The notes beneath the pieces are model-generated. The model saw only the letters and a list, made by a program, of their open reading frames with translations, had not been told where the DNA came from and did not search any database. 64,000 nucleotides of DNA. Origin: Sphaerodactylus townsendi (lineage: Eukaryota). The position numbers and the translations under genes are program-made. Below are positions 1-64,000 of the stretch, piece by piece. Positions within the stretch are counted from its first letter, which is position 1. Every line of letters begins with the position of its first letter. The stretch is from assembly GCF_021028975.2 (NCBI RefSeq), contig NC_059431.1:46934001-46998000 (forward strand), in the 5' to 3' direction.

Positions 1-1129
1 GTGTGGTGTCAGTTCTCAGGAACACGAAACTAAAATAGCATGGAAACAAGTGATCAGCAAATGTTCAGCTTCTCTTTATGCAATCTCCAATGCCATGAAT
101 GCAAATACAGATACTAGTCAGTTTCATGAAACAGTGTGCTTACATACCTTAGGGAAAGAGGTGCCCATTAATAGCGAACATTATCTCATGTGATACTATG
201 GCAAAAATATAAAGGGCATTGTTCTATCCCAACAATAAATTTTCTGTGCGAAGTATCACCCAGGAAGAGCTCCAAGGCTAGATAGTTTGTTATATCCTCT
301 TCTGCTGTGCAGACAAATGAGGAACTAGAATCAGTAGAGCTAATAGTGCTAAAAAGGCATATCTAACCACGCTCCAACAGCAGGCAGAATCATCCTAAGC
401 TAATTAAAGGTAATTTCAGTACAGATACTTACTTGTGGAAATTTTGACTTCTGTTGAGGATCATGGAAATGGAATGCTGACATCACAGCATCACCAGAGA
501 AACAGCTACCGGTTGTTCTAAGCATCTTTCAAATCTAGTCAACAGCCTAAGCTCTTAAGTGACCAGTAGATGTGCTTCGTTCTGCTTAACAGAAATAAAT
601 CTTCAGAGTCTGAGGTAATTCAAACTTAGTTAAGCTGTTTGTTGACTCTTGGATCATTATAATCACAATATTTTTAAAATGTGCTAGATGCCTTTTCTAT
701 TTACTTATTAAAATATTTATACCCCACCTTTCCTCTTGGCTCAAGGCTTAAATGTTCTGAAGTGTCTGTTGTCTGAAGCATTTTCCTTAACTTTTATGAG
801 GAAATTGATGTAATTTTCATTTACTAATGTTAGAACTTTTTGTCCTTTATACAACATTACTACTAGCAATAGATAGTTATTTAATCACAGCATACTAGAC
901 ACTAATTTCTATTTATTTATATGTACTTACATAAACCCATTCTACTTCCCAAGCAGGATGCTTTCCAACTGGAGGTGACTTCCAGTAAAAAGTATTAAAA
1001 CCACAAGTAAAACCTTAAAGCCACCTAACTGAAGCTACATATCACAGTAGCGATTCTTAAACATCTTAAAAACCTGCCACAATAAATACAGAGCAATACC
1101 CCAAACAAGCCCCCTTCCCCAGCCAAAAG

Positions 1130-1132
<3 letters not shown>

Positions 1133-1166
<34 letters not shown>
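1133..1166. repeat. (GA)17 microsatellite
   Basis: Directly visible. Confidence 0.98.
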
Positions 1167-1168
<2 letters not shown>

Positions 1169-2447
1169 TTGGCCTAGTGTCTAAGGGTCCGTGATAGAAG
1201 TTTGGAACATAAAAGGCAGATAGCAAATGAGCTTTTGTGAAGAAAATAGCAAGAAGAAAGGGGAATGGGGAGATAACCAAGTAGTAGATGAATATAAGGA
1301 GCAGGTGACTGAAGCTGATCCTGAAAACAAGAAACAACCAGGACATAGATAACAAGCAAGGAAAGGGCTGTCATAATCATAGTAGTAGGAGAGAAAGACA
1401 CTTTAGAAGAAACATTCTTAATTATCATGGTGAATTAACAGTTGCTTCAGTGTTATAACACAGAAACAGATTGCACTGATAAAATGTGATGAAAGGAAGA
1501 AGCCATTCTATTAACCTTTCAGACTCTGTGGTACTACATAATTTTTCTCATTTAAAGTCCTAACATTAAAGTGTGGGTAGGGAAAGAGTAAAAGAAAGAA
1601 AGAGGTGAAGTCTGTATTGAAAATGTCTTCACAGAAACTTTTAGTCAGGATATCTGCCTCAGCAATGGAATATTGGACACTTTTCTGCACTCTCTCTAGC
1701 TTATTTACCTGTCCTTAACTTCCCTAATATATTTTCATATGAGGGAAGATTTCTTTGATACCACATTAATGGAATTTACAGATTTAGGAAAAAATATGAT
1801 AACTCCACCCTAGGTATCATACTTCACAAGTCATATTATTGAATATTCAGCTATGTAAAGAATAAACACTTCACATGTAGAAAATTAGCACATCAAGGCC
1901 AGCTAGACTATAGTCCTTGTTCCAACATGCAAGAAATTAACTTTTTAATGTGTGGTTTTGATCATGTGGATTGGCCCTAAAACCATAATTTTAAGTATGC
2001 CAGATTAAGGTTTGCTCCCCAAAAGTGACCAGCTATGTGGAGGTCCCTAGGTACTGTTTCAGCATGCAATTAGCCACTCCACATGTATTAGTTTGCTATG
2101 GAAGCCATAGGATTTATCACCACATTAAATAAATACCATGCAAAGGAAATGCCAAGGGATCTTCCCACTTTGGCTGTTTGTGTGAAGCAGAACTTAGTCT
2201 CTCTTCCACAAATTCATGCTGTGTAAGTTCTGTTTACATAAATCCTTATTGTCTTGTCTCCATACCTAGTATAAGTGAGCAGAATTCTACATACACAGGA
2301 GTTAGCACTGAACATCAGATTAACCATATGTATCAGATTTTTGATAATCCATTCAGTAAAATTAATGCAGGTGCAACTGATTTTATTAATAGATGTTTAA
2401 TCATGCTTTCTGGCCCTTATTATAGATAAGCCTTACTTCAAACAAAG

Positions 2448-2491
2448 ATGTCAACAGAGAATACTACAGAGGTGGTTAAGTATCTGGACAA
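2448..2491 (+). CDS. FAM81B: FAM81B first coding exon (MSTENTTEVVKYLDK)
   Basis: ATG at 2448 with in-frame TAA upstream (2427-2429); donor AA|GTAAGT at 2492; phase 2 fits the acceptor at 14572. Peptide resembles human FAM81B MSTKNSTDLVEYVDK (recalled). Likely acceptor TATAG ending 2425. Confidence 0.8.
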
Positions 2492-2829
2492 GTAAGTCAG
2501 TTGTTACCTAGCTTCTCTGTTATCAGAAGGCACCATTTGTCTGTTATATAATAGTAGATGGACCTGATTCTGAGCTGAAGGCCCAGCAGGCATCTAGACA
2601 CAAACACTATGTCATTTGTTATGAATTTGGTCTTCATACTGGGAGCAACCCAAAGTAGAACAGCTGTAAAAGAAAGCAAATGACTGTGAAGCATGACTCA
2701 GCAATATTTTAAAACACTAGAACTGTGTCAAAATGTTGTGGTTTTAAATGTTCATGTCACAATCAGCTCTTTCAAGTGTAGAGGTTTTTTCATTTAATCA
2801 CTAGCTAAATTAAAAAGGAATATAGTTTC

Positions 2830-2975
2830 AGAGGGCAGCCATGTCACTCTGGAGTAGAGCAGTTATATTTGAGCCCAATAGCACCTTAGAGATGAAGTGA
2901 GCTTTGACTCTTGAAAGCTGACACTCTGAAACTCTTGTTGGTTTCTAAGGTACGACTGGTCTCAAATCTAACTGT
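2830..2975. mobile_element. Degenerate palindromic repeat, probably Penelope-derived (second family)
   Basis: Inverted arms TAGCACCTTAGAGA / TTTCTAAGGTACGA flank GATGAAGTGAGCTTTGACTCTTGAAAGCT, which resembles a decayed CTGANGA...GAAA core. Confidence 0.4.
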
Positions 2976-3470
2976 TAAACAAGGAAGAATCACTGGTTCA
3001 GTCCATTTTTGCTCCCAGCACTTCCCATCATGTTTTGCATCTCTCTACACGTTTCAATTTTCTGAACATCACAGAGCACCGATATTTCTCATAGAAATAC
3101 TTGTCCATAACATGAACAGTTGTGCTGCCAAGTCCCAAACAGTTGTGTTCCACTAATTATGTCTATTAGGTCTTTAGAGTAAATGTAAGCAAGAAATATA
3201 GAGAAAATAACACAACTATGTTGCCTATCTCTAATTACTTAAAGTAAAAATGGTACTTTTGTTGAGAGGACTTGGTGAAACACTTTTAGGATAATTTGAG
3301 GGTTTACTAGAAATGTATGAAAATTTGACTCTTGATTGTAACCCCACCCTTCAAAAGAATGGGATGCTCTTTCTGCCCCTTTTGCCACTCAGGTCTTAGC
3401 AGAGCGCTCCATTTTCAAATTAGCCACACAGGACATATTAGCCCTTCTTCAAGCTAACAAGGACTTGCAG

Positions 3471-3570
3471 CAGAGGCATATCTAGGGAAAATGGAGGCCA
3501 GGGCAAAATCTGAGTTTTCTACCCCCTTCCCCCCATTCTCTGGGCTCCATTTTTCCTAGATATGCCTCTG
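3471..3570. mobile_element. Short MITE with ~26-bp TIRs (CAGAGGCATATCTAGG...)
   Basis: CAGAGGCATATCTAGGGAAAATGGAG versus CTCCATTTTTCCTAGATATGCCTCTG; same terminus type as 54221..54372; no clear TSD. Confidence 0.7.
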
Positions 3571-3728
3571 CCAGCATGGTCAAGGCAGCCAAAAGGAAAT
3601 TCTATGACACCAGCATCAGTAGTGATGCCACTCACTGAGATTTGAAAGGGCAGGGCAGGTCTACCAAGGACAGATCTGGGCTCCCAGGGCTCTCAGTGGC
3701 TGGGCAGCATGGACCTGCAGGCTTTTTT

Positions 3729-3787
3729 AGGGCCACCACTGGAAAAGACCCTGCAGGGCCACCACTGGAAAAGACCCTGCAGGGCCA
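3729..3787. repeat. 26-bp tandem duplication
   Basis: AGGGCCACCACTGGAAAAGACCCTGC twice, plus AGGGCCA. Confidence 0.9.
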
Positions 3788-4856
3788 GGGGTCAGAACTA
3801 GCAGGAAAGTTCTGATACTCAAAAAGTTTGCAGTCCCAGGGGGCCTTGTTACTGCAGTTAGAACAAATGACAGAAATCTGAATTTTTCAGTAGGCAAGAA
3901 GCAGTCAGGGAAAGTGGGGTAGCAAATGCATGCTGTTAGATGTGAATGGGAGGGGGGTGCTTCTTTAAGGTCTGGCACTGTCTACATGCTGGTTTTACTG
4001 AACTTCTGGTACCTGTTTATTTAACAAAGTATAAAAACTCCTATCAAAATTGCTCACCAGACCATGGACACCCTGGGGACCATCTGGGGAAGCACAAACC
4101 AATATTTAAGATGTTAAAACTGAGACTGAAGCAGCATCTTAAAAGTGAATATATTTATTGTGGCAGAAGGCTGACAAAAATGGGTTCAGTTCAAACAAGC
4201 TTTTCAGCCATAAATCTGTCCACCTTTAAGGGACTATAGGTTCTTTTAAGTTTTCATTGCAACATAATAAGATTACCCTGCTTAGGAGTTACAACTTTGC
4301 TCAGAATTGCACTGTAACAGAGCTATTATTTTGGAATTTAATCAGTTAGTTATGCCCTTTAACAGAGGTGTAGCTATAAGGGGACGGGAGATCCATCGTT
4401 CTTCCTCGCTCTGCCCCTGCTGAAGCCTGTGCTACATCTAGCACCACTATTAAAACAACTCCATTCCTTCTGTTTTTGTCATTCCCAAAACAAAACACTT
4501 TGTAATTTTTTTACTGAAAAATGTCCAAATTCAGTACACTTTAGTTCATTCAATTCCAGTATTAAAATATTTTAATACTCCATTTTTCATTTTTACAATT
4601 TCTAGCTTACCTTGATTCATTCTTCTTTTGTTCCATGTTCCTATTAAATGTGCACATCATTTAGATTAACGCTACTTGTATTTGTCTTCTGCTCTTTCTA
4701 AGTAGCTGGCTGAGTACTATCCCACCTAGGGGTAGCATCTTTCCAACATTATATCTTTTTCATTTTGAATAGTCTCATCGTAGGATTTTTGAGGTAAGGA
4801 TTCAGAAGTGGTTTGCCATTGCTTTCATCTGCACAGTACTAGTCCAGGTTACCTAG

Positions 4857-4990
4857 NNNNNNNNNNNNNNNNNNNNNNNNNNNNNNNNNNNNNNNNNNNN
4901 NNNNNNNNNNNNNNNNNNNNNNNNNNNNNNNNNNNNNNNNNNNNNNNNNNNNNNNNNNNNNNNNNNNNNNNNNNNNNNNNNNNNNNNNNN
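4857..4990. other. Assembly gap (N run)
   Basis: Run of N. Confidence 1.
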
Positions 4991-5258
4991 CCCCTTTCTC
5001 TCCTGCAGGAGACTCAAAGGGGCTTACAATCTCCTTGCCCTTCTTCCCTCACAACAAACACCCTGTGATGTAGGTGTGGCTGAGAGAGCTCCGAGAAGCT
5101 GTGACTAGCCCAAGGTCACCTGGCTGGCGTGTGTGGGAGTGTACAGGCTAATCTGAATTCCCCAGATAAGCCTCCACAGCAGGCGGTAGAGCTGGGAATC
5201 AAACCCGGTTCCTCCAGATTATACATGAACTCTTAACCTCCTACGCCACTGCTGCTCC
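4991..5258 (-). mobile_element. tRNA-derived squamate SINE (Squam3/Ther1-like)
   Basis: Minus strand reads GGAGCAGCAGTGGCGTAGGAGGTTAAGAG (A box)...GGTTTGATTCCC (B box), with a core GGTGACCTTGGGCTAGTCAC; homologous to 18137..18437. Confidence 0.8.
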
Positions 5259-5325
5259 TTGTCTGTGAAAGATCCTCCACCAGAGTCACCTTCAACTTCT
5301 GTTGCCTAATAGCTAGTCTTTAAGG

Positions 5326-5987
5326 CAGGGATGCCTCATTCGTTACAAGGGTCAGATATAATATAAATATCACTTGGTTGGGCCAGGCTATTTGTAGCAT
5401 AAAATTTAATGCCAGGTACCAAAGATACAAACTTTATAGAAGACACAGGCCAACTAATGATATTAATTTTTACTTAAAATGCAAACGTACTTAAAACAAT
5501 AACACTCTTCCAGTATTTTATTTTATTTAACACTCTGATAATTGACACCTGTTGCTTTGAACTACTGCATCAAAATCTGGAGTCAAAGTCTGTGTTATAG
5601 CAGTTTTTAGTATGCTGTTCAGATGTGTGTCTGTAAGCCGAGAACGTAATTTTGATCTGTTAACATTCATTACAGGAGCTATTCACACACGTATGTTGTC
5701 CCGAAGAAGTTTATGCCTGCCCATAATTTCTATTATGCAAACATCAGCTTAGAAAATGATATCTTGTCTTCCTTTGAATGACTGTTCCGAGAGTCTGCTA
5801 ATTATGTCATTACAAGATCAAAAATAAAAAAATATGTTCTCAGCTTATAATTAATTGTCTATGTCTGTATCTTCTATAAAGTTTGTATCTCCACTTCCTG
5901 GCTTAAAATTTTATAATACAAATGCCCCAGCCCAACCAAGTGACATTTATGTCATATGTAGTCTAACAAATGAGTTTGACACCCCTG
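5326..5987 (-). mobile_element. Non-autonomous hAT (Charlie-like) DNA transposon with transposase C-terminal remnant
   Basis: Right TIR GAGTTTGACACCCCTG; degenerate left TIR CAGGGATG; 8-bp flanks CTTTAAGG/CTCTATGG. Minus strand ~5710-5535 encodes FGTTYVCE*..MNVNRSKLRSRLTDTHLNSILKTAITQTLTPDFDAVVQSNRCQLS (hAT dimerisation domain). Confidence 0.8.
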
Positions 5988-6016
5988 CTCTATGGCATTA
6001 AACCTGGCAGAGGTTC

Positions 6017-6321
6017 TGTAAGGAATTCCAAAGAGCAGAAATAAAAAGGCTTTTGATTATAAGTCCGTTTATTCAGACATCCTGGAAAGCACACACACAC
6101 GACATGGCAGGAATGAGCATCCCCGCTCAAACAACAGGTTATAATGCTGACTAACCCATCCCCCCTGCCCCATTCTCATGAGAACGGAATTCTACTATGC
6201 AACAGCGAGATAAGCATTCTCACAAGGTTGGTGCAGGTCCTGGCCGGACGCCCGGCCAAAAGAATCTCCGTCAAGGTCAGGTTAGGCTGTAAGGGAAACA
6301 AGAACGACTGAGATCCTTACA
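6017..6321 (-). repeat. 3' LTR of the Gypsy element (305 bp)
   Basis: Terminal inverted repeats TGTAAGGA...TCCTTACA; AATAAA on the minus strand at 6068-6073. Confidence 0.88.
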
Positions 6322-7055
6322 CTCTGCCTCCCCTAAAAGAAATCTCCCCTTTTCCCCCGGTTTGTCCGGAAAAGCTTGGTGAAATGCAGCAATTAAAGAG
6401 GGGGCATCGATATTCTCCTTATACACCCATTGATTATGGCCAGAAGAATAGCCAACCCATGACACCAGATATTGTAGACGTTTGCGAAAGAAGCGAGAGT
6501 CCAGGATAGCGTCTATCTCATAATGCTTATGTCCATCAATTATAACTGGCGGGGGTGTCTCCGGAGGGTCGTGCCAGGCATCTGAAGCGGGAGCCTCCTT
6601 GAGTAAGCGGATCAGCAGAAGGATTAAGATCCACGGGTGCCGCTGAAAGACTAAGCGCAGTTTCTTCCTCTTCGACATCCTCATCAAAAGTAGCTTTGGA
6701 CGATCCTTGAGTTGGCAGGCTGGATTTGCGTGGAGGCTTGGCAGACGGAGTGCGGGCCCCCGGGAGGGGAGGCTTCTGCTTCTTCGGGCAGTTGGCAGCC
6801 AGGTGGCCAGGACCTCCGCAATAGAGGCACAATCCCAAACGGCGACAGCGTTCCGACGTGGTCTCGGCCGCTACGGCTGGGCTTGGTTTTCTAGCGGCCG
6901 GCGCCGGCATGTTGGCTGGTTTCGGGCGTGGGCGGCCTCCAGCACGGGCATAGGCAAGACGGGCAGCAACCTGCGAGCCGAGCTCGATCCAATCCGCAAG
7001 CGTTTGCGGGATCCGAATAAGGATCACTGTTTCACGAACGACTGAGATCCTTACA
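6017..7055 (-). mobile_element. Internally deleted Gypsy/chromovirus (sushi-like) LTR retrotransposon
   Basis: 5-bp TSD GGTTC (6012-6016, 7056-7060); 3' LTR 6017..6321; purine-rich PPT-like TAGGGGAGGCAGAG next to the LTR; Gag CCHC knuckle CLYCGGPGHLAANC; chromodomain YEIDAILDSRFFRKRLQYLVSWVGYSSGHNQW; 5' LTR reduced to 20 bp (7036..7055). Confidence 0.92.
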
Positions 7056-10000
7056 GGTTCTTCCCTTACAGGTTCTTCCCACGAACGACTGAGATCCTTA
7101 CAGGTTCTTCCCATCCCCATCCCCAAGCCCAACCCTTCCAAGGCTCCACCCACAAAATTTACAAACCCATTTCTGATAACCCCATTAATGTTTGAGGCTT
7201 ATTTTGGTCATCTGAGAAATCAAGCAGAAATAAGAAATGCAGCATGTGGCAAGATGGCCTCACAAGTACCTGTTTCTGTACCTTGCGAATGAAGAGATTA
7301 CTCAGTCAACCCATGTTCTCCAGTCTTTGGATCCACAACAAGTATCTTCTTCTCCCACACCCCAGTTCTCTCTTCATCAAAGCAGTTTTAAGAGGTTTAT
7401 CTAGCCCAAGTGTTTGAGCTGGCGTTCCTCTCTCTTTTGGTCTTTGAAGCACTGTAGCACCACTTTTGGTTTTCTCTCCTTTTCTACTCCTGGTAAACAT
7501 GGATCAAATGGAGTTTATAATTCTCAGAGATCAGTCTGAAAGCACATTTTAATAAATGTTAAATTAATTTAAAGAATTTAAATTTAAAATTTAAAGAATT
7601 TTAATAAGAAAATTAAAAGCACAAACTGCATATTTATTTATTTACTTACTTAAATTTGAGATCTTGCTTTTTGTCATTTAAAGCAGCATAGGCAACACAA
7701 CAACTGGACAAAAAATAAATAAAAGTAGTTCAAACACATTCTCCAGCCCTTGGGTCTCATAACTTCTCTCTCTGACATTAATAAAACATCTCTAAGTTGC
7801 ATTTATTGCTCTGGTTTCAGTATTTGGAAATCATCCTTGCCTCCTCAGGACCATGGGCTCATGGCTACTTACTTGAGCTAAGACAGACTCCTCCCTTGTG
7901 CTAAAGATGTGTAAAATGGCCTCCCTCTTTAACAAGCTGTAATGTTTCATTCTCTGTCTTTGTTCACCCTATGCCACTGCTTTCTGCCTTCTCATTCTAC
8001 CTGCCAAGAGGTTTATTTGTATTTGGGCTCCCAGGCATTTCTGTGACACTAGAGAAGCGAGTCGTACCTACCGGTACTTGTTTCTTTTTATTACCTCTGA
8101 CTCTGAAAAGTACAAACTTTGAGGCTGCAAACTTCAACCCTAATTTTGCAATGGGGCTGCAAACTTGGAACTAATCCTAAGGGACAGAAGATATTTCACC
8201 TTAAAAAATGAATTTTTATGCCATTAAATCACAGTTGACTTATAGTGACCAACGCAGGGATTTCAAGGCAAGATACATTCCAAGTTGGTTTGCCATTGCT
8301 GTGACTGCATTCCCTGGAATTCCTTGGCAGTCTCCATGTGAATATTGTAGAATAGGTCCTGCTTAGCTTCCTGTGGTGTATGTGGATTCATGCAACTACT
8401 CACTCTGACAGATGCTCTTTCAGCTCTGCTAAGGAAATGAATTGGGAGAGGGGAAGCAATAAAAGTATGGTACATTTTGGAAACAATGTAATGCTTGGCC
8501 AGCCAGGCTGCACTGAGGTCACTATACTTATGATATAGAGACAGTTTTGATCCAAGAAAGATGTCTTGTTTTTGTCAGATGTAGAAGGATACCTGTTTGC
8601 ACTTATTCACTATCATGCTAGTTGGAAAGTAAGAAACATACATCAGTATCAATTCTCTTGAAATCATGTCAGTCAGAACCCATGAATTGTTTAGAATAAA
8701 GCAACCTATGTTGGCTATAAAACTCAAGGGACTCAATTCCAAATTCAATCAATTTTCATAGTTCTGTTGGCTGGTATAATGGATGATTTCAAGTTCCACT
8801 CTCCACGAGCCTAAGGTTGCCAGGTTCCCCCTGGCAACTGGCAGGGGGTGAGGAACTTACTAACAACAAACTTTGGCCTAGTTCTCTGTCATCAGCAACT
8901 CAGTAATGTCATTTCCAGTGTTCAATGGAAATTATGCCATCACATCCCGGATGACTACAATAACACTCTGATATTTGGGCAAAACTGTGTGGTAAAAATA
9001 TATTGTCTAAATACCAATAGGTCCCCATGATCATTGGTGACATGATGATGGCATGCTGGAAGTGCTGTTGCCACATTGCTGCCAACAGAGATCTAAGCTT
9101 ATGTATACTTCCAATAAGCTCCCCTGTTGGATGGCTGAACAGTTCTCTGGGGAAGGGCTGCAAAGCAAGGGATTCCCCCACTCCCAGCAAGGTCTACGTG
9201 GACCTCAGCCAATCACTTTCAAATGGGGATTGGAATGTTGAAAGGGGAAAAGAGGTGAAATATGGTGGTTTAGCTGCTGTCTGATTAGAAAGTCTGCTTT
9301 GTTAAGCAGGGAGTCTATTAGAGACCTGGTATTTCAATCATTCATTCATTCAGTTTCTAGACTGCTCTTCCCTATTGTGATAGGTTCAGGTAAGATTTGG
9401 CCAGGTGTTATTCCTGTCAAAAACAGTTAAAAGTAAAAAGCTTTTCTATCCCATGTTATAAGTCTCAATCAAACAAACAAGAAACCTGTTTTTTAACTGT
9501 TTTCTCTGGTGGCCTCAACTCTCCAGTAACTTTTCTATGGTAATGCTACAGGGGCTGGAGAAAAGGAAAACAAAAAAATAACCAAGCCATGCATGCCACT
9601 GAAATAATCCTGTTCTTAATTGTTTTCATCAAGTTTACTGTGAGGTTCCTTCAAGTCTATTATCCTTGCACACAAGCCAAGGGAATGCTGGATGGTACCA
9701 TGAGTCCATGTATTGCCCTCATTGAGAGCTAGAAGACAAAGTGATCCCAAAAGTCTCAGTTATAAAAATAAAAGTATAAGGAAAAAGTGTGTAAGCTGTG
9801 AAATTTAAGACCCTAGTTTCTAGGTCTGGAGGTGGGGGTGTAATCACAGCTATCTGTAACACATATGGATGCATTAGCATCATAAAAAAGTTAGTCTCAT
9901 GGCAAACCTGGTTCTAAGAAAAATGATGATTGGAAAGGCTCCTATTATTTCTCCCTGCAGGCATTCTGATCTTGGTGTTAAGAATAAAGCCCCTGAAAAA

Positions 10001-11893
10001 TTAATGGAGTTTGGAACTGTTAATGTCAGCTTGGAATCATGCAGATAGATGAACAGACATGTCTGAATAGATGATGCATTTTATGCGTTCTATCAGCTTT
10101 AATAATTTCAGTTGAAAATCCAGACACACATTGTACAAATGTTTTAATGATGTTCTGTTGTTAAACTGTCAGGCCAGGATGAACTGTTTTTCTTTAGGGA
10201 CATCACAGCATTTAGCACTACATGCTTACATGACTTTTCTGAGACTTCTTTTATCTGTTTTATATACCTTTAGAATAGGCAGTTTAAGACACCTCAAGTA
10301 TCCTTCTAGATGAAGTGACTGTCATAATTTGTATTTGTTCAAATTCAATATATAAGAAAAATAAGGACAGCTTTGCTTCTAAATTCAAAATTTACTCATT
10401 GGAAAACAGAACAGAAATGTTTGCTCCTAGCCATAAAGTACCAGATTGCTAAATTAGCAAGCACTCTTTGTGAAACTAGGGTATATCAACCATATCTTCT
10501 AATAATCAAGCTTCAATAATTTAGCAATTTGTTAAGCAGCTCTGAAGTCTAATTTTCATGGTCATTGTGTAAGTTCATGCTGCCTGATCTCCAAATTTGA
10601 ACAGTTTATTTTAATTTGCTTTCCTTTTTAATCTGTTCATGTTCAATCCTCTTCTGCTTCACAAAAAGCAAAAATAATTTGCTGATCCCATAATGAATAT
10701 TGTTGCTGAAGCACTCTTGCCTCTTTACAGATTTTTAATAGTAAATGTATTAAACCACTAACAATAAATCATTTGGTGATGCTCAAGTGCCACAGAAATG
10801 GATGTGCCAAATAATAGCCCCAGTTAGGGGGATATGTGTTGTAATTTATACTTCCTTTGTAACATAAGCAATAAGAAGCTCTTGTTTGTAATACAGCAAC
10901 AATTCAAGAAATATCTAGAAGAAACTTACGAAGAAAGTCTCCCTCTACCATTCAGCATCAAGAAATAGGCTAAATCTGCTCCAGTATTTAGCATGTCCCA
11001 AATGCAGTCAAATTGAAGAGGGCTGGGCACTGGTGGATTAACTGGTAAACTCCAGGACCAGTTTTCTCTTCCTTATTCCCATCTGCTCTTCATTCCTCCC
11101 TTTAACTTTTGTCAACATGACAGAAATCTTTTTTATCCTGTGGATCCCCTGATTTTTTATTATCCTTTCAATGCACATTACAGTGTATGTAAAATAGTTG
11201 GAATCTGATTTTGATTATATCCCTGCAGTTCTTTCCTTGCCCTTTGGTTTCCAAAAAGCAAACCCTAGGGACATTTTCTCAATGTATTGCTTGTCCGGTG
11301 AAAAAGATTTCCACCTCTATGGAATATGCACTTTTAGTTCTAAAAAATTCTAGCCTACCTTTCTTCAGAATAATTATCAAGGCAAATTGCAATATTATTT
11401 AAAGCACTCCTGCCAATTTAATATAAAATAAATTAAAACTCCATCATAATACTCTCCAGAGACTCTACTGTTGACCAACACCAGCGATCAAATGGCTATC
11501 AAACCTCATAAGAAGTTAACCTTCTACTGAAAAGGCTTGTGTAAAAATTTCTCCTTCTGAAACAACAACAAATAGGGGCTTTTCTGACATACTTAGGAAA
11601 GCTGTTCTACAAGATGGGTGCTATTATTTGAAGCTCTCCAGCATGAGCCAAGGTTGGTCTAACCTGCCTGATGGTCCTGCAAGTAGATTTGGCTCCCAGG
11701 AATATAGTTGCTACACAGGAGAACATTCTACCCTAGTCCTAGAAAACACAAACACTCACATACAAATAATGAAACTGCATTGCTTAAAACTCTCTGTTAG
11801 CAGTATGTTGCCAATATGCACAAAATTAACACAACAAAACTGAAGCTCCACTGTTTTCTCATCTCAAAAGCTGAAGTTTGCCTGCAGTTATTC

Positions 11894-12284
11894 CAGAGGT
11901 GAGATCCAGCAGGTTCTCACAGGTTCCCGAGAGTAGGTTACTAATTATTTGTGTGTGTCGAGCGGGGGTTACTAATTGGTGATTTTGCCACGTGATTTTT
12001 GCCTTAGTTACGCCCCTCCTCTCAGCAGTAGCACGCAGAACTTGAAGCAGTCTAGCAGGAGGTGCACCGGCGTGCGTGGCAGCCTGCGCCTGCGTGCATT
12101 CGTTTCCCGCCCAAGGACCGGCGCAGCGGCTGCGTCCTTGCCACAGCCCCGCCCAGGAATGCCCCGCCCCTGGAATGCCCGGCCATGCCCCGTTGTGCCC
12201 CGCCCACCCCCATTGGCGCTACGCCACAGTTTGAATCCCACCACCATGGGAACCTGTTACTAAAATTTTTGGATCCCACCACTG
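11894..12284. mobile_element. hAT MITE
   Basis: TIRs CAGAGGTGAGATCC / GGATCCCACCACTG; perfect 8-bp TSD AGTTATTC; GC/CpG-rich interior. Confidence 0.88.
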
Positions 12285-12780
12285 AGTTATTCTATTTACT
12301 TCATACAGCAGTTTGTTTTGTATGTGAAACAAACTTAACTGTGCTTTCCCACTTCAAAATTTGCTTCCTCCAAAAAACGGCTATCTCATAAAAAAATAAT
12401 GTATCATTCTTCGTAGCGATCAGTGCAGTTGTTTCTAAATGGGTTTGCCTAATAGACAAAGTGCTTCAGTTGAAGGGCTTAGATGCCTGTTGAGATTAAG
12501 ACATGCTATACATAGCCATTATTTGGCTCTGGAAGAAAATATTAATTCCAAAGTTGACAGAGCTTTCAATTTAAATAGAAAGTGGTTTTATGAATTAGTG
12601 CCTCAAAGGAAGCAAACCTAATATCCAGTTTCTACCGTGGGACTTGTGACGGCTGTCCCAAACCCAGAGAACAATACATTATTGATTTATAAAAAGTTGG
12701 TTCATTTTAATATATCCTAAATAAAATTACTCCTTAACTAGATGATTTTTGAAAAATTATGTGGGAAAGTGAAAATATAT

Positions 12781-12883
12781 CTGGCTATTATGGGTTTTCT
12801 GGGCTGTGTGGCCAAGGTCTGGTAGTTTTTGCTCCTAATACACAACAGCCAGTTGATTCCAGCCATGAAAGCCTTCAACAACA
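12781..12883. mobile_element. Collapsed palindromic Penelope-like insertion
   Basis: A minus-strand arm (GGGTTTTCTGGGCTGTGTGGCC...CTCCTAA) is fused to the plus-strand terminus (CACAACAGCCAGTTGATTCCAGCCATGAAAGCCTTCAACAAC); homologous to the 22180, 53540 and 60332 copies; TGAAAATAT repeated on both flanks. Confidence 0.7.
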
Positions 12884-14571
12884 TGCTGAAAATATGCAAT
12901 CAGTTTCTAGCCTGATAACAATTTTAATTGCCATAGAGAGGTATCACAAGACTAATATCAAATCAAGTTCTTGGGGTATGTTTGTTCTCTTTCCCAAATC
13001 CCTTTTTTCCCATACCTCACTTTGCAGGGATGTAAGTCCAGATTTCTGGCAGGTATATCAACAAAAAGTATAGGCTAAATAATCATAATAATCATAATGT
13101 TTCCATTCTTAAGAGATACTTAAATTATTAAAGTATTAAACCTGTAGAAAGGTAGCACAAGTCTCAAGTATTTTAAACTAAAGCACAGATTACTCATACA
13201 TGCACAGACTTAACAATTTTCATTTCTAAAAAGCTTCAGATCTACATATAAGGTCCCCAGTGATTCAGTTGGTACCTGGAAAACCCATTTCCATGATAAT
13301 GGATTTTGTTTTCTTTTTGCTGCCTTTCAGTAGATACTCAGGGATTTCTAAGCATGAAAACTGAAAAGTATAACAATCTGTCAAGTTAGATTGAAATTAC
13401 CAGAAATACTACCTAGAATGAATTTGTGGAATGCCACTTTCATATCTCCCCCCAGGACACAGAAACACAAAAGTACTGTTCCACTGGCATAAATGACATT
13501 TCACCGATGCAACAGCATTTTTGGATCCAAGCCACTATTTATAGATATGAATTTACTGTATTCATTAGAAAAAATGATTCTTCACCACCACAGTAAATGA
13601 CTTATCTTTATCTTTTCATAATTATTAAAATACCTTAACCTCTAGAGAAAGGCCTGATCGTTCTCTTATTGTACATCATTCCAAATATTTTAAAAATCCT
13701 ACATAGAATGGAGCTGTAATCAATATATCCAGTAGTTTTTATGAGATGATTTACAATCAATTTGCATATTGTAGTGTTTGAAATGACCTTGAGTATTCTG
13801 ATAAAATTAGTTTACAAGATTCACCAAGGTCCTATTTTATATTTAATAATAATTTCTATTACACCTTTAATATGCAAATACTGTGTATCAGTCTTGCTTG
13901 TGCTCACAGCCCCATTGTAGGGTAGGCGCCCAAGATTCCAAAGCACCTGGGAAACTGAGGTTGAAAGATATGTTCAGGAATTACAGGCCTTACGAATCCA
14001 AATCTAATATTTTCTTACCAAACTGCCTGTTTTTGAAACTCTTTTGATAGATTGAGCAGTAAGATTTTTACAGTAATTGCAGTGTCTCTTTGTAAGGAAT
14101 CAGGGGCCCATTTTTTGGGTGTCATGTAGACAAATATACTCTCTCTAGTCTCACAAAAGTTAATTCTTCTCTGAATAAGGAAAGTACCATATCATGACAC
14201 ACATGGTAATTTTGTGCACTTCATATTGACGCATTATCTATCTCAGGGTTTGTCGCTTTTTATCACTCTACCAGCAGCTACATTCTTATTATTATTGACA
14301 TGACAATAGCACAGTTATTTATTTTATACGGTGTTATAAGCAATAAATTTTGCTTACGTCTCAAATAGTGAACTGGTTAATGACGTGTCTTTGCCTGGGG
14401 TAGTTTTATGTTGTCTTGTCATATAATATTGTTACCTGCAATATGAACTGGGGGGAAAGGAAGATAGTACCTCAGTGTGTGTTGTCTTATTTTACCTTGT
14501 CATTATAGTTGTGTAAAGTAATATATGACTGACACTGAAGTTCTTTTTACCTCATGTGGTTACTTGGACAG

Positions 14572-14830
14572 GAGTCAGGATCAATTTTTCTTGCCTGCAA
14601 TTCCTAATGCTTCTGGAAGCAGAGTGAATTCTCTTGAAGATCGAATGTCCAATCAGGAGAGGACCACTGCTGTCCTTCTGGATCAGGCCTTTCGAATAAA
14701 AGATGGCATTGTTTCTTACCTTCAGGGAAATAAAGGCTTTCAGCAAGGAGAGGCAGTAGCACTCCAGCTACTGGAGAACCACATACAGACTATCACAAGC
14801 ATAGTTAAAAAGCTCAGCCATGACATTGAG
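14572..14830 (+). CDS. FAM81B: FAM81B coding exon 2
   Basis: CAG|G acceptor, GAG|GTACCT donor; encodes SQDQFFLPAIP...LEDRMSNQERTTAVLLDQAFRIKD...LLENHIQTITSIVKKLSHDIE, a FAM81 family signature. Confidence 0.93.
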
Positions 14831-15109
14831 GTACCTCTGTATTTACATTTAGCATTAATGGCAATGTGATAACCCTCTTCTTTCTCCAGTAGCATTTTTT
14901 CAGCTATAGACAGATTGACTTAATATTAAGTTCTTATAAAATATGTATATATCTTTGTTCTCCCCAAGAGACATGAAGTCTAGTCAGCTAGCTGGTTTAA
15001 CTCCTGAATGCAAAATGTCTAAAGTTAGCCTCATAAATAAGACAAGGGAAGCCACGAAGGACAGAATTTTAGCCAGTGAGACCTGATATAGCAGACTCTA
15101 CTTTTCTTA

Positions 15110-15631
15110 GGCCCTTTCCGCACAGGCCAAAAACAGCGCCCTAGGGATGGCAAAAACACTGTCCCTAGGGAGCTGTTCGCATGGGGGGCACTGCTGCATT
15201 GGGGGGCACTGCCCTCACTCCCCCCCCAGCGGCACAAACCGCTGTTTCCCAATCTTGCTCCCCGAGCGAGGTTTTCCGGAAACAGCGGCTTCCAACGGCA
15301 GTGGCTGGAAGGCGCCATGTCCCCTGTACCATCCCTGAAAGCTTACCTCATCTCCTGGCTTCTGGCTCGTTGCAGAGGCCAGGGGACACCCCCCCCCCCG
15401 GTCTGCGACTCTAGAGCTGTTGCTCCAGCCTGTGGGGGCATGTCCCCTGGCCTCTGTGACGAGCCGGAGGCCAGGGGACAAGGTAAGCTTTCAGGGACGG
15501 CACAGCCTGTGCGAAGGCTGCGCCGCTGCCTGCCACCCCCCTGGGACCGTCCATGCGAACGGTCCCAAGGGGGTGCGTCGGCGTGTTTTACACCGACGCA
15601 CCCCCCGCACTGTTACAGTGCTGAAAGGGCC
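15110..15631. mobile_element. PIF/Harbinger-type MITE
   Basis: TIRs GGCCCTTTCCGCAC / GTGCTGAAAGGGCC; TTA TSD on both sides; GC-rich; related to 24280..24691. Confidence 0.82.
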
Positions 15632-16453
15632 TTACATTCATGATGTCTGCATGTATTAATCATTCTCCCCGATGTGTTAACTACACACACTAGTTAACTA
15701 TACATAGGGAGGTTTTATGTAGAGGAGCGTTCAAAAATATCTCCTCGTACACATCTGCAATCTATGTTCCTTAGTTCACTGTACAGAAATGAGGGTGTGC
15801 AGTTATTTTCAGTATAAATGCATGGAATATTTGTCATTAAAAAGTTTTCTGGCTCAGAGCTGGGTTTCAGTCTGCCCCCATTGCATGAGAATATGACATA
15901 ATAGAGATGAATAATTTGTGTCTTGGCAAAACTGGTCACCAGGGAAAGTAAAGTTAACAGCCCTGCTCTTGGAATCATAACCAGCATACTCGACATGAGA
16001 GAGCAAATAGAGATGAGTCATAAAGTTGAAATGGATTTCTCTGCTTAGGAAGGCAGGACAAACCAATAAATACTTAGCATATAACAAACAGCAAGCTCAT
16101 TGTGCGGTATGAGAATTATGCTGAAACCCCCAAAACAGTCTAACCAAAACAGAGAGAACGAAAGAAAATTGGTTTCTCTGCCCCAAAAGAATATATACCT
16201 TTTGCTGGACTGATAAGAGACTCTTCCATGGTCCTTTTGAACAATTTGAACTAGGGAGAAAATCTGTAGCAAGAGACTGTGTTTCTGAACTGTTCCTTGT
16301 TAACTCCATTATTCTTGATAAATATATTGAGCAACAAGAATATTTTTTCAGGCTCCAAACACTGACCCATTTAAGTAATAAAAACATAATTTTATAAAAT
16401 TGAAAGCTGAATACATGCGAGTGCAGTCTTTAACATTCCCTGAAAATTCATAG

Positions 16454-16572
16454 ATGCTGGAGAGGCAAATAAAAACAAGAGATGATGTCACATCAGGAAC
16501 AAATTTTGCTGTGCAAAGCATGGATCATAAACATCTGCAAGGAGTTGGGGATCTACGTGGAAGAGTAGCCAG
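16454..16572 (+). CDS. FAM81B: FAM81B coding exon 3
   Basis: TAG|ATG acceptor, AG|GTAAAC donor; MLERQIKTRDDVTSGTNFAVQSMDHKHLQGVGDLRGRVAR contains the conserved FAM81 DLRGRVARCD motif; 119 nt. Confidence 0.95.
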
Positions 16573-17564
16573 GTAAACTCAACACAATCTAAATTAATGC
16601 CTATGTAATGTTCACAGTCATGGACAGCTGAAGGAATGCCTCTTCCCATATTGTCCAGCCTGTCAACTGAGATCCTTTTCTCAAGCCCTGTTCTCTGTGC
16701 CCCATTGGAGGATGTATGGTGGGGTGGATGGGGTGGGGGTTACAAGATTTGTTTTCAGTGGTGGAGTCTGTCTCAAGGATTACCTGGTGCCTATGTCTTT
16801 TCCTTTTAGGATCAAGCTAAAATCCAGGCTTTTCACTGAAGGGTTCCATCTTTTTAAAGCAGTGTTAAAGTCTGCAATATCTGTTTCATTTGTTTTTATG
16901 CCATGATGTTTATTATTATGAGCTTCGATTGTTATATTAATGTTTCTGTTATTAATGAGTTTTATTGTTAGCTTGGTTTTGTTTTGTTGTTACAACTCTC
17001 CAAAGGCTTGGGGGTGAAATGACACCCGGGTCCTGCCCCTGCGGCCCCACCCCTTACGGCACCCCATGCCCGTGACCCCCTTATCCCCCCTCTTTCACTC
17101 AGAAGCTAGAAGGAGTCATTCCTTCATGTCAAATATATGACAACTGAATTTTGATTCACACCAGTCTTCATTAAGTCCAATGCCTTTTAATGTCCTTTTA
17201 ATTTTGAGGGAATGACTTCTGTGAGCTGATCTCATACAGCTGGAAGAACATCTAAATGAGCCAGCTTCAGGGAAGGAGCCAGTTGTATGTTTCCCTGGTG
17301 TAAACAGGGGATGTCTTCATTCTCTGGGTGAAAAAAGAATAATGCAGTGGATTACTACAAGTGACTGAGATCCTATGAAATAAATTTGTGGTGGGAGGGA
17401 GAGAGCAAAAGGAGGAATATATGAGAAATGTATTGGTCATAAAGTCTTCAGGACAAATAAATGCAATTAAATTAATCCAGAAAGCTAAAACAAGTAAGCC
17501 TTTGCTACTGTACAAACCGAAAAGAGTATCTGAAGCTTTAGTACTACAACACACACCAAAAGTA

Positions 17565-17752
17565 GGGGTGGTAGCTCGGGGTTGGGAAATACCTGAAGAT
17601 TTTCAGGGTGGAGCCTGAGGAGAACAGAGTTTAGAAAGAGACTTCAACGGGGTATAATCCACTTTCCAAAGCAGCCATTTTCTCCAGAGGACCAGAGGAT
17701 CAGTTGTACTACCAGGAGATCTCCAGCCACCACCTGGAGGTTATCAATCCTA
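17565..17752 (+). mobile_element. Older interspersed repeat fragment (unclassified squamate repeat)
   Basis: GGTTGGGAAATACCTGAAGATTTTCAGGGTGGAGCCTGAGG... is the reverse complement of the sequence flanking the Gypsy insertion (5988-6016 joined to 7113-7165). Confidence 0.5.
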
Positions 17753-18136
17753 ACCAAAAGGCAGTACAACCATGCTGGAGGTAACTAATTTGGATTGGAA
17801 TTTGGAAGAGCATTTGACAGGGAGACTAGAGGCATTGTACTGTCTGACTTTTAACCACTGGGCTAAAGTTATCAGAGCTATCGTAACAACAAAGTGGCTG
17901 GGGGAATCTTAAGGAGCTAACAAGGAAGATGACTTGCTTTAACACACCATTTTGTCACAAAAGTCAAATCAGGGCAGATTCTTATTTGACTACCACACCA
18001 GAACCAATTTTGTGGCATGCCTTAAAAGAAGAACTTGAATTTCATTCTAGATTCTGAATAAAACTGTCCAGATGCCTGCGATGGGATCAACAATTTTTGT
18101 TGTTGTTGAATGTATAATCTATTGACTCTTCTTATG

Positions 18137-18437
18137 GGAGCAGAAGTGGCATAGTGGATAAGAGCAGGTGCACTCTAATCTGGAGAAGTGGGTTTGATTC
18201 TCCGCTCTGCCACTTGAGCTGTGGAGGCTTATCAGGGAAACTAGATTAGCTTGTGTACTCCCAGCGCATGCCAGCTGGGTGACCTTGGGCTAGTCACAGC
18301 TTATCGGAGCTCTCTCAGCCCCACTCAACTCACAGAGTGTTTGTTGGGGTGGGGGGGGGAGAAAGGAGATTGTAAGCCTCTTTGAGTCTCTTTAAGGGAG
18401 AGAAAAGGGGGGTATAAATCCAAACTCTTCTTCTCTC
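18137..18437 (+). mobile_element. tRNA-derived squamate SINE (Squam3-like), full length
   Basis: A box GTGGCATAGTGG, B box GGTTTGATTCTC, core GGTGACCTTGGGCTAGTCAC, tail TATAAATCCAAACTCTTCTTCT. Confidence 0.82.
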
Positions 18438-19094
18438 TTCTATTTCAGCTATGTTTACAGGATTAAAAAGCAGAATTTGTACTCTCAAATTTTAAACTGA
18501 TACAAGAACAGTAAGCAATAGGGATAAACTCTGAAAAATGAGGCTATTGCCTGCATAATTTGTGGCGCATTAAAGAGTCCAGCTTTCTTTTAATTATCTA
18601 AGCCATTTTATAGATTAAGGCCAAAGATTCCATTTATTTATTTTTACACTGAAAAACAAAATCTCCAAGCTCAGCACATTCTTCTGACATTGCAGCATAA
18701 GGGCTGGCTGGCTCTGTTCACTATATTTAACAATTAATTTTTAATAGAACAGTGAGTGAATAATTGCTTTTAGGTTAATCAAGAATACATTAAAATTAAT
18801 TATATTTATAAGTAAGTACTTTTTGCATATTGCTTGTTTGCTATAAGGGTTCCTTTATGTAAATATTGAGCAGGCTTAATTGGCAATGGTAATCCATTAT
18901 CAACAGAAAAGATTAAAGAAAGCACTAGTGATACTTATCAATGGGGAATGTTGCCATCTGTTAATCCAAGATTAAACCAATGCCCATTTCAAAAGGCTTA
19001 AAATCCAAACAATAGCTTTTAGAAGAACCCACGTCTACCTTTGTGGGAGTGTGAAAATGTGAGTAGGTCCCAAACGAATTTTGCTCCTTGATGT

Positions 19095-20139
19095 TAAGAA
19101 CATAAGAACATAAGAATAAGCCAGCTGGATCAGACCAGAGTCCATCTAGTCCAGCTCTCTGCTACTCGCAGTGGCCCACCAGGTGCCTTTGGGAGCTCAC
19201 ATGCAGGATGTGAAAGCAAGGGCCTTCTGCTGCTGCTGTTGCTCCCGAGCACCTGGACTGTTAAGGCATTTGCAATCTCAGATCAAAGAGGATCAAGATT
19301 GGTAGCCATAAATCGACTTCTCCATAAATCTGTCCAAGCCCCTTTTAAAGCTATCCAGGTTAGAGGCCATCACCACCTCCTGTGGCAGCATATTCCAAAC
19401 ACCAATCACACGTTGCATGAAGAAGTGTTTCCTTTTATTAGTCCTAATTCTTCCCCCCAGCATTTTCAATGTATGCCCCCTGGTTCTAGTATTGTGAGAA
19501 AGAGAGAAAAATTTATCTCTGTCAACATTTTCTACCCCATGCATAATTTTGTAGACTTCAATCATATTCCCCCTCAGACGTCTCCTCTCCAAACTAAAGA
19601 GTCCCAAACGCTGCAGCCTCTCCTCATAAGGAAGGTGCTCCAGTCCCTCAGTCATCCTTGTTGCCCTTCTCTGCACTTTTTCTATTTCTTCAATATCCTT
19701 TTTGAGATGTGGCGACCAGAACTGAACACAGTACTGCAAGTGCGGTCGCACCACGGCTTTATATGAGGGCATGACAATCTTTGCAGTTTTATTCTCAATT
19801 CCTTTCCTAATTATCCCCAGCATAGAGTTTGCCTTTTTCACAGCTGCCATGCATTGAGTTGACATTCCCATGGAACTATCAACTAAGACGCCCAAATCTC
19901 TTTCCTGGTCTGTGACTGACAGCACTGACCCCTGTAGCGTGTATGTGAAGTTTGGATTTTTTGCCCCTATGTGCATCACTTTGCATTTTGCTACATTGAA
20001 CTGCATTTGCCATTTCTTAGCCCACTCACCTAATTTATCAAGGTCCGCTTGGAGCTCTTCGCAATCCTTTGCGGTTTTCACCACACTACATGATTTGGTA
20101 TCATCTGCAAACTTGGCCACCATGCTACCCACCCCTAAC
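19095..20139 (-). mobile_element. CR1 LINE, 5'-truncated (RT C-terminus and 3' UTR)
   Basis: ORF 19293..20195: KFADDTK...WQMQFNVAKCKVMH...ERDLGVLVD...RPHLQYCVQFWSPHLKKDI...RLGLFSLERRRLRG; 3' octamer tail (TTCTTATG)n. The long open frame suggests a young copy. Confidence 0.95.
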
Positions 20140-20649
20140 AGGCTGTAGATGCATGGAAAAAAATCCCACCCCCCACATTTTTCATATGTATTCATTTAAT
20201 GCCATGAACATTTATGTTTGGTTTACATGAGTGGTGTACTGACTTAAGTATTAAATATAAATAAAACCAGCAAAAGGCATTACCAATCATTAGACTGTGT
20301 TCTTCTTACCAGTACTGCATCCTTCAGCTATATGATGGGATGAATAAAACTGAGTATGCCTTGCCTATAACAACTTCATGGCAGAAATGAAATCTGAATG
20401 AGGAATTCCATAGCCACAAAATTAGTTTTTTTTTCATTTTGTCACCTTCTTATCCTGGGTAACGACTAAATGGTTAATCTAAGGCTGGGTATAGTCAAGG
20501 AACTAACTGCATGCTGTATGGATTATTCCTTGATGTTATTTTAAATAGATATCAGTCTAAATGAGATGTGGCATTGGGAATGACTACAATGGAAATAATT
20601 GGGATGTGTTGATGGCTACCATGTTTTTATGATGCATTTCCATTTTTAG

Positions 20650-20779
20650 ATGTGATGCCAGCATTGCAAAACTCTCTGGAGATACAAATATAATCAGATA
20701 TGAGATTCAAAAACAAGAAAGAGAAATTCATGCCATTCAGTCTACCCTGGAAAATTATACTAACAACATCGAGATGAAG
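20650..20779 (+). CDS. FAM81B: FAM81B coding exon 4
   Basis: TTTTTAG|A acceptor, AAG|GTGAGT donor; CDASIAKLSGDTNIIRYEIQKQEREIHAIQSTLENYTNNIEMK; 130 nt, phase consistent. Confidence 0.95.
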
Positions 20780-20807
20780 GTGAGTAGGTCTGCAGAAAAA
20801 TATCTTT

Positions 20808-20948
20808 GGCTCAATCCGCACATGCAGAATAATGCACTTTCAAACTGCTTTCAATGCTCTTTGAAGCTGTGCAGAATGGCAAAATCCACTTGCAAACAGT
20901 TGTGAAAGTGGTTTGAAAATGCATTATTCTGCGTGTGCGGAAGGAGCC
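20808..20948. mobile_element. 141-bp Harbinger-type MITE, copy 1
   Basis: TIR GGCTCAATCCGCACATGCAGAATAATGC / GCATTATTCTGCGTGTGCGGAAGGAGCC; near-identical copies at 21088 and 55755. Confidence 0.85.
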
Positions 20949-21087
20949 TTAGCCATTTTAGCCTCAGGTATGTCAAACCTTTTGTTCACCCCGCACCCCA
21001 TTATATTCAAACCACTCCTGGGTGATGCAGGGCAAAGAGTATAGAGAGACAAGTTGAGGGCCAAACCAGACATTGTATGGAAGATCT

Positions 21088-21228
21088 GGCGCATTCCACA
21101 GATGCAGAATAATGCACTTTCAAACTGCTTTCAGTGCTCTTTGAAGCTGTGCGGAATAGCAAAATCCACTTGCAAACAGTTGTGAAAGTGGTTTGAAAAT
21201 GCATTATTTTGCGTGTGCGGAAGGGGCC
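21088..21228. mobile_element. 141-bp Harbinger-type MITE, copy 2
   Basis: Same family and orientation as copy 1, 140 bp downstream of it. Confidence 0.85.
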
Positions 21229-22179
21229 AGAGTGACTTCCATAACAGGTGTTTGGCGGGCATATTTAACCCTCTACCCACTTTGTTTTCTTAACACCTTG
21301 TTCAAACTGCTTGTTGTGCTGTACCTGTATTCCTATCCCCAAGGGACCCAGAACAGCTTTGTGAGGGGAAATGTAGATTGAAAAACAACACAAGGTGGGG
21401 GACAACATCCACAAGTAAACTGGCAGCCTCTGCTGCTGCATTTGAGCAAAAATAAATAATTGGGATGTATGATAAAGGATCTGCCACATCATAAGCAACT
21501 TGGCCCCTTAGGAAATGAGCAAGCACTGTTTTGTATTCCTATGGGAGAATATGCAGCAGTAGTCTAATGATTTATGGGTCCAGAATGGTCTCAGTAACAC
21601 TATGCATAGATGATGTGGTGCCATGAAATGAATTGTTGGGCCCTGGGAGAACATGAAGCACAGCTGCATCATAACAACCCAATTATTTCTACAGCCCTTA
21701 AAATTAAGTACTGTACTGCAGTTCATAAACGCATCAACATTTATTTATGAAATAGTAGTTAAATAAAAAGATCTCAGAACTATACTTTAAAAAATCCCAG
21801 TGTATGAAATCAAAGATCTTAGCATGATTTTGCTCATTTCCTAAGGGGCCAAGTTGCTTATGATATGGCAGTTTAAATGTTTTAAAGCCTCACTATCAAC
21901 ATGTGTATGTGAGAAAGAGAAGGGTCTGAATCCCCCCCCCCAACTGCACCCCAGTCTGGAACTCAATGGGGAGACTGAGGGCAGGGCCAGCCTGGGTTCA
22001 CCCCCCCCCCATATCCACGTGAGGTCAGGTGTGGGGCTAGCCCACTCAATCTCCATGTGGAGATGGGGGCAATGGCCTGGGCTTCGAACCAGCTGTAAAC
22101 TGCAGCCTGCAGCTCCAGACTAGAAGCAAGCCTAGCCTCAGCCGAGCTCAGACTGAAGCCAACTGCTCTCATCCATCTA

Positions 22180-22423
22180 GTTACTGATTAGTTCCTTAAT
22201 GATTGGTTCCCCACCCTGGGACATGGACAATATATATCCCACTAACATTCTCTTCTCACTAGACACAATGTGTAACAGACTTCTCTCTGTGATACACCTC
22301 TGAAGATGCCAGCCACAGATGCAGGCGAAACATTAGGAACAAGACCTACCAGACTACGGCCACACAGCCCGGAAAACCCACAGCAACCAATTAATTCTGG
22401 CCGTGAAAGCCTTCGACAATACA
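22180..22423 (+). mobile_element. Penelope-like element 3' end / pseudo-LTR with hammerhead motif
   Basis: CCTCTGAAGATGCCAGCCACAGATGCAGGCGAAACATTAGG followed by ...CACACAGCCCGGAAAACCCAC...GTGAAAGCCTTCGACAATACA. The left boundary is approximate. Confidence 0.75.
22297..22337 (+). ncRNA. Minimal type I hammerhead ribozyme motif (Penelope-type)
   Basis: Stem I CCU/AGG; CUGAAGA (22300-22306); stem II GCC(A)GC/GC(A)GGC; GAAA (22327-22330); the helix III palindrome ACGU has mutated to ACAU. Confidence 0.6.
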
Positions 22424-24279
22424 TAGTTCTATATTGTTGGCTCCACCCACCAAGCTCCACCTCCAGCCTTCAACTGTGCCTTGTATCTGGTGGAGGACCG
22501 GGTGCAGCTGTGGGAGAGGGGACGAACAGAGCGCTTGGATTAGTCACAGGCACCATTTTAAGTAGATATACCTTAAATATTAGACAAAATTGTCTGTGAA
22601 TGCATATGAATTGGTGCTTCCATACCATACACAGCTAGTTTTCATACATTTGGAGTGTATAACAGGACTTTCAAGGCAGGCTGGAGTTCTTGCATCCCCT
22701 CCGTATGGAAATCATTGGTTAGCACTAGCTGCTTTAACATATTCAGATCTGAGCATCCAGAAAAATGTGTGAGGTAAACTTCCTTTCTACATTCACATTT
22801 TAAAGTCCTTTAACATTTATTATTGATCTGCCTCAGGGTCTAGCATTAATGTTTAGATACTCTATACTAACAGAAAAGAAGCCTGAGGACTAAGGTAATA
22901 TTCACATCTCTTCCCAATTGAAACTAGAGCTATAACCCTATGCACTTACACAAAAATAAGTTTCCTTGACATCAGCCAAATTTACTTTTGAATAAATATG
23001 CATAACCTTGGGCAGTAAGACTTGCCCTAGTGTCATCTACTGAGGTCCACTTGTGCAGGTCAAGATTGGAGTAATTCTACTTCAGTGATTGCCCCAATAC
23101 TTGATGTATTTAGTGATTGCCCCAATATCTGAGGTGTTCATGGAGTTCCTTATTTTCTATCTGCAATTTTTCTGCTTATACGTGCAGTGGATTCTGCACA
23201 TTTATCTACAGGTGGTGGGAATCTCTACCTTGCATTCAAGGAGCCGCCTCAATGCAGGAGGCTTCAATGAACTCAATTAATTGCATTTCTTATTGATACT
23301 TTATTGCATTCACACAACTTAGTATAACATTAATTGGGGCCCTTTCAAAGGGTGATTATTCCCAGGAGGATATGATTGAAGATATTTCTGGAAAGTATAA
23401 AACAGGGTTCTGCAGAGACCTGTCTCCTTTGATAAAATTAAGAAATATAGTTTCCACAATGACTGGGAAATAGAATAAATACACATCAGAATAATATAAA
23501 ACAGGATACTACAGTATATAAAACAGTCATCCATTTAATACACAGACATAAAGCAGAATAAACACATACAGGATTTTTTTCCCTACTGAACCCCCCCTTT
23601 TTTTGCAAATGATATGCAAAGTTGGAATACAAATTAAGAAATGATCATGTGGTAAAACCATGCCAGAACTTTATCAAAGACAGCATTTTTTAAAATGCTC
23701 CCTCATGTCAAATCCCCTTGCACCTAGAATTTCACACTCGTAGAGGAAAGATTCTGTCAACACTTCTCCTTAGCATGATAGTCACCACCTACATTAGAAA
23801 GCATTAAAATGTGTGACCAGTCTAGGATGGGAAATAGCATGAAGTATTTCTGATTACAGAGTTAATTTTCTAGGGCCTAGTCACACAGTTCTTTACTGAA
23901 GGGATCGGAAGAAATTGCACATGTCATTCCTACTGGAACACAGTATGAACTGCTTCACAATACATTGATTTGTTCCCCCACTCCCCATCCATATAGCTGT
24001 CAGGGAAGAGTACAGGCAATGCGATGTACAAAATAATGTATGGAGGAAATTTACATGAAAAAAAAACTTTTTCAAATATCCTTCCTATGTTCCTGGGTGG
24101 ATGCCATGAATGTTACTCAGTCCTATGGAAAGCTACTTTGTGAATGTGCATTAGACACTCAGGCTCTCATTTGACCTGTTGTACTCAGGGACATATTCCA
24201 AATATATAAATGCACAACTTTGTCAAGTGCATAGGATCCAAAAGGTGTAGCTGGAAAAGTATTACGACAGAGACATGAA

Positions 24280-24691
24280 GGCCGCTTCTGCATGGCCCTA
24301 AAACAGCGCCACAGGGACAGTAAAAACACCATCCTGGGGCACTGTTCGCACAGCTGCCGCTGTTGCAGTGCAGCAGCGCCATGCCCACCCACCCCCAGCG
24401 CAAAAATGCAGCTTTCGAAACACGCTCTGTGAGTGTGTTTTTTGGAAGGCACTGTCTTCCTGCTGGCACCATGCAAAGCCGTGGGTCAGAGGGCAGCATA
24501 GGCATGTCACTTCCTCCCTCTGGAGTCTTGGAGGGACGACAAGATAAACAAAAGACGCAGAACAGAGGCAGCTCCATGCAGATGCCATCTCTGCAGTTCG
24601 CTGCAGCTTTGGCCGTGTGAACTGTCTTGTGGCTCCACCGGCATTAAGTATGCCAGTGGACATCTGCTTCTGTCACCATGCAGAAATGGCC
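24280..24691. mobile_element. Harbinger-type MITE (older relative of 15110)
   Basis: TIRs GGCCGCTTCTGCATGG / CCATGCAGAAATGGCC; shared AAAACAGCGCC..AGGGA subterminal sequence. Confidence 0.7.
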
Positions 24692-25944
24692 ATAGAGCTG
24701 CACATAGTTCTAGGATGGGTACCATCCATTACACTTGATCAGGCATGGTTATCCTTTATACTTTAATTTTTTTTAAGTTTATCAAATTTTCTCACCCTTG
24801 TATTCAAGGGATTACTGTGTTTCTTTAGGGAAATGATACCGTATGAATTCAGAATAGATGGACTTCATAAATCCTGAATGGTAATCATTTAGTAAATTCA
24901 GCAACTAAGATTACTGAACAAAACAAAGCATCTCCCCTTTTGCAAAGATGAATGTCTCTGTACTCTCTCAAAGGCAAATGTCTAAATGCTACCAAGGGGC
25001 ATATAATATTGTGGAGATTTATGATCATGGTCCATTAACTTCAGTTAGAGAGATCACAAAGGCTCATAAACATTGAGTCCTGATAAATGGTTAAGGCATA
25101 CTTGAGCCTGAATAACCTTAATTCCAACCACGCATGCAGTATCAGAATAGGTTCAGAACATGCTCTTCTCAGCTGCCTAGGGATTCTTACACTCTCTTCA
25201 CAGTCCTATGCAATAGAATCTTGTAATGGGGGTACGTTCAAGTACAAGACCCACTTTCAGCCAATAACTCTATGATTTTGGATTGCAGCTTCCCATTCCT
25301 CAGGGATTTGCAGCCTGGATAAACTTCCAAATCAAGCCAAAACCATATGGCAGCAATGGAGCCTAGTGGCACCATTCAGTACATTTCCAGTTAAGGAGTG
25401 ACTTGGACTCTGCTTTGATCCTATCACTCTTTACGGTACTCCCCAGACACATAAGGTTGAACTCTGCAAAATGTTCTGCTTGTGGAATAGGGCTTTCTCA
25501 CCTCATCTTTTTGACAGCAACACCTCTTAAACTGCTGTTGTGGATTGGAGGACACTCTGAAAGTCATGGGTTGTGATTCAGAGGGATTGTATGAGGGGCA
25601 ATCTGCAGTCTTCAGATACTCCCTCTCCCTTACATGACAGGAAATACAAGGGGCTTTCAGGACCCACTTATTGGACCTCCCTCTGTTAACACTGTGTCTA
25701 AAAGTCAGACATAGTCCACTGATTTGAGAGATAAGGTTGTAATACAGACTAATAAACTACTGGGCACAAATAATTATTTTTGCTGATGCCTTTATTATTC
25801 AGCAAAATTAATTACGAGAAAAGCTCTTTAGAATGGCTTGTCTGAAATGTTGGCTTTTCCCAGAGTTCCTGTCGTAATTATGTATATTTAATGGAAGTGC
25901 TGGAGTTCTGCCTCAAAGACTGTTCCCTGTTGAATTCTCATCAG

Positions 25945-26051
25945 GTAATGCAGCTATTAGGCAAGATAGAGACTTCAAACTCAGAGCAAAACTCAAATTT
26001 AAAGACAGTGCAGGGAGATCATCACCATGAATTGCAGCTCCTGGATCTCAA
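25945..26051 (+). CDS. FAM81B: FAM81B coding exon 5
   Basis: TCAG|GTA acceptor, AA|GTAGGT donor; VMQLLGKIETSNSEQNSNLKTVQGDHHHELQLLDLK; 107 nt. Confidence 0.93.
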
Positions 26052-29000
26052 GTAGGTGATGGAAGCTTTTTAATTATGCCTAGAATGTATGTATGCCTAG
26101 AATGTAAGTATGCCTAGAAAACTGGTGACAGATTTGGCTAGAGAAATCAAAACAGAACCATTTTCTTGGAATCCTGGCAGGCAAGAGAGGACAACAGTGG
26201 CAGAGATATTTTAAATAGGCCAGTATTGGTTGTAAAGCACATTGTCAGAGTGAAGAGACATAAACTGTTCCTGCCTTTTTCAGAAAGGAAATGGTGCTCT
26301 TCATATTGAAAGGCAAAAGAAGGATACCACTTTGACTTTCACCTTGAACTTTAATATTTAGTGCTGAACTATAATAAGGTGATCATGAATTCATAAGGAT
26401 ATTTACCCCTTTGTAAGTCTACAGGCTAGTTTGCCAAAAAGTGGCTTCAATATTCTATGGTTCTTAGTTGTATTAAAATATTTAGTTGTATTAAAATACT
26501 GCAGTGTTCCAGCTACAGTTAAAGCCCATCGTGAAATCCTTGGTATTTTTTAAACTACAGTAACTATAACTAACTCAATGCTAAGGTAAGCTGCTCTGAG
26601 GGCCAATGCAGGCCTGGCAAAGGTCATGGATCCCTTAAGTCCATGTGCACTCCAACTGCAACTTAACTGTTCTAGCTTAGGTCAGTTTTATTTATTTACA
26701 TTATTTATGGTCCACCTTTCTCACCAAGACTCAATGTGGATTAAACAGTGTAAGTCAGTAGAAGCAAACACAATGGGGCATCCAATAAATAATGCAATAG
26801 GATTTGGATTGCAGAAATCTGAAAATAAGCAGAAATCCAAAACCAGTAAACAAAGCATAATGATGTAAACATTAAATAGTAGGAGCATACTTACAGCAAC
26901 AGACAGTATGTACTATACACAGGATTATAGTTCACAGTCCAATAACTTGATTTAAACTGATAGGCAACCAATGGAGTGATTGCAAAATGGGGATAGTATA
27001 CATACTCTGTGAAGCTCCTGGTCAAAACTGAGCTGTGGTGTTCTTCACGGACTGGAGTCTGAATTTCTGTGAGGAGCCAAGGTAGTACTCTAGTTTTGAT
27101 GTTACCATGGCATGAATCTAGGTGGCCAGATCAGTCATATCAAGGCAACAGGCATCTTACTGGCTGGACTGAGTTGGAACAAAGCATTGTTTTTTTCCCC
27201 TTGAAAATTCAAATGATAATGAAGGAAGCCTGGATTTGATCAGGGAAATAAAGTAGGGATTGAAGAGTTAGATACCCTAGTCATTTCCTGGCAGCCACAA
27301 TCCAAACTGTAACGATGTGCATATGCAGTAGGTCTTCTACTGTCAGAGATCGATGGCCATAGCATCTATCATTAATCTACAATAAATAGGAAATAACAAA
27401 AATGGTGGAAACAGCCAAATGTCAAAAAGTAACAACAGAATGTTGAACAAAGAAGAACAGGATGTGGGTCAAAGAAGAACAGGAAAGATACACAGTATGG
27501 CAGTACAACTGAAGCCTATTTGAAAATGTAATCAGAAACACAAGATAGGTGCTATCACTGCCTCATAATTTAAAGCTAATAATTCATTTCACTTAGAAGC
27601 AGAACTGCTGAAAATTTGGTTCCACTTATCTTCAGAGTCAAAAGGAAATATTTGGATGCCGAGGTTTAATAATTCAGTTTGATTAAGCAAGCTTGGATGC
27701 TTGTCAGGTTAAACAGGAGTACATTTTGTTAGTCTTCAGAGGTGCTACTGAATGGGTGTTGAATTATGAGCAGAGTTCATGATGAGAACTAGCTAGAGAG
27801 TTGTTAGAGTCATATCCATTCTTTCCATTTCACAGGTGGGAAATTGACAATTTTGTAGTCTGCAGCTGGGTACAGTTTGTTGTGATGTCCAAAGTGGGGG
27901 GAAAAAAATAATGGTTCATTCGCTCACAAATAAGTTTGTCATTTAATCTGATCTAGACATCACAATAAACCTCAGCTAATTGTGACTCAGGAAGTCTTCT
28001 GTTGCATAAGGAGAGGAGGAAGGGAACATGCCAGAGTTTCCGAGGAGTAAAAAATAAAAAATTAACAATGTAGTGTCCAGGTGTCCAAAAGCAGTGAAGT
28101 GTCCAGTGTCAAAAAACAACCCGTCGACCCTCATATTCAGAATTGAGAGAAATGTAACTCTCAGTCACTGCTTCAATTTGCTCATGTTGTAAATGTATGT
28201 ATGCACCCACATTCAAATTGTTACAATGAACTAAGGTCTTTCTTCTTATCAAGTTGTCTGTCTTGTTTACTTAATATTCAATTATGGTTATTTCTGAGAA
28301 CCTAATTTCCTCCTCAAAAATTGTACTTTGAAGATCTTCTACTCCCCATTAGACTTGCAGTTTAATTCCCAAGCTATTCTCGACTAGCATCCTTCCTGCA
28401 TGAAATGGAAGTTCCTGCTCTCTTTCTTTGTATATTTACATTTCTGCATACTAATTTTGAGCTCAATTTTTTTATGCTGGTAGCCACTATTTTGAGCATA
28501 CAACAGACTATTTTATAATCTCAAACTGAGAACTTTAAATAGGAGAAATGGCAAAACTAGGACATATCTACTGTAAAATCTTAGGGATTATAGCAGGATT
28601 CTTTGGACTTGATCAACTGATGCTACCAAAAACAAATCTGAGGCCATTTGCATACTTGTGGTCTCCTTTCCATTGAGCTTATGTTCCCTTCAGGTTTGGT
28701 TCTTGATTGTGCACATTTCCCCCTCTTCAGCAGCCATTCCTGTGGTTTCCAAATGGTCTGAATGTGTGACTTTTCCTTTCCCTTCTCATGGAAAGCAAAG
28801 CAGATTAGCATGCATTTAGCTTTCTTCAGGTTTTCTTCCTTTGCTCACATCATAGCAGCTTCTCCCTCTCTTCATGCTACCATTTCAGAAGGATCAGAAG
28901 AGCTTTTCTTTTTTCATTTTCATGCTTAAGGTCTATCACTGGAGCCACAAACTCAGTGAAACTGAAAAGAAACTACATGGTCAAGCAAACTAACACTAGA

Positions 29001-29421
29001 CCAAAGATGGCAGTGGGGGGAAAAGGTAGTGGCAACCTTCCTAAATGGAGGCTGCATGGAAAATACAACGAAGTGGTGGGTTGGATGGGCAAAACGGCAG
29101 CTTGGCTTGACTAACAACACTAAGGACACATTTCAGAGGAAGAATTCCTGAGTAAACAAAAACCATCAGAAAAACCCACTGCAAAGCAAACAGCTGCAGA
29201 ATAAATAGTGCATGCATAAATGGCCTGTCTTGAGAAACATTGATACTGTACTGCCATTAGATAGACAATAGAAAGCCAGTGTGACATTCAGGGTACTATC
29301 TCAGACACACTGAGTTGTGCTGTAGTTGCAGAAATCCAGAGAAATCATTCTAATTGGCACAGATTTTGTGCTATGTTTATATTCACTAGGAGTTTATAAA
29401 GCAATTCTTCTTAAACATTAG

Positions 29422-29557
29422 GATAAATGGTCTTTTAAATGACCTTAAGGATCAAATTCAAAGCCAACGAAAATGGACAGAAAATGAAGTAAGAAGATTT
29501 GAACAAGACCAAACCTATCTCACAAATCAGCTTCTTGGCACAATGAAAGACAAACTG
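29422..29557 (+). CDS. FAM81B: FAM81B coding exon 6
   Basis: TTAG|G acceptor, CTG|GTAAGA donor; INGLLNDLKDQIQSQRKWTENEVRRFEQDQTYLTNQLLGTMKDKL (KWTEN conserved); 136 nt. Confidence 0.92.
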
Positions 29558-29686
29558 GTAAGAATATTTCTGCCTACTAGATCCACTGCAAAGAACTATG
29601 GAGTTGCCATTTCTTGATAAAATTCAGCCCATCTGAAAATATACTAATGAATACAAATTTGTAACAATGCTCTTGTGAACAACAGG

Positions 29687-29730
29687 GAGTGAGTGAGTGA
29701 GTGAGTGAGTGTGTGTGTGTGTGTGTGTGT
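29687..29730. repeat. (GAGT)n(GT)n compound microsatellite
   Basis: Directly visible. Confidence 0.95.
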
Positions 29731-32700
29731 TGGGGAGAGAATTCAGGGAAATAAAAAAAGTTGGAAACATTGAGGAAGAGGAGCACAAGGGCAATTTTCC
29801 TATTTCTAATTGGAAATTAGAGTGTTGTGTGTTTTTGGAGATTGATATTCTATCATTCTCATATGTTGTGCCTTATATTTAAGCATAATGCTATCAAGAA
29901 AATATATATGTGAAGCTTGTATGAAAGGAGATGTTCATATTCTTTAAAAAATATTTATGCTTTTTGCTTTGGGTGTTGTTTATTCCTGTCACAGGCCAAA
30001 GTATAATACACAGGGTTTAATAAGTTTCCCACTGATGGCAGGGTGCCTATTTTTCAAGGAATGACATTCTACATTTCAATTTTGGTTCTTGGCCCAGAGA
30101 GGCACTTAAATAGAGTGTTTAGTTTCAGGAAATCCTTGTTCCAGGATCAGAGCTTAATGTTTATCTGATTAAAGTTCTTGCACATTATTCTTGAGGCAGT
30201 GGGAAAGGGTGATTCTGCAACAAAAGTCACAAAATGAGGGAATGTTGTATATTTTGTTGTATATTTTTTGCACATCCCATAGTTTTACAAGAGTTTAGAA
30301 GCAAATTTTCTAGGACAGATTAAACCAGCAAATGTTGATGTCATATTTTGTATATTAGAATTAAAAATCCATCCATTCCCAATAATGCAAAAGCGGCATC
30401 TGGAGTCATCACTCTTCTAATATACTTAAAATATTTGTAGTGGAAAGAATCCACTGAGGCAATCAGATAAAATATGGAGTCGGCAGGAAGAGGAAGTAAA
30501 ATGCCGGATGACATGGCTTTGCCCCATTGGGTTGTGGGTTTTGTTTTTTTTAACTTTCCTATCTAGGTCATTTCTGCACGGTCCAAATATCCCAGGTTGA
30601 ACACGGAAAATATCCTGGTTTGGCCAAGAAGTTTGCATGGTTCCCAGTCCTAAAGTGGGTTTGTCCCATGATATTTCCCTCATCCCGCTACCATGTAAAC
30701 ACCATGGGAACAGAACCAGTTTATTTTTCCTGCCCAGCTGCTCACCCCCCGATCTTCCCACCTGACATACTGAGCCACCGACTATTGCAGCCTTCCCTTC
30801 CCAAAACATTTCCCCAAGCCCTTTTTCTGCTCATGGTATCGGCCAGGTGCCATTTTGCCAGGATTAATCAGGAGTGGAGTCCCAAAATGTTCCCATTTTC
30901 TTTTCTGTACATGTACTAGTTGCTTGGAGCGCATAGTTAGAGAGATGTACACTTTGGGCTGAATGTTAGTGGGCATATCACGAGGGGGGGGGATCTTTCG
31001 TTTTCCACAATAATTAGAAAGTGAGTGGGAATGTGATGTGATGCTGTGCCCCATTGTTTTTTTGCTGCTGCTTGCCATGCTGAGGCCTGCACCAGGGCCT
31101 ATCCAGAACTTGAAGAAGGGGGGCTGCGTTTTTCCTCACTGTTGCCCCAAAACAACAGCCAATCAGAACGTGGGACACCAGGGATGCAGATATGCTTGCG
31201 GTGTAAATACAAAGGACCTGGGCCTGTTCAAAACAAACTGGAGTATGTCCTCTCAGTCTTCACTTTATTCCTTCACAGAAATGGGCAGTTATGTGAAGGG
31301 AGAAACCGTGATAAAATATACCTGGATTGTAAGATACTGATTGTAACCCATGTATGAGCCTGTGCCCTCGTTCTGGCCTTTCTGTAGCTTTGTAGACCAG
31401 ATAACAAGCAGACTGCAGACTGCTTGTTTAAAATTCAGGAACAGGAGAAAGTCCTCTTAGATAAACAGGAGAGACTGAATAATATTCATAACAAACCAAG
31501 CCTCTCAGTATACTGAGAAAAAGAACCAGGACCTCTTTCCTCTTTCCCTCCCCCTGCCTTATCTGACTTTCCACATTAACCTGCAGGTGACTCCTGTCAT
31601 ACCAGTTATTGCCATTAATCAAGCCTCAGGTGTTTTCATTCTGAGAAAGTAATCTTTGTTTCTTACAGGCTGGTAGTGTTGTTTAAGACCATAATTCAAC
31701 TCTTGCATGCACCTAGTATAATTGTGCTGTGTAGAAACAGCCCTAGTTAGCAAGAGTGGGGGAAAGATGCTTTCAAGCTGTCTTCTGGGCTTTGAAGGAA
31801 CAGAGCTATACTGATGAAGGGTAAAGGTTTTATTGCACTATTTCTCAGAGCAAATGGGCGGAGAAACCCACTCTAGGTTTCCACTGAGAAAGTATACAGT
31901 TTCCCATAATCTAAAAGGAGAAAGCATATCTGATCTTTAACTGAAATAAATGTATGGAACAAAGGAACTTTGTTAACATTCAAATCTGATAGTCTTCAGC
32001 TCCTCTACTGCTTAAATTCATCGAGAAGTAAAGTGAACAGTGTGAATGTATCTGACAAAGAAATGCTACTGCTCCGTTTTCATGAATGTAGACAGGAGTG
32101 GAACCCATCTTCCCAGGATGCTTCTGTCCAAAGAACATAGTTATTGACATGCAAATAAATTTACAAACTGGTTAAGTTAGCAGCATTTAGAAATGGGAGG
32201 GATGTTCAGCAGATTGTGACAATATGGCATTTAACCATGCAAAAGCTGCATGAATTTGCTAATGAATTTTTCGAGTTAGGGCACGGGTGTGTGTGTACTA
32301 ACATAATGTAAAATGTATTTATGTTATAAATCAATAAAAAGAACATGTTTACTGACATTAATTCAAATGCAAGAAAAAGTATACCCCCCTCCCCCAATCC
32401 CATCTTTTTGGTAAGTACTTAAATTTTGGTGCCTCTCTGTCGATTTAGTAAAATTCCTTAATAGTACCAGAACAGTGGTATTGTGTGCAAGGCAGTTATT
32501 AGAAATACTTAATCACAAGGAAGGTGCTGTTCCCCTGCTTCTAACTCGAATTGGGGGTTATTTCACCAAGATTAAATTGTTCACATACTTTCCACACAAC
32601 TTCAGTGACTGGTTTATGTATTTTGCAACACTCTTCCGTCACTACAAATCCAATGGCTCTACAGCTTTTATTCATCTATTATTATTAACAAGGCTTGGAA

Positions 32701-33209
32701 CTCACCATTTCTTTGTGATGCAAGACAAGTAGCAGGTTTTAAGAAAGCAAGGGCTGTAAAAGGGAAATACAGGAGGCAGGGCATGGTGCATCTTTTCTGC
32801 AGGTCCCATGACTTGTGAGCTACTTCCATACCAGCTTTATTGGCTTCTGCTGATTATTTTTCTGTTCTGACTCCATATCCTGGAGCTTTACAGTACAACC
32901 GGTGACCTCTCTAACTCAATATTCCTTTGACCTTTGCTTTGTTCACATCCCTACTTCATCTCTGCTTTCCTCCACATTACTGCTGCTGGATGGGTATTAA
33001 GGGCTAAATCACATGACACATTGAGAATCCACAGCTGGATCTACCAATATGTAGTTTAACACCAAAAACCAATGTCAGGGATCTAACACAAAATAGGGGC
33101 TTCAATAATGCATAGAATGAACATTTAAAGGGCCAGGTTGTGGGAGACAATATAATAAGATTCCTATTATTGTAAGTCTATTGATGTCTCATAATGCATC
33201 TTTTCAAAG

Positions 33210-33405
33210 GAAGCAGTGGAAAAGAAAACGGAAGATGGTTTTCATTACTTATCCAAAAGGATAGAAAACTCTGATAAAACAGTGCGATTCGAAACAGACC
33301 TGAGTCACGTGAAAAATGATCAAAGTAAACTCCATGCAAGAATTATTAGATTTGAAAAAACAATGTGGAACGAACTTGAGGAAATCCAAAGTGAATATAG
33401 AGCAG
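33210..33405 (+). CDS. FAM81B: FAM81B coding exon 7
   Basis: AAAG|GAA acceptor, G|GTGAGG donor; EAVEKKTEDGFHYLSKRIEN...FEKTMWNELEEIQSEYRA; 196 nt. Confidence 0.9.
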
Positions 33406-33994
33406 GTGAGGGTAATTTTTGTGACCCAGTCACTTCTAAGTGTGATCTGATTCCTTTGTATTCTACCCTCTTCTTCCAAATGTGATTTCACAATCAGAAT
33501 ATATCCCAATAACTAACAGATTAAGAAAAGAGAAGTTCAAATTGTTGTATACAGTCTTTAAGCTTCTAACTTTGTATAAGATGCTTTGCTGCTAATTTCA
33601 ATATTGTATTTCAAGAAAGGAAGTCTGCCAAGCATGTGAAGATTATTCCACCTCTTAATAAAAAAAGCTATAGATTTAAACCAATAATTTCTGATAGCCT
33701 CTTTCTAATTTCTATTTGTCAGAAAGAACTTGCCTATCACGTTACATTTACCATGAGACAAAGATGTATGACCAATCTGTCATAATTGTTCACACATTGT
33801 ATTCATTCATACAGAGATACAATGGTAACGTTTCATACAGAAAGCATGGTCAAAACTTGTGCGTTGTAAAACTTGTATACATTTCTGACTGTCCCTTAGG
33901 ATACATTTGCATAGAAAACTGCAGCAAGAATATCCCCACTATGGCTGCAATTGAAATATTTCCGATCATGAATTTGCAGAAGACTTGAGCCCTG

Positions 33995-34166
33995 GCCAAG
34001 CCCAATCTCACAGATCCCAGAGGTTAAGCAGGGCAAGTATTTGGATGGGAGACCTCCAAGGAATATCAGTCATGACACAGAGATAGCCAATGGCAAATCA
34101 TCTCTGAACATCTGTTGCCTCACCAGCAATTGTCGTAAGTCGGCTGTGACTCAACAGAAAAAAAAA
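33995..34166 (+). mobile_element. 5S rRNA-derived SINE
   Basis: GCCCAATCTCACAGATCCCAGAGGTTAAGCAGGG...AGTATTTGGATGGGAGACC resembles the 5S internal promoter (A and C boxes); non-5S body and A-rich tail; homologous to 61245..61540. Confidence 0.7.
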
Positions 34167-35032
34167 CGAAAGGACTGAGTGGTTTCACCAAGGAAATGGG
34201 AAGAGTCAGGAAGGAGTTAGATCTTTTGGAGGGCATGGCTTGGCAAGATAATTCACACTGCTACAGCGTTTTCAAGAAAAACAGCCTTTCCAAGTGTTTA
34301 ACCTTCCCAGAGAGTAATCAAATGTAAAACAATAAAATCAGAGCTAATTTCCTTCACACAATCCAAACAAAGATGCCTTTCTTCCTTCACTAAGGCAGAC
34401 AACCAAAAGAGACATTTGATAGGATCAAATGCTAATGCCCTGAAAGTATCTATATTTAGGTATCAAATTTAATGCTTCTCAAATACATTAAAATATTTCC
34501 ATGGGAACAGCAAAATAGGAAAGATTATTACAGTTATAATGGATTATTAATCTTTTCCATTTGTCGGGTTATACAGAAATATTAATATATTTTCACGAAG
34601 GTATGCAATTGAATTCTAACATCCCAAAAAATCACAGCAGTAAAGTTAAAATTGGTGATTTGCAGCATTTCCTGATATTATGGAAAAAATTGGGTAGCCA
34701 ATGTGCCTTCATGGCCTGAGAGCTCCTCATATTCTTTTCTTCCCCTCTTTCCAAGTAGCTGGAAATGACATATTTTCTACCATAGCCTAACAACCCATGA
34801 GCTAGGTTAAATGGCGGATATGTGACTGGCAAAGTTTATCCAGTGAATTCTTGGCAGACAGGGATTCGAACTCTGGTCTCCCCAGTTTTAGTATGTATTC
34901 TAACAATGACCACTATTAATAAATTCAGTCGGCATCAGAGAAAGTGCTCTATCTAAAGGATATACGAAGAAATATATATATAGTTGACTTATGGTACTCA
35001 TCCTAATTTAAAGCATGCCTGTTATTTACCAG

Positions 35033-35166
35033 GATTTCAATCCATTCGTGATTCTTTTGATGCATTGAAACAAATACAGACAACGAAGCTAAAGTTAGAA
35101 AAGGAGAAGTTCAAACAAGACATGAAGAAGATAAGACGAAAAATAACTGCACTCCAAGAAGACTGA
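35033..35166 (+). CDS. FAM81B: FAM81B last coding exon
   Basis: CCAG|GA acceptor; GFQSIRDSFDALKQIQTTKLKLEKEKFKQDMKKIRRKITALQED-TGA. The 8 exons total 1125 nt with an open frame. Confidence 0.93.
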
Positions 35167-35374
35167 CACCTTTAGCATCTACAGTTATTCCAGACTGAAA
35201 AATTACTATGAAGATTGATGCAAACAAAAACGTTCAATTCTCGAACATCAAGCTTGTTTGATTTGTATCCACAAGACATTGGTAAACATAACAGTGTTAC
35301 AATAGGCCCCAAAAGATCCAAATGAAAAATCTCCCTGAACAATACTTACACATTACAGTTTATATTTTACACAA

Positions 35375-35380
35375 AATAAA
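35375..35380 (+). promoter_or_regulatory. Candidate FAM81B polyadenylation signal AATAAA
   Basis: First AATAAA ~210 nt after the stop, followed by U/GU-rich sequence. Confidence 0.55.
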
Positions 35381-35612
35381 ATTAATCCACTAATGATTTA
35401 CAGTTGTGTAAGTAAATTATTGTATTTTGGAAATTCGTTATTAAGTATCTAGTGTTACAGCTGTCAATTCTCAGCCTATAAGCCTGCTTACTGTCTACCT
35501 GTAAACTGGAGAACAGGCTAAGTGAAGGTGGGTCTGGCTGACTAAATAGCAGGAGGGGGAAGGGCCTGGGTGGAGCTGCCACCTGGCCTCTTCTGCCTGG
35601 CTCCCCTCTGAT

Positions 35613-35900
35613 GCAGCCAGCATGGTGCAGTGGTTAAGAGTGATGGACTCTAATCTGGAGAACAACGTTTGATTCTCCACTCCTCCTCATAGATGGCAGA
35701 CTTCAATATGTTGTACTGGATTGATTTCCCTTTTCCTACACATAAAGCCTGCTGGGTGACCTTGTGCAAGTCACAGTTCACTCAGAACTCTCTCAGCTTC
35801 ACCTATCTCACAAGGTGTCTGTTATGGGGAAAGGAAGGAGTTAGCCACTTTGAGACTCCTTGTGGCAGAGCAAAGTGGGGGCATAAATCCAACTCTTCTA
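35613..35900 (+). mobile_element. tRNA-derived SINE (Squam3/Ther1-like)
   Basis: GCATGGTGCAGTGGTTAAGAG...CTCTAATCTGGAGAAC...TTTGATTCTCC...GGGTGACCTTG...ATAAATCCAACTCTTCT. Confidence 0.75.
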
Positions 35901-37615
35901 CATCAAGCAGGCCCCAGCTGTGGACCATTGTGGCTCCGCCCTCTGCACTACCCAACCCCAGCACTGTCCCGCCTTTTCTAGAAAACTCCCCTCTGCTTGC
36001 TCCTGAATCCCACATTGCAAACACAGTCCCAAATGAGCCTGAGGGTGCAGGGCTTCTTGCAATGCAATGTCATAACCATGTGCCTAAACCACTTCTAAGA
36101 AAAAGCTATTTCCTAATTATCTGGACAAGGAAAAGACAAATAATCAATAGTGTATCAAAATGCTTGGAAATAAGGTGGGGTGATTACAGAACTGTAGGAA
36201 AGGAAAGGACATATTCCTCAAAGCCAGTTCTCTCTGCATTCACTCATATTAAGAAATGCATACATTATCATTTTTCTTTATGATATAACAAAAATCTGAA
36301 CTACTATTTGTCTTGAGACAGACTCCACATTAAGTTAGATTGGTATACTATTAAAGAATAGACTCTAGGGGACAAACAACTCTAACAGAAGCAAATGGAA
36401 ATAACTTCTGGGCCTTCACTTAGCTTTCAGAAACGGATACAAATATTCTTCAAGTTAATAGAGACTGCAATGGTAATTTGTAGAATTTTTCCTTTCCTAA
36501 AGAAGTAAGAGGCCTTATTTTGCAAGCGTATTACAGACTGAGGCATTTTTAAATTTCAGCTCCATGCAATCTCTTTAAGATGGAGTTGTTACGAGTGTGC
36601 AAGAGAGCTATAACTCTGTGTCAAAGATAATAGTGTAAAGCTGCAGATACAAAAGTTGACTACATTCCAGAAAGTCCTTTAATGTTTCTCTATTAGTCAA
36701 TGTCATAATTGAAAGCCCTGAGAATATTACACACATTCCTCACAATGCAATCCTGGTGGGGGGCAGAAACAATATAGGAGGCAGCATGACCCTAGCACCA
36801 GAATAAATGTTCCTTATGTTGGCACAGTGGCACTTATGTCGGGGAACTGCATAGGAGGTGGCATAATGCTAGGTCCGGTGTAAATGCCACTTACTCCAAC
36901 AAAATCAGTGGTGCAGTCCATTGTGCTACATAGGCACAGCAAGCCTCTTAGGACGCTGTGCCATCCATGGTACCATTCCCCGTCCTCCAGGATTACACTG
37001 TAACACTCAGAAATCTGTAATTTGGGGATTAAATTTACTTCTATTGAAACATTCAGCAAGGAAAAGTGCCACAGATGACAAATTCTTACTAACTCTCCAC
37101 AACGTTCAAATCAGCAGAAAGTAGTCAGTATTACATTTTATATCTGTCCTTCTAGGAGTGACAAAATTGGGAAACAAGGGAGAGGAAGTTTAGTTCAGAA
37201 TTATGAGGAAGCACAAGAACAGGGGCAACAGTTTGTATTTTTAGGCTATAAAATATATTTTTCTAAAATTGTATCTCAAATTTCACCCGAGTCATGCAAC
37301 ATCAATGGCTTTTAGTTCATTTTTCCAGGATGCAGGATTGCCAAGATGCCAGCACAACACACAATGCACCATTTTAATACATCAAGGATTTACATTGACA
37401 TTAAAAAATCTTGTAGATAATTTCTGAAGTCAAGTTCAGTTTCTCCTAAGGTACTGATCACTTTTCAGTTTATGCCATCTAATTCAGCAAATATGTTCAC
37501 AGGTATAGTTACCAAATGGTGCCCAGGGCAAACACTGAAACTGCATCCCCCCCACCCACCCCCCGTGGCTGGACTCCACTGCCCCAGCAAAGTCTTCACT
37601 CTTGTGTTAATTAGA

Positions 37616-37695
37616 AGGAAAGGAAGAAGGCGGAAAAGGAAGGAAGGAAGGAAGGAAGGAAGGAAGGAAGGAAGGAAGGAAGGAAGGAAGGAAGG
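37616..37695. repeat. (GAAG)n microsatellite
   Basis: Directly visible; source of the RKEG/PSFL pseudo-ORFs. Confidence 0.95.
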
Positions 37696-39087
37696 GACAG
37701 AAAAGATGTCAGGCAGACAAACAGAGTTTGGCAGGTTCTCTGAGCTGAGGAAACCTCCCCGTCCAGATTCTGCCACCCCAGTGAGGCCTCCTCATCCTTC
37801 CTCACTGAGGGGGGAACAAACATGCTGGATACCATGTGCGGGAACCCTCACCCTCATGATTTCCCCATCCAAACTTTGCCATCCCAGCACAGCCTCTGCA
37901 GCCCTTCCTCAGTGAGGGTTGCTAAGCTTGGCCCCCACCCCTGGAATCCCTGAGGATTCCCCTGCCCAGGATCTGGTACCCCTACCCTGATTGTATATAG
38001 GTACCCCAGCATGGCCTCAGTAGCCCTTCCTCAGTGAGAAATTCAAGGTAGGGGGCTCTGCCATCACCCTCGCCCAATGAGTGTCCAGGGCTCAAGCCCC
38101 TTCCCGCCCCCTTGCTACATTCCTGAATATGATATCAATAAAATAAGGTATCAGTAAAATGACAAGCAAAAATGCTGATGTTAATCATAAAACCTTACGT
38201 TCGTTAAAGACTCAGAACAATTAGATTCTGCTGCCTTGGAGTTTAAATGATTAAATTCTCCAGAAGACCAATGGGGGAAAGCCATTGAAAAAGACTTCCT
38301 GAGAAAACCACATTTACTTTACACCAGTAATTACTGCTAAAGAAACAATGCATTATGCATATTAAGGATGCAAGAACAAACTGAAACTTGATGTTTGGCA
38401 ATTAGAGCAGCATTTGAGCACCAGAAATCCAAACCAACCAGCGCTTGTTTTAATGTGAGCACTCACATCACTTTCCAGTAATTGATAATTTTGAGAGATA
38501 TTCATGGAACAAGATCAAAGGAGACAAAGAAAAGTCATTATTTTTAATTTCCTGTGAATATGGAGATCAAGGAATTTGAAATATTATTGCAATCTTGCAA
38601 TAATAATTGCAGAAGCGGGAGAAGAATAAAAAATGATTACTACGGCACATTTACATTACCAGAGGGAGGCCAGTATACCTCCATTTCCAACAGCTCAAAA
38701 TTGTAATACAACTTTGTTTGTATGGGAAGCTGCTGAAGGATTAGCCTAGCAAGAAAATGTACACATGTCAAAAGCTTCCACTGCTTTAGGCACTGGATGT
38801 TTGAATGATTTTGCTTAATGCACAGAGCACCAAGGCCATGTTTCAAAGACAGAAATGTACCCTACTTTGTACTGTAGCTGATGCCGAGCAAGCATACTCC
38901 TGTAAAAATCTACAAATTTCCTTAACATTAAAAAGAAAATCAACTTAATTACTTCTGGGCAGTTTATCAGCAGCTTCCTTTTAAAATATGTCAGAAAGTC
39001 CAGGAAAAACTTTGATTTTATACAGGCTACTTTGATGGGGGGTTGTCATGAATATCTTGTCTGTTCGTGTTCTCAATTCAGTTCATA

Positions 39088-39171
39088 TTAAGAGGATGCT
39101 GCTACTGACAGTTTCTTGTCTAGTTCCAAAGTTCGAACATCTCCATTAGCTTTGGCATTCCCTATAAGAGC
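39088..39171 (-). CDS. SKIC3: SKIC3 last coding exon
   Basis: CAG acceptor; ALIGNAKANGDVRTLELDKKLSVAASS-TAA; resembles the human C-terminus [24 protein letters not shown] (recalled). Confidence 0.9.
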   Translation of the reverse strand, partial: ALIGNAKANGDVRTLELDKKLSVAASS

Positions 39172-40377
39172 CTGCAGAGAAATGGGAAGGTAAAGGGTAA
39201 GTTACTCGTAATACTTAAATAAATTAAGTTCACTCATATTTTTTCTGCAAAGACATAAGCTAAACACTGAAATTAAAACAATCATGTGGCTTATTCCTTC
39301 AGACAGCAGAGGAGGTGTGCTCTTTGCCAAGGCTTTGGTTCTTGCACACCCTGCTTTTCACTCTTACTATTTTATTCTCCATATTTGGAACTTGTCAGTA
39401 CTACGCGCCACTGTCCAGTACAGAGAAGTAAAACATACAGTGGTTGGAACTGATGGTAAACATGTACGTATGGATGCCTGACAGTTTTTCCAGCATATCT
39501 CTTCATCCTTCAAATGACAGAATATTTTCCCCTGCTCACAACTCAAGTAATCCACAGATAGCGTGTGCAATATTTCTTTTGGAGAACAGAATAAGTATAA
39601 TACTGAAGACACTTCTGATAGCTCTATAAGCACACTTTTCCTTGGGAATATTATTGAAATGCTCAGTAATACTTATGCTTAAGTAAAACCAGATCAGTTT
39701 TACAGTGCTCTTTAACAACTTGCCAATTGTTTATTTTTGGCACTCATGTACCCAGTTTAACTCTCAATGGTTCACACTACAAATTAATATTTATAGAAAC
39801 ATAACTTTCTACAGCATCAACTTTACAATGGAATTTTGCTTTGAACATTTTTTAAAATGATGTACATAAACCTTCAATTATCAGGCTGAGTTATTCTCCC
39901 TATGGTTTTTGTGTGTTTCTGTTTTTACTTTTTGTTAATTTTCTTGCTAACATAAATGGCAAGACATTATTAACATATATTGATTCTAGTATACTCTAGT
40001 TAAACACATTTTAGCTGTATTTATGCTGAAAAACACAGGGTGGTATATATGGTTAAAATACAAATTACAAAACAAAATTTAAGACAAATAAACACCAAAA
40101 TCATTACTATAAGTATACTCCAAATATTATTATAAGACTACTCCACTTCTACCAAGGGTGGCAAGCACTTGAACATACTAAACTTGAGTCAAAGCTGTAT
40201 CAAGGTATATTTTAGCTAGTTGTGGCACAACCACTGCAAAAGTTTTCTCCCAAATGCCAGCAGGCAACAGAGCTTCCTGAACACTCAGATTTCATGTACT
40301 GATCTTAAACAATAAAAAAATTACATGTACTTTTGAGCTATCTATTTCAGAGGTAAAACTCAAAAGTGTGTCCTTAC

Positions 40378-40501
40378 ATCGATTAATTCATAATCATCTT
40401 TGGCGTATAAATGTCTCAGGAGATACCATCGAGCAACTGACACTACAGTTTCTGGATACCTCAGTTGATAGACCACCCTTTCTAGCATGCGACGAGTTTC
40501 C
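40378..40501 (-). CDS. SKIC3: SKIC3 penultimate coding exon
   Basis: TAG / GTAAGG; [41 protein letters not shown]; 124 nt. Confidence 0.96.
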
Positions 40502-41218
40502 CTACAAAGGAAACAGAAACACAGTAGTCATAATACATAATAAGAAAACTAGGGTGAGATTTTGGACCATTATTAAGGGTTCAAATTGTGGTTTTCAATT
40601 TCAAAAAGATGCTCTTTACATTGGTATAGCAAGTTTTCAATTGAATGGGAGGTACTCCCAGGAAAAGAAACTAGCAGAAAACAGTCTTCTACTGGCATGT
40701 GATACTATGCAAACTCTATGCAAAAGAAAATACTGAACTCCTCTACACCTATGCAAATGTTATGCAAAAGAAAACACTGAACTCCATGAGAAGGCAGATT
40801 AAATGCTCAGAGGCAGTCTAAGGGAGTCTTGATCAACTATAGCAGATTTCTGGAATAGAATCCAAATTTATATGTGAGAACGTATGCAGTTTCCATTCTG
40901 AAAGAGGTCAATTACAGCTAAGTTTGTAAAGCACGTCCTCTTTGACAGTGGGGACAACTGCACTGAAAACTAGAGCAGCAAGAAAGGCATTGTTTACTTA
41001 TTCACACAGAGATCCTGTCTTTAAATCTTGGCTGCGATTATTTTTTTGTTGATATGGGGCAATTATGTATTTATAGAAAATATCTGTAGAAGAAACACGA
41101 CGTATTTTATTTTTATGGGTTAGCTTAGTATTAAATACAAGTAAATTTTATAAAGTTTACCACACACATACTGAGAACTTTCAAAGTTTTTCCAAGTGCT
41201 CAGAGGCACCGTCTAGCT

Positions 41219-41896
41219 CAGGGGTCGGGAACCTGTGGCTCGCGAGCTGCATGCGGCTCTTCCGCCGCTGTTCTGCGGCTCCATGAGCTGAGCCGCGGGG
41301 CCCATCTTCACCCGCCCTGCAAGCAGCAGGGCGGGCGCATCCCTCGCCCGCGGCCGGCCAGGCCAGGCTTTGCTTCCTGCCCGCCTCGCTCATTGCGAGG
41401 CGGGTGCTCTCCTGGCGGCCGGCCAGGCCGAGCCGCCGGACCCCTCTTCAACCCGCCCTGCAAAGAGCAGGGCGGGCGCATCAGTTGCCCAGCGGCCGGC
41501 CAGGCCGAGCCGCCGGGCCTTTCTTCAACCCGCCATGCAAGGAGGAGGGCAGGCGCATCAGTTGCCCGGCGGCCAGCCAGGCCGAGCCGCCGGGCCCCTC
41601 TTCAACCCGCCCTGCAAAGAGCAGGGTGGGCGCATCAGTTGCCACCGGGCCCCTCTTCAACCCGCCCTGCAAGGAGCAGGGCGGGCGCATGCCGCACTGC
41701 GGGCTTTGTCTCCTGCCCTTCCGGCGGCCTGCCAGGCCGAGCCGCCGGGCCCATCTACGCCTGCCCTGCAGGCGGGGGTGTGAGCGGGAGGGGGCCCGAG
41801 CGAGCAAGTGGGCGGGGGGCGTGCGACCGAGTGGGGGGGTGAGCGGGGGAGGGTGAGCCAAATGGCTCTTTGAGGGGAAAAGGTTCCCGACCCCTG
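41219..41896. mobile_element. hAT MITE with internal 77-bp GC-rich tandem array
   Basis: Perfect 16-bp TIR CAGGGGTCGGGAACCT / AGGTTCCCGACCCCTG; perfect 8-bp TSD GTCTAGCT; units start at 41414, 41491 and 41568. Confidence 0.92.
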
Positions 41897-42247
41897 GTCT
41901 AGCTTCTCAAGCCTTTAAAATGAGATGTAAACTGGTCCTGTCTTTCACCTTGGAGGATTTTCCACCAAGGTTGAGCTTTTGTGCCTGTTCTGCTGTACTA
42001 CCTGGCTGCTCGGGCCTTTAGTGGAAGCTGCAACCACTATTGTTTTATTGATAACTGTTTGTATTCTTATTTGTTAGCTGGCTCAGGTTGCATTTGTTAG
42101 CTTGCTTGAATATTCTTTTCAAACAAAAAGATAGGATATAAATAAACTAACTTTTCTGAAGTAGATGATTCCAGGATTTGTTTCATTAAATATATTTTAT
42201 TACATCCCATGAATAGATGATACATCACATATAAACAAATAACATAC

Positions 42248-42378
42248 CTTGACCCCTTTTTGCAACTGTACTGTAGTAGCGCTTGAAAAAGAACAGCCAC
42301 TGGACACAAGGAAAGTTTCAAGGCTTCCGTTGTGGCTTCTTGAATCAAAGATGGCCAATGATCATTTGAAACATTAGC
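42248..42378 (-). CDS. SKIC3: SKIC3 exon
   Basis: AAG / GTATGT; [44 protein letters not shown]; 131 nt. Confidence 0.95.
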
Positions 42379-42699
42379 CTTCAAGACATAAACAACATTT
42401 AAATCAATATGTCATAATCATAAATGGTTCAGTTATGATTTGACATGACAGAATACATACCCAAAACATTACTAATTATTTTGAAAAAACACTAAGAATT
42501 TATTGTGTAATGAACCACTTTCTAGATCCCTTGATAGAAGGGAAATAAAAGAGCCAAGATTATTAACTGTCCCAAAAGTGGCTTTTGGCAAATTTGCATA
42601 ATCCAAGAAGAATGTCTTGATTTGAAAAGATTATGATCTCAGGTCAAATGCCTTAGTGGCATCTACCCTTCTCCAACTCATTTACCAATTAGAGTTAAA

Positions 42700-43200
42700 T
42701 TCATTCATTCATTCATTCTACTCCCCCACCCCCGAAAGGTTCTGGGCGGTATACAAGAATAGAACAATTAAAATCATAATTAACAATTAAAAACAATAGA
42801 AATTTAAAATACAAATAGCAAACCAGCAAAGCGAAGACCTAACACTGGATGGCAACCCAGAAAATCTCAAACCCAATGGGAGGTGGCCAGGCACAACAAA
42901 TAGCGGCCATTGAGATGGTATATATATATGGGGGGCGGGATAGTGTGGGAGGCAATCAGCAGCCGGCCCCTCCCCAAAACCCCAGTGGAACAACTCTGTT
43001 TTGCAGGCCCTGCGGAACTGTCCAAGGTCCCACAGGGCCCTAACAGCTGGAGGGAGAGTGTTCCACCAGGCAGGGGCCAGGACTGTAAAGGCTCTGGCCC
43101 GGGTAGAGGCCAGCCACATCACTGAGGGGCTGGGGACCACCAGTAGATGTGCTTCTGCAGTAGGAACATATGGGGAGAGATGGTCCCTAAGGTATTCAAA
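42700..43200 (-). mobile_element. L2-like LINE 3' fragment
   Basis: HLLVVPSP...STRARAFTVLAPAWWNTLPPAVR...FRRACKTELF is the typical L2 ORF2 C-terminus; (GAAT)n tail. Confidence 0.8.
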
Positions 43201-43749
43201 TGAATGAAATATGCTCAATAAGCAATTCTGACATCCACTGACACAGTTGAATACATTTCTCTTGGTTCCAATGGAATGGCTAAAAAGTATATCAATAACT
43301 AGTTCAGGGCTACTCATGATTTATCAACCTTTAGTTAGTTGGAATGATGGAAAACCAAAATCTGCTCATCCAATTAATACTCTGAAATGACAACGTGCAG
43401 TGCCTACCTCAGGCAATGGTGAGAAAAGATTCTTATCTTAATGGCACAAGCTCTGTATCAATTTGTTAGAGCAGAATCCTTTTTTTCTCTTCACAATTAT
43501 GAATGAGATTTGAAAATTTTTGGTAATGCTTATCTAGCTAACTAATGCAATTATTATCAAAGCACATTTACTATACAATTGATCAGCATAAATTACCCTT
43601 TCCGTACAATTTATGTGGACAAAACATCTCATGCAGACATTTTCTTTGATTGAACTTGTAATCAAATAATGAGAAACACGGTATTACATTTTAAACTGCG
43701 ATTACAGCAATCAGCTCAGTTCCTCACTTAATAGCTTAAATTTTCCTAC

Positions 43750-43902
43750 CATGCAGACTTCCAGAGCAAGTTTAGCAAGTCTTAGCAGACTAGAGAGCTT
43801 TCCACTCCAGCTGCTTTGCTGGGATGCCAGTTGCAGACTTTTTCGGTAACACATCTCTGCAGCCACCATCATTCTTTGAGACTGATACACTTGTGCCAAC
43901 CA
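43750..43902 (-). CDS. SKIC3: SKIC3 exon
   Basis: CAG / GTAGGA; [51 protein letters not shown]; 153 nt. Confidence 0.96.
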
Positions 43903-44981
43903 CTGTAGAAAACAACCCAAAACAAAAGTTGACTGCATTCCATTTTAATTTTGTTCTTGCATACTCAGTTCCTGGTACACTGGTAACAGTCATGATTATT
44001 TTTACAGTCAGCAAAACACCAATGCAAGCATCTGCAGAAAAGTCCCACTGTTCTTTAGTTCTACAGAAGTCTCAAGAGTGCACTAGATTTTGGTGAAAAG
44101 GCAAGGAATCTGAAAGCCAAGACTGAAAAAGTAAACCGTGTTAGTCGAAATTACTGGATGGCTCCCACCCTATCCCTCTGAATAAGTTGCACTGTGGATA
44201 AAAAGAGAATAATAAACCCTGCTTTATGAAACTATGTTTTAGTAATAATTTTGTTTAACTTTGTAAATAGTTATCCTGTTTTATGCCATTAAAGGTTTTT
44301 GGAATTTGGATATAGACCAGTATTTTCCACTGTCTTTCTGGTATCCACAACACAGTAAAGTTGGTTTCCTTAACCACTTATAAGGATGTTAACAGGAGTC
44401 TGAGCAGCTAAAATGTTTTCAACATCAGAGGAATAAAAAGAGAAAGAAACGGACACAGCTTTAAAAGATAGGCCAGATGCTCTAGATATGCCTACATCTA
44501 TCACATTAAATTTGTTAAGCAAAGTTATGTAATAAGACTGCCTATCAATGATGAAGCAGGAACAGTGGAATTTTGTCCTGCGTTAGTTCGGTATACAGTT
44601 CTCTTCTGAATGAGCCCACTCACTGTTTATGGCTCAGTTATTGGTATTACTAGTAATAAAATGTGAAGATTTGCAATAAAGAAAAAAAGTTTAAGGCATG
44701 GAAATTCTGAAATGATACAGAAGGTACAGATTCATGCCCTAAAGCTCTCGTTTGCTTGAAATGCTGAAGCAATGGCACAGTGATAGCATATTTTTTTCCA
44801 GTGTAGTCTTGAGCCATTGATGTTTAAAACATTTCTGCTTTAAGGTACTGAAATAAAAAACCACATCTCCTGGGCAAATTATCTAGTGCATTTATGTGCA
44901 CAAGAACACATCAAAAAGAGAAAGCAAGGATCTATTGGAAGAGACACCAGGAACTAATGTGGCGATACAGTTTATTTACAT

Positions 44982-45590
44982 ACTGGCAGTAAAGCCTGCT
45001 ATAGGGTAAGAAATACAGCGGGCCTAGATAGGGCTGGGGATGAGGGCAGGTAGGGGAGGGCTTGCTGGGAAGACTCGCTGAGGGTTTGGGGGGAGGGCAA
45101 CAGGACCAAGGCGCTGCTGCCCTGGAGGGTGGGGAAACCTGGGAGTGCTCGCTGGGGGTGCGGGGAGGGCAACAGGACTCCTGCCGTCCTGAAGCAGCGG
45201 AACCAAAATTCTGCTGCCCCGGGGTGGGGACCCAGGAGGGCTTTCTGGGGGAAGAGGGGGAGGGCAACAGGGCTCGTGCTACTGCTCCTGGGAGGGAAAA
45301 ACCCAGGAAGGCTTGCCAGGGGTTGGGTGGGGGGCAACAAGGCTCATGCCGCCCCAGAGCAACAGCACCAAAGCGCTGCTGTGCTGGCGTGGGGATGGAA
45401 TGTCCGACAATGAACCCTCCTCCCACAAAGCAGCAGGACTCACTTTGTGATAAAAAGCGCTAAGGGATGGAATGTACGACGACTGACCTTCCTTTCATAA
45501 GGGAGCAGGACTCATTTTGTGAGTCCCGCTCCCTTATTGGTGGAGGATTTGTTGTTGGACATTCCATCCTTTAGCACTTTATTATTGGTA
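44982..45590 (-). mobile_element. Possible non-autonomous Helitron
   Basis: Hairpin GCCTGCTATA...TACAGCGGGC lies ~10 bp from a CTAG-like end (CCAG|T on the minus strand); internal direct and inverted repeats; no TIR or TSD. Confidence 0.4.
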
Positions 45591-46495
45591 AAAATTAAAA
45601 TAGTGCTATTTACATAGCATCGCAAAAGAGAAAGCAGGCATTCATGGGCCAGAGACCTCAAACCTCATCATAGATGCAGGAATAGCCAATGACACAGAAA
45701 AATACAGTCAGCGGAGATGCTTATCTACTGCCTTTTTTTGCTAGTTTCACAGAAGTACACATATTTCAGAGAACTGCCTGTTCATGTTCAAGTCATTTTA
45801 TGGTACATTACCTTATTTGCTTCGTGTCAGTACTAGACCCAACTATAAAATGCAGTTCACACTGGCATTATGCAACTTATCTTCTTCCTTAGTCATCTAC
45901 AATTTTTAGTAACCTTTTCCTTCCTGGTTTGCACTTTAGATGCAATGCATTTTGTTCACTGTGATCTCCTTGTGACCAACTGCAGTATGGGGAACTTCAT
46001 TTTATTTAGTTTGTTTTTTCACCTAGCCTATCCCTAGCGATCTCATAATGGTATGGTATGGTAATTTAATTTCTATACCGCCCTCCCCCAAAGGGCTCAG
46101 GGCGGTGTACAACACACATAATACAAACAACAACAAGCAGCATTACAATGGTAGGGTGAGGGGGAAGAGATTCGATAGTTCTGCAGGGGAGGATTATAAT
46201 GTGGAGTGTCCCAAATGACACTAGATGGTAGCTAAGCCTCTTCTAGCTTTAACAGTTTTATAACTTAACAATTTTCCTTACAAAAGGAAAAAATCACAGG
46301 GAGGGAGGGGGTACTGAGAGTTGGAAGACTTCTCCTGCCTGTCGTCTGCACGACTGATTAGTGATTTCAACTGAAATTAGCTCTAGATTATATTAGTATC
46401 ACATGACAACTCAACTCCCACCTTACTAGCTGCTATTATTACATGATATGAAGAACAGATGCTCAAAACCATGAGTAAACAATACTCATACTTAC

Positions 46496-46654
46496 ATGCC
46501 AAGCTGTAACTGAAGTAGAGTTGGACATTACGGCCTTTCGAAGCTCTTCCAAGATGGCATCAGGAAGCTCTTTGTGAGATTGCAGAAGCGGTTTACTCTG
46601 AATTTGCCTTAAAAGCAAGTACAACGCTGGTTGCTCAGGGAAACATTTTAACCC
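46496..46654 (-). CDS. SKIC3: SKIC3 exon
   Basis: TAG / GTAAGT; [53 protein letters not shown]; 159 nt. Confidence 0.95.
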
Positions 46655-47236
46655 CTAGAGGCAAATAAAATTAAAGTTTAACATAAGAAATAATTGGAAA
46701 GAGTGCCTCCATGTAAGTTTGTGAAATTATTAGGATCTTGACTATCACAAAAGGTTTTTGATGAGTGAGGAAACAAGGTCAATATATTCTAGAGGATCAG
46801 GAATTGGACATTCATCCATTTTGACACAGAATTTGCAATCACGTCCCAGGAGAATCTCATTTTGACTCAAAAGTGAAGTCATTGACAACAGCCCAAAACA
46901 CAGCCATGCACAAAACATACTTTTCAAAAGGACTTGATACATTTGCTCTCAAGTATCATTAGGTCTATTCATTAAAGATCAGTACCCCTTTGGCAACTAA
47001 TTAAAATATTTCAATACTTGTGATCATTTGAAGCAAATTCTGTTCATTTCCTTGGCCTTTTTTTTGGCCTACACAATTTTTTGAACGTAAACTTGAGCAA
47101 AGAACAAGTCAGAAATTTAAATATAAAGGCAAAAGTTTTATTCTTTCTGGAAATTTCTTACATTTTGACATCATGCCCAATGATGAAGAAGAAAACATAT
47201 GTTCAAATGAGGGAAAAACCGATATGCATGATCGCG

Positions 47237-47365
47237 NNNNNNNNNNNNNNNNNNNNNNNNNNNNNNNNNNNNNNNNNNNNNNNNNNNNNNNNNNNNNNNN
47301 NNNNNNNNNNNNNNNNNNNNNNNNNNNNNNNNNNNNNNNNNNNNNNNNNNNNNNNNNNNNNNNNN
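47237..47365. other. Assembly gap (N run)
   Basis: Run of N. Confidence 1.
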
Positions 47366-47696
47366 GATGCTGTGTGACAAGCAGTTCCAGCTCAAGTAGC
47401 GTAACTGGCCTGATTTTGGGAGGGTGTGGAGAAAGGAAGAGAACCTGTACTTTCCAAGATGCTGCACAAAGTTCTTTCTGATAGATTATAACATTCATTG
47501 GGCGCACAAGGCTGCCACCATTGCACATCTTTTGGCTCAAGTAGACAACAGAGATGTTGCACAGCAAAGTTAGCCATAGTGGCTAAAATTATAGCCATAA
47601 TTTTAATGCAGATAATCCTTCCTAATTGAGTGAGGAGGCTAAATTCTAATGATACTGAGAACTTATCTTTCTATAGTATCCTGCCTGCAACCATAC

Positions 47697-47818
47697 CTTT
47701 GTGCACAGAGCCTCTGCTTCCGAGGTTCTCCCGGAATCATTTAAGCCCGTAATAGCCTGGAAAAGAGACCATTCTTCAAGAGACTGTGCATGGGAAGCCG
47801 GAAAACTCTTTTCTTTAA
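47697..47818 (-). CDS. SKIC3: SKIC3 exon
   Basis: CAG / GTATGG; IKEKSFPASHAQSLEEWSLFQAITGLNDSGRTSEAEALCTK; 122 nt. Confidence 0.93.
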
Positions 47819-49108
47819 CTGGAAAAGATGCAAAGGGCATTATCATTCATATTGTACTTCATGTGCAGATCTCAATATCTTGACTGGGAGGAAGAAAGAG
47901 ATTTCAAATTACAGCAGCATTTCACATATTAATTCTTCAGCCTCTTGACAGCATGGTTGAGTATCAAGGGCAGATGGCAGTCATGATCTCCTCTCTTCTT
48001 TTCGGTTACAAACTACCCAAGCCCCTCAGGGACCACAAACTAGCTTCTGCATTCTGCTAAAACGAGCAATGCAAGTAAGGAAAGAGGAATAAAGTCTGCA
48101 TTTGTTGTACTGTGTTCAACCACGTTTCTTGGGGATTTGATGGAGATATGATTCTTTTGTAACAACGAATACCCAAGTGAAGGTTTTTCAGGATATTTTA
48201 TTCTTCACTTGTGCTCACATTCAACTGCCATGCAGACAACACACAGCCATGATGAAAGATTTTGGTCTGTAAGAGAAAAATCCTGAATGACTAGCAAAGT
48301 GACTGATGAGGCACTGGTGATGTATCTTGGGGCCACTACCAATCTTTACTGTTTGCTGACATAGGTTCTTACAAGGTATTTCTGTTACTGCAATGGGACA
48401 GCGATCTTTGTAATCAGTAGAAACACTTTAATAACATATAAAATAGACACAAAAGTCAATGTATTCTACTTGTTTATTGGCCACGAGGAACTGTATCAGG
48501 GCTAAGGGAGCCACCATGTGTCCTTAAAGAGATGTATCCTTGAAGCAGTAGTCCTGTTCTATATAAGCAGTAATAGAACCATTCTATAGGATGTAAGTGG
48601 AATGTGCCATTTTTGAGCGCTTCCTCATACTAGAATTCTTTAGAAGTTAAATGAAAACCATAATGCATAATGCATCAAGGAAAAAAAGGTCTAGCTTGGT
48701 CTACTCCCTGCTGTACAAGTACTCTACTTGCATGGCCAGTATTTTTGCATATGGAAAGCATTCAAAAATGTGACCCCCCCCCCTCCTGAAGCACAAAATG
48801 GTAGATAAAGACATAACAAGCCCAAGTATTATCCCATCCTTCATCAAAGTTTGAAAATTATCCTTAACAGACAGAAATAACTTTCCCCATATTTAAAACA
48901 AAATGTTCCAGAAACATGCTATCTAGCCGATAATGTACCACATGAATTGTCATTCTCAGTAATAATTTCAACTCATGGCTAAGAACCCAAAAGAAAATCT
49001 AAAGGTTTCCACTCAAAGCCATGAACTTGTAAGAGAAAAAATAAAACCTGAAACAAAACAAAAAACACCCACCAGACACAATGACTCCCGCCCCCCACAG
49101 AAGCTTAC

Positions 49109-49237
49109 TTTTTGCTGAAATGGTGGCTACAAACATCTTTTCCAGATTTGTCCTCTTGGGATGTGTATTATGCAGACATACTATTGTATTTTCGGCATGA
49201 CAGGCAGCCAGAAGCACTGCCCAAGCAGCAGGATCAT
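49109..49237 (-). CDS. SKIC3: SKIC3 exon
   Basis: CAG / GTAAGC; DDPAAWAVLLAACHAENTIVCLHNTHPKRTNLEKMFVATISAK; 129 nt. Confidence 0.93.
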
Positions 49238-50565
49238 CTGGAAGAAATATAAAGCAGTTGGCTTTTCCAAGGTACTTCAGCTACACAAATGAACATTGCC
49301 AGCAATGCACGGTGATTAATCCATAAAGCTTTTAAAAAATGAACAGACCCTCCCCGAATGGTTGTGTACTCCAGACCCTTAAAAACCCATACCAGAACCA
49401 CATTACAGAACCAGTTCAGTAAGAGAATAAGCATTGCAATGATGCTAAATACAGGAACTAGATACAGGCACAATTTGAAAGCTTAGCAAAAGTTGGTCTA
49501 TTTCATATCATCCCCACTGGGATTCACAAATGCACGTAAGAAATTTCAGAGTCTTGTAACCAGGGCTGTTCTTTCACTGTTAAGAACAGAGTTACTCACA
49601 AACATTCTACCTCAGTATTCAAGTGTCAGTACTCTAACAGTAATATAAAATGTAGAACTGCAGAGCAAGTTATGAACATCGCTCAGCATTTGGATTTCAA
49701 TTTTTATATCATACATTCATCACTAAAGGCTTATGCCAAGTTTTACCATTAAGAAATGACAAATAATAAATGAATGCCTATATTGCAACCCTTTTTCTCC
49801 CGATACTTTTGGTCAGTTTACATGGTTTGCCCAGGGGATTCAATACCACCACCACCACCTCTTCACACACTTTGCCTCCTCTACCCAAGCCAATCCCACT
49901 CTCATATTTATACCCAATGCATTTTCCAGTCTCGTCCAAGGATCTAGCCCTTCCCACTGGACCCCTGAGCCTCTCAATCAAGAGCAGCTTGGGGTGAGAA
50001 AATGTTTTTCTGTGATCTGTTTCTATATTTACAGCAACCAGAAATGTTTTCTGAAGGGCTACGAAAAGAATTCTTCACCCACGTGAGCCTCCTTCCTGAG
50101 CATGTTAAGAGTCCATTCTAGGACTCTGACTGCAACTTGCCCACTCTCTACCTTTCTGATTTGAGCTTCAGGGTTGGTTCCCTTCCCCCATCTAATTTTG
50201 AGCTTAGGGAAACATCAAAATATATACAGCTCAGAGGAGGGGGAAGCTGAAATTATTAAACACAGACTTATCATCTATGTTTAATAAATTGGGTTCTAGC
50301 CAATAGGTTATTTGCAAAGTTGAAGTTTACAAGAAGTATTTTCAGATACCAAAAGCACTGTTTGGGAGGTCCAGTGAACCTGTCACAATTCTCATCTGGT
50401 ACACAGAAGAAATGTTGGTAGATGGGCAAATTGCTTCTATTTCTTCAACTGCGATTGAGAAACGTATTATGAAAATTTCTGATGACTTTGTTTATAAGGA
50501 GGGAATGCCTACTTATACATTCATTTACACTTCAAAATAGTTTTCACAGCCCAGAATATCCAGAC

Positions 50566-50713
50566 CAGGGGTAGGGAACCTGCGGCTCTCCAGATGTTCA
50601 GGAACTACAATTCCCATCAGCCTCTGTCAGCATAGCCAATTGGCCATGCTGGTAGGGGCTGATGGGAATTGTAGTTCCTGAACATCTGGAGAGCCGCAGG
50701 TTCCCTACCCCTG
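50566..50713. mobile_element. Fully palindromic 148-bp hAT MITE
   Basis: CAGGGGTAGGGAACCTGCGGCTCTCCAGATGTTCAGGAACTACAATTCCCATCAGCC is a perfect inverted repeat; TSD ATCCAGAC on both sides. Confidence 0.93.
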
Positions 50714-50840
50714 ATCCAGACTGTCTTTGGAAAACTAATATATTATGCTACTTAGCCATTCCCTTGAATTCTGCTTAAAATTTCGAACTTAACACAAACA
50801 TTTTTTAAAAATTTACAAATAATAATAATTTAAAAATCAC

Positions 50841-50952
50841 CAGGAGAAAGATGTGCTGCCTTCTGGATATTCTTCAGTGCGTTATTCTTTACATCTTCAG
50901 CTGTGTGATAGCCTAACGCCAATTGATTAACTGCTGTATTCAACAAGGCTTT
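50841..50952 (-). CDS. SKIC3: SKIC3 exon
   Basis: TAG / GTGATT; [37 protein letters not shown]; 112 nt. Confidence 0.93.
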
Positions 50953-51051
50953 CTAAATGTGGGAATATACAAAATACAGGTGCTTTATTATTTTCTAATT
51001 AAAGTTATCCTTTTATATTCACCATGTCTTTTTAAGAGAGGCAATACTAAC

Positions 51052-51105
51052 CTTCCCATGGTTTAAACCAAGTATGTGAGCAATAGTTCCTGCCACAGCC
51101 CCACC
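51052..51105 (-). CDS. SKIC3: SKIC3 exon
   Basis: TAG / GTTAGT; GGAVAGTIAHILGLNHGK; 54 nt. Confidence 0.9.
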
Positions 51106-51229
51106 CTACAAAAAAAAATTCAGATTGTTAAAACTTTTTACTTGCAGAAAAAAAGTCACTAGGGGGGACATAATAGTGGATGCAGAACTGTTTCTTCATC
51201 TGCCATGACAGAATTTGTGAGGACCCAGT

Positions 51230-51990
51230 GAAACCAATGAGCAGCAGATTCGGCACAGACAAAAGGAACTCCTTCTTCACCGAAAAGGTGATTGGCTTGT
51301 GGAATCTGCAACTTTAGGATGGAGTGGCAGCCACTAATTTAATTGGTTAAATGGAATCTCAACACAGACAGCCCAATCCCGATGGGAGGGCTAGGAATTG
51401 GCTGCTGGGAGTTGGCAAAGAATTGCGCTAGTATGTTTGCCCACCCCACTGGCCTAAGGGGCACTAATGCTGGCAGGGAGGGCAAACAGGGAGGCTGGCA
51501 GGCACAGTGAAGCTAACCCTAACCCTGTACCCTGCAGAGCTGTGCCAGCCTAAACCTGGCAGCTGGTACAGTTGGGGGTGGGATAGGTCATTCTGGGGGG
51601 TGGAGCCAGCTTTAGTCAGCTTCCATCAGGCTTTCGAGCTGGGTGTGCCCACAGAATTGACCTCAGACTTATGTCCCCCCCCTCCAAAGGTGGTGTAAGT
51701 CCTTTTTGCATTCAGGCAGCTGTCAGTTTCCTGCTCCTCACTGGCTCTCCACAACTCCAGGGAGACCTCTGAAAGTGTTGCGGCAGTGCAGGAGAGGCAC
51801 CATCTTCAGACATCAGAGCCCTCTGGATTGGGCTGTTAGAGGCACTTGCCCTGTCAGCGATGGGAAACAGTAGGGCGCTTTGGCCCTGCTTCTAAGTTTC
51901 CTGGGGGTATCTGGTAGGTCACTTTACAAGCAGTATGTCACAGCAGATGGACTGTTGGTCTGAGTACCAGCACAGCTCTTGATACATTCT
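51230..51990 (+). mobile_element. Old CR1 3' fragment interrupted by a MITE (51369..51835, TIR CAGCCCAATCC)
   Basis: AGATTCGGCACAGACAAAAGGAACTCCTTCTTCACC...TGGAAT resembles the CR1 ORF2 end; the 3' UTR resumes after GGATTGGGCTG. Confidence 0.55.
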
Positions 51991-53123
51991 CAGAGCATAG
52001 TAATATATACTAAGTGGGAAATATTAATATCTATCTTCTGGATCAGTGGAGGTGAAAATGTTAGTTAAGTTTGTGAATTTAAGTATCTTATCTTCCTAAA
52101 ACTGTGAACTGTTGAGTCATTTGTTCTGTCTGTCCACTCTATACCTTTGTCAGAAAGGCAACTCACACATCATTGCTCTATGGACAGATTTAACTGAAAT
52201 GTTCACTGGGAGTTACTACTGGAGTTCCAAAGACTGGAAATTCTTCCACATGGGTTGGCTGCAGCAGTTCATCATTGTACCACATGCCTCCACACTGAAT
52301 GTGAGGATCAAAGATGCTTAGGTGGGTGCTGTCAACAATGACATGATTAGCTCACCATCTAGGCAAGATTAGCAGAGTGATGGTGATCAGTTTGATAGTC
52401 ATGGTCACCTACACTGAAAATACTTATTCTCAAATACAGCTTTAACTCCTCAATCACAAACTAAATTATCAAACCTGCCATTGCCAGTGAAGGTCCCATT
52501 TCTAAGGAATGTGGAGTCTCATTTACTGAAGTAGAACTGGTATGCCTACTCTAGACTAGGAACACTTTGAAACAGGGGAAATTGGGAGATTACAGAAGCT
52601 TTAGGAGACAATCAACAACATGATGTAGGTAAAAGCATATAAAAACACATTTAAAACACACATAAGCACCTTTCCTAACTGCAAATAATGTATTTCAGCC
52701 TTTTTGCACAGCTCTAGTCTGTATTTTCTTGGCTGCCAAGGCAAACTGTGCCATTCTATAACACTGGCCAAGTTAAGGAGAAGGAAAATTGATTTCTTTT
52801 CTGTAGAAGAAGATCTGTTAAGATCTCAAAGAGAAATTTATTTCTGGGCTACGTGTAGAAGAGCATAATAGAATATAGTATGAACTCCCAAACAGCTGTT
52901 AAGCTGTTTCAGATGCCTCTACAGTCAGGTCTACTATTTGCTATTTTATGCCATATGACATTTTCTGGAAACTGAATGGATAAAAGTTATGCCCATTTGA
53001 CAAGCAGTCCATTTGAAGGCTAGTTGTCTCAGCTAAACACTGGTGAGCTTAATGCTAAGAGTAACTGATTTTAGAAAACTCATTACATGCTTCATGCTAA
53101 AACAATAGTTTAAACATGTTCAC

Positions 53124-53196
53124 CTTTGCATTTTTTGGTGTATACCGAGGTACCAGTTGAGACAGAAGGGACCACAAGCCAGGATCATCTGGGTTG
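53124..53196 (-). CDS. SKIC3: SKIC3 exon
   Basis: CAG / GTGAAC; NPDDPGLWSLLSQLVPRYTPKNAK; 73 nt. Confidence 0.92.
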
Positions 53197-53539
53197 CTGG
53201 AGGAGAGAACATAGCTTTGCTGAAGGGAATATTTTCTACAATCATAGGGTCCTCATGTACACTGAAATCATCTCACTTGCTCATTAAATAGGTGCTTCTA
53301 GGCTAGATCCTTCTAACACCTTGGCAGTTCTTTTAAAATAGAACGGAACATTTTTCATACCTAGTGATTTAAGAACTGCGGACATGCTTAGATGCAAGAA
53401 CTGGTTATTAGACCAGCTTATAACAGAATTAAAGAGTTCAAATCTCAGAAACTGTGGAAGAGTAGTACTTTTTTATTAAGACCAACCACAACATAGAATA
53501 GCAAGCAAACTTTTGGGGTCTCTAAATATTCCTATCTTG

Positions 53540-53802
53540 GGGTGCTGTGTCGTTTCCAGGCTGTATGGCCGTGTTCTAGCAGCATTCTCTCCTGACATTT
53601 TGCCTGCATCTGTGGCTGGCATCTTCAGAGGATCTGAAGATGCCAGCCACATCCTCTGCCAGTCAGATCCAGTCAGATTCTCTAAAGATGCCAGCCACAG
53701 ACGCAGGCAAAACGTCAGGAGAGAATGCTGCTAGAACACGGCCATACAGCCCAGAAACCACACAGCACCCCAGTGATTCCAGCCATGAAAGCCTTCGACA
53801 AT
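53540..53802. mobile_element. Palindromic Penelope-derived insertion with inverted hammerhead motifs
   Basis: Long inverted arms; 14-bp direct flank ATATTCCTATCTTG (53526-53539, 53803-53816); motifs at 53591..53631 (-) and 53679..53719 (+). Confidence 0.8.
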
Positions 53803-54220
53803 ATATTCCTATCTTGATCTGTAGTATGCCCTGTACTACGATGAATTCCTTTGGGCCCTGATGGCACTGGGCAAGTTGAGAGTATGAGTGGGAGGCAGAC
53901 TGCTGGTCAGCCAGCTGTTCTTTTGTCCTGAGATGTGTGGTATGAATTGGAGGCTGTTCATTGAACCTCAGCAGCATAGAGTGATGGAAAAAGTTGGCTT
54001 AGCTTAAAACAGCCCAGTTGAGTCTTTTTAATGGATAAAAAGATTCCTTCCAAAGCAGAGTCTGGAGCTGCAGCTCCTCTAAGGCTGCCTGGTTCATTTG
54101 GTGCAATGGGAGCAGGTGTCCAATTTATGGATTTCTCCTAAACACAGCAGAGGTTGTGCCCATTAGAAACTGATGGCTTCATTCTATAGTTTCAGAACTT
54201 TTTAAAAAAAGACTGCCTAT

Positions 54221-54372
54221 CAGAGGCATAGCTCTGCGGGGGGGGGGGGCAATGTGCCAGGTGTATGCCCTTGTGGGGGTGTGGCAAGGATGTTCCGGGG
54301 CGGAGGCATTCTGGGGCGAGAGTGCAGGATGCACTGGTGCACCGGGCGCTTCCCCCCCTTGCTACGCCTCTG
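54221..54372. mobile_element. hAT-type MITE
   Basis: TIR CAGAGGCATAGC / GCTACGCCTCTG; 8-bp TSD CTGCCTAT/CTGCTTAT. Confidence 0.8.
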
Positions 54373-54734
54373 CTGCTTATCCATGACCTTTCCAAAAAGA
54401 GAAAGGGGTGGGGTGATTATACATGCTTGTTTTTAGGACAAGAATAAAGTCTAAGACAGAGACTTTCCTTTTACTAAGAAAGGGAGACATCAGTGACATC
54501 TGTACACTACCAAAAGAAAAAGCTTCACTTTTAAACACAGTTCATACAAAAAGCTGTGCAAATATCGAACTCTCAGTTCAACTCAGATATGGTCTTGGGC
54601 AAGTAATCTCTTAGCTTAACCAGAGTCTTGTAACGCCAAATCCGCTTCATGACTTACTTACTTTTGGGAAACATAGCATACAAATATAACAAATACTGTT
54701 AATTCCATTTGTTCAAAAACCTCAAATCATGTAC

Positions 54735-54956
54735 CTGTGAACAGCTTTGGAGATTTGTCTCTGGACTGCTACATTTCTTCCTTGTAGTGCAAACACAGCA
54801 GATGTAAGAAAGCACTTCTCATAAACATTATTTTTCCTTTCTCTGTGCTTTAGTAATTCTTTAAGTGCTGCTGTTGCAAGTGTAGCATCCTGCTTTATCA
54901 GCCCTAAAGTGCACAGAGCTTGCAGACTTTCCATATTCGGTTCCTGTAATAAAGAA
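54735..54956 (-). CDS. SKIC3: SKIC3 exon
   Basis: CAG / GTACAT; [37 protein letters not shown]...[19 protein letters not shown]; 222 nt. Confidence 0.95.
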
Positions 54957-55149
54957 CTGTAAGTGCAACACAATTATCCTAACGTACAATTCAAAGTTTT
55001 TTCTTATTTACTTGGCAGAGCATTTACAACATGAAGCAGTTCTGATATCTAAAGATTTAATAGTGCTTCAGGGACAGTTGTGCTTCTTAAAACATCACCT
55101 CACGTTTCATCTCCAACAGGAAACTAACCTGTCCCCCCATGAAGATGAA

Positions 55150-55527
55150 TACCCTGTTTCCCCGTGGTGGCGAACCTATAGCACTCCAGATGTTCATGAA
55201 CTACAATTCCCATCAGCCCCTGCCAGCATGGCCAATTGGCTGTGCTGGAAGGGGCTGATGGGAATTGTAGTCCATGAACATCTGGAGTGCCATAGGTTTG
55301 TCACCACAGGCCTAGAATGATTTTTGGGGGTTTTTGGAGGATGCTTGAAATATAAACCCTACTCCAAAAATAAGCCCTAGTTACAGATTCCCCAGCGCAG
55401 CTGATCTGGTCACGTGGGGGGTGCAAAATCATGGAAAAAATAAGACATCCTCTGAAAATAAGCCCTAACGCATCTTTTGGTGCAAAAATTAATATAAGAC
55501 CCTGTCTCATTTTCGGGAAAACACAGT
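55150..55527. mobile_element. Tc1/pogo-like MITE interrupted by a palindromic hAT MITE (~55162..55310)
   Basis: Termini TACCCTGTTTCCC / TTTTCGGGAAAACACAG with AAAATAAGAC repeats; the inner element is homologous to 50566..50713. Confidence 0.6.
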
Positions 55528-55754
55528 TGCAGCTCCCATCATACCCTAAACTGAGAAAATATACATTTGACCGATGAGGGCCTTAAAATATTAAAACTAC
55601 CATTCTGGAAATATGGTAGAATCCACCCCCTTAACAATTCAATTTATTTTATATGCTGCTGGTCAGTACATGGAGAGCCCAAAGTTCTTCAGTTCTTCCA
55701 CTTCAACGAGAACTAGGTAGTGGAAAATTACTTTAACTGAAACATATTTACTAT

Positions 55755-55895
55755 GGCTCATTCCGCACATGCAGAATAATGCACTTTCAAACTGCTTTCA
55801 GTGCTCTTTGAAGCTGTGCGGAATGGCAAAATCCACTTGCAAACAGTTGTGAAAGTGGTTTGAAAACGCATTATTTTGCGTGTGCGGAAGGGGCC
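55755..55895. mobile_element. 141-bp Harbinger-type MITE, copy 3
   Basis: Near-identical to 20808 and 21088; 3-bp TSD TAT. Confidence 0.87.
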
Positions 55896-56519
55896 TATGC
55901 TTCAGTGCAATAAAGGCATCTGACCATCTCCAGAAAGAGATATTTCTGGACTGGCCACTAGATTCACTTTGGGATCAATTTTTCAAACAAATCTTTACAT
56001 TAAAATACTTCACAGCTGGAAAAATAGCATTAGTTATATTACCTAGGGTATTTCCCTGTGGTTCACCAAAACTTTTAAGGTTAATATCACAATATTAGAC
56101 AACTATTCCTCAGAAAGAAGAAACTCACACAACAAAAAGCTTGGACTCTGGACTATTTCCTCACTTCCAGCTAAACAGGTGGTTTAATTATTTTAATATT
56201 AGATGGAAATTAAATCTTTCCCCCCGGCCAATTAGTTGGAGCAATATATTACTCAGCTTTTGGAATAGCCCATATGAACATGATGCTTTTGTTATAGTGA
56301 CATAGTTTCAAAGCAGTTTATCACCATTCTTGTAAAACAAGTGACTAATATTGCGTAGGATGTGCTTACTGTTCCAATTGATGGTTAAAATAGGAACAGT
56401 GCAGACATGATTAACAGTCACATTTTCCTATATCAGGTTATCAATTTCTCAGGGATTGAAGAAAAGTTGAGTAATAATTTAGGAAACTTGTAACCTACAA
56501 GGTAGTAAACAAACACAAA

Positions 56520-58410
56520 GCCTTTATTGGCATCATACAATGAAACATTTTACAACCAGTATAACATAAATACAGCTCAAATAACCATCATTTAATATAA
56601 AAATCCCCCTTAACAGAAGTACCAATGATATCCTACAAAAACTTGGCAACTAATTCAGAAAAATCCTGATTTGAACCATCCAGGAAATGCTTCATCCTTT
56701 GATCATCTGTCATATCCACGTTAAAAGATGTAAACAATACTCAATGCTTATACCTTAAGTATTCCGTATTTGGGCAGTGAAACATGATATGATCTAATGT
56801 TTCTACTTGTGTGCTATTGCAAGGGCATAATCCAGTGATTCCCAATCAGGGTTCCGTGGTACCCTGGGGTGCCGTGAGCATGTCTCAGGGGTACCACCAC
56901 TACACTACCAGCCTCCCTCACTTTTGCGGTGTCTATCAGCAAGGACATGGAGATGGCCCAGGGGGCAGGACCTGCTGCAAGGTCAGCAGCCACTTCCCGC
57001 CCCACAGTGCTTCCCTTCCCTTGGAGGAGAAGGTGGGGGGTGGTGGATGGGGGGTAGCAAAGCTGGGGCACTGGGAGGGGAAGGTGGGGGGATGGCAGGG
57101 GTACCGTGAGATATGAAGAGTGAGGTCAAGGGTACAGTGATGTCGAAAATGTTGGGAAACACTGGTATAATCTTTCGGTCTTTTTTTGGAACTGACCCTC
57201 GAGTAAAGCAGAAGGCAAAATATTGAATCTTTCTAAAGAAAATGCACGTCTTAATCTAAAGTTAGTCATGTAAAGTAAATAATAAGACATACAACCCTTT
57301 GCTTCAACTAGTGATTGATTTAGAGGTGAGTTGAATTTGTTGAATTTGCTGCTATTAAAGATCTTTCATAATCCCATTCAAGGAATTTTTCTTTTGACAG
57401 TTTTTTTGCCTCTAGATAAGATAACATTGATATTTCATCCATAGATATGCCAATTTCTGTAATCTTATCAACCATTTTCTCATGCCATTTTGAGGTGTTA
57501 AGTTCAGAGAGCAGTAAGTATGTAAAACTGCCTGGCTTGGAATGGTGGTGGAATTTTAACCAGTATGTAATTCAAGCTGAAATAGTTAGGGAACATAGGC
57601 CTAGTTCAATACGTAAGGCTGCATAAAACACGCAGTTGGGAAAACCCATAATCCTATGCAAAAATTTAGAATGTAAAGTATTTAGACTGGTGTTTTGAGC
57701 TAGGGAAAGGACTGGGGAGCCATAGAGTAGCTGCGGAACTGCTTTGGCATTGAATGATTACTGCTGGAATGTACTGATGTCTTCTAGCATAAAAACATTC
57801 ACTAAAGCATTTACAGTTGGGGTAGCTTTTACTGATGCCATTTTAACATGGGATGACCAAGAAAGATTATAAAATACCTAAGTATTTGTATTTCTTGACT
57901 TGTTCAATTTCTTTTGCCGCTACTTTCCAGGATTGTTTTTTCCATGATCTAGCAAACACCATAACTTTCAAATTATCAAAGTTAAGTTCCAACTTATTTG
58001 ATTTACAGTAGCTATAGCATCTGTCCATTGAATGTAACAGGCCTACCCTAGTGTGTGACATTATGATAGTATCACCTGCATAAAGCAGCACTGATAAATG
58101 TCTATTTCCTAGTTTAGGGCTGTGTTCCTCAATATCCTTGAGTTCCAATGGTAAATCCCTTAAGTATATATTAAACAAGGTCGGGGCAATTATACATCCT
58201 TGTTTCACGCTTTTATTGCTTAAGATGCTATTGGTTAATGCCTCCTTTTGAGTGCATTTTACTCAGCAAGAGGTGTTAGTGTGTAGTTGCCTGATTAAAA
58301 AAAGGAGTCTGGGGTCTATGTTCATATCCTCCATTTTCTTCCATAACAAGTCTCCAGAGAGTGAATCAAAGGCTTTTTTAAAGTCTAAAAAAGTGATAAA
58401 AGCTTGCCCA
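56520..58410 (-). mobile_element. Decayed non-LTR retrotransposon (RTE-X-like) RT and C-terminus
   Basis: FLDFKKAFDS...LWKK; KQGCIIAPTLFNIYL; LLYAGD (decayed YADD); KYKYLGI; C-terminal ETLDHIMFHCPKY; multiple frameshifts. The clade assignment is inferred. Confidence 0.8.
56833..57164. mobile_element. hAT MITE nested in the LINE
   Basis: TIR CAGTGATTCCCAA / TTGGGAAACACTG; TSD GCATAATC/GTATAATC. Confidence 0.82.
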
Positions 58411-58667
58411 AGTGTTGTTTTAACTGTTTTTGGGATCTTAACCACTATGCACTGCTGCTCATGGATTCCCCAGAACAACAGGGAGACCCACATCAATTAA
58501 AACTGCAACAGGGCATCTTAGAAAATCAATCATTTGCATGTCCTTGAAGTGTACAGAATGTTTTTAAAGAATTAAAAAGATTTTGACATGTAGCTAACTG
58601 AACAGAGAATAATATCATTCAAAGTACTTTAATCACTGAGTTGGATAAACAGTTAACAATTACATAC

Positions 58668-58791
58668 CACTTAAACAAGAGGCTCTTTGCAGCATCCACC
58701 TGATTCTGCTTGTATTCCATTATTGCAAGAGCTGTCATGATATATGCTTTATCTTGCTCACAGTCAGCAAGAGAGAGCGCTCTTTCATAAG
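58668..58791 (-). CDS. SKIC3: SKIC3 exon
   Basis: CAG / GTATGT; [42 protein letters not shown]; 124 nt. Confidence 0.95.
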
Positions 58792-59088
58792 CTGGTAAGA
58801 AAAGAACAAGAAATAAGCCTTCCTGGCCAAATATTACTGTTCTGGTATTGCAAGTTTCAGTCTCTCTTACTTGAATGAATGGACATGGGACTGAGCTGCA
58901 GCACACGCGTTTGAAGCAGAAAGTTAAAGCAAAATAAAGTACTACCAACAACTCATATGTTTTAATTGTTGCATTTTGTATGAACACTTGCTGAAGTCAG
59001 TCCATAATTAATGTATTTTGATTAGGTCTGCAGAGAAAACCTAGTTACTGTGGCAGCAAATTCATACACATCCTTCTGAAACGCTTAC

Positions 59089-59213
59089 CTTTTCGACTTT
59101 CTGGGAAGAGGCCTTTTTTGAAGTACGCTTGAGCAATTCCTACAATATCATCAAACTCTGTGAGAACAGTTGACAAATAGGCCTGAATGGCATCATCATA
59201 GTGGCCTAGAGCA
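59089..59213 (-). CDS. SKIC3: SKIC3 exon
   Basis: AAG / GTAAGC; ALGHYDDAIQAYLSTVLTEFDDIVGIAQAYFKKGLFPESRK; 125 nt. Confidence 0.9.
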
Positions 59214-60331
59214 CTTGCAAGAGGAAAGAATAAAACCCAATGAAAGTGTATGCCAATAAAGGCTTTTGAATCGAATCGAAAAAACCCCCAATGAAAACGT
59301 CTATTTAATTCAACTTGACGCACATTTCAAATCGCAGAATAAGTTCCTAATTACATAATGCAACTTTCAAAGAATTATGTGAATCCCAGCCCCATAAATA
59401 AATGATAATTTTGCCATTGTTTTCAATAAGCACTATGTGGCACCAGCTAACTTTTCCATGATCCAATAGTTCATTTGAAGAAAAACTACCATGGAAAAAG
59501 CATGATTTTATTCAACATACGCAATTTATCTCCACAAATATAGTGAAATGTGGTTCACCAATGCAATTTTAGAAACTGACTTAGACTACAGGTCAGCAAA
59601 GTTTTCTCTTCCCAAACACCCTGGACAGCAGATTGGACTGAGAGTGGTCCAAAAAACACCCAGTGAGTTTAATAGTCAAGTGGAGATTTAAACCCAGGTC
59701 TCCCTAATCATAGCCCAATACTAACCTTGACACCAACATAGCTCAACAGTTTCATTATACGGACTACGTTAGACTTCAGTTTTTCAGTTACTCTGAAGTA
59801 TAATTTAAGATGCTGACTTTGATTTTGAAAACCTTGTACTATTTGGGATGGTTAATTTAGGGACTGCTCTAAACTTTCAAGTTTATTTCAAAAACAAGTG
59901 ATTTTTTTATAAGTATTAATCATCTAGGAGATATTAAAGACACAGTCCACTAATATAATACACATTGAACTAAGGTTTAAAAAATGTAGTTACCGATCAA
60001 CTCACATCTACATCATGGTCACAGTTGCCATTCAACAATTTAAATTCTGCACACAGGGTGAGATTCCAAAGAAGCCCATTAGTGCTTTCAATGTAGCTGT
60101 TCAACTATGTGTGGTATCACAGATAAAAGTAATGGACCAGGACTGGAAAGGCACAGGTTCAAATCCCTCCTTGCACTCTCTTCCCTACCCCATACAAATG
60201 TTACTTGGCAAACGGCTTCTGAAACTGAACTGGCAAAGCTGGTTTGTATTACAGGAAAAGGGTGTCAAAAGAAAATGTCCCAGTGTGTTGCCTAAGCCCG
60301 CAGGCATACCTCAAATAGTTTTGGGTTTGTT

Positions 60332-60570
60332 GTAGGGTTTCCAGGTTGTATGGCCGTAGTTCCAAAAGTCTTTTCTCCTGACGTTTTGCCTGCATCTGTG
60401 GCTGGCATCTTCAGAGGATCTAGTGGCAGGATCTAGTGACTGCCACAAGATCCTCTGAAGATGCCAGCCACAGATGCAGGAAATGTCTGGAGAAAAGACG
60501 AACACGGCCATACAACCCAGAAAACTCACAACATTCTAGTGATTCCAGCTGAAAAAGCCTTCTACAGTAC
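60332..60570. mobile_element. Palindromic Penelope-derived insertion with inverted hammerhead motifs
   Basis: 17-bp direct flank ATAGTTTTGGGTTTGTT (60315-60331, 60571-60587); motifs at 60377..60417 (-) and 60452..60490 (+). Confidence 0.8.
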
Positions 60571-60900
60571 ATAGTTTTGGGTTTGTTTGCTTTTAAAAAC
60601 TTGGCTATTAATTCCATAATAGATTTCAAACATTTATACCACAGATGAAACAGTACAATAATTTCTTAAAGCAAGAAGTATTTGCAATTCTTTACAGTGA
60701 GACAATTCATTGTATAGTAGGAAAAGGCAGAAAAATACCACCAATTTATTTTAAATTTTTATTTTTAAATTAATGCCAATTGAGCACTTCTGTTGCAAAT
60801 TTAGTGGAAGTGTAAGAAGAAAACATTTTCTAGAAAGTGATATAGCACATAACATTTTAAATAAAGATTAAAGTGACACACCTTAAAAACAAGCACTTAC

Positions 60901-60978
60901 CACTGTGATCTACCATAATTTCTCATTGCCATATTGTACTTATCCTTATCTTCAGAATTCTTCAGTAACATAACTGCT
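60901..60978 (-). CDS. SKIC3: SKIC3 exon
   Basis: CAG / GTAAGT; AVMLLKNSEDKDKYNMAMRNYGRSQC; 78 nt. Confidence 0.92.
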
Positions 60979-61244
60979 CTGAAAAGGGGAACACAAGAAA
61001 TAAAAACTGTAACAGCTTGATGGCCATTTCCACTCTGTAAAATGTGTTTACACACATTTCTTTGTAAACTGGTCATCCCAGTTAAAAGCACTAGAAGTTG
61101 TTTTATATTTGAAGTGGGAGAGGACAAAAGAAGACCAGCATTGTGTGGTGCTTAAAGTGTCTGACTAGGATCTGGGACACCCAGGTTCAGCTTCCCGCTC
61201 TGCTGCTGGGCCTTGGGCCAGTCTTACCCTCTCAGCCTTGACCC

Positions 61245-61540
61245 TGGCACGTATTTGGATGGGAGACCTCAAAGGAATACCAAGAATGTGATGCAGAGGC
61301 AGGCAATAGCAAACCACCTCTGAATGTCTCTTTCCTTGAAAGCCCTACAGCAGTGGTTCTCAACCTTCCTAATGCCGCGACCCTTTAATACAGTTCCTCA
61401 TGTTGTGGTGACCCCCAACCCTAACATTTATCCATTTTACAGATGGAGAACACTGATGCAGAGAGTCTTAGGCGACATCCAGGTTGAGAACCACTGCCCT
61501 ACAGGGTTGCCACATCAGCTGTGACTTGGTGGCGAAAAAA
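61245..61540 (+). mobile_element. 5S-derived SINE adjoining a tRNA-SINE head (61136..61240), interrupted by a SPIN MITE
   Basis: GTATTTGGATGGGAGACC C-box; the body is homologous to the 33995 copy and resumes after 61496. Confidence 0.65.
61351..61496. mobile_element. SPIN (Space Invader)/URR1-type hAT MITE
   Basis: TIR CAGTGGTTCTCAACCT / AGGTTGAGAACCACTG; TSD CCCTACAG on both sides; CCTAATGCCGCGACCCTTTAATACAGTTCCTCATGTTGTGGTGACCCCCAACC matches the SPIN/URR1 end as recalled. Confidence 0.8.
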
Positions 61541-61838
61541 GGGACAAATACAATTATGCCACATTTTCTCAGTGTCTGACAAAGCTTTCTCTGACTGAAG
61601 CCATTTCTAGTCTGATTCTTCAGCGTTTGCTGTTAGCATGTCAATACTTCAGTAGACTTTTGAAGATTATTCTGCTGCGATCATTTTAGCAGGCTGCACT
61701 CTACCAGGTCAAAATAGCAAAAAGATATTTTAAACTAATGTAGATTGCTTGCCATGTGCATGCGGTACTAGTGGATATAACCAGATAAATATTTAGAATG
61801 GGATTAGGTTTCTTTGTCAGCTGTTTAACCTCGATTAC

Positions 61839-61932
61839 CTTTGATATGCATCTGCAGCCTGTTTTTTCAGTTGGAGATATTCATTTAAATAACCAAGCAT
61901 TGTGAAGGCACATGCATCATTCTGGATTCTTT
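61839..61932 (-). CDS. SKIC3: SKIC3/TTC37 internal exon (most 5' one in window)
   Basis: TAG acceptor / GTAATC donor; [32 protein letters not shown] matches the TTC37 TPR region; 94 nt. Confidence 0.92.
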
Positions 61933-62309
61933 CTACAAGAAAAGGGACCACACATAAACAGAAAAATTTGTTAGATTAAGCAAGGTAAAGAAAGCTGAAT
62001 TCTAGCTCTACAAGTGTATGCTGGGTTACCGCTTATGGGTATTAGTGGCGTATTTTGTATCAGCTGCAATTGTTCCCGTATCTCAAATTATTGTGAAGCA
62101 TAACATTTAACCACAAGAAATGCAGTGTTGTCAACTGAATCATGAGGATTTCAAGAGTAGGCCTTTGAACCTTCCAGTGAATGTCACCCTCATACTACAC
62201 TCTATAGAGTGAGAATGCCACTCTACAGGGTATAAAGTGTGAGGGAGACATTTAAAATATCAATTTTGTACTTAACAGACACACTTGTCCAATAGTGGCC
62301 ACCATTATT

Positions 62310-62720
62310 TCAGACTGCAAGAACCCACTGGATCAGGCCACAAGTCCTCCTAACCTAGCACCACCTTTCGGTAGCTAGACACATCTAGCATGCCTATAAG
62401 TTAGGCATGAATGCAGCACACTGTCCTAGCATGTGACATTCAGAGGCATGCTGCCTGTGAACAGGGAGGGTCCAATAAATACTGCTGACAGATCTATCCC
62501 CCCATGAATTTGTCTAATTCTTTTAAAGCTTCCAAAGACAGCAGACGTAATTAAATTTTCTGGTTGTGAATAGTGAAAAGGTCCTGTGCATCTGTTCTGA
62601 ATTGATCAGTTGATCAATTTGATGGAATGATCTCAAATTTCAGTACTGGTATAGGAGAAAACGCATCTTCAGATGTAAACCTCTATCCCACGCCACTTAT
62701 AATTCTGAGAAGCAGAACTC
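62310..62720 (-). mobile_element. Old CR1 3' fragment
   Basis: CTGGATCAGGCC...CCATGAATTTGTCTAATTCTTTTAAAGC resembles the 19095 CR1 3' UTR. Confidence 0.5.
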
Positions 62721-63854
62721 TCCCATATTTTCACAAGAATGCAAATAAAACATACAGAACAGTTATTGAAAGTAACAGAAGTAGACTGAATAGTTGGAAG
62801 TCACCTGTGTATCTGGTCAGAGCAACTTGTGCTGCAACAATTGCATTCATCTGAAGAATATTGTACCTATATAATTCAGTGTTTCTGTTGGTTTTATCTT
62901 GTAGGGTGGAGCATACCCAGTGGGCATAGCCTTTTGCCCCTTCAGTCTAATTGGAAAGAAAAATATAGTCAGTCTGCAGAATTAGGAAACCCTAAATGTT
63001 TTAAACGCCAGTGTAAGAATGTAGTCCTCCAGCATGTTTACAGTACACTTGAACCAATTCTGCCTTTAGCTACACTTTAAAAACAAACAAAAAACCTTAT
63101 TTCCTACTTGCACAAAAAGTCTGTGGCAACAAAGGTTCCTGAAGAACAGATGAGGGTCAACTGCTAAATGAAAATGCTAGCATCTTGGTTAATTCCTATT
63201 TCGTTTCATCTAAATAGCTGCCTAGTCTGATCTAACTAATGACAGCAATTGTATTTTATAAGATCCATATAATTTACCTAATAAGATGATAATGAGAACA
63301 TGGGACTTTTGGGATTGCAGCTGAATGAGAGCGATGAGAACTTACATGCATGCTGAGTTCAGTGGTGTGTCTGAAGAGGTCCATGGTTTCATAGCTGCCT
63401 ATCTTTTCTGCAATGAGAGCCTATTAAAAAAGCAAAGCATAACAAGAAACCTCCTTGATTTGTAATATGACTTCCACTTAGCCGTTGCCTAGCTATTTCT
63501 CACTATTTAGACGCCATCAATTGTTAAGTTTAAATATGTCAAAGCTTAGTTTCAACCCCAATTAGTTTTACTGATACTCATAAACCCAATACTCAGAATT
63601 TGGATGAAGAACTGGCAAAGAGTTAGAATCATCACTACGCTGGGTGGCTCCCCAGGTTTTTTGCTCTGATGGGGCAAGAAGATTCCTTCGAGTAAGAGGA
63701 GTTAAAGGTCACTTTTGTTTGTTTGTGTATGGTACCATTAAGTCACAACCAACTTATGATGACAATGTAGGGTTTTCAAGGCAATTGGTATTAAAGGGGG
63801 TATTGCCTGCCTCTGCGTTGTATTGCCACTGGTAGTTGTATTGCCTGCCTCTGC

Positions 63855-63987
63855 ATGACTGAGAGCGTTCTAAGCGAACTGTGACTGGTCCATGGTCAGC
63901 CAGTAGGCTTCATGTGGAGGAGTGGGAAATTGAACCCAGTTCTCCAGATTAGAGCTGCCGCTCATAACCACTACATCATGCTGGCTT
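63855..63987 (-). mobile_element. tRNA-derived SINE head
   Basis: Minus strand reads AGCCAGCATGATGTAGTGGTTATGAG...CTCTAATCTGGAGAACTGGGTTCAATTTCCCACTCCTCC. Confidence 0.7.
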
Positions 63988-64000
63988 TCTAGGTTTCCTC

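What the first reader, a model, noticed from the sequence alone, without database searches (positions are those of the whole stretch)
60315..60587. Short palindromic retro-insertion carrying two opposite-strand minimal hammerhead ribozymes
Seen: a ~240-bp insertion with a 17-bp direct flank, built from two inverted arms. Each arm carries CCT-CTGAAGA-T-GCC(A)GC..GC(A)GGC-(G)AAA-CGTC-AGG. The minus copy (60377..60417) differs from a complete core only by G12>A at a CpG; the plus copy has lost 2 nt. Known: Penelope-like elements carry minimal hammerheads whose palindromic helix III (ACGU) is completed by dimerisation, and they often form inverted pseudo-LTRs. Inference: a coding-free, TSD-flanked, both-strand ribozyme cassette could be a non-autonomous Penelope family that moves as a unit (retrozyme-like). 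It would place a self-cleavage motif in any host pre-mRNA whichever strand is transcribed.
Basis: partly seen in the sequence, partly recalled or inferred. Interest (0 to 1): 0.7.

Follow-up and report, generated by a model that had tools for sequence, protein, structure and literature searches.

The report
Mirror-image Penelope stub recording insertion mechanism
This 258-base palindrome is one decayed copy among thousands of back-to-back front ends of a Penelope-type jumping gene, likely rebuilt at each insertion rather than moving as a unit; its own ribozyme motifs are mutated and predicted to stay zipped in a hairpin, but sister copies that begin exactly at the predicted cut site likely record the ribozyme cutting in the living animal.

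Summary
The sequence is as described: two inverted arms, a direct flank and two minimal hammerheads, both mutated. Each arm is the front end (hammerhead plus first 30-40 codons) of a Poseidon-type Penelope-like element whose intact 819-aa ORF is in this genome. Of 158 sampled insertions, 94 are head-to-head pairs, and 69 of 75 scorable pairs have the 35-nt tail on one arm only. Outer ends are fixed; inner junctions and lengths (91-684 bp) vary. So this is not a unit-moving retrozyme. The hairpin (-160 kcal/mol) is predicted to block the ribozyme. The layout is published (PMC3846280, PMC4209133). Not found in my paper searches: (1) inner ends cluster about 30 nt downstream of a TATA motif and shift with it between two subfamilies; (2) 39 of 100 arms in mini-palindromes start exactly at the predicted cleavage site, both arms in 15 of 50 (tallied by eye). 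The scan found the twin-priming reading and the cleavage footprint before on other DNA. No RNA evidence could be obtained.

The parts
60315..60331 (.). Left target-site duplication (17 nt at most; about 11-15 nt after removing junction microhomology)
   Evidence: family maxima 9-16 nt, mode 12
60328..60429 (-). Inverted, tail-less arm: element positions about -12 to +90 (position 1 = first C of helix I)
60377..60417 (-). Minimal type I hammerhead, G12>A
60430..60439 (.). Junction filler; 9 of its 10 nt repeat 60417-60425 (templated insertion)
   Evidence: read from the sequence
60440..60572 (+). Sense arm with tail: element positions about -12 to +128; ORF start codon at 60461
60452..60490 (+). 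Degenerate minimal hammerhead (2-nt deletion plus substitutions in helix III and helix I)
60538..60572 (+). 35-nt Penelope tail, on this arm only
   Evidence: alignment to L036
60571..60587 (.). Right target-site duplication
53540..53806 (.). Second two-arm, one-tail copy in the window, with its own 14-nt duplication and a different filler
22195..22422 (+). Single-arm subfamily B copy with TATA motif, hammerhead and tail
58665..58791 (-). Host exon like TTC37/SKIC3, residues about 1075-1122; the element is inferred to be intronic
   Evidence: PDB sequence match E 1e-11; splice sites

Best explanation
This is a decayed dead-end insertion of two front ends of a Poseidon-type Penelope-like element, likely built on the spot when both strands of a staggered DNA cut primed reverse transcription near the 5' end of the element's RNA. 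SHOWN: the arms are the hammerhead and first codons of an element with an intact ORF in this genome; pairs are head-to-head; one arm ends at +125-128 and the other at +92-95; inner junctions vary; both arms come from the same subfamily. INFERRED: the element's protein cuts both strands about 11-13 nt apart. One 3' end primes at the tail site and the other at the inner site, which are the two start sites mapped in vitro for the Anolis relative. Both cDNAs run to the RNA 5' end. That end is usually a transcription start about 30 nt below a TATA motif, and occasionally the hammerhead cut site. The two same-polarity cDNAs are then joined at self-complementary 4-mers or through templated filler. 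One RNA read twice is favoured over two RNAs, but this is not resolved. The product lacks the TATA motif and is predicted to fold into a long hairpin, so it would be neither mobile nor self-cleaving.
For: Copy number: 29,540 exact 29-nt core matches, control 0. One-tail rule: 69 one-tail, 5 two-tail and 1 no-tail of 75 scorable pairs (p 5e-15); 34/2/1 of 37 in the core-only sample. Genome-wide in one size class: 1,783 palindromes, 1,260 matches with a tail on one named side, 12 with two tails. Subfamily match: 62 AA, 32 BB and 0 mixed of 94 pairs. Duplications in 56 of 69 pairs versus 6 of 150 mixed-flank controls. Inner ends: subfamily A 74 of 139 at -9..+3 (TATA at -33 to -38); subfamily B 40 of 79 at -40..-19 (TATA at -65, seen in 1 of 4 B references). 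Single arms cluster at the same places. Two 5'-complete copies start at about 0 and -7 beside an inverted tail-less arm (L203, L207). The tail-less arm reaches further 5' in 30 of 69 pairs and the tailed arm in 8, so neither is simply a copy of the other. Target microhomology of 2 nt or more: 20 of 35 tail junctions and 14 of 35 inner junctions, versus 17% and 21% in the null. Arms of one insertion share non-consensus bases 0.66 versus 0.085 per pair (A) and 1.58 versus 0.29 (B), 0 of 5,000 permutations. This copy's arms share a change seen in 0 of 46 comparable arm matches. In vitro both-strand cleavage and two start sites: PMC11167929.
Against: The transcription start is inferred from a TATA motif and end clustering only, and the position windows were chosen after seeing the data. 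Both 5' clusters also sit on short palindromes, which could attract junctions by themselves. 19 of 94 pairs have an outer end at neither start site, and 12 of 158 insertions are more complex. Only 13 of 48 single arms have a duplication, so their origin is mixed. Shared variants could come from later arm-to-arm conversion. The sample is the first 8 Mb of contig C1, chosen by exact motif, so it leans to young copies. Only 35 of 66 cases were scorable for target microhomology. One junction recurs in 11 of 50 full-arm palindromes.
Confidence: 0.72

Rival explanations
1. Self-priming or fold-back: one cDNA (or an antisense template) snaps back at a short palindrome and is copied, and the endonuclease resolves the intermediate, leaving a tail on one side. 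This is the reading of Arkhipova et al. 2013 and Craig et al. 2021.
For: Palindromic 4-mers and templated fillers at many junctions. Arms share variants. 18 of 94 pairs have one arm with an outer end away from the start sites. Passages of PMC3846280 and PMC8557442.
Against: In 30 of 69 pairs the tail-less arm holds 5' sequence that the tailed arm lacks, up to several hundred nt. Both outer ends match the start sites mapped in vitro on sense RNA, and both show target microhomology. Six blunt junctions at the cut site show no microhomology.
Confidence: 0.15
2. One reading: a non-autonomous palindromic family copied as one unit.
For: Outer ends are fixed. The best BLAST hits all cover query 14-258. 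One junction recurs in 11 of 50 listed full-arm palindromes, each with its own flanks.
Against: The top hits were ranked by likeness to the query. Motif-sampled copies range 91-684 bp with varied junctions. By eye, no two of the 25 other distinct top hits share a spacer. The 11 recurrent-junction copies show no shared arm-specific changes by eye. The palindromes lack the TATA motif. The same layout caps ORF-bearing copies.
Confidence: 0.07
3. For the cut-site pile-up only: reverse transcriptase stalls at the folded hammerhead, or repair trims to that base, without any cleavage.
For: Frangieh et al. found no RNA-seq reads ending at the site and no need for cleavage in vitro. Some position-39 junctions use helix I microhomology (L241, L247, L248, L252). 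Subfamily B shows no significant peak: 7 of 41 arms within positions 36-43, p 0.25.
Against: A stall would be expected at the 3' edge of helix I (41-42), not after unwinding it (inference). In A, 39 of 79 arms within 36-43 end exactly at 39, versus 2-9 at each neighbour. Both arms end there in 15 of 50. B has the same helix I but a GUU triplet instead of GUC; its weaker cleavage is recalled, and PMC3138052 passages only list GUU as cleavable.
Confidence: 0.25

Closest known systems
Poseidon of Anolis carolinensis (PAc; Frangieh et al. 2024, PMC11167929; parts 1-3 of 4 of the text read; supplements 1-2 gave only figure labels; the xlsx was not read and the gbk could not be)
   Same: Hammerhead overlapping the ORF start codon. 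The arm is collinear by eye with the template printed in their Methods. The tail end at ORF +116-119 fits their start site at +111-118, and the tail lies between two start sites.
   Different: The parts read do not analyse two-armed insertions, the one-tail rule or 5' end clustering. They report no reads at the hammerhead site and priming without homology; here there is a genomic pile-up at the site and 2-4 nt microhomology.
Inverted pLTR plus one-sided 30-40 bp tail of endonuclease-bearing Penelope-like elements (PMC3846280, PMC8557442, PMC2377424; passages read)
   Same: Head-to-head inverted repeat, tail on one end, duplication of about 9-13 bp, palindromes at the junction, TATA and initiator-like motifs in the pLTR.
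   Different: Described for a few long copies and explained by antisense self-priming or endonuclease resolution. Here the ORF-less minimal form is the commonest class sampled (94 of 158) and fits two-site priming better.
Minimal hammerheads of metazoan Penelope-like elements (Cervera and De la Pena 2014, PMC4209133; parts 1-2 of 4 read)
   Same: Same architecture with the extra base before helix II and the palindromic helix III. They already note dual motifs about 100-700 bp apart on opposite strands.
   Different: They state there was no in vivo evidence of cleavage. Both copies in this element are mutated.
Non-LTR retrozymes (PMC7229834, passages; bioRxiv 10.64898/2026.07.22.740005, part 1 of 5 and passages)
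   Same: Short, ORF-less, hammerhead-bearing and Penelope-derived.
   Different: Retrozymes are same-strand tandem repeats giving circular RNAs; this is an inverted pair with a variable junction.
L1 twin priming (recalled; seen only in search listings)
   Same: Both cut ends prime, giving an inverted 5' piece inside a duplication.
   Different: In L1 the two pieces cover different parts of the RNA; here they overlap almost fully. Three pairs (L061, L114, L134) show the classic non-overlapping form.

Membership tests
Penelope/Poseidon-type EN+ PLE insertion | Linked to a single RT plus C-terminal GIY-YIG-type ORF | tested here: met
   819-aa ORF starting in the hammerhead; RVT_1 E 1e-12. The C-terminal nuclease motif was recognised by eye from recall and had no Pfam hit. 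The arm is 80-84% identical to the end of ORF-bearing L036.
Penelope/Poseidon-type EN+ PLE insertion | Inverted pLTR piece with a 30-40 bp tail on one side | tested here: met
Penelope/Poseidon-type EN+ PLE insertion | Target-site duplication | tested here: met
   56 of 69 versus 6 of 150
Penelope/Poseidon-type EN+ PLE insertion | RT phylogeny inside the Penelope/Poseidon clade | not tested
   No tree was built; placement rests on likeness to the PAc template.
Minimal type I hammerhead | Intact CUGANGA and GAAA cores with a UH site, family level | tested here: met
   Commonest form among 110 arm matches: GUC 37, GUU 14; the rest mostly CpG decay.
Minimal type I hammerhead | Intact cores in this copy | tested here: not met
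   G12>A on minus; deletion plus substitutions on plus. Both arms are intact in only 6 of 38 pairs that span the motif twice.
Minimal type I hammerhead | Self-cleavage of the RNA | not testable with these tools
   Only the indirect genomic footprint.
Non-LTR retrozyme | Same-strand tandem units, each with a hammerhead | tested here: not met
   The arms are inverted.
Non-LTR retrozyme | Circular RNA | not testable with these tools
   No raw RNA reads were offered.
Unit-mobile non-autonomous element (SINE- or MITE-like) | Conserved length and internal sequence across independent sites | tested here: not met
   91-684 bp and variable junctions; a recurrent junction in 11 of 50 is the exception.

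The most novel reading that the evidence does not exclude
These stubs are a fossil record of the Penelope insertion reaction. Each event uses the two internal RT start sites once each, on opposite strands of one cut and probably on one RNA. The cDNAs run off a TATA-directed 5' end. A small share of templates had already been cut by the minimal hammerhead at GUC, which would be genomic evidence that these weak ribozymes cleave in the germ line.
Probability: 0.55. Interest if true: 0.68.

Novelty: new member of a known kind. Interest (0 to 1): 0.47.

Why it matters
The single copy is ordinary and probably inert. The family bears on two open questions named in the papers read: how Penelope-like elements make inverted ends with a one-sided tail, and whether their minimal hammerheads cleave in vivo. 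It gives sharp predictions (one tail per event, a start site at -7..0, a cut-site product at +39) for an in vitro system that already exists for the Anolis relative. A practical point: such stubs score as miRNA-like hairpins and can be mis-built as palindromic repeat consensuses.

Tried and rejected
Rfam scan: no hammerhead family hit; the miRNA matches are below gathering and reflect the hairpin. RNA evidence: no RNA holder listed and only assembled contigs were offered, so no reads were laid. Cap-derived extra G at arm 5' ends: a G precedes the commonest start in 14 of 22 cases, but the palindromic junction explains most, so it is inconclusive. Dimer co-fold of two natural hammerhead copies did not give the helix III dimer as the minimum-energy structure, so it is uninformative. 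A first reference set held one wrong reference and was redone. The position-41 and -43 controls held many small indels: 11 of 20 and 9 of 20 were truncations, versus 39 of 45 unselected position-39 hits (L308-L312 were picked as pairs and are left out of that ratio). Lunse et al. (dimer cleavage) is not held and was seen only as cited in PMC6765202 passages. Sequence look-up in earlier scan findings was blank. Not-in-print statements rest; subscription papers (e.g. Arkhipova 2006, Evgen'ev and Arkhipova 2005), Repbase notes and unread figure supplements may already cover them.

Full report
OBSERVATION. The element is there as described. A 17-nt direct repeat brackets an inverted arm (60328-60429), a 10-nt filler and a sense arm (60440-60572). 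The minus hammerhead (60377-60417) has G12>A. The plus one (60452-60490) has a 2-nt deletion and two further substitutions. Either strand folds into one long hairpin (-160.6 and -152.9 kcal/mol; z -17.9 and -16.7). A TTC37-like exon lies about 1.5 kb away on the minus strand, so the element is probably intronic. The host is likely a lizard, inferred from likeness to the Anolis element.

WHAT IT IS. The 29-nt core occurs 29,540 times exactly in the 1.81-Gb genome and the tail 18-mer 15,715 times, with reversed controls at 0. Longer copies lead into RT and nuclease sequence, and L194 holds an intact 819-aa ORF whose ATG lies inside the hammerhead. This is the layout reported for Poseidon of Anolis (PMC11167929). 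Each arm is therefore the hammerhead plus the first 30-40 codons of the autonomous element.

DOES IT MOVE AS A UNIT? The best BLAST hits look uniform because they were ranked by likeness. I therefore sampled by exact motif: 160 loci from the first 8 Mb of C1 gave 163 insertions, of which 5 at locus edges were dropped. Of 158, 94 are head-to-head pairs, 52 single arms and 12 complex. Outer ends fall at +91-98 or +125-128. Of the 75 pairs with both ends at these sites, 69 have one tail, 5 have two and 1 has none; 19 pairs had another end. Independent choice would give half (p 5e-15; core-only sample 34 of 37, p 6e-8). Genome-wide in one size class there are 1,783 palindromes, 1,260 matches with a tail on one named side and 12 with two tails. 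Duplications flank 56 of 69 pairs versus 6 of 150 controls. Total length runs from 91 to 684 bp and junctions differ. Long and 5'-complete copies carry the same inverted cap (L192, L203, L205, L207). Against my reading, 13 of the first 50 listed palindromes share one length and 11 of these share one GATC-overlap junction. They have separate flanks and, by eye, no arm-specific shared changes, which fits repeated joining at a self-complementary 4-mer.

INNER ENDS. In subfamily A, 74 of 139 arms start at -9..+3 and the TATA motif is at -33 to -38. In B, 40 of 79 start at -40..-19 and the motif is at -65 (Fisher p 8e-24 on windows chosen afterwards). The motif was clear in only 1 of 4 B references. 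Single arms and two 5'-complete copies start at the same place. I infer run-off at the transcription start. This is untested on RNA, and short palindromes at both clusters are a confound.

TWO PRIMING EVENTS. The tail-less arm reaches more than 10 nt further 5' in 30 of 69 pairs and the tailed arm in 8 (18 versus 3 in the core-only sample), so neither arm is just a copy of the other. Both target junctions show excess short microhomology in the 35 of 66 scorable cases. Arms of one insertion share variants far more than arms of different insertions, and no pair mixes subfamilies. In three pairs the tailed arm stops at +85 to +94, as in classic twin priming (recalled). One RNA read twice fits best; a protein dimer with two RNAs, or later conversion, is not excluded.

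RIBOZYME. In this copy it is likely dead. The cores are mutated, helix probabilities are 0.0 in the full transcript versus 0.99 for helix II in the arm alone, and dimer partners must be on the same strand (PMC4209133). At family level, arms starting exactly at +39, the base after GUC, are enriched. There are 229 pattern hits, 39 of 45 unselected ones true truncations (about 200), versus about 97 at +41 and 44 at +43. Among the first 50 of 105 mini-palindromes, 39 of 100 arms end at +39 versus 2-9 at each neighbour; both arms do in 15, six of them blunt (tallied by eye; p 2e-15). Subfamily B, with GUU, shows no significant peak (7 of 41 within +36..+43 among 35 insertions; A versus B p 7e-4). 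In B, +38 and +39 cannot always be told apart; pooling them gives p 0.03 for A versus B. This is a small share of all arms (order 1%) and is indirect. RT stalling remains a rival.

COMPARISON AND NOVELTY. Inverted pLTRs with a one-sided tail and junction palindromes (PMC3846280, PMC8557442), opposite-strand hammerhead pairs and the two start sites are published. My searches found no paper stating the one-tail rule, TATA-linked run-off or a cut-site footprint, but key subscription papers and figure supplements were not readable. Earlier scan notes on other genomes report the same class and, separately, the footprint. I reached the twin-priming reading before and the footprint; these notes are unchecked and are not counted as support.

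VERDICT. A real but ordinary, decayed Penelope stub and a new member of a known kind. The value lies in what the family records about the insertion reaction. Interest 0.47.

Noticed in passing
L132:934-2447 (G000:C1, about 4,702,430 onward): Same-strand tandem array of at least 14 units of about 109 nt, each a subfamily B arm with hammerhead. This is a real retrozyme-like layout. Later units are full of small insertions that may be read errors.
   Followed up: partly
L203:2703-5423 (G000:C3): Intact 819-aa ORF preceded by an inverted tail-less arm; its 3' end is replaced by a repeat of about 250 bp of the upstream flank.
   Followed up: partly
L259/L260 and L312: Arms starting at the cut site next to pieces that run past the tail into the ORF, suggesting template jumps.
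   Followed up: no
L204 (G000:C9:38794124-38794801): The protein search listed a 2,028-aa open frame here, although the element copy is only about 1.4 kb; unexplained.
   Followed up: partly
window 58665-58791 (-): Exon matching TTC37/SKIC3.
   Followed up: partly
window 6277-7198 (-): Frames with chromodomain-like and zinc-knuckle-like motifs, likely a broken LTR retrotransposon remnant (motifs recalled).
   Followed up: no
window 19293-20195 (-): 300-aa frame resembling the 3' part of a CR1-type LINE reverse transcriptase (recalled).
   Followed up: no
window 14522-14869 (+): Frame that looks like an exon of a second host gene, not identified.
   Followed up: no
window 12788-12880: Short diverged two-armed fragment of the same family.
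   Followed up: no
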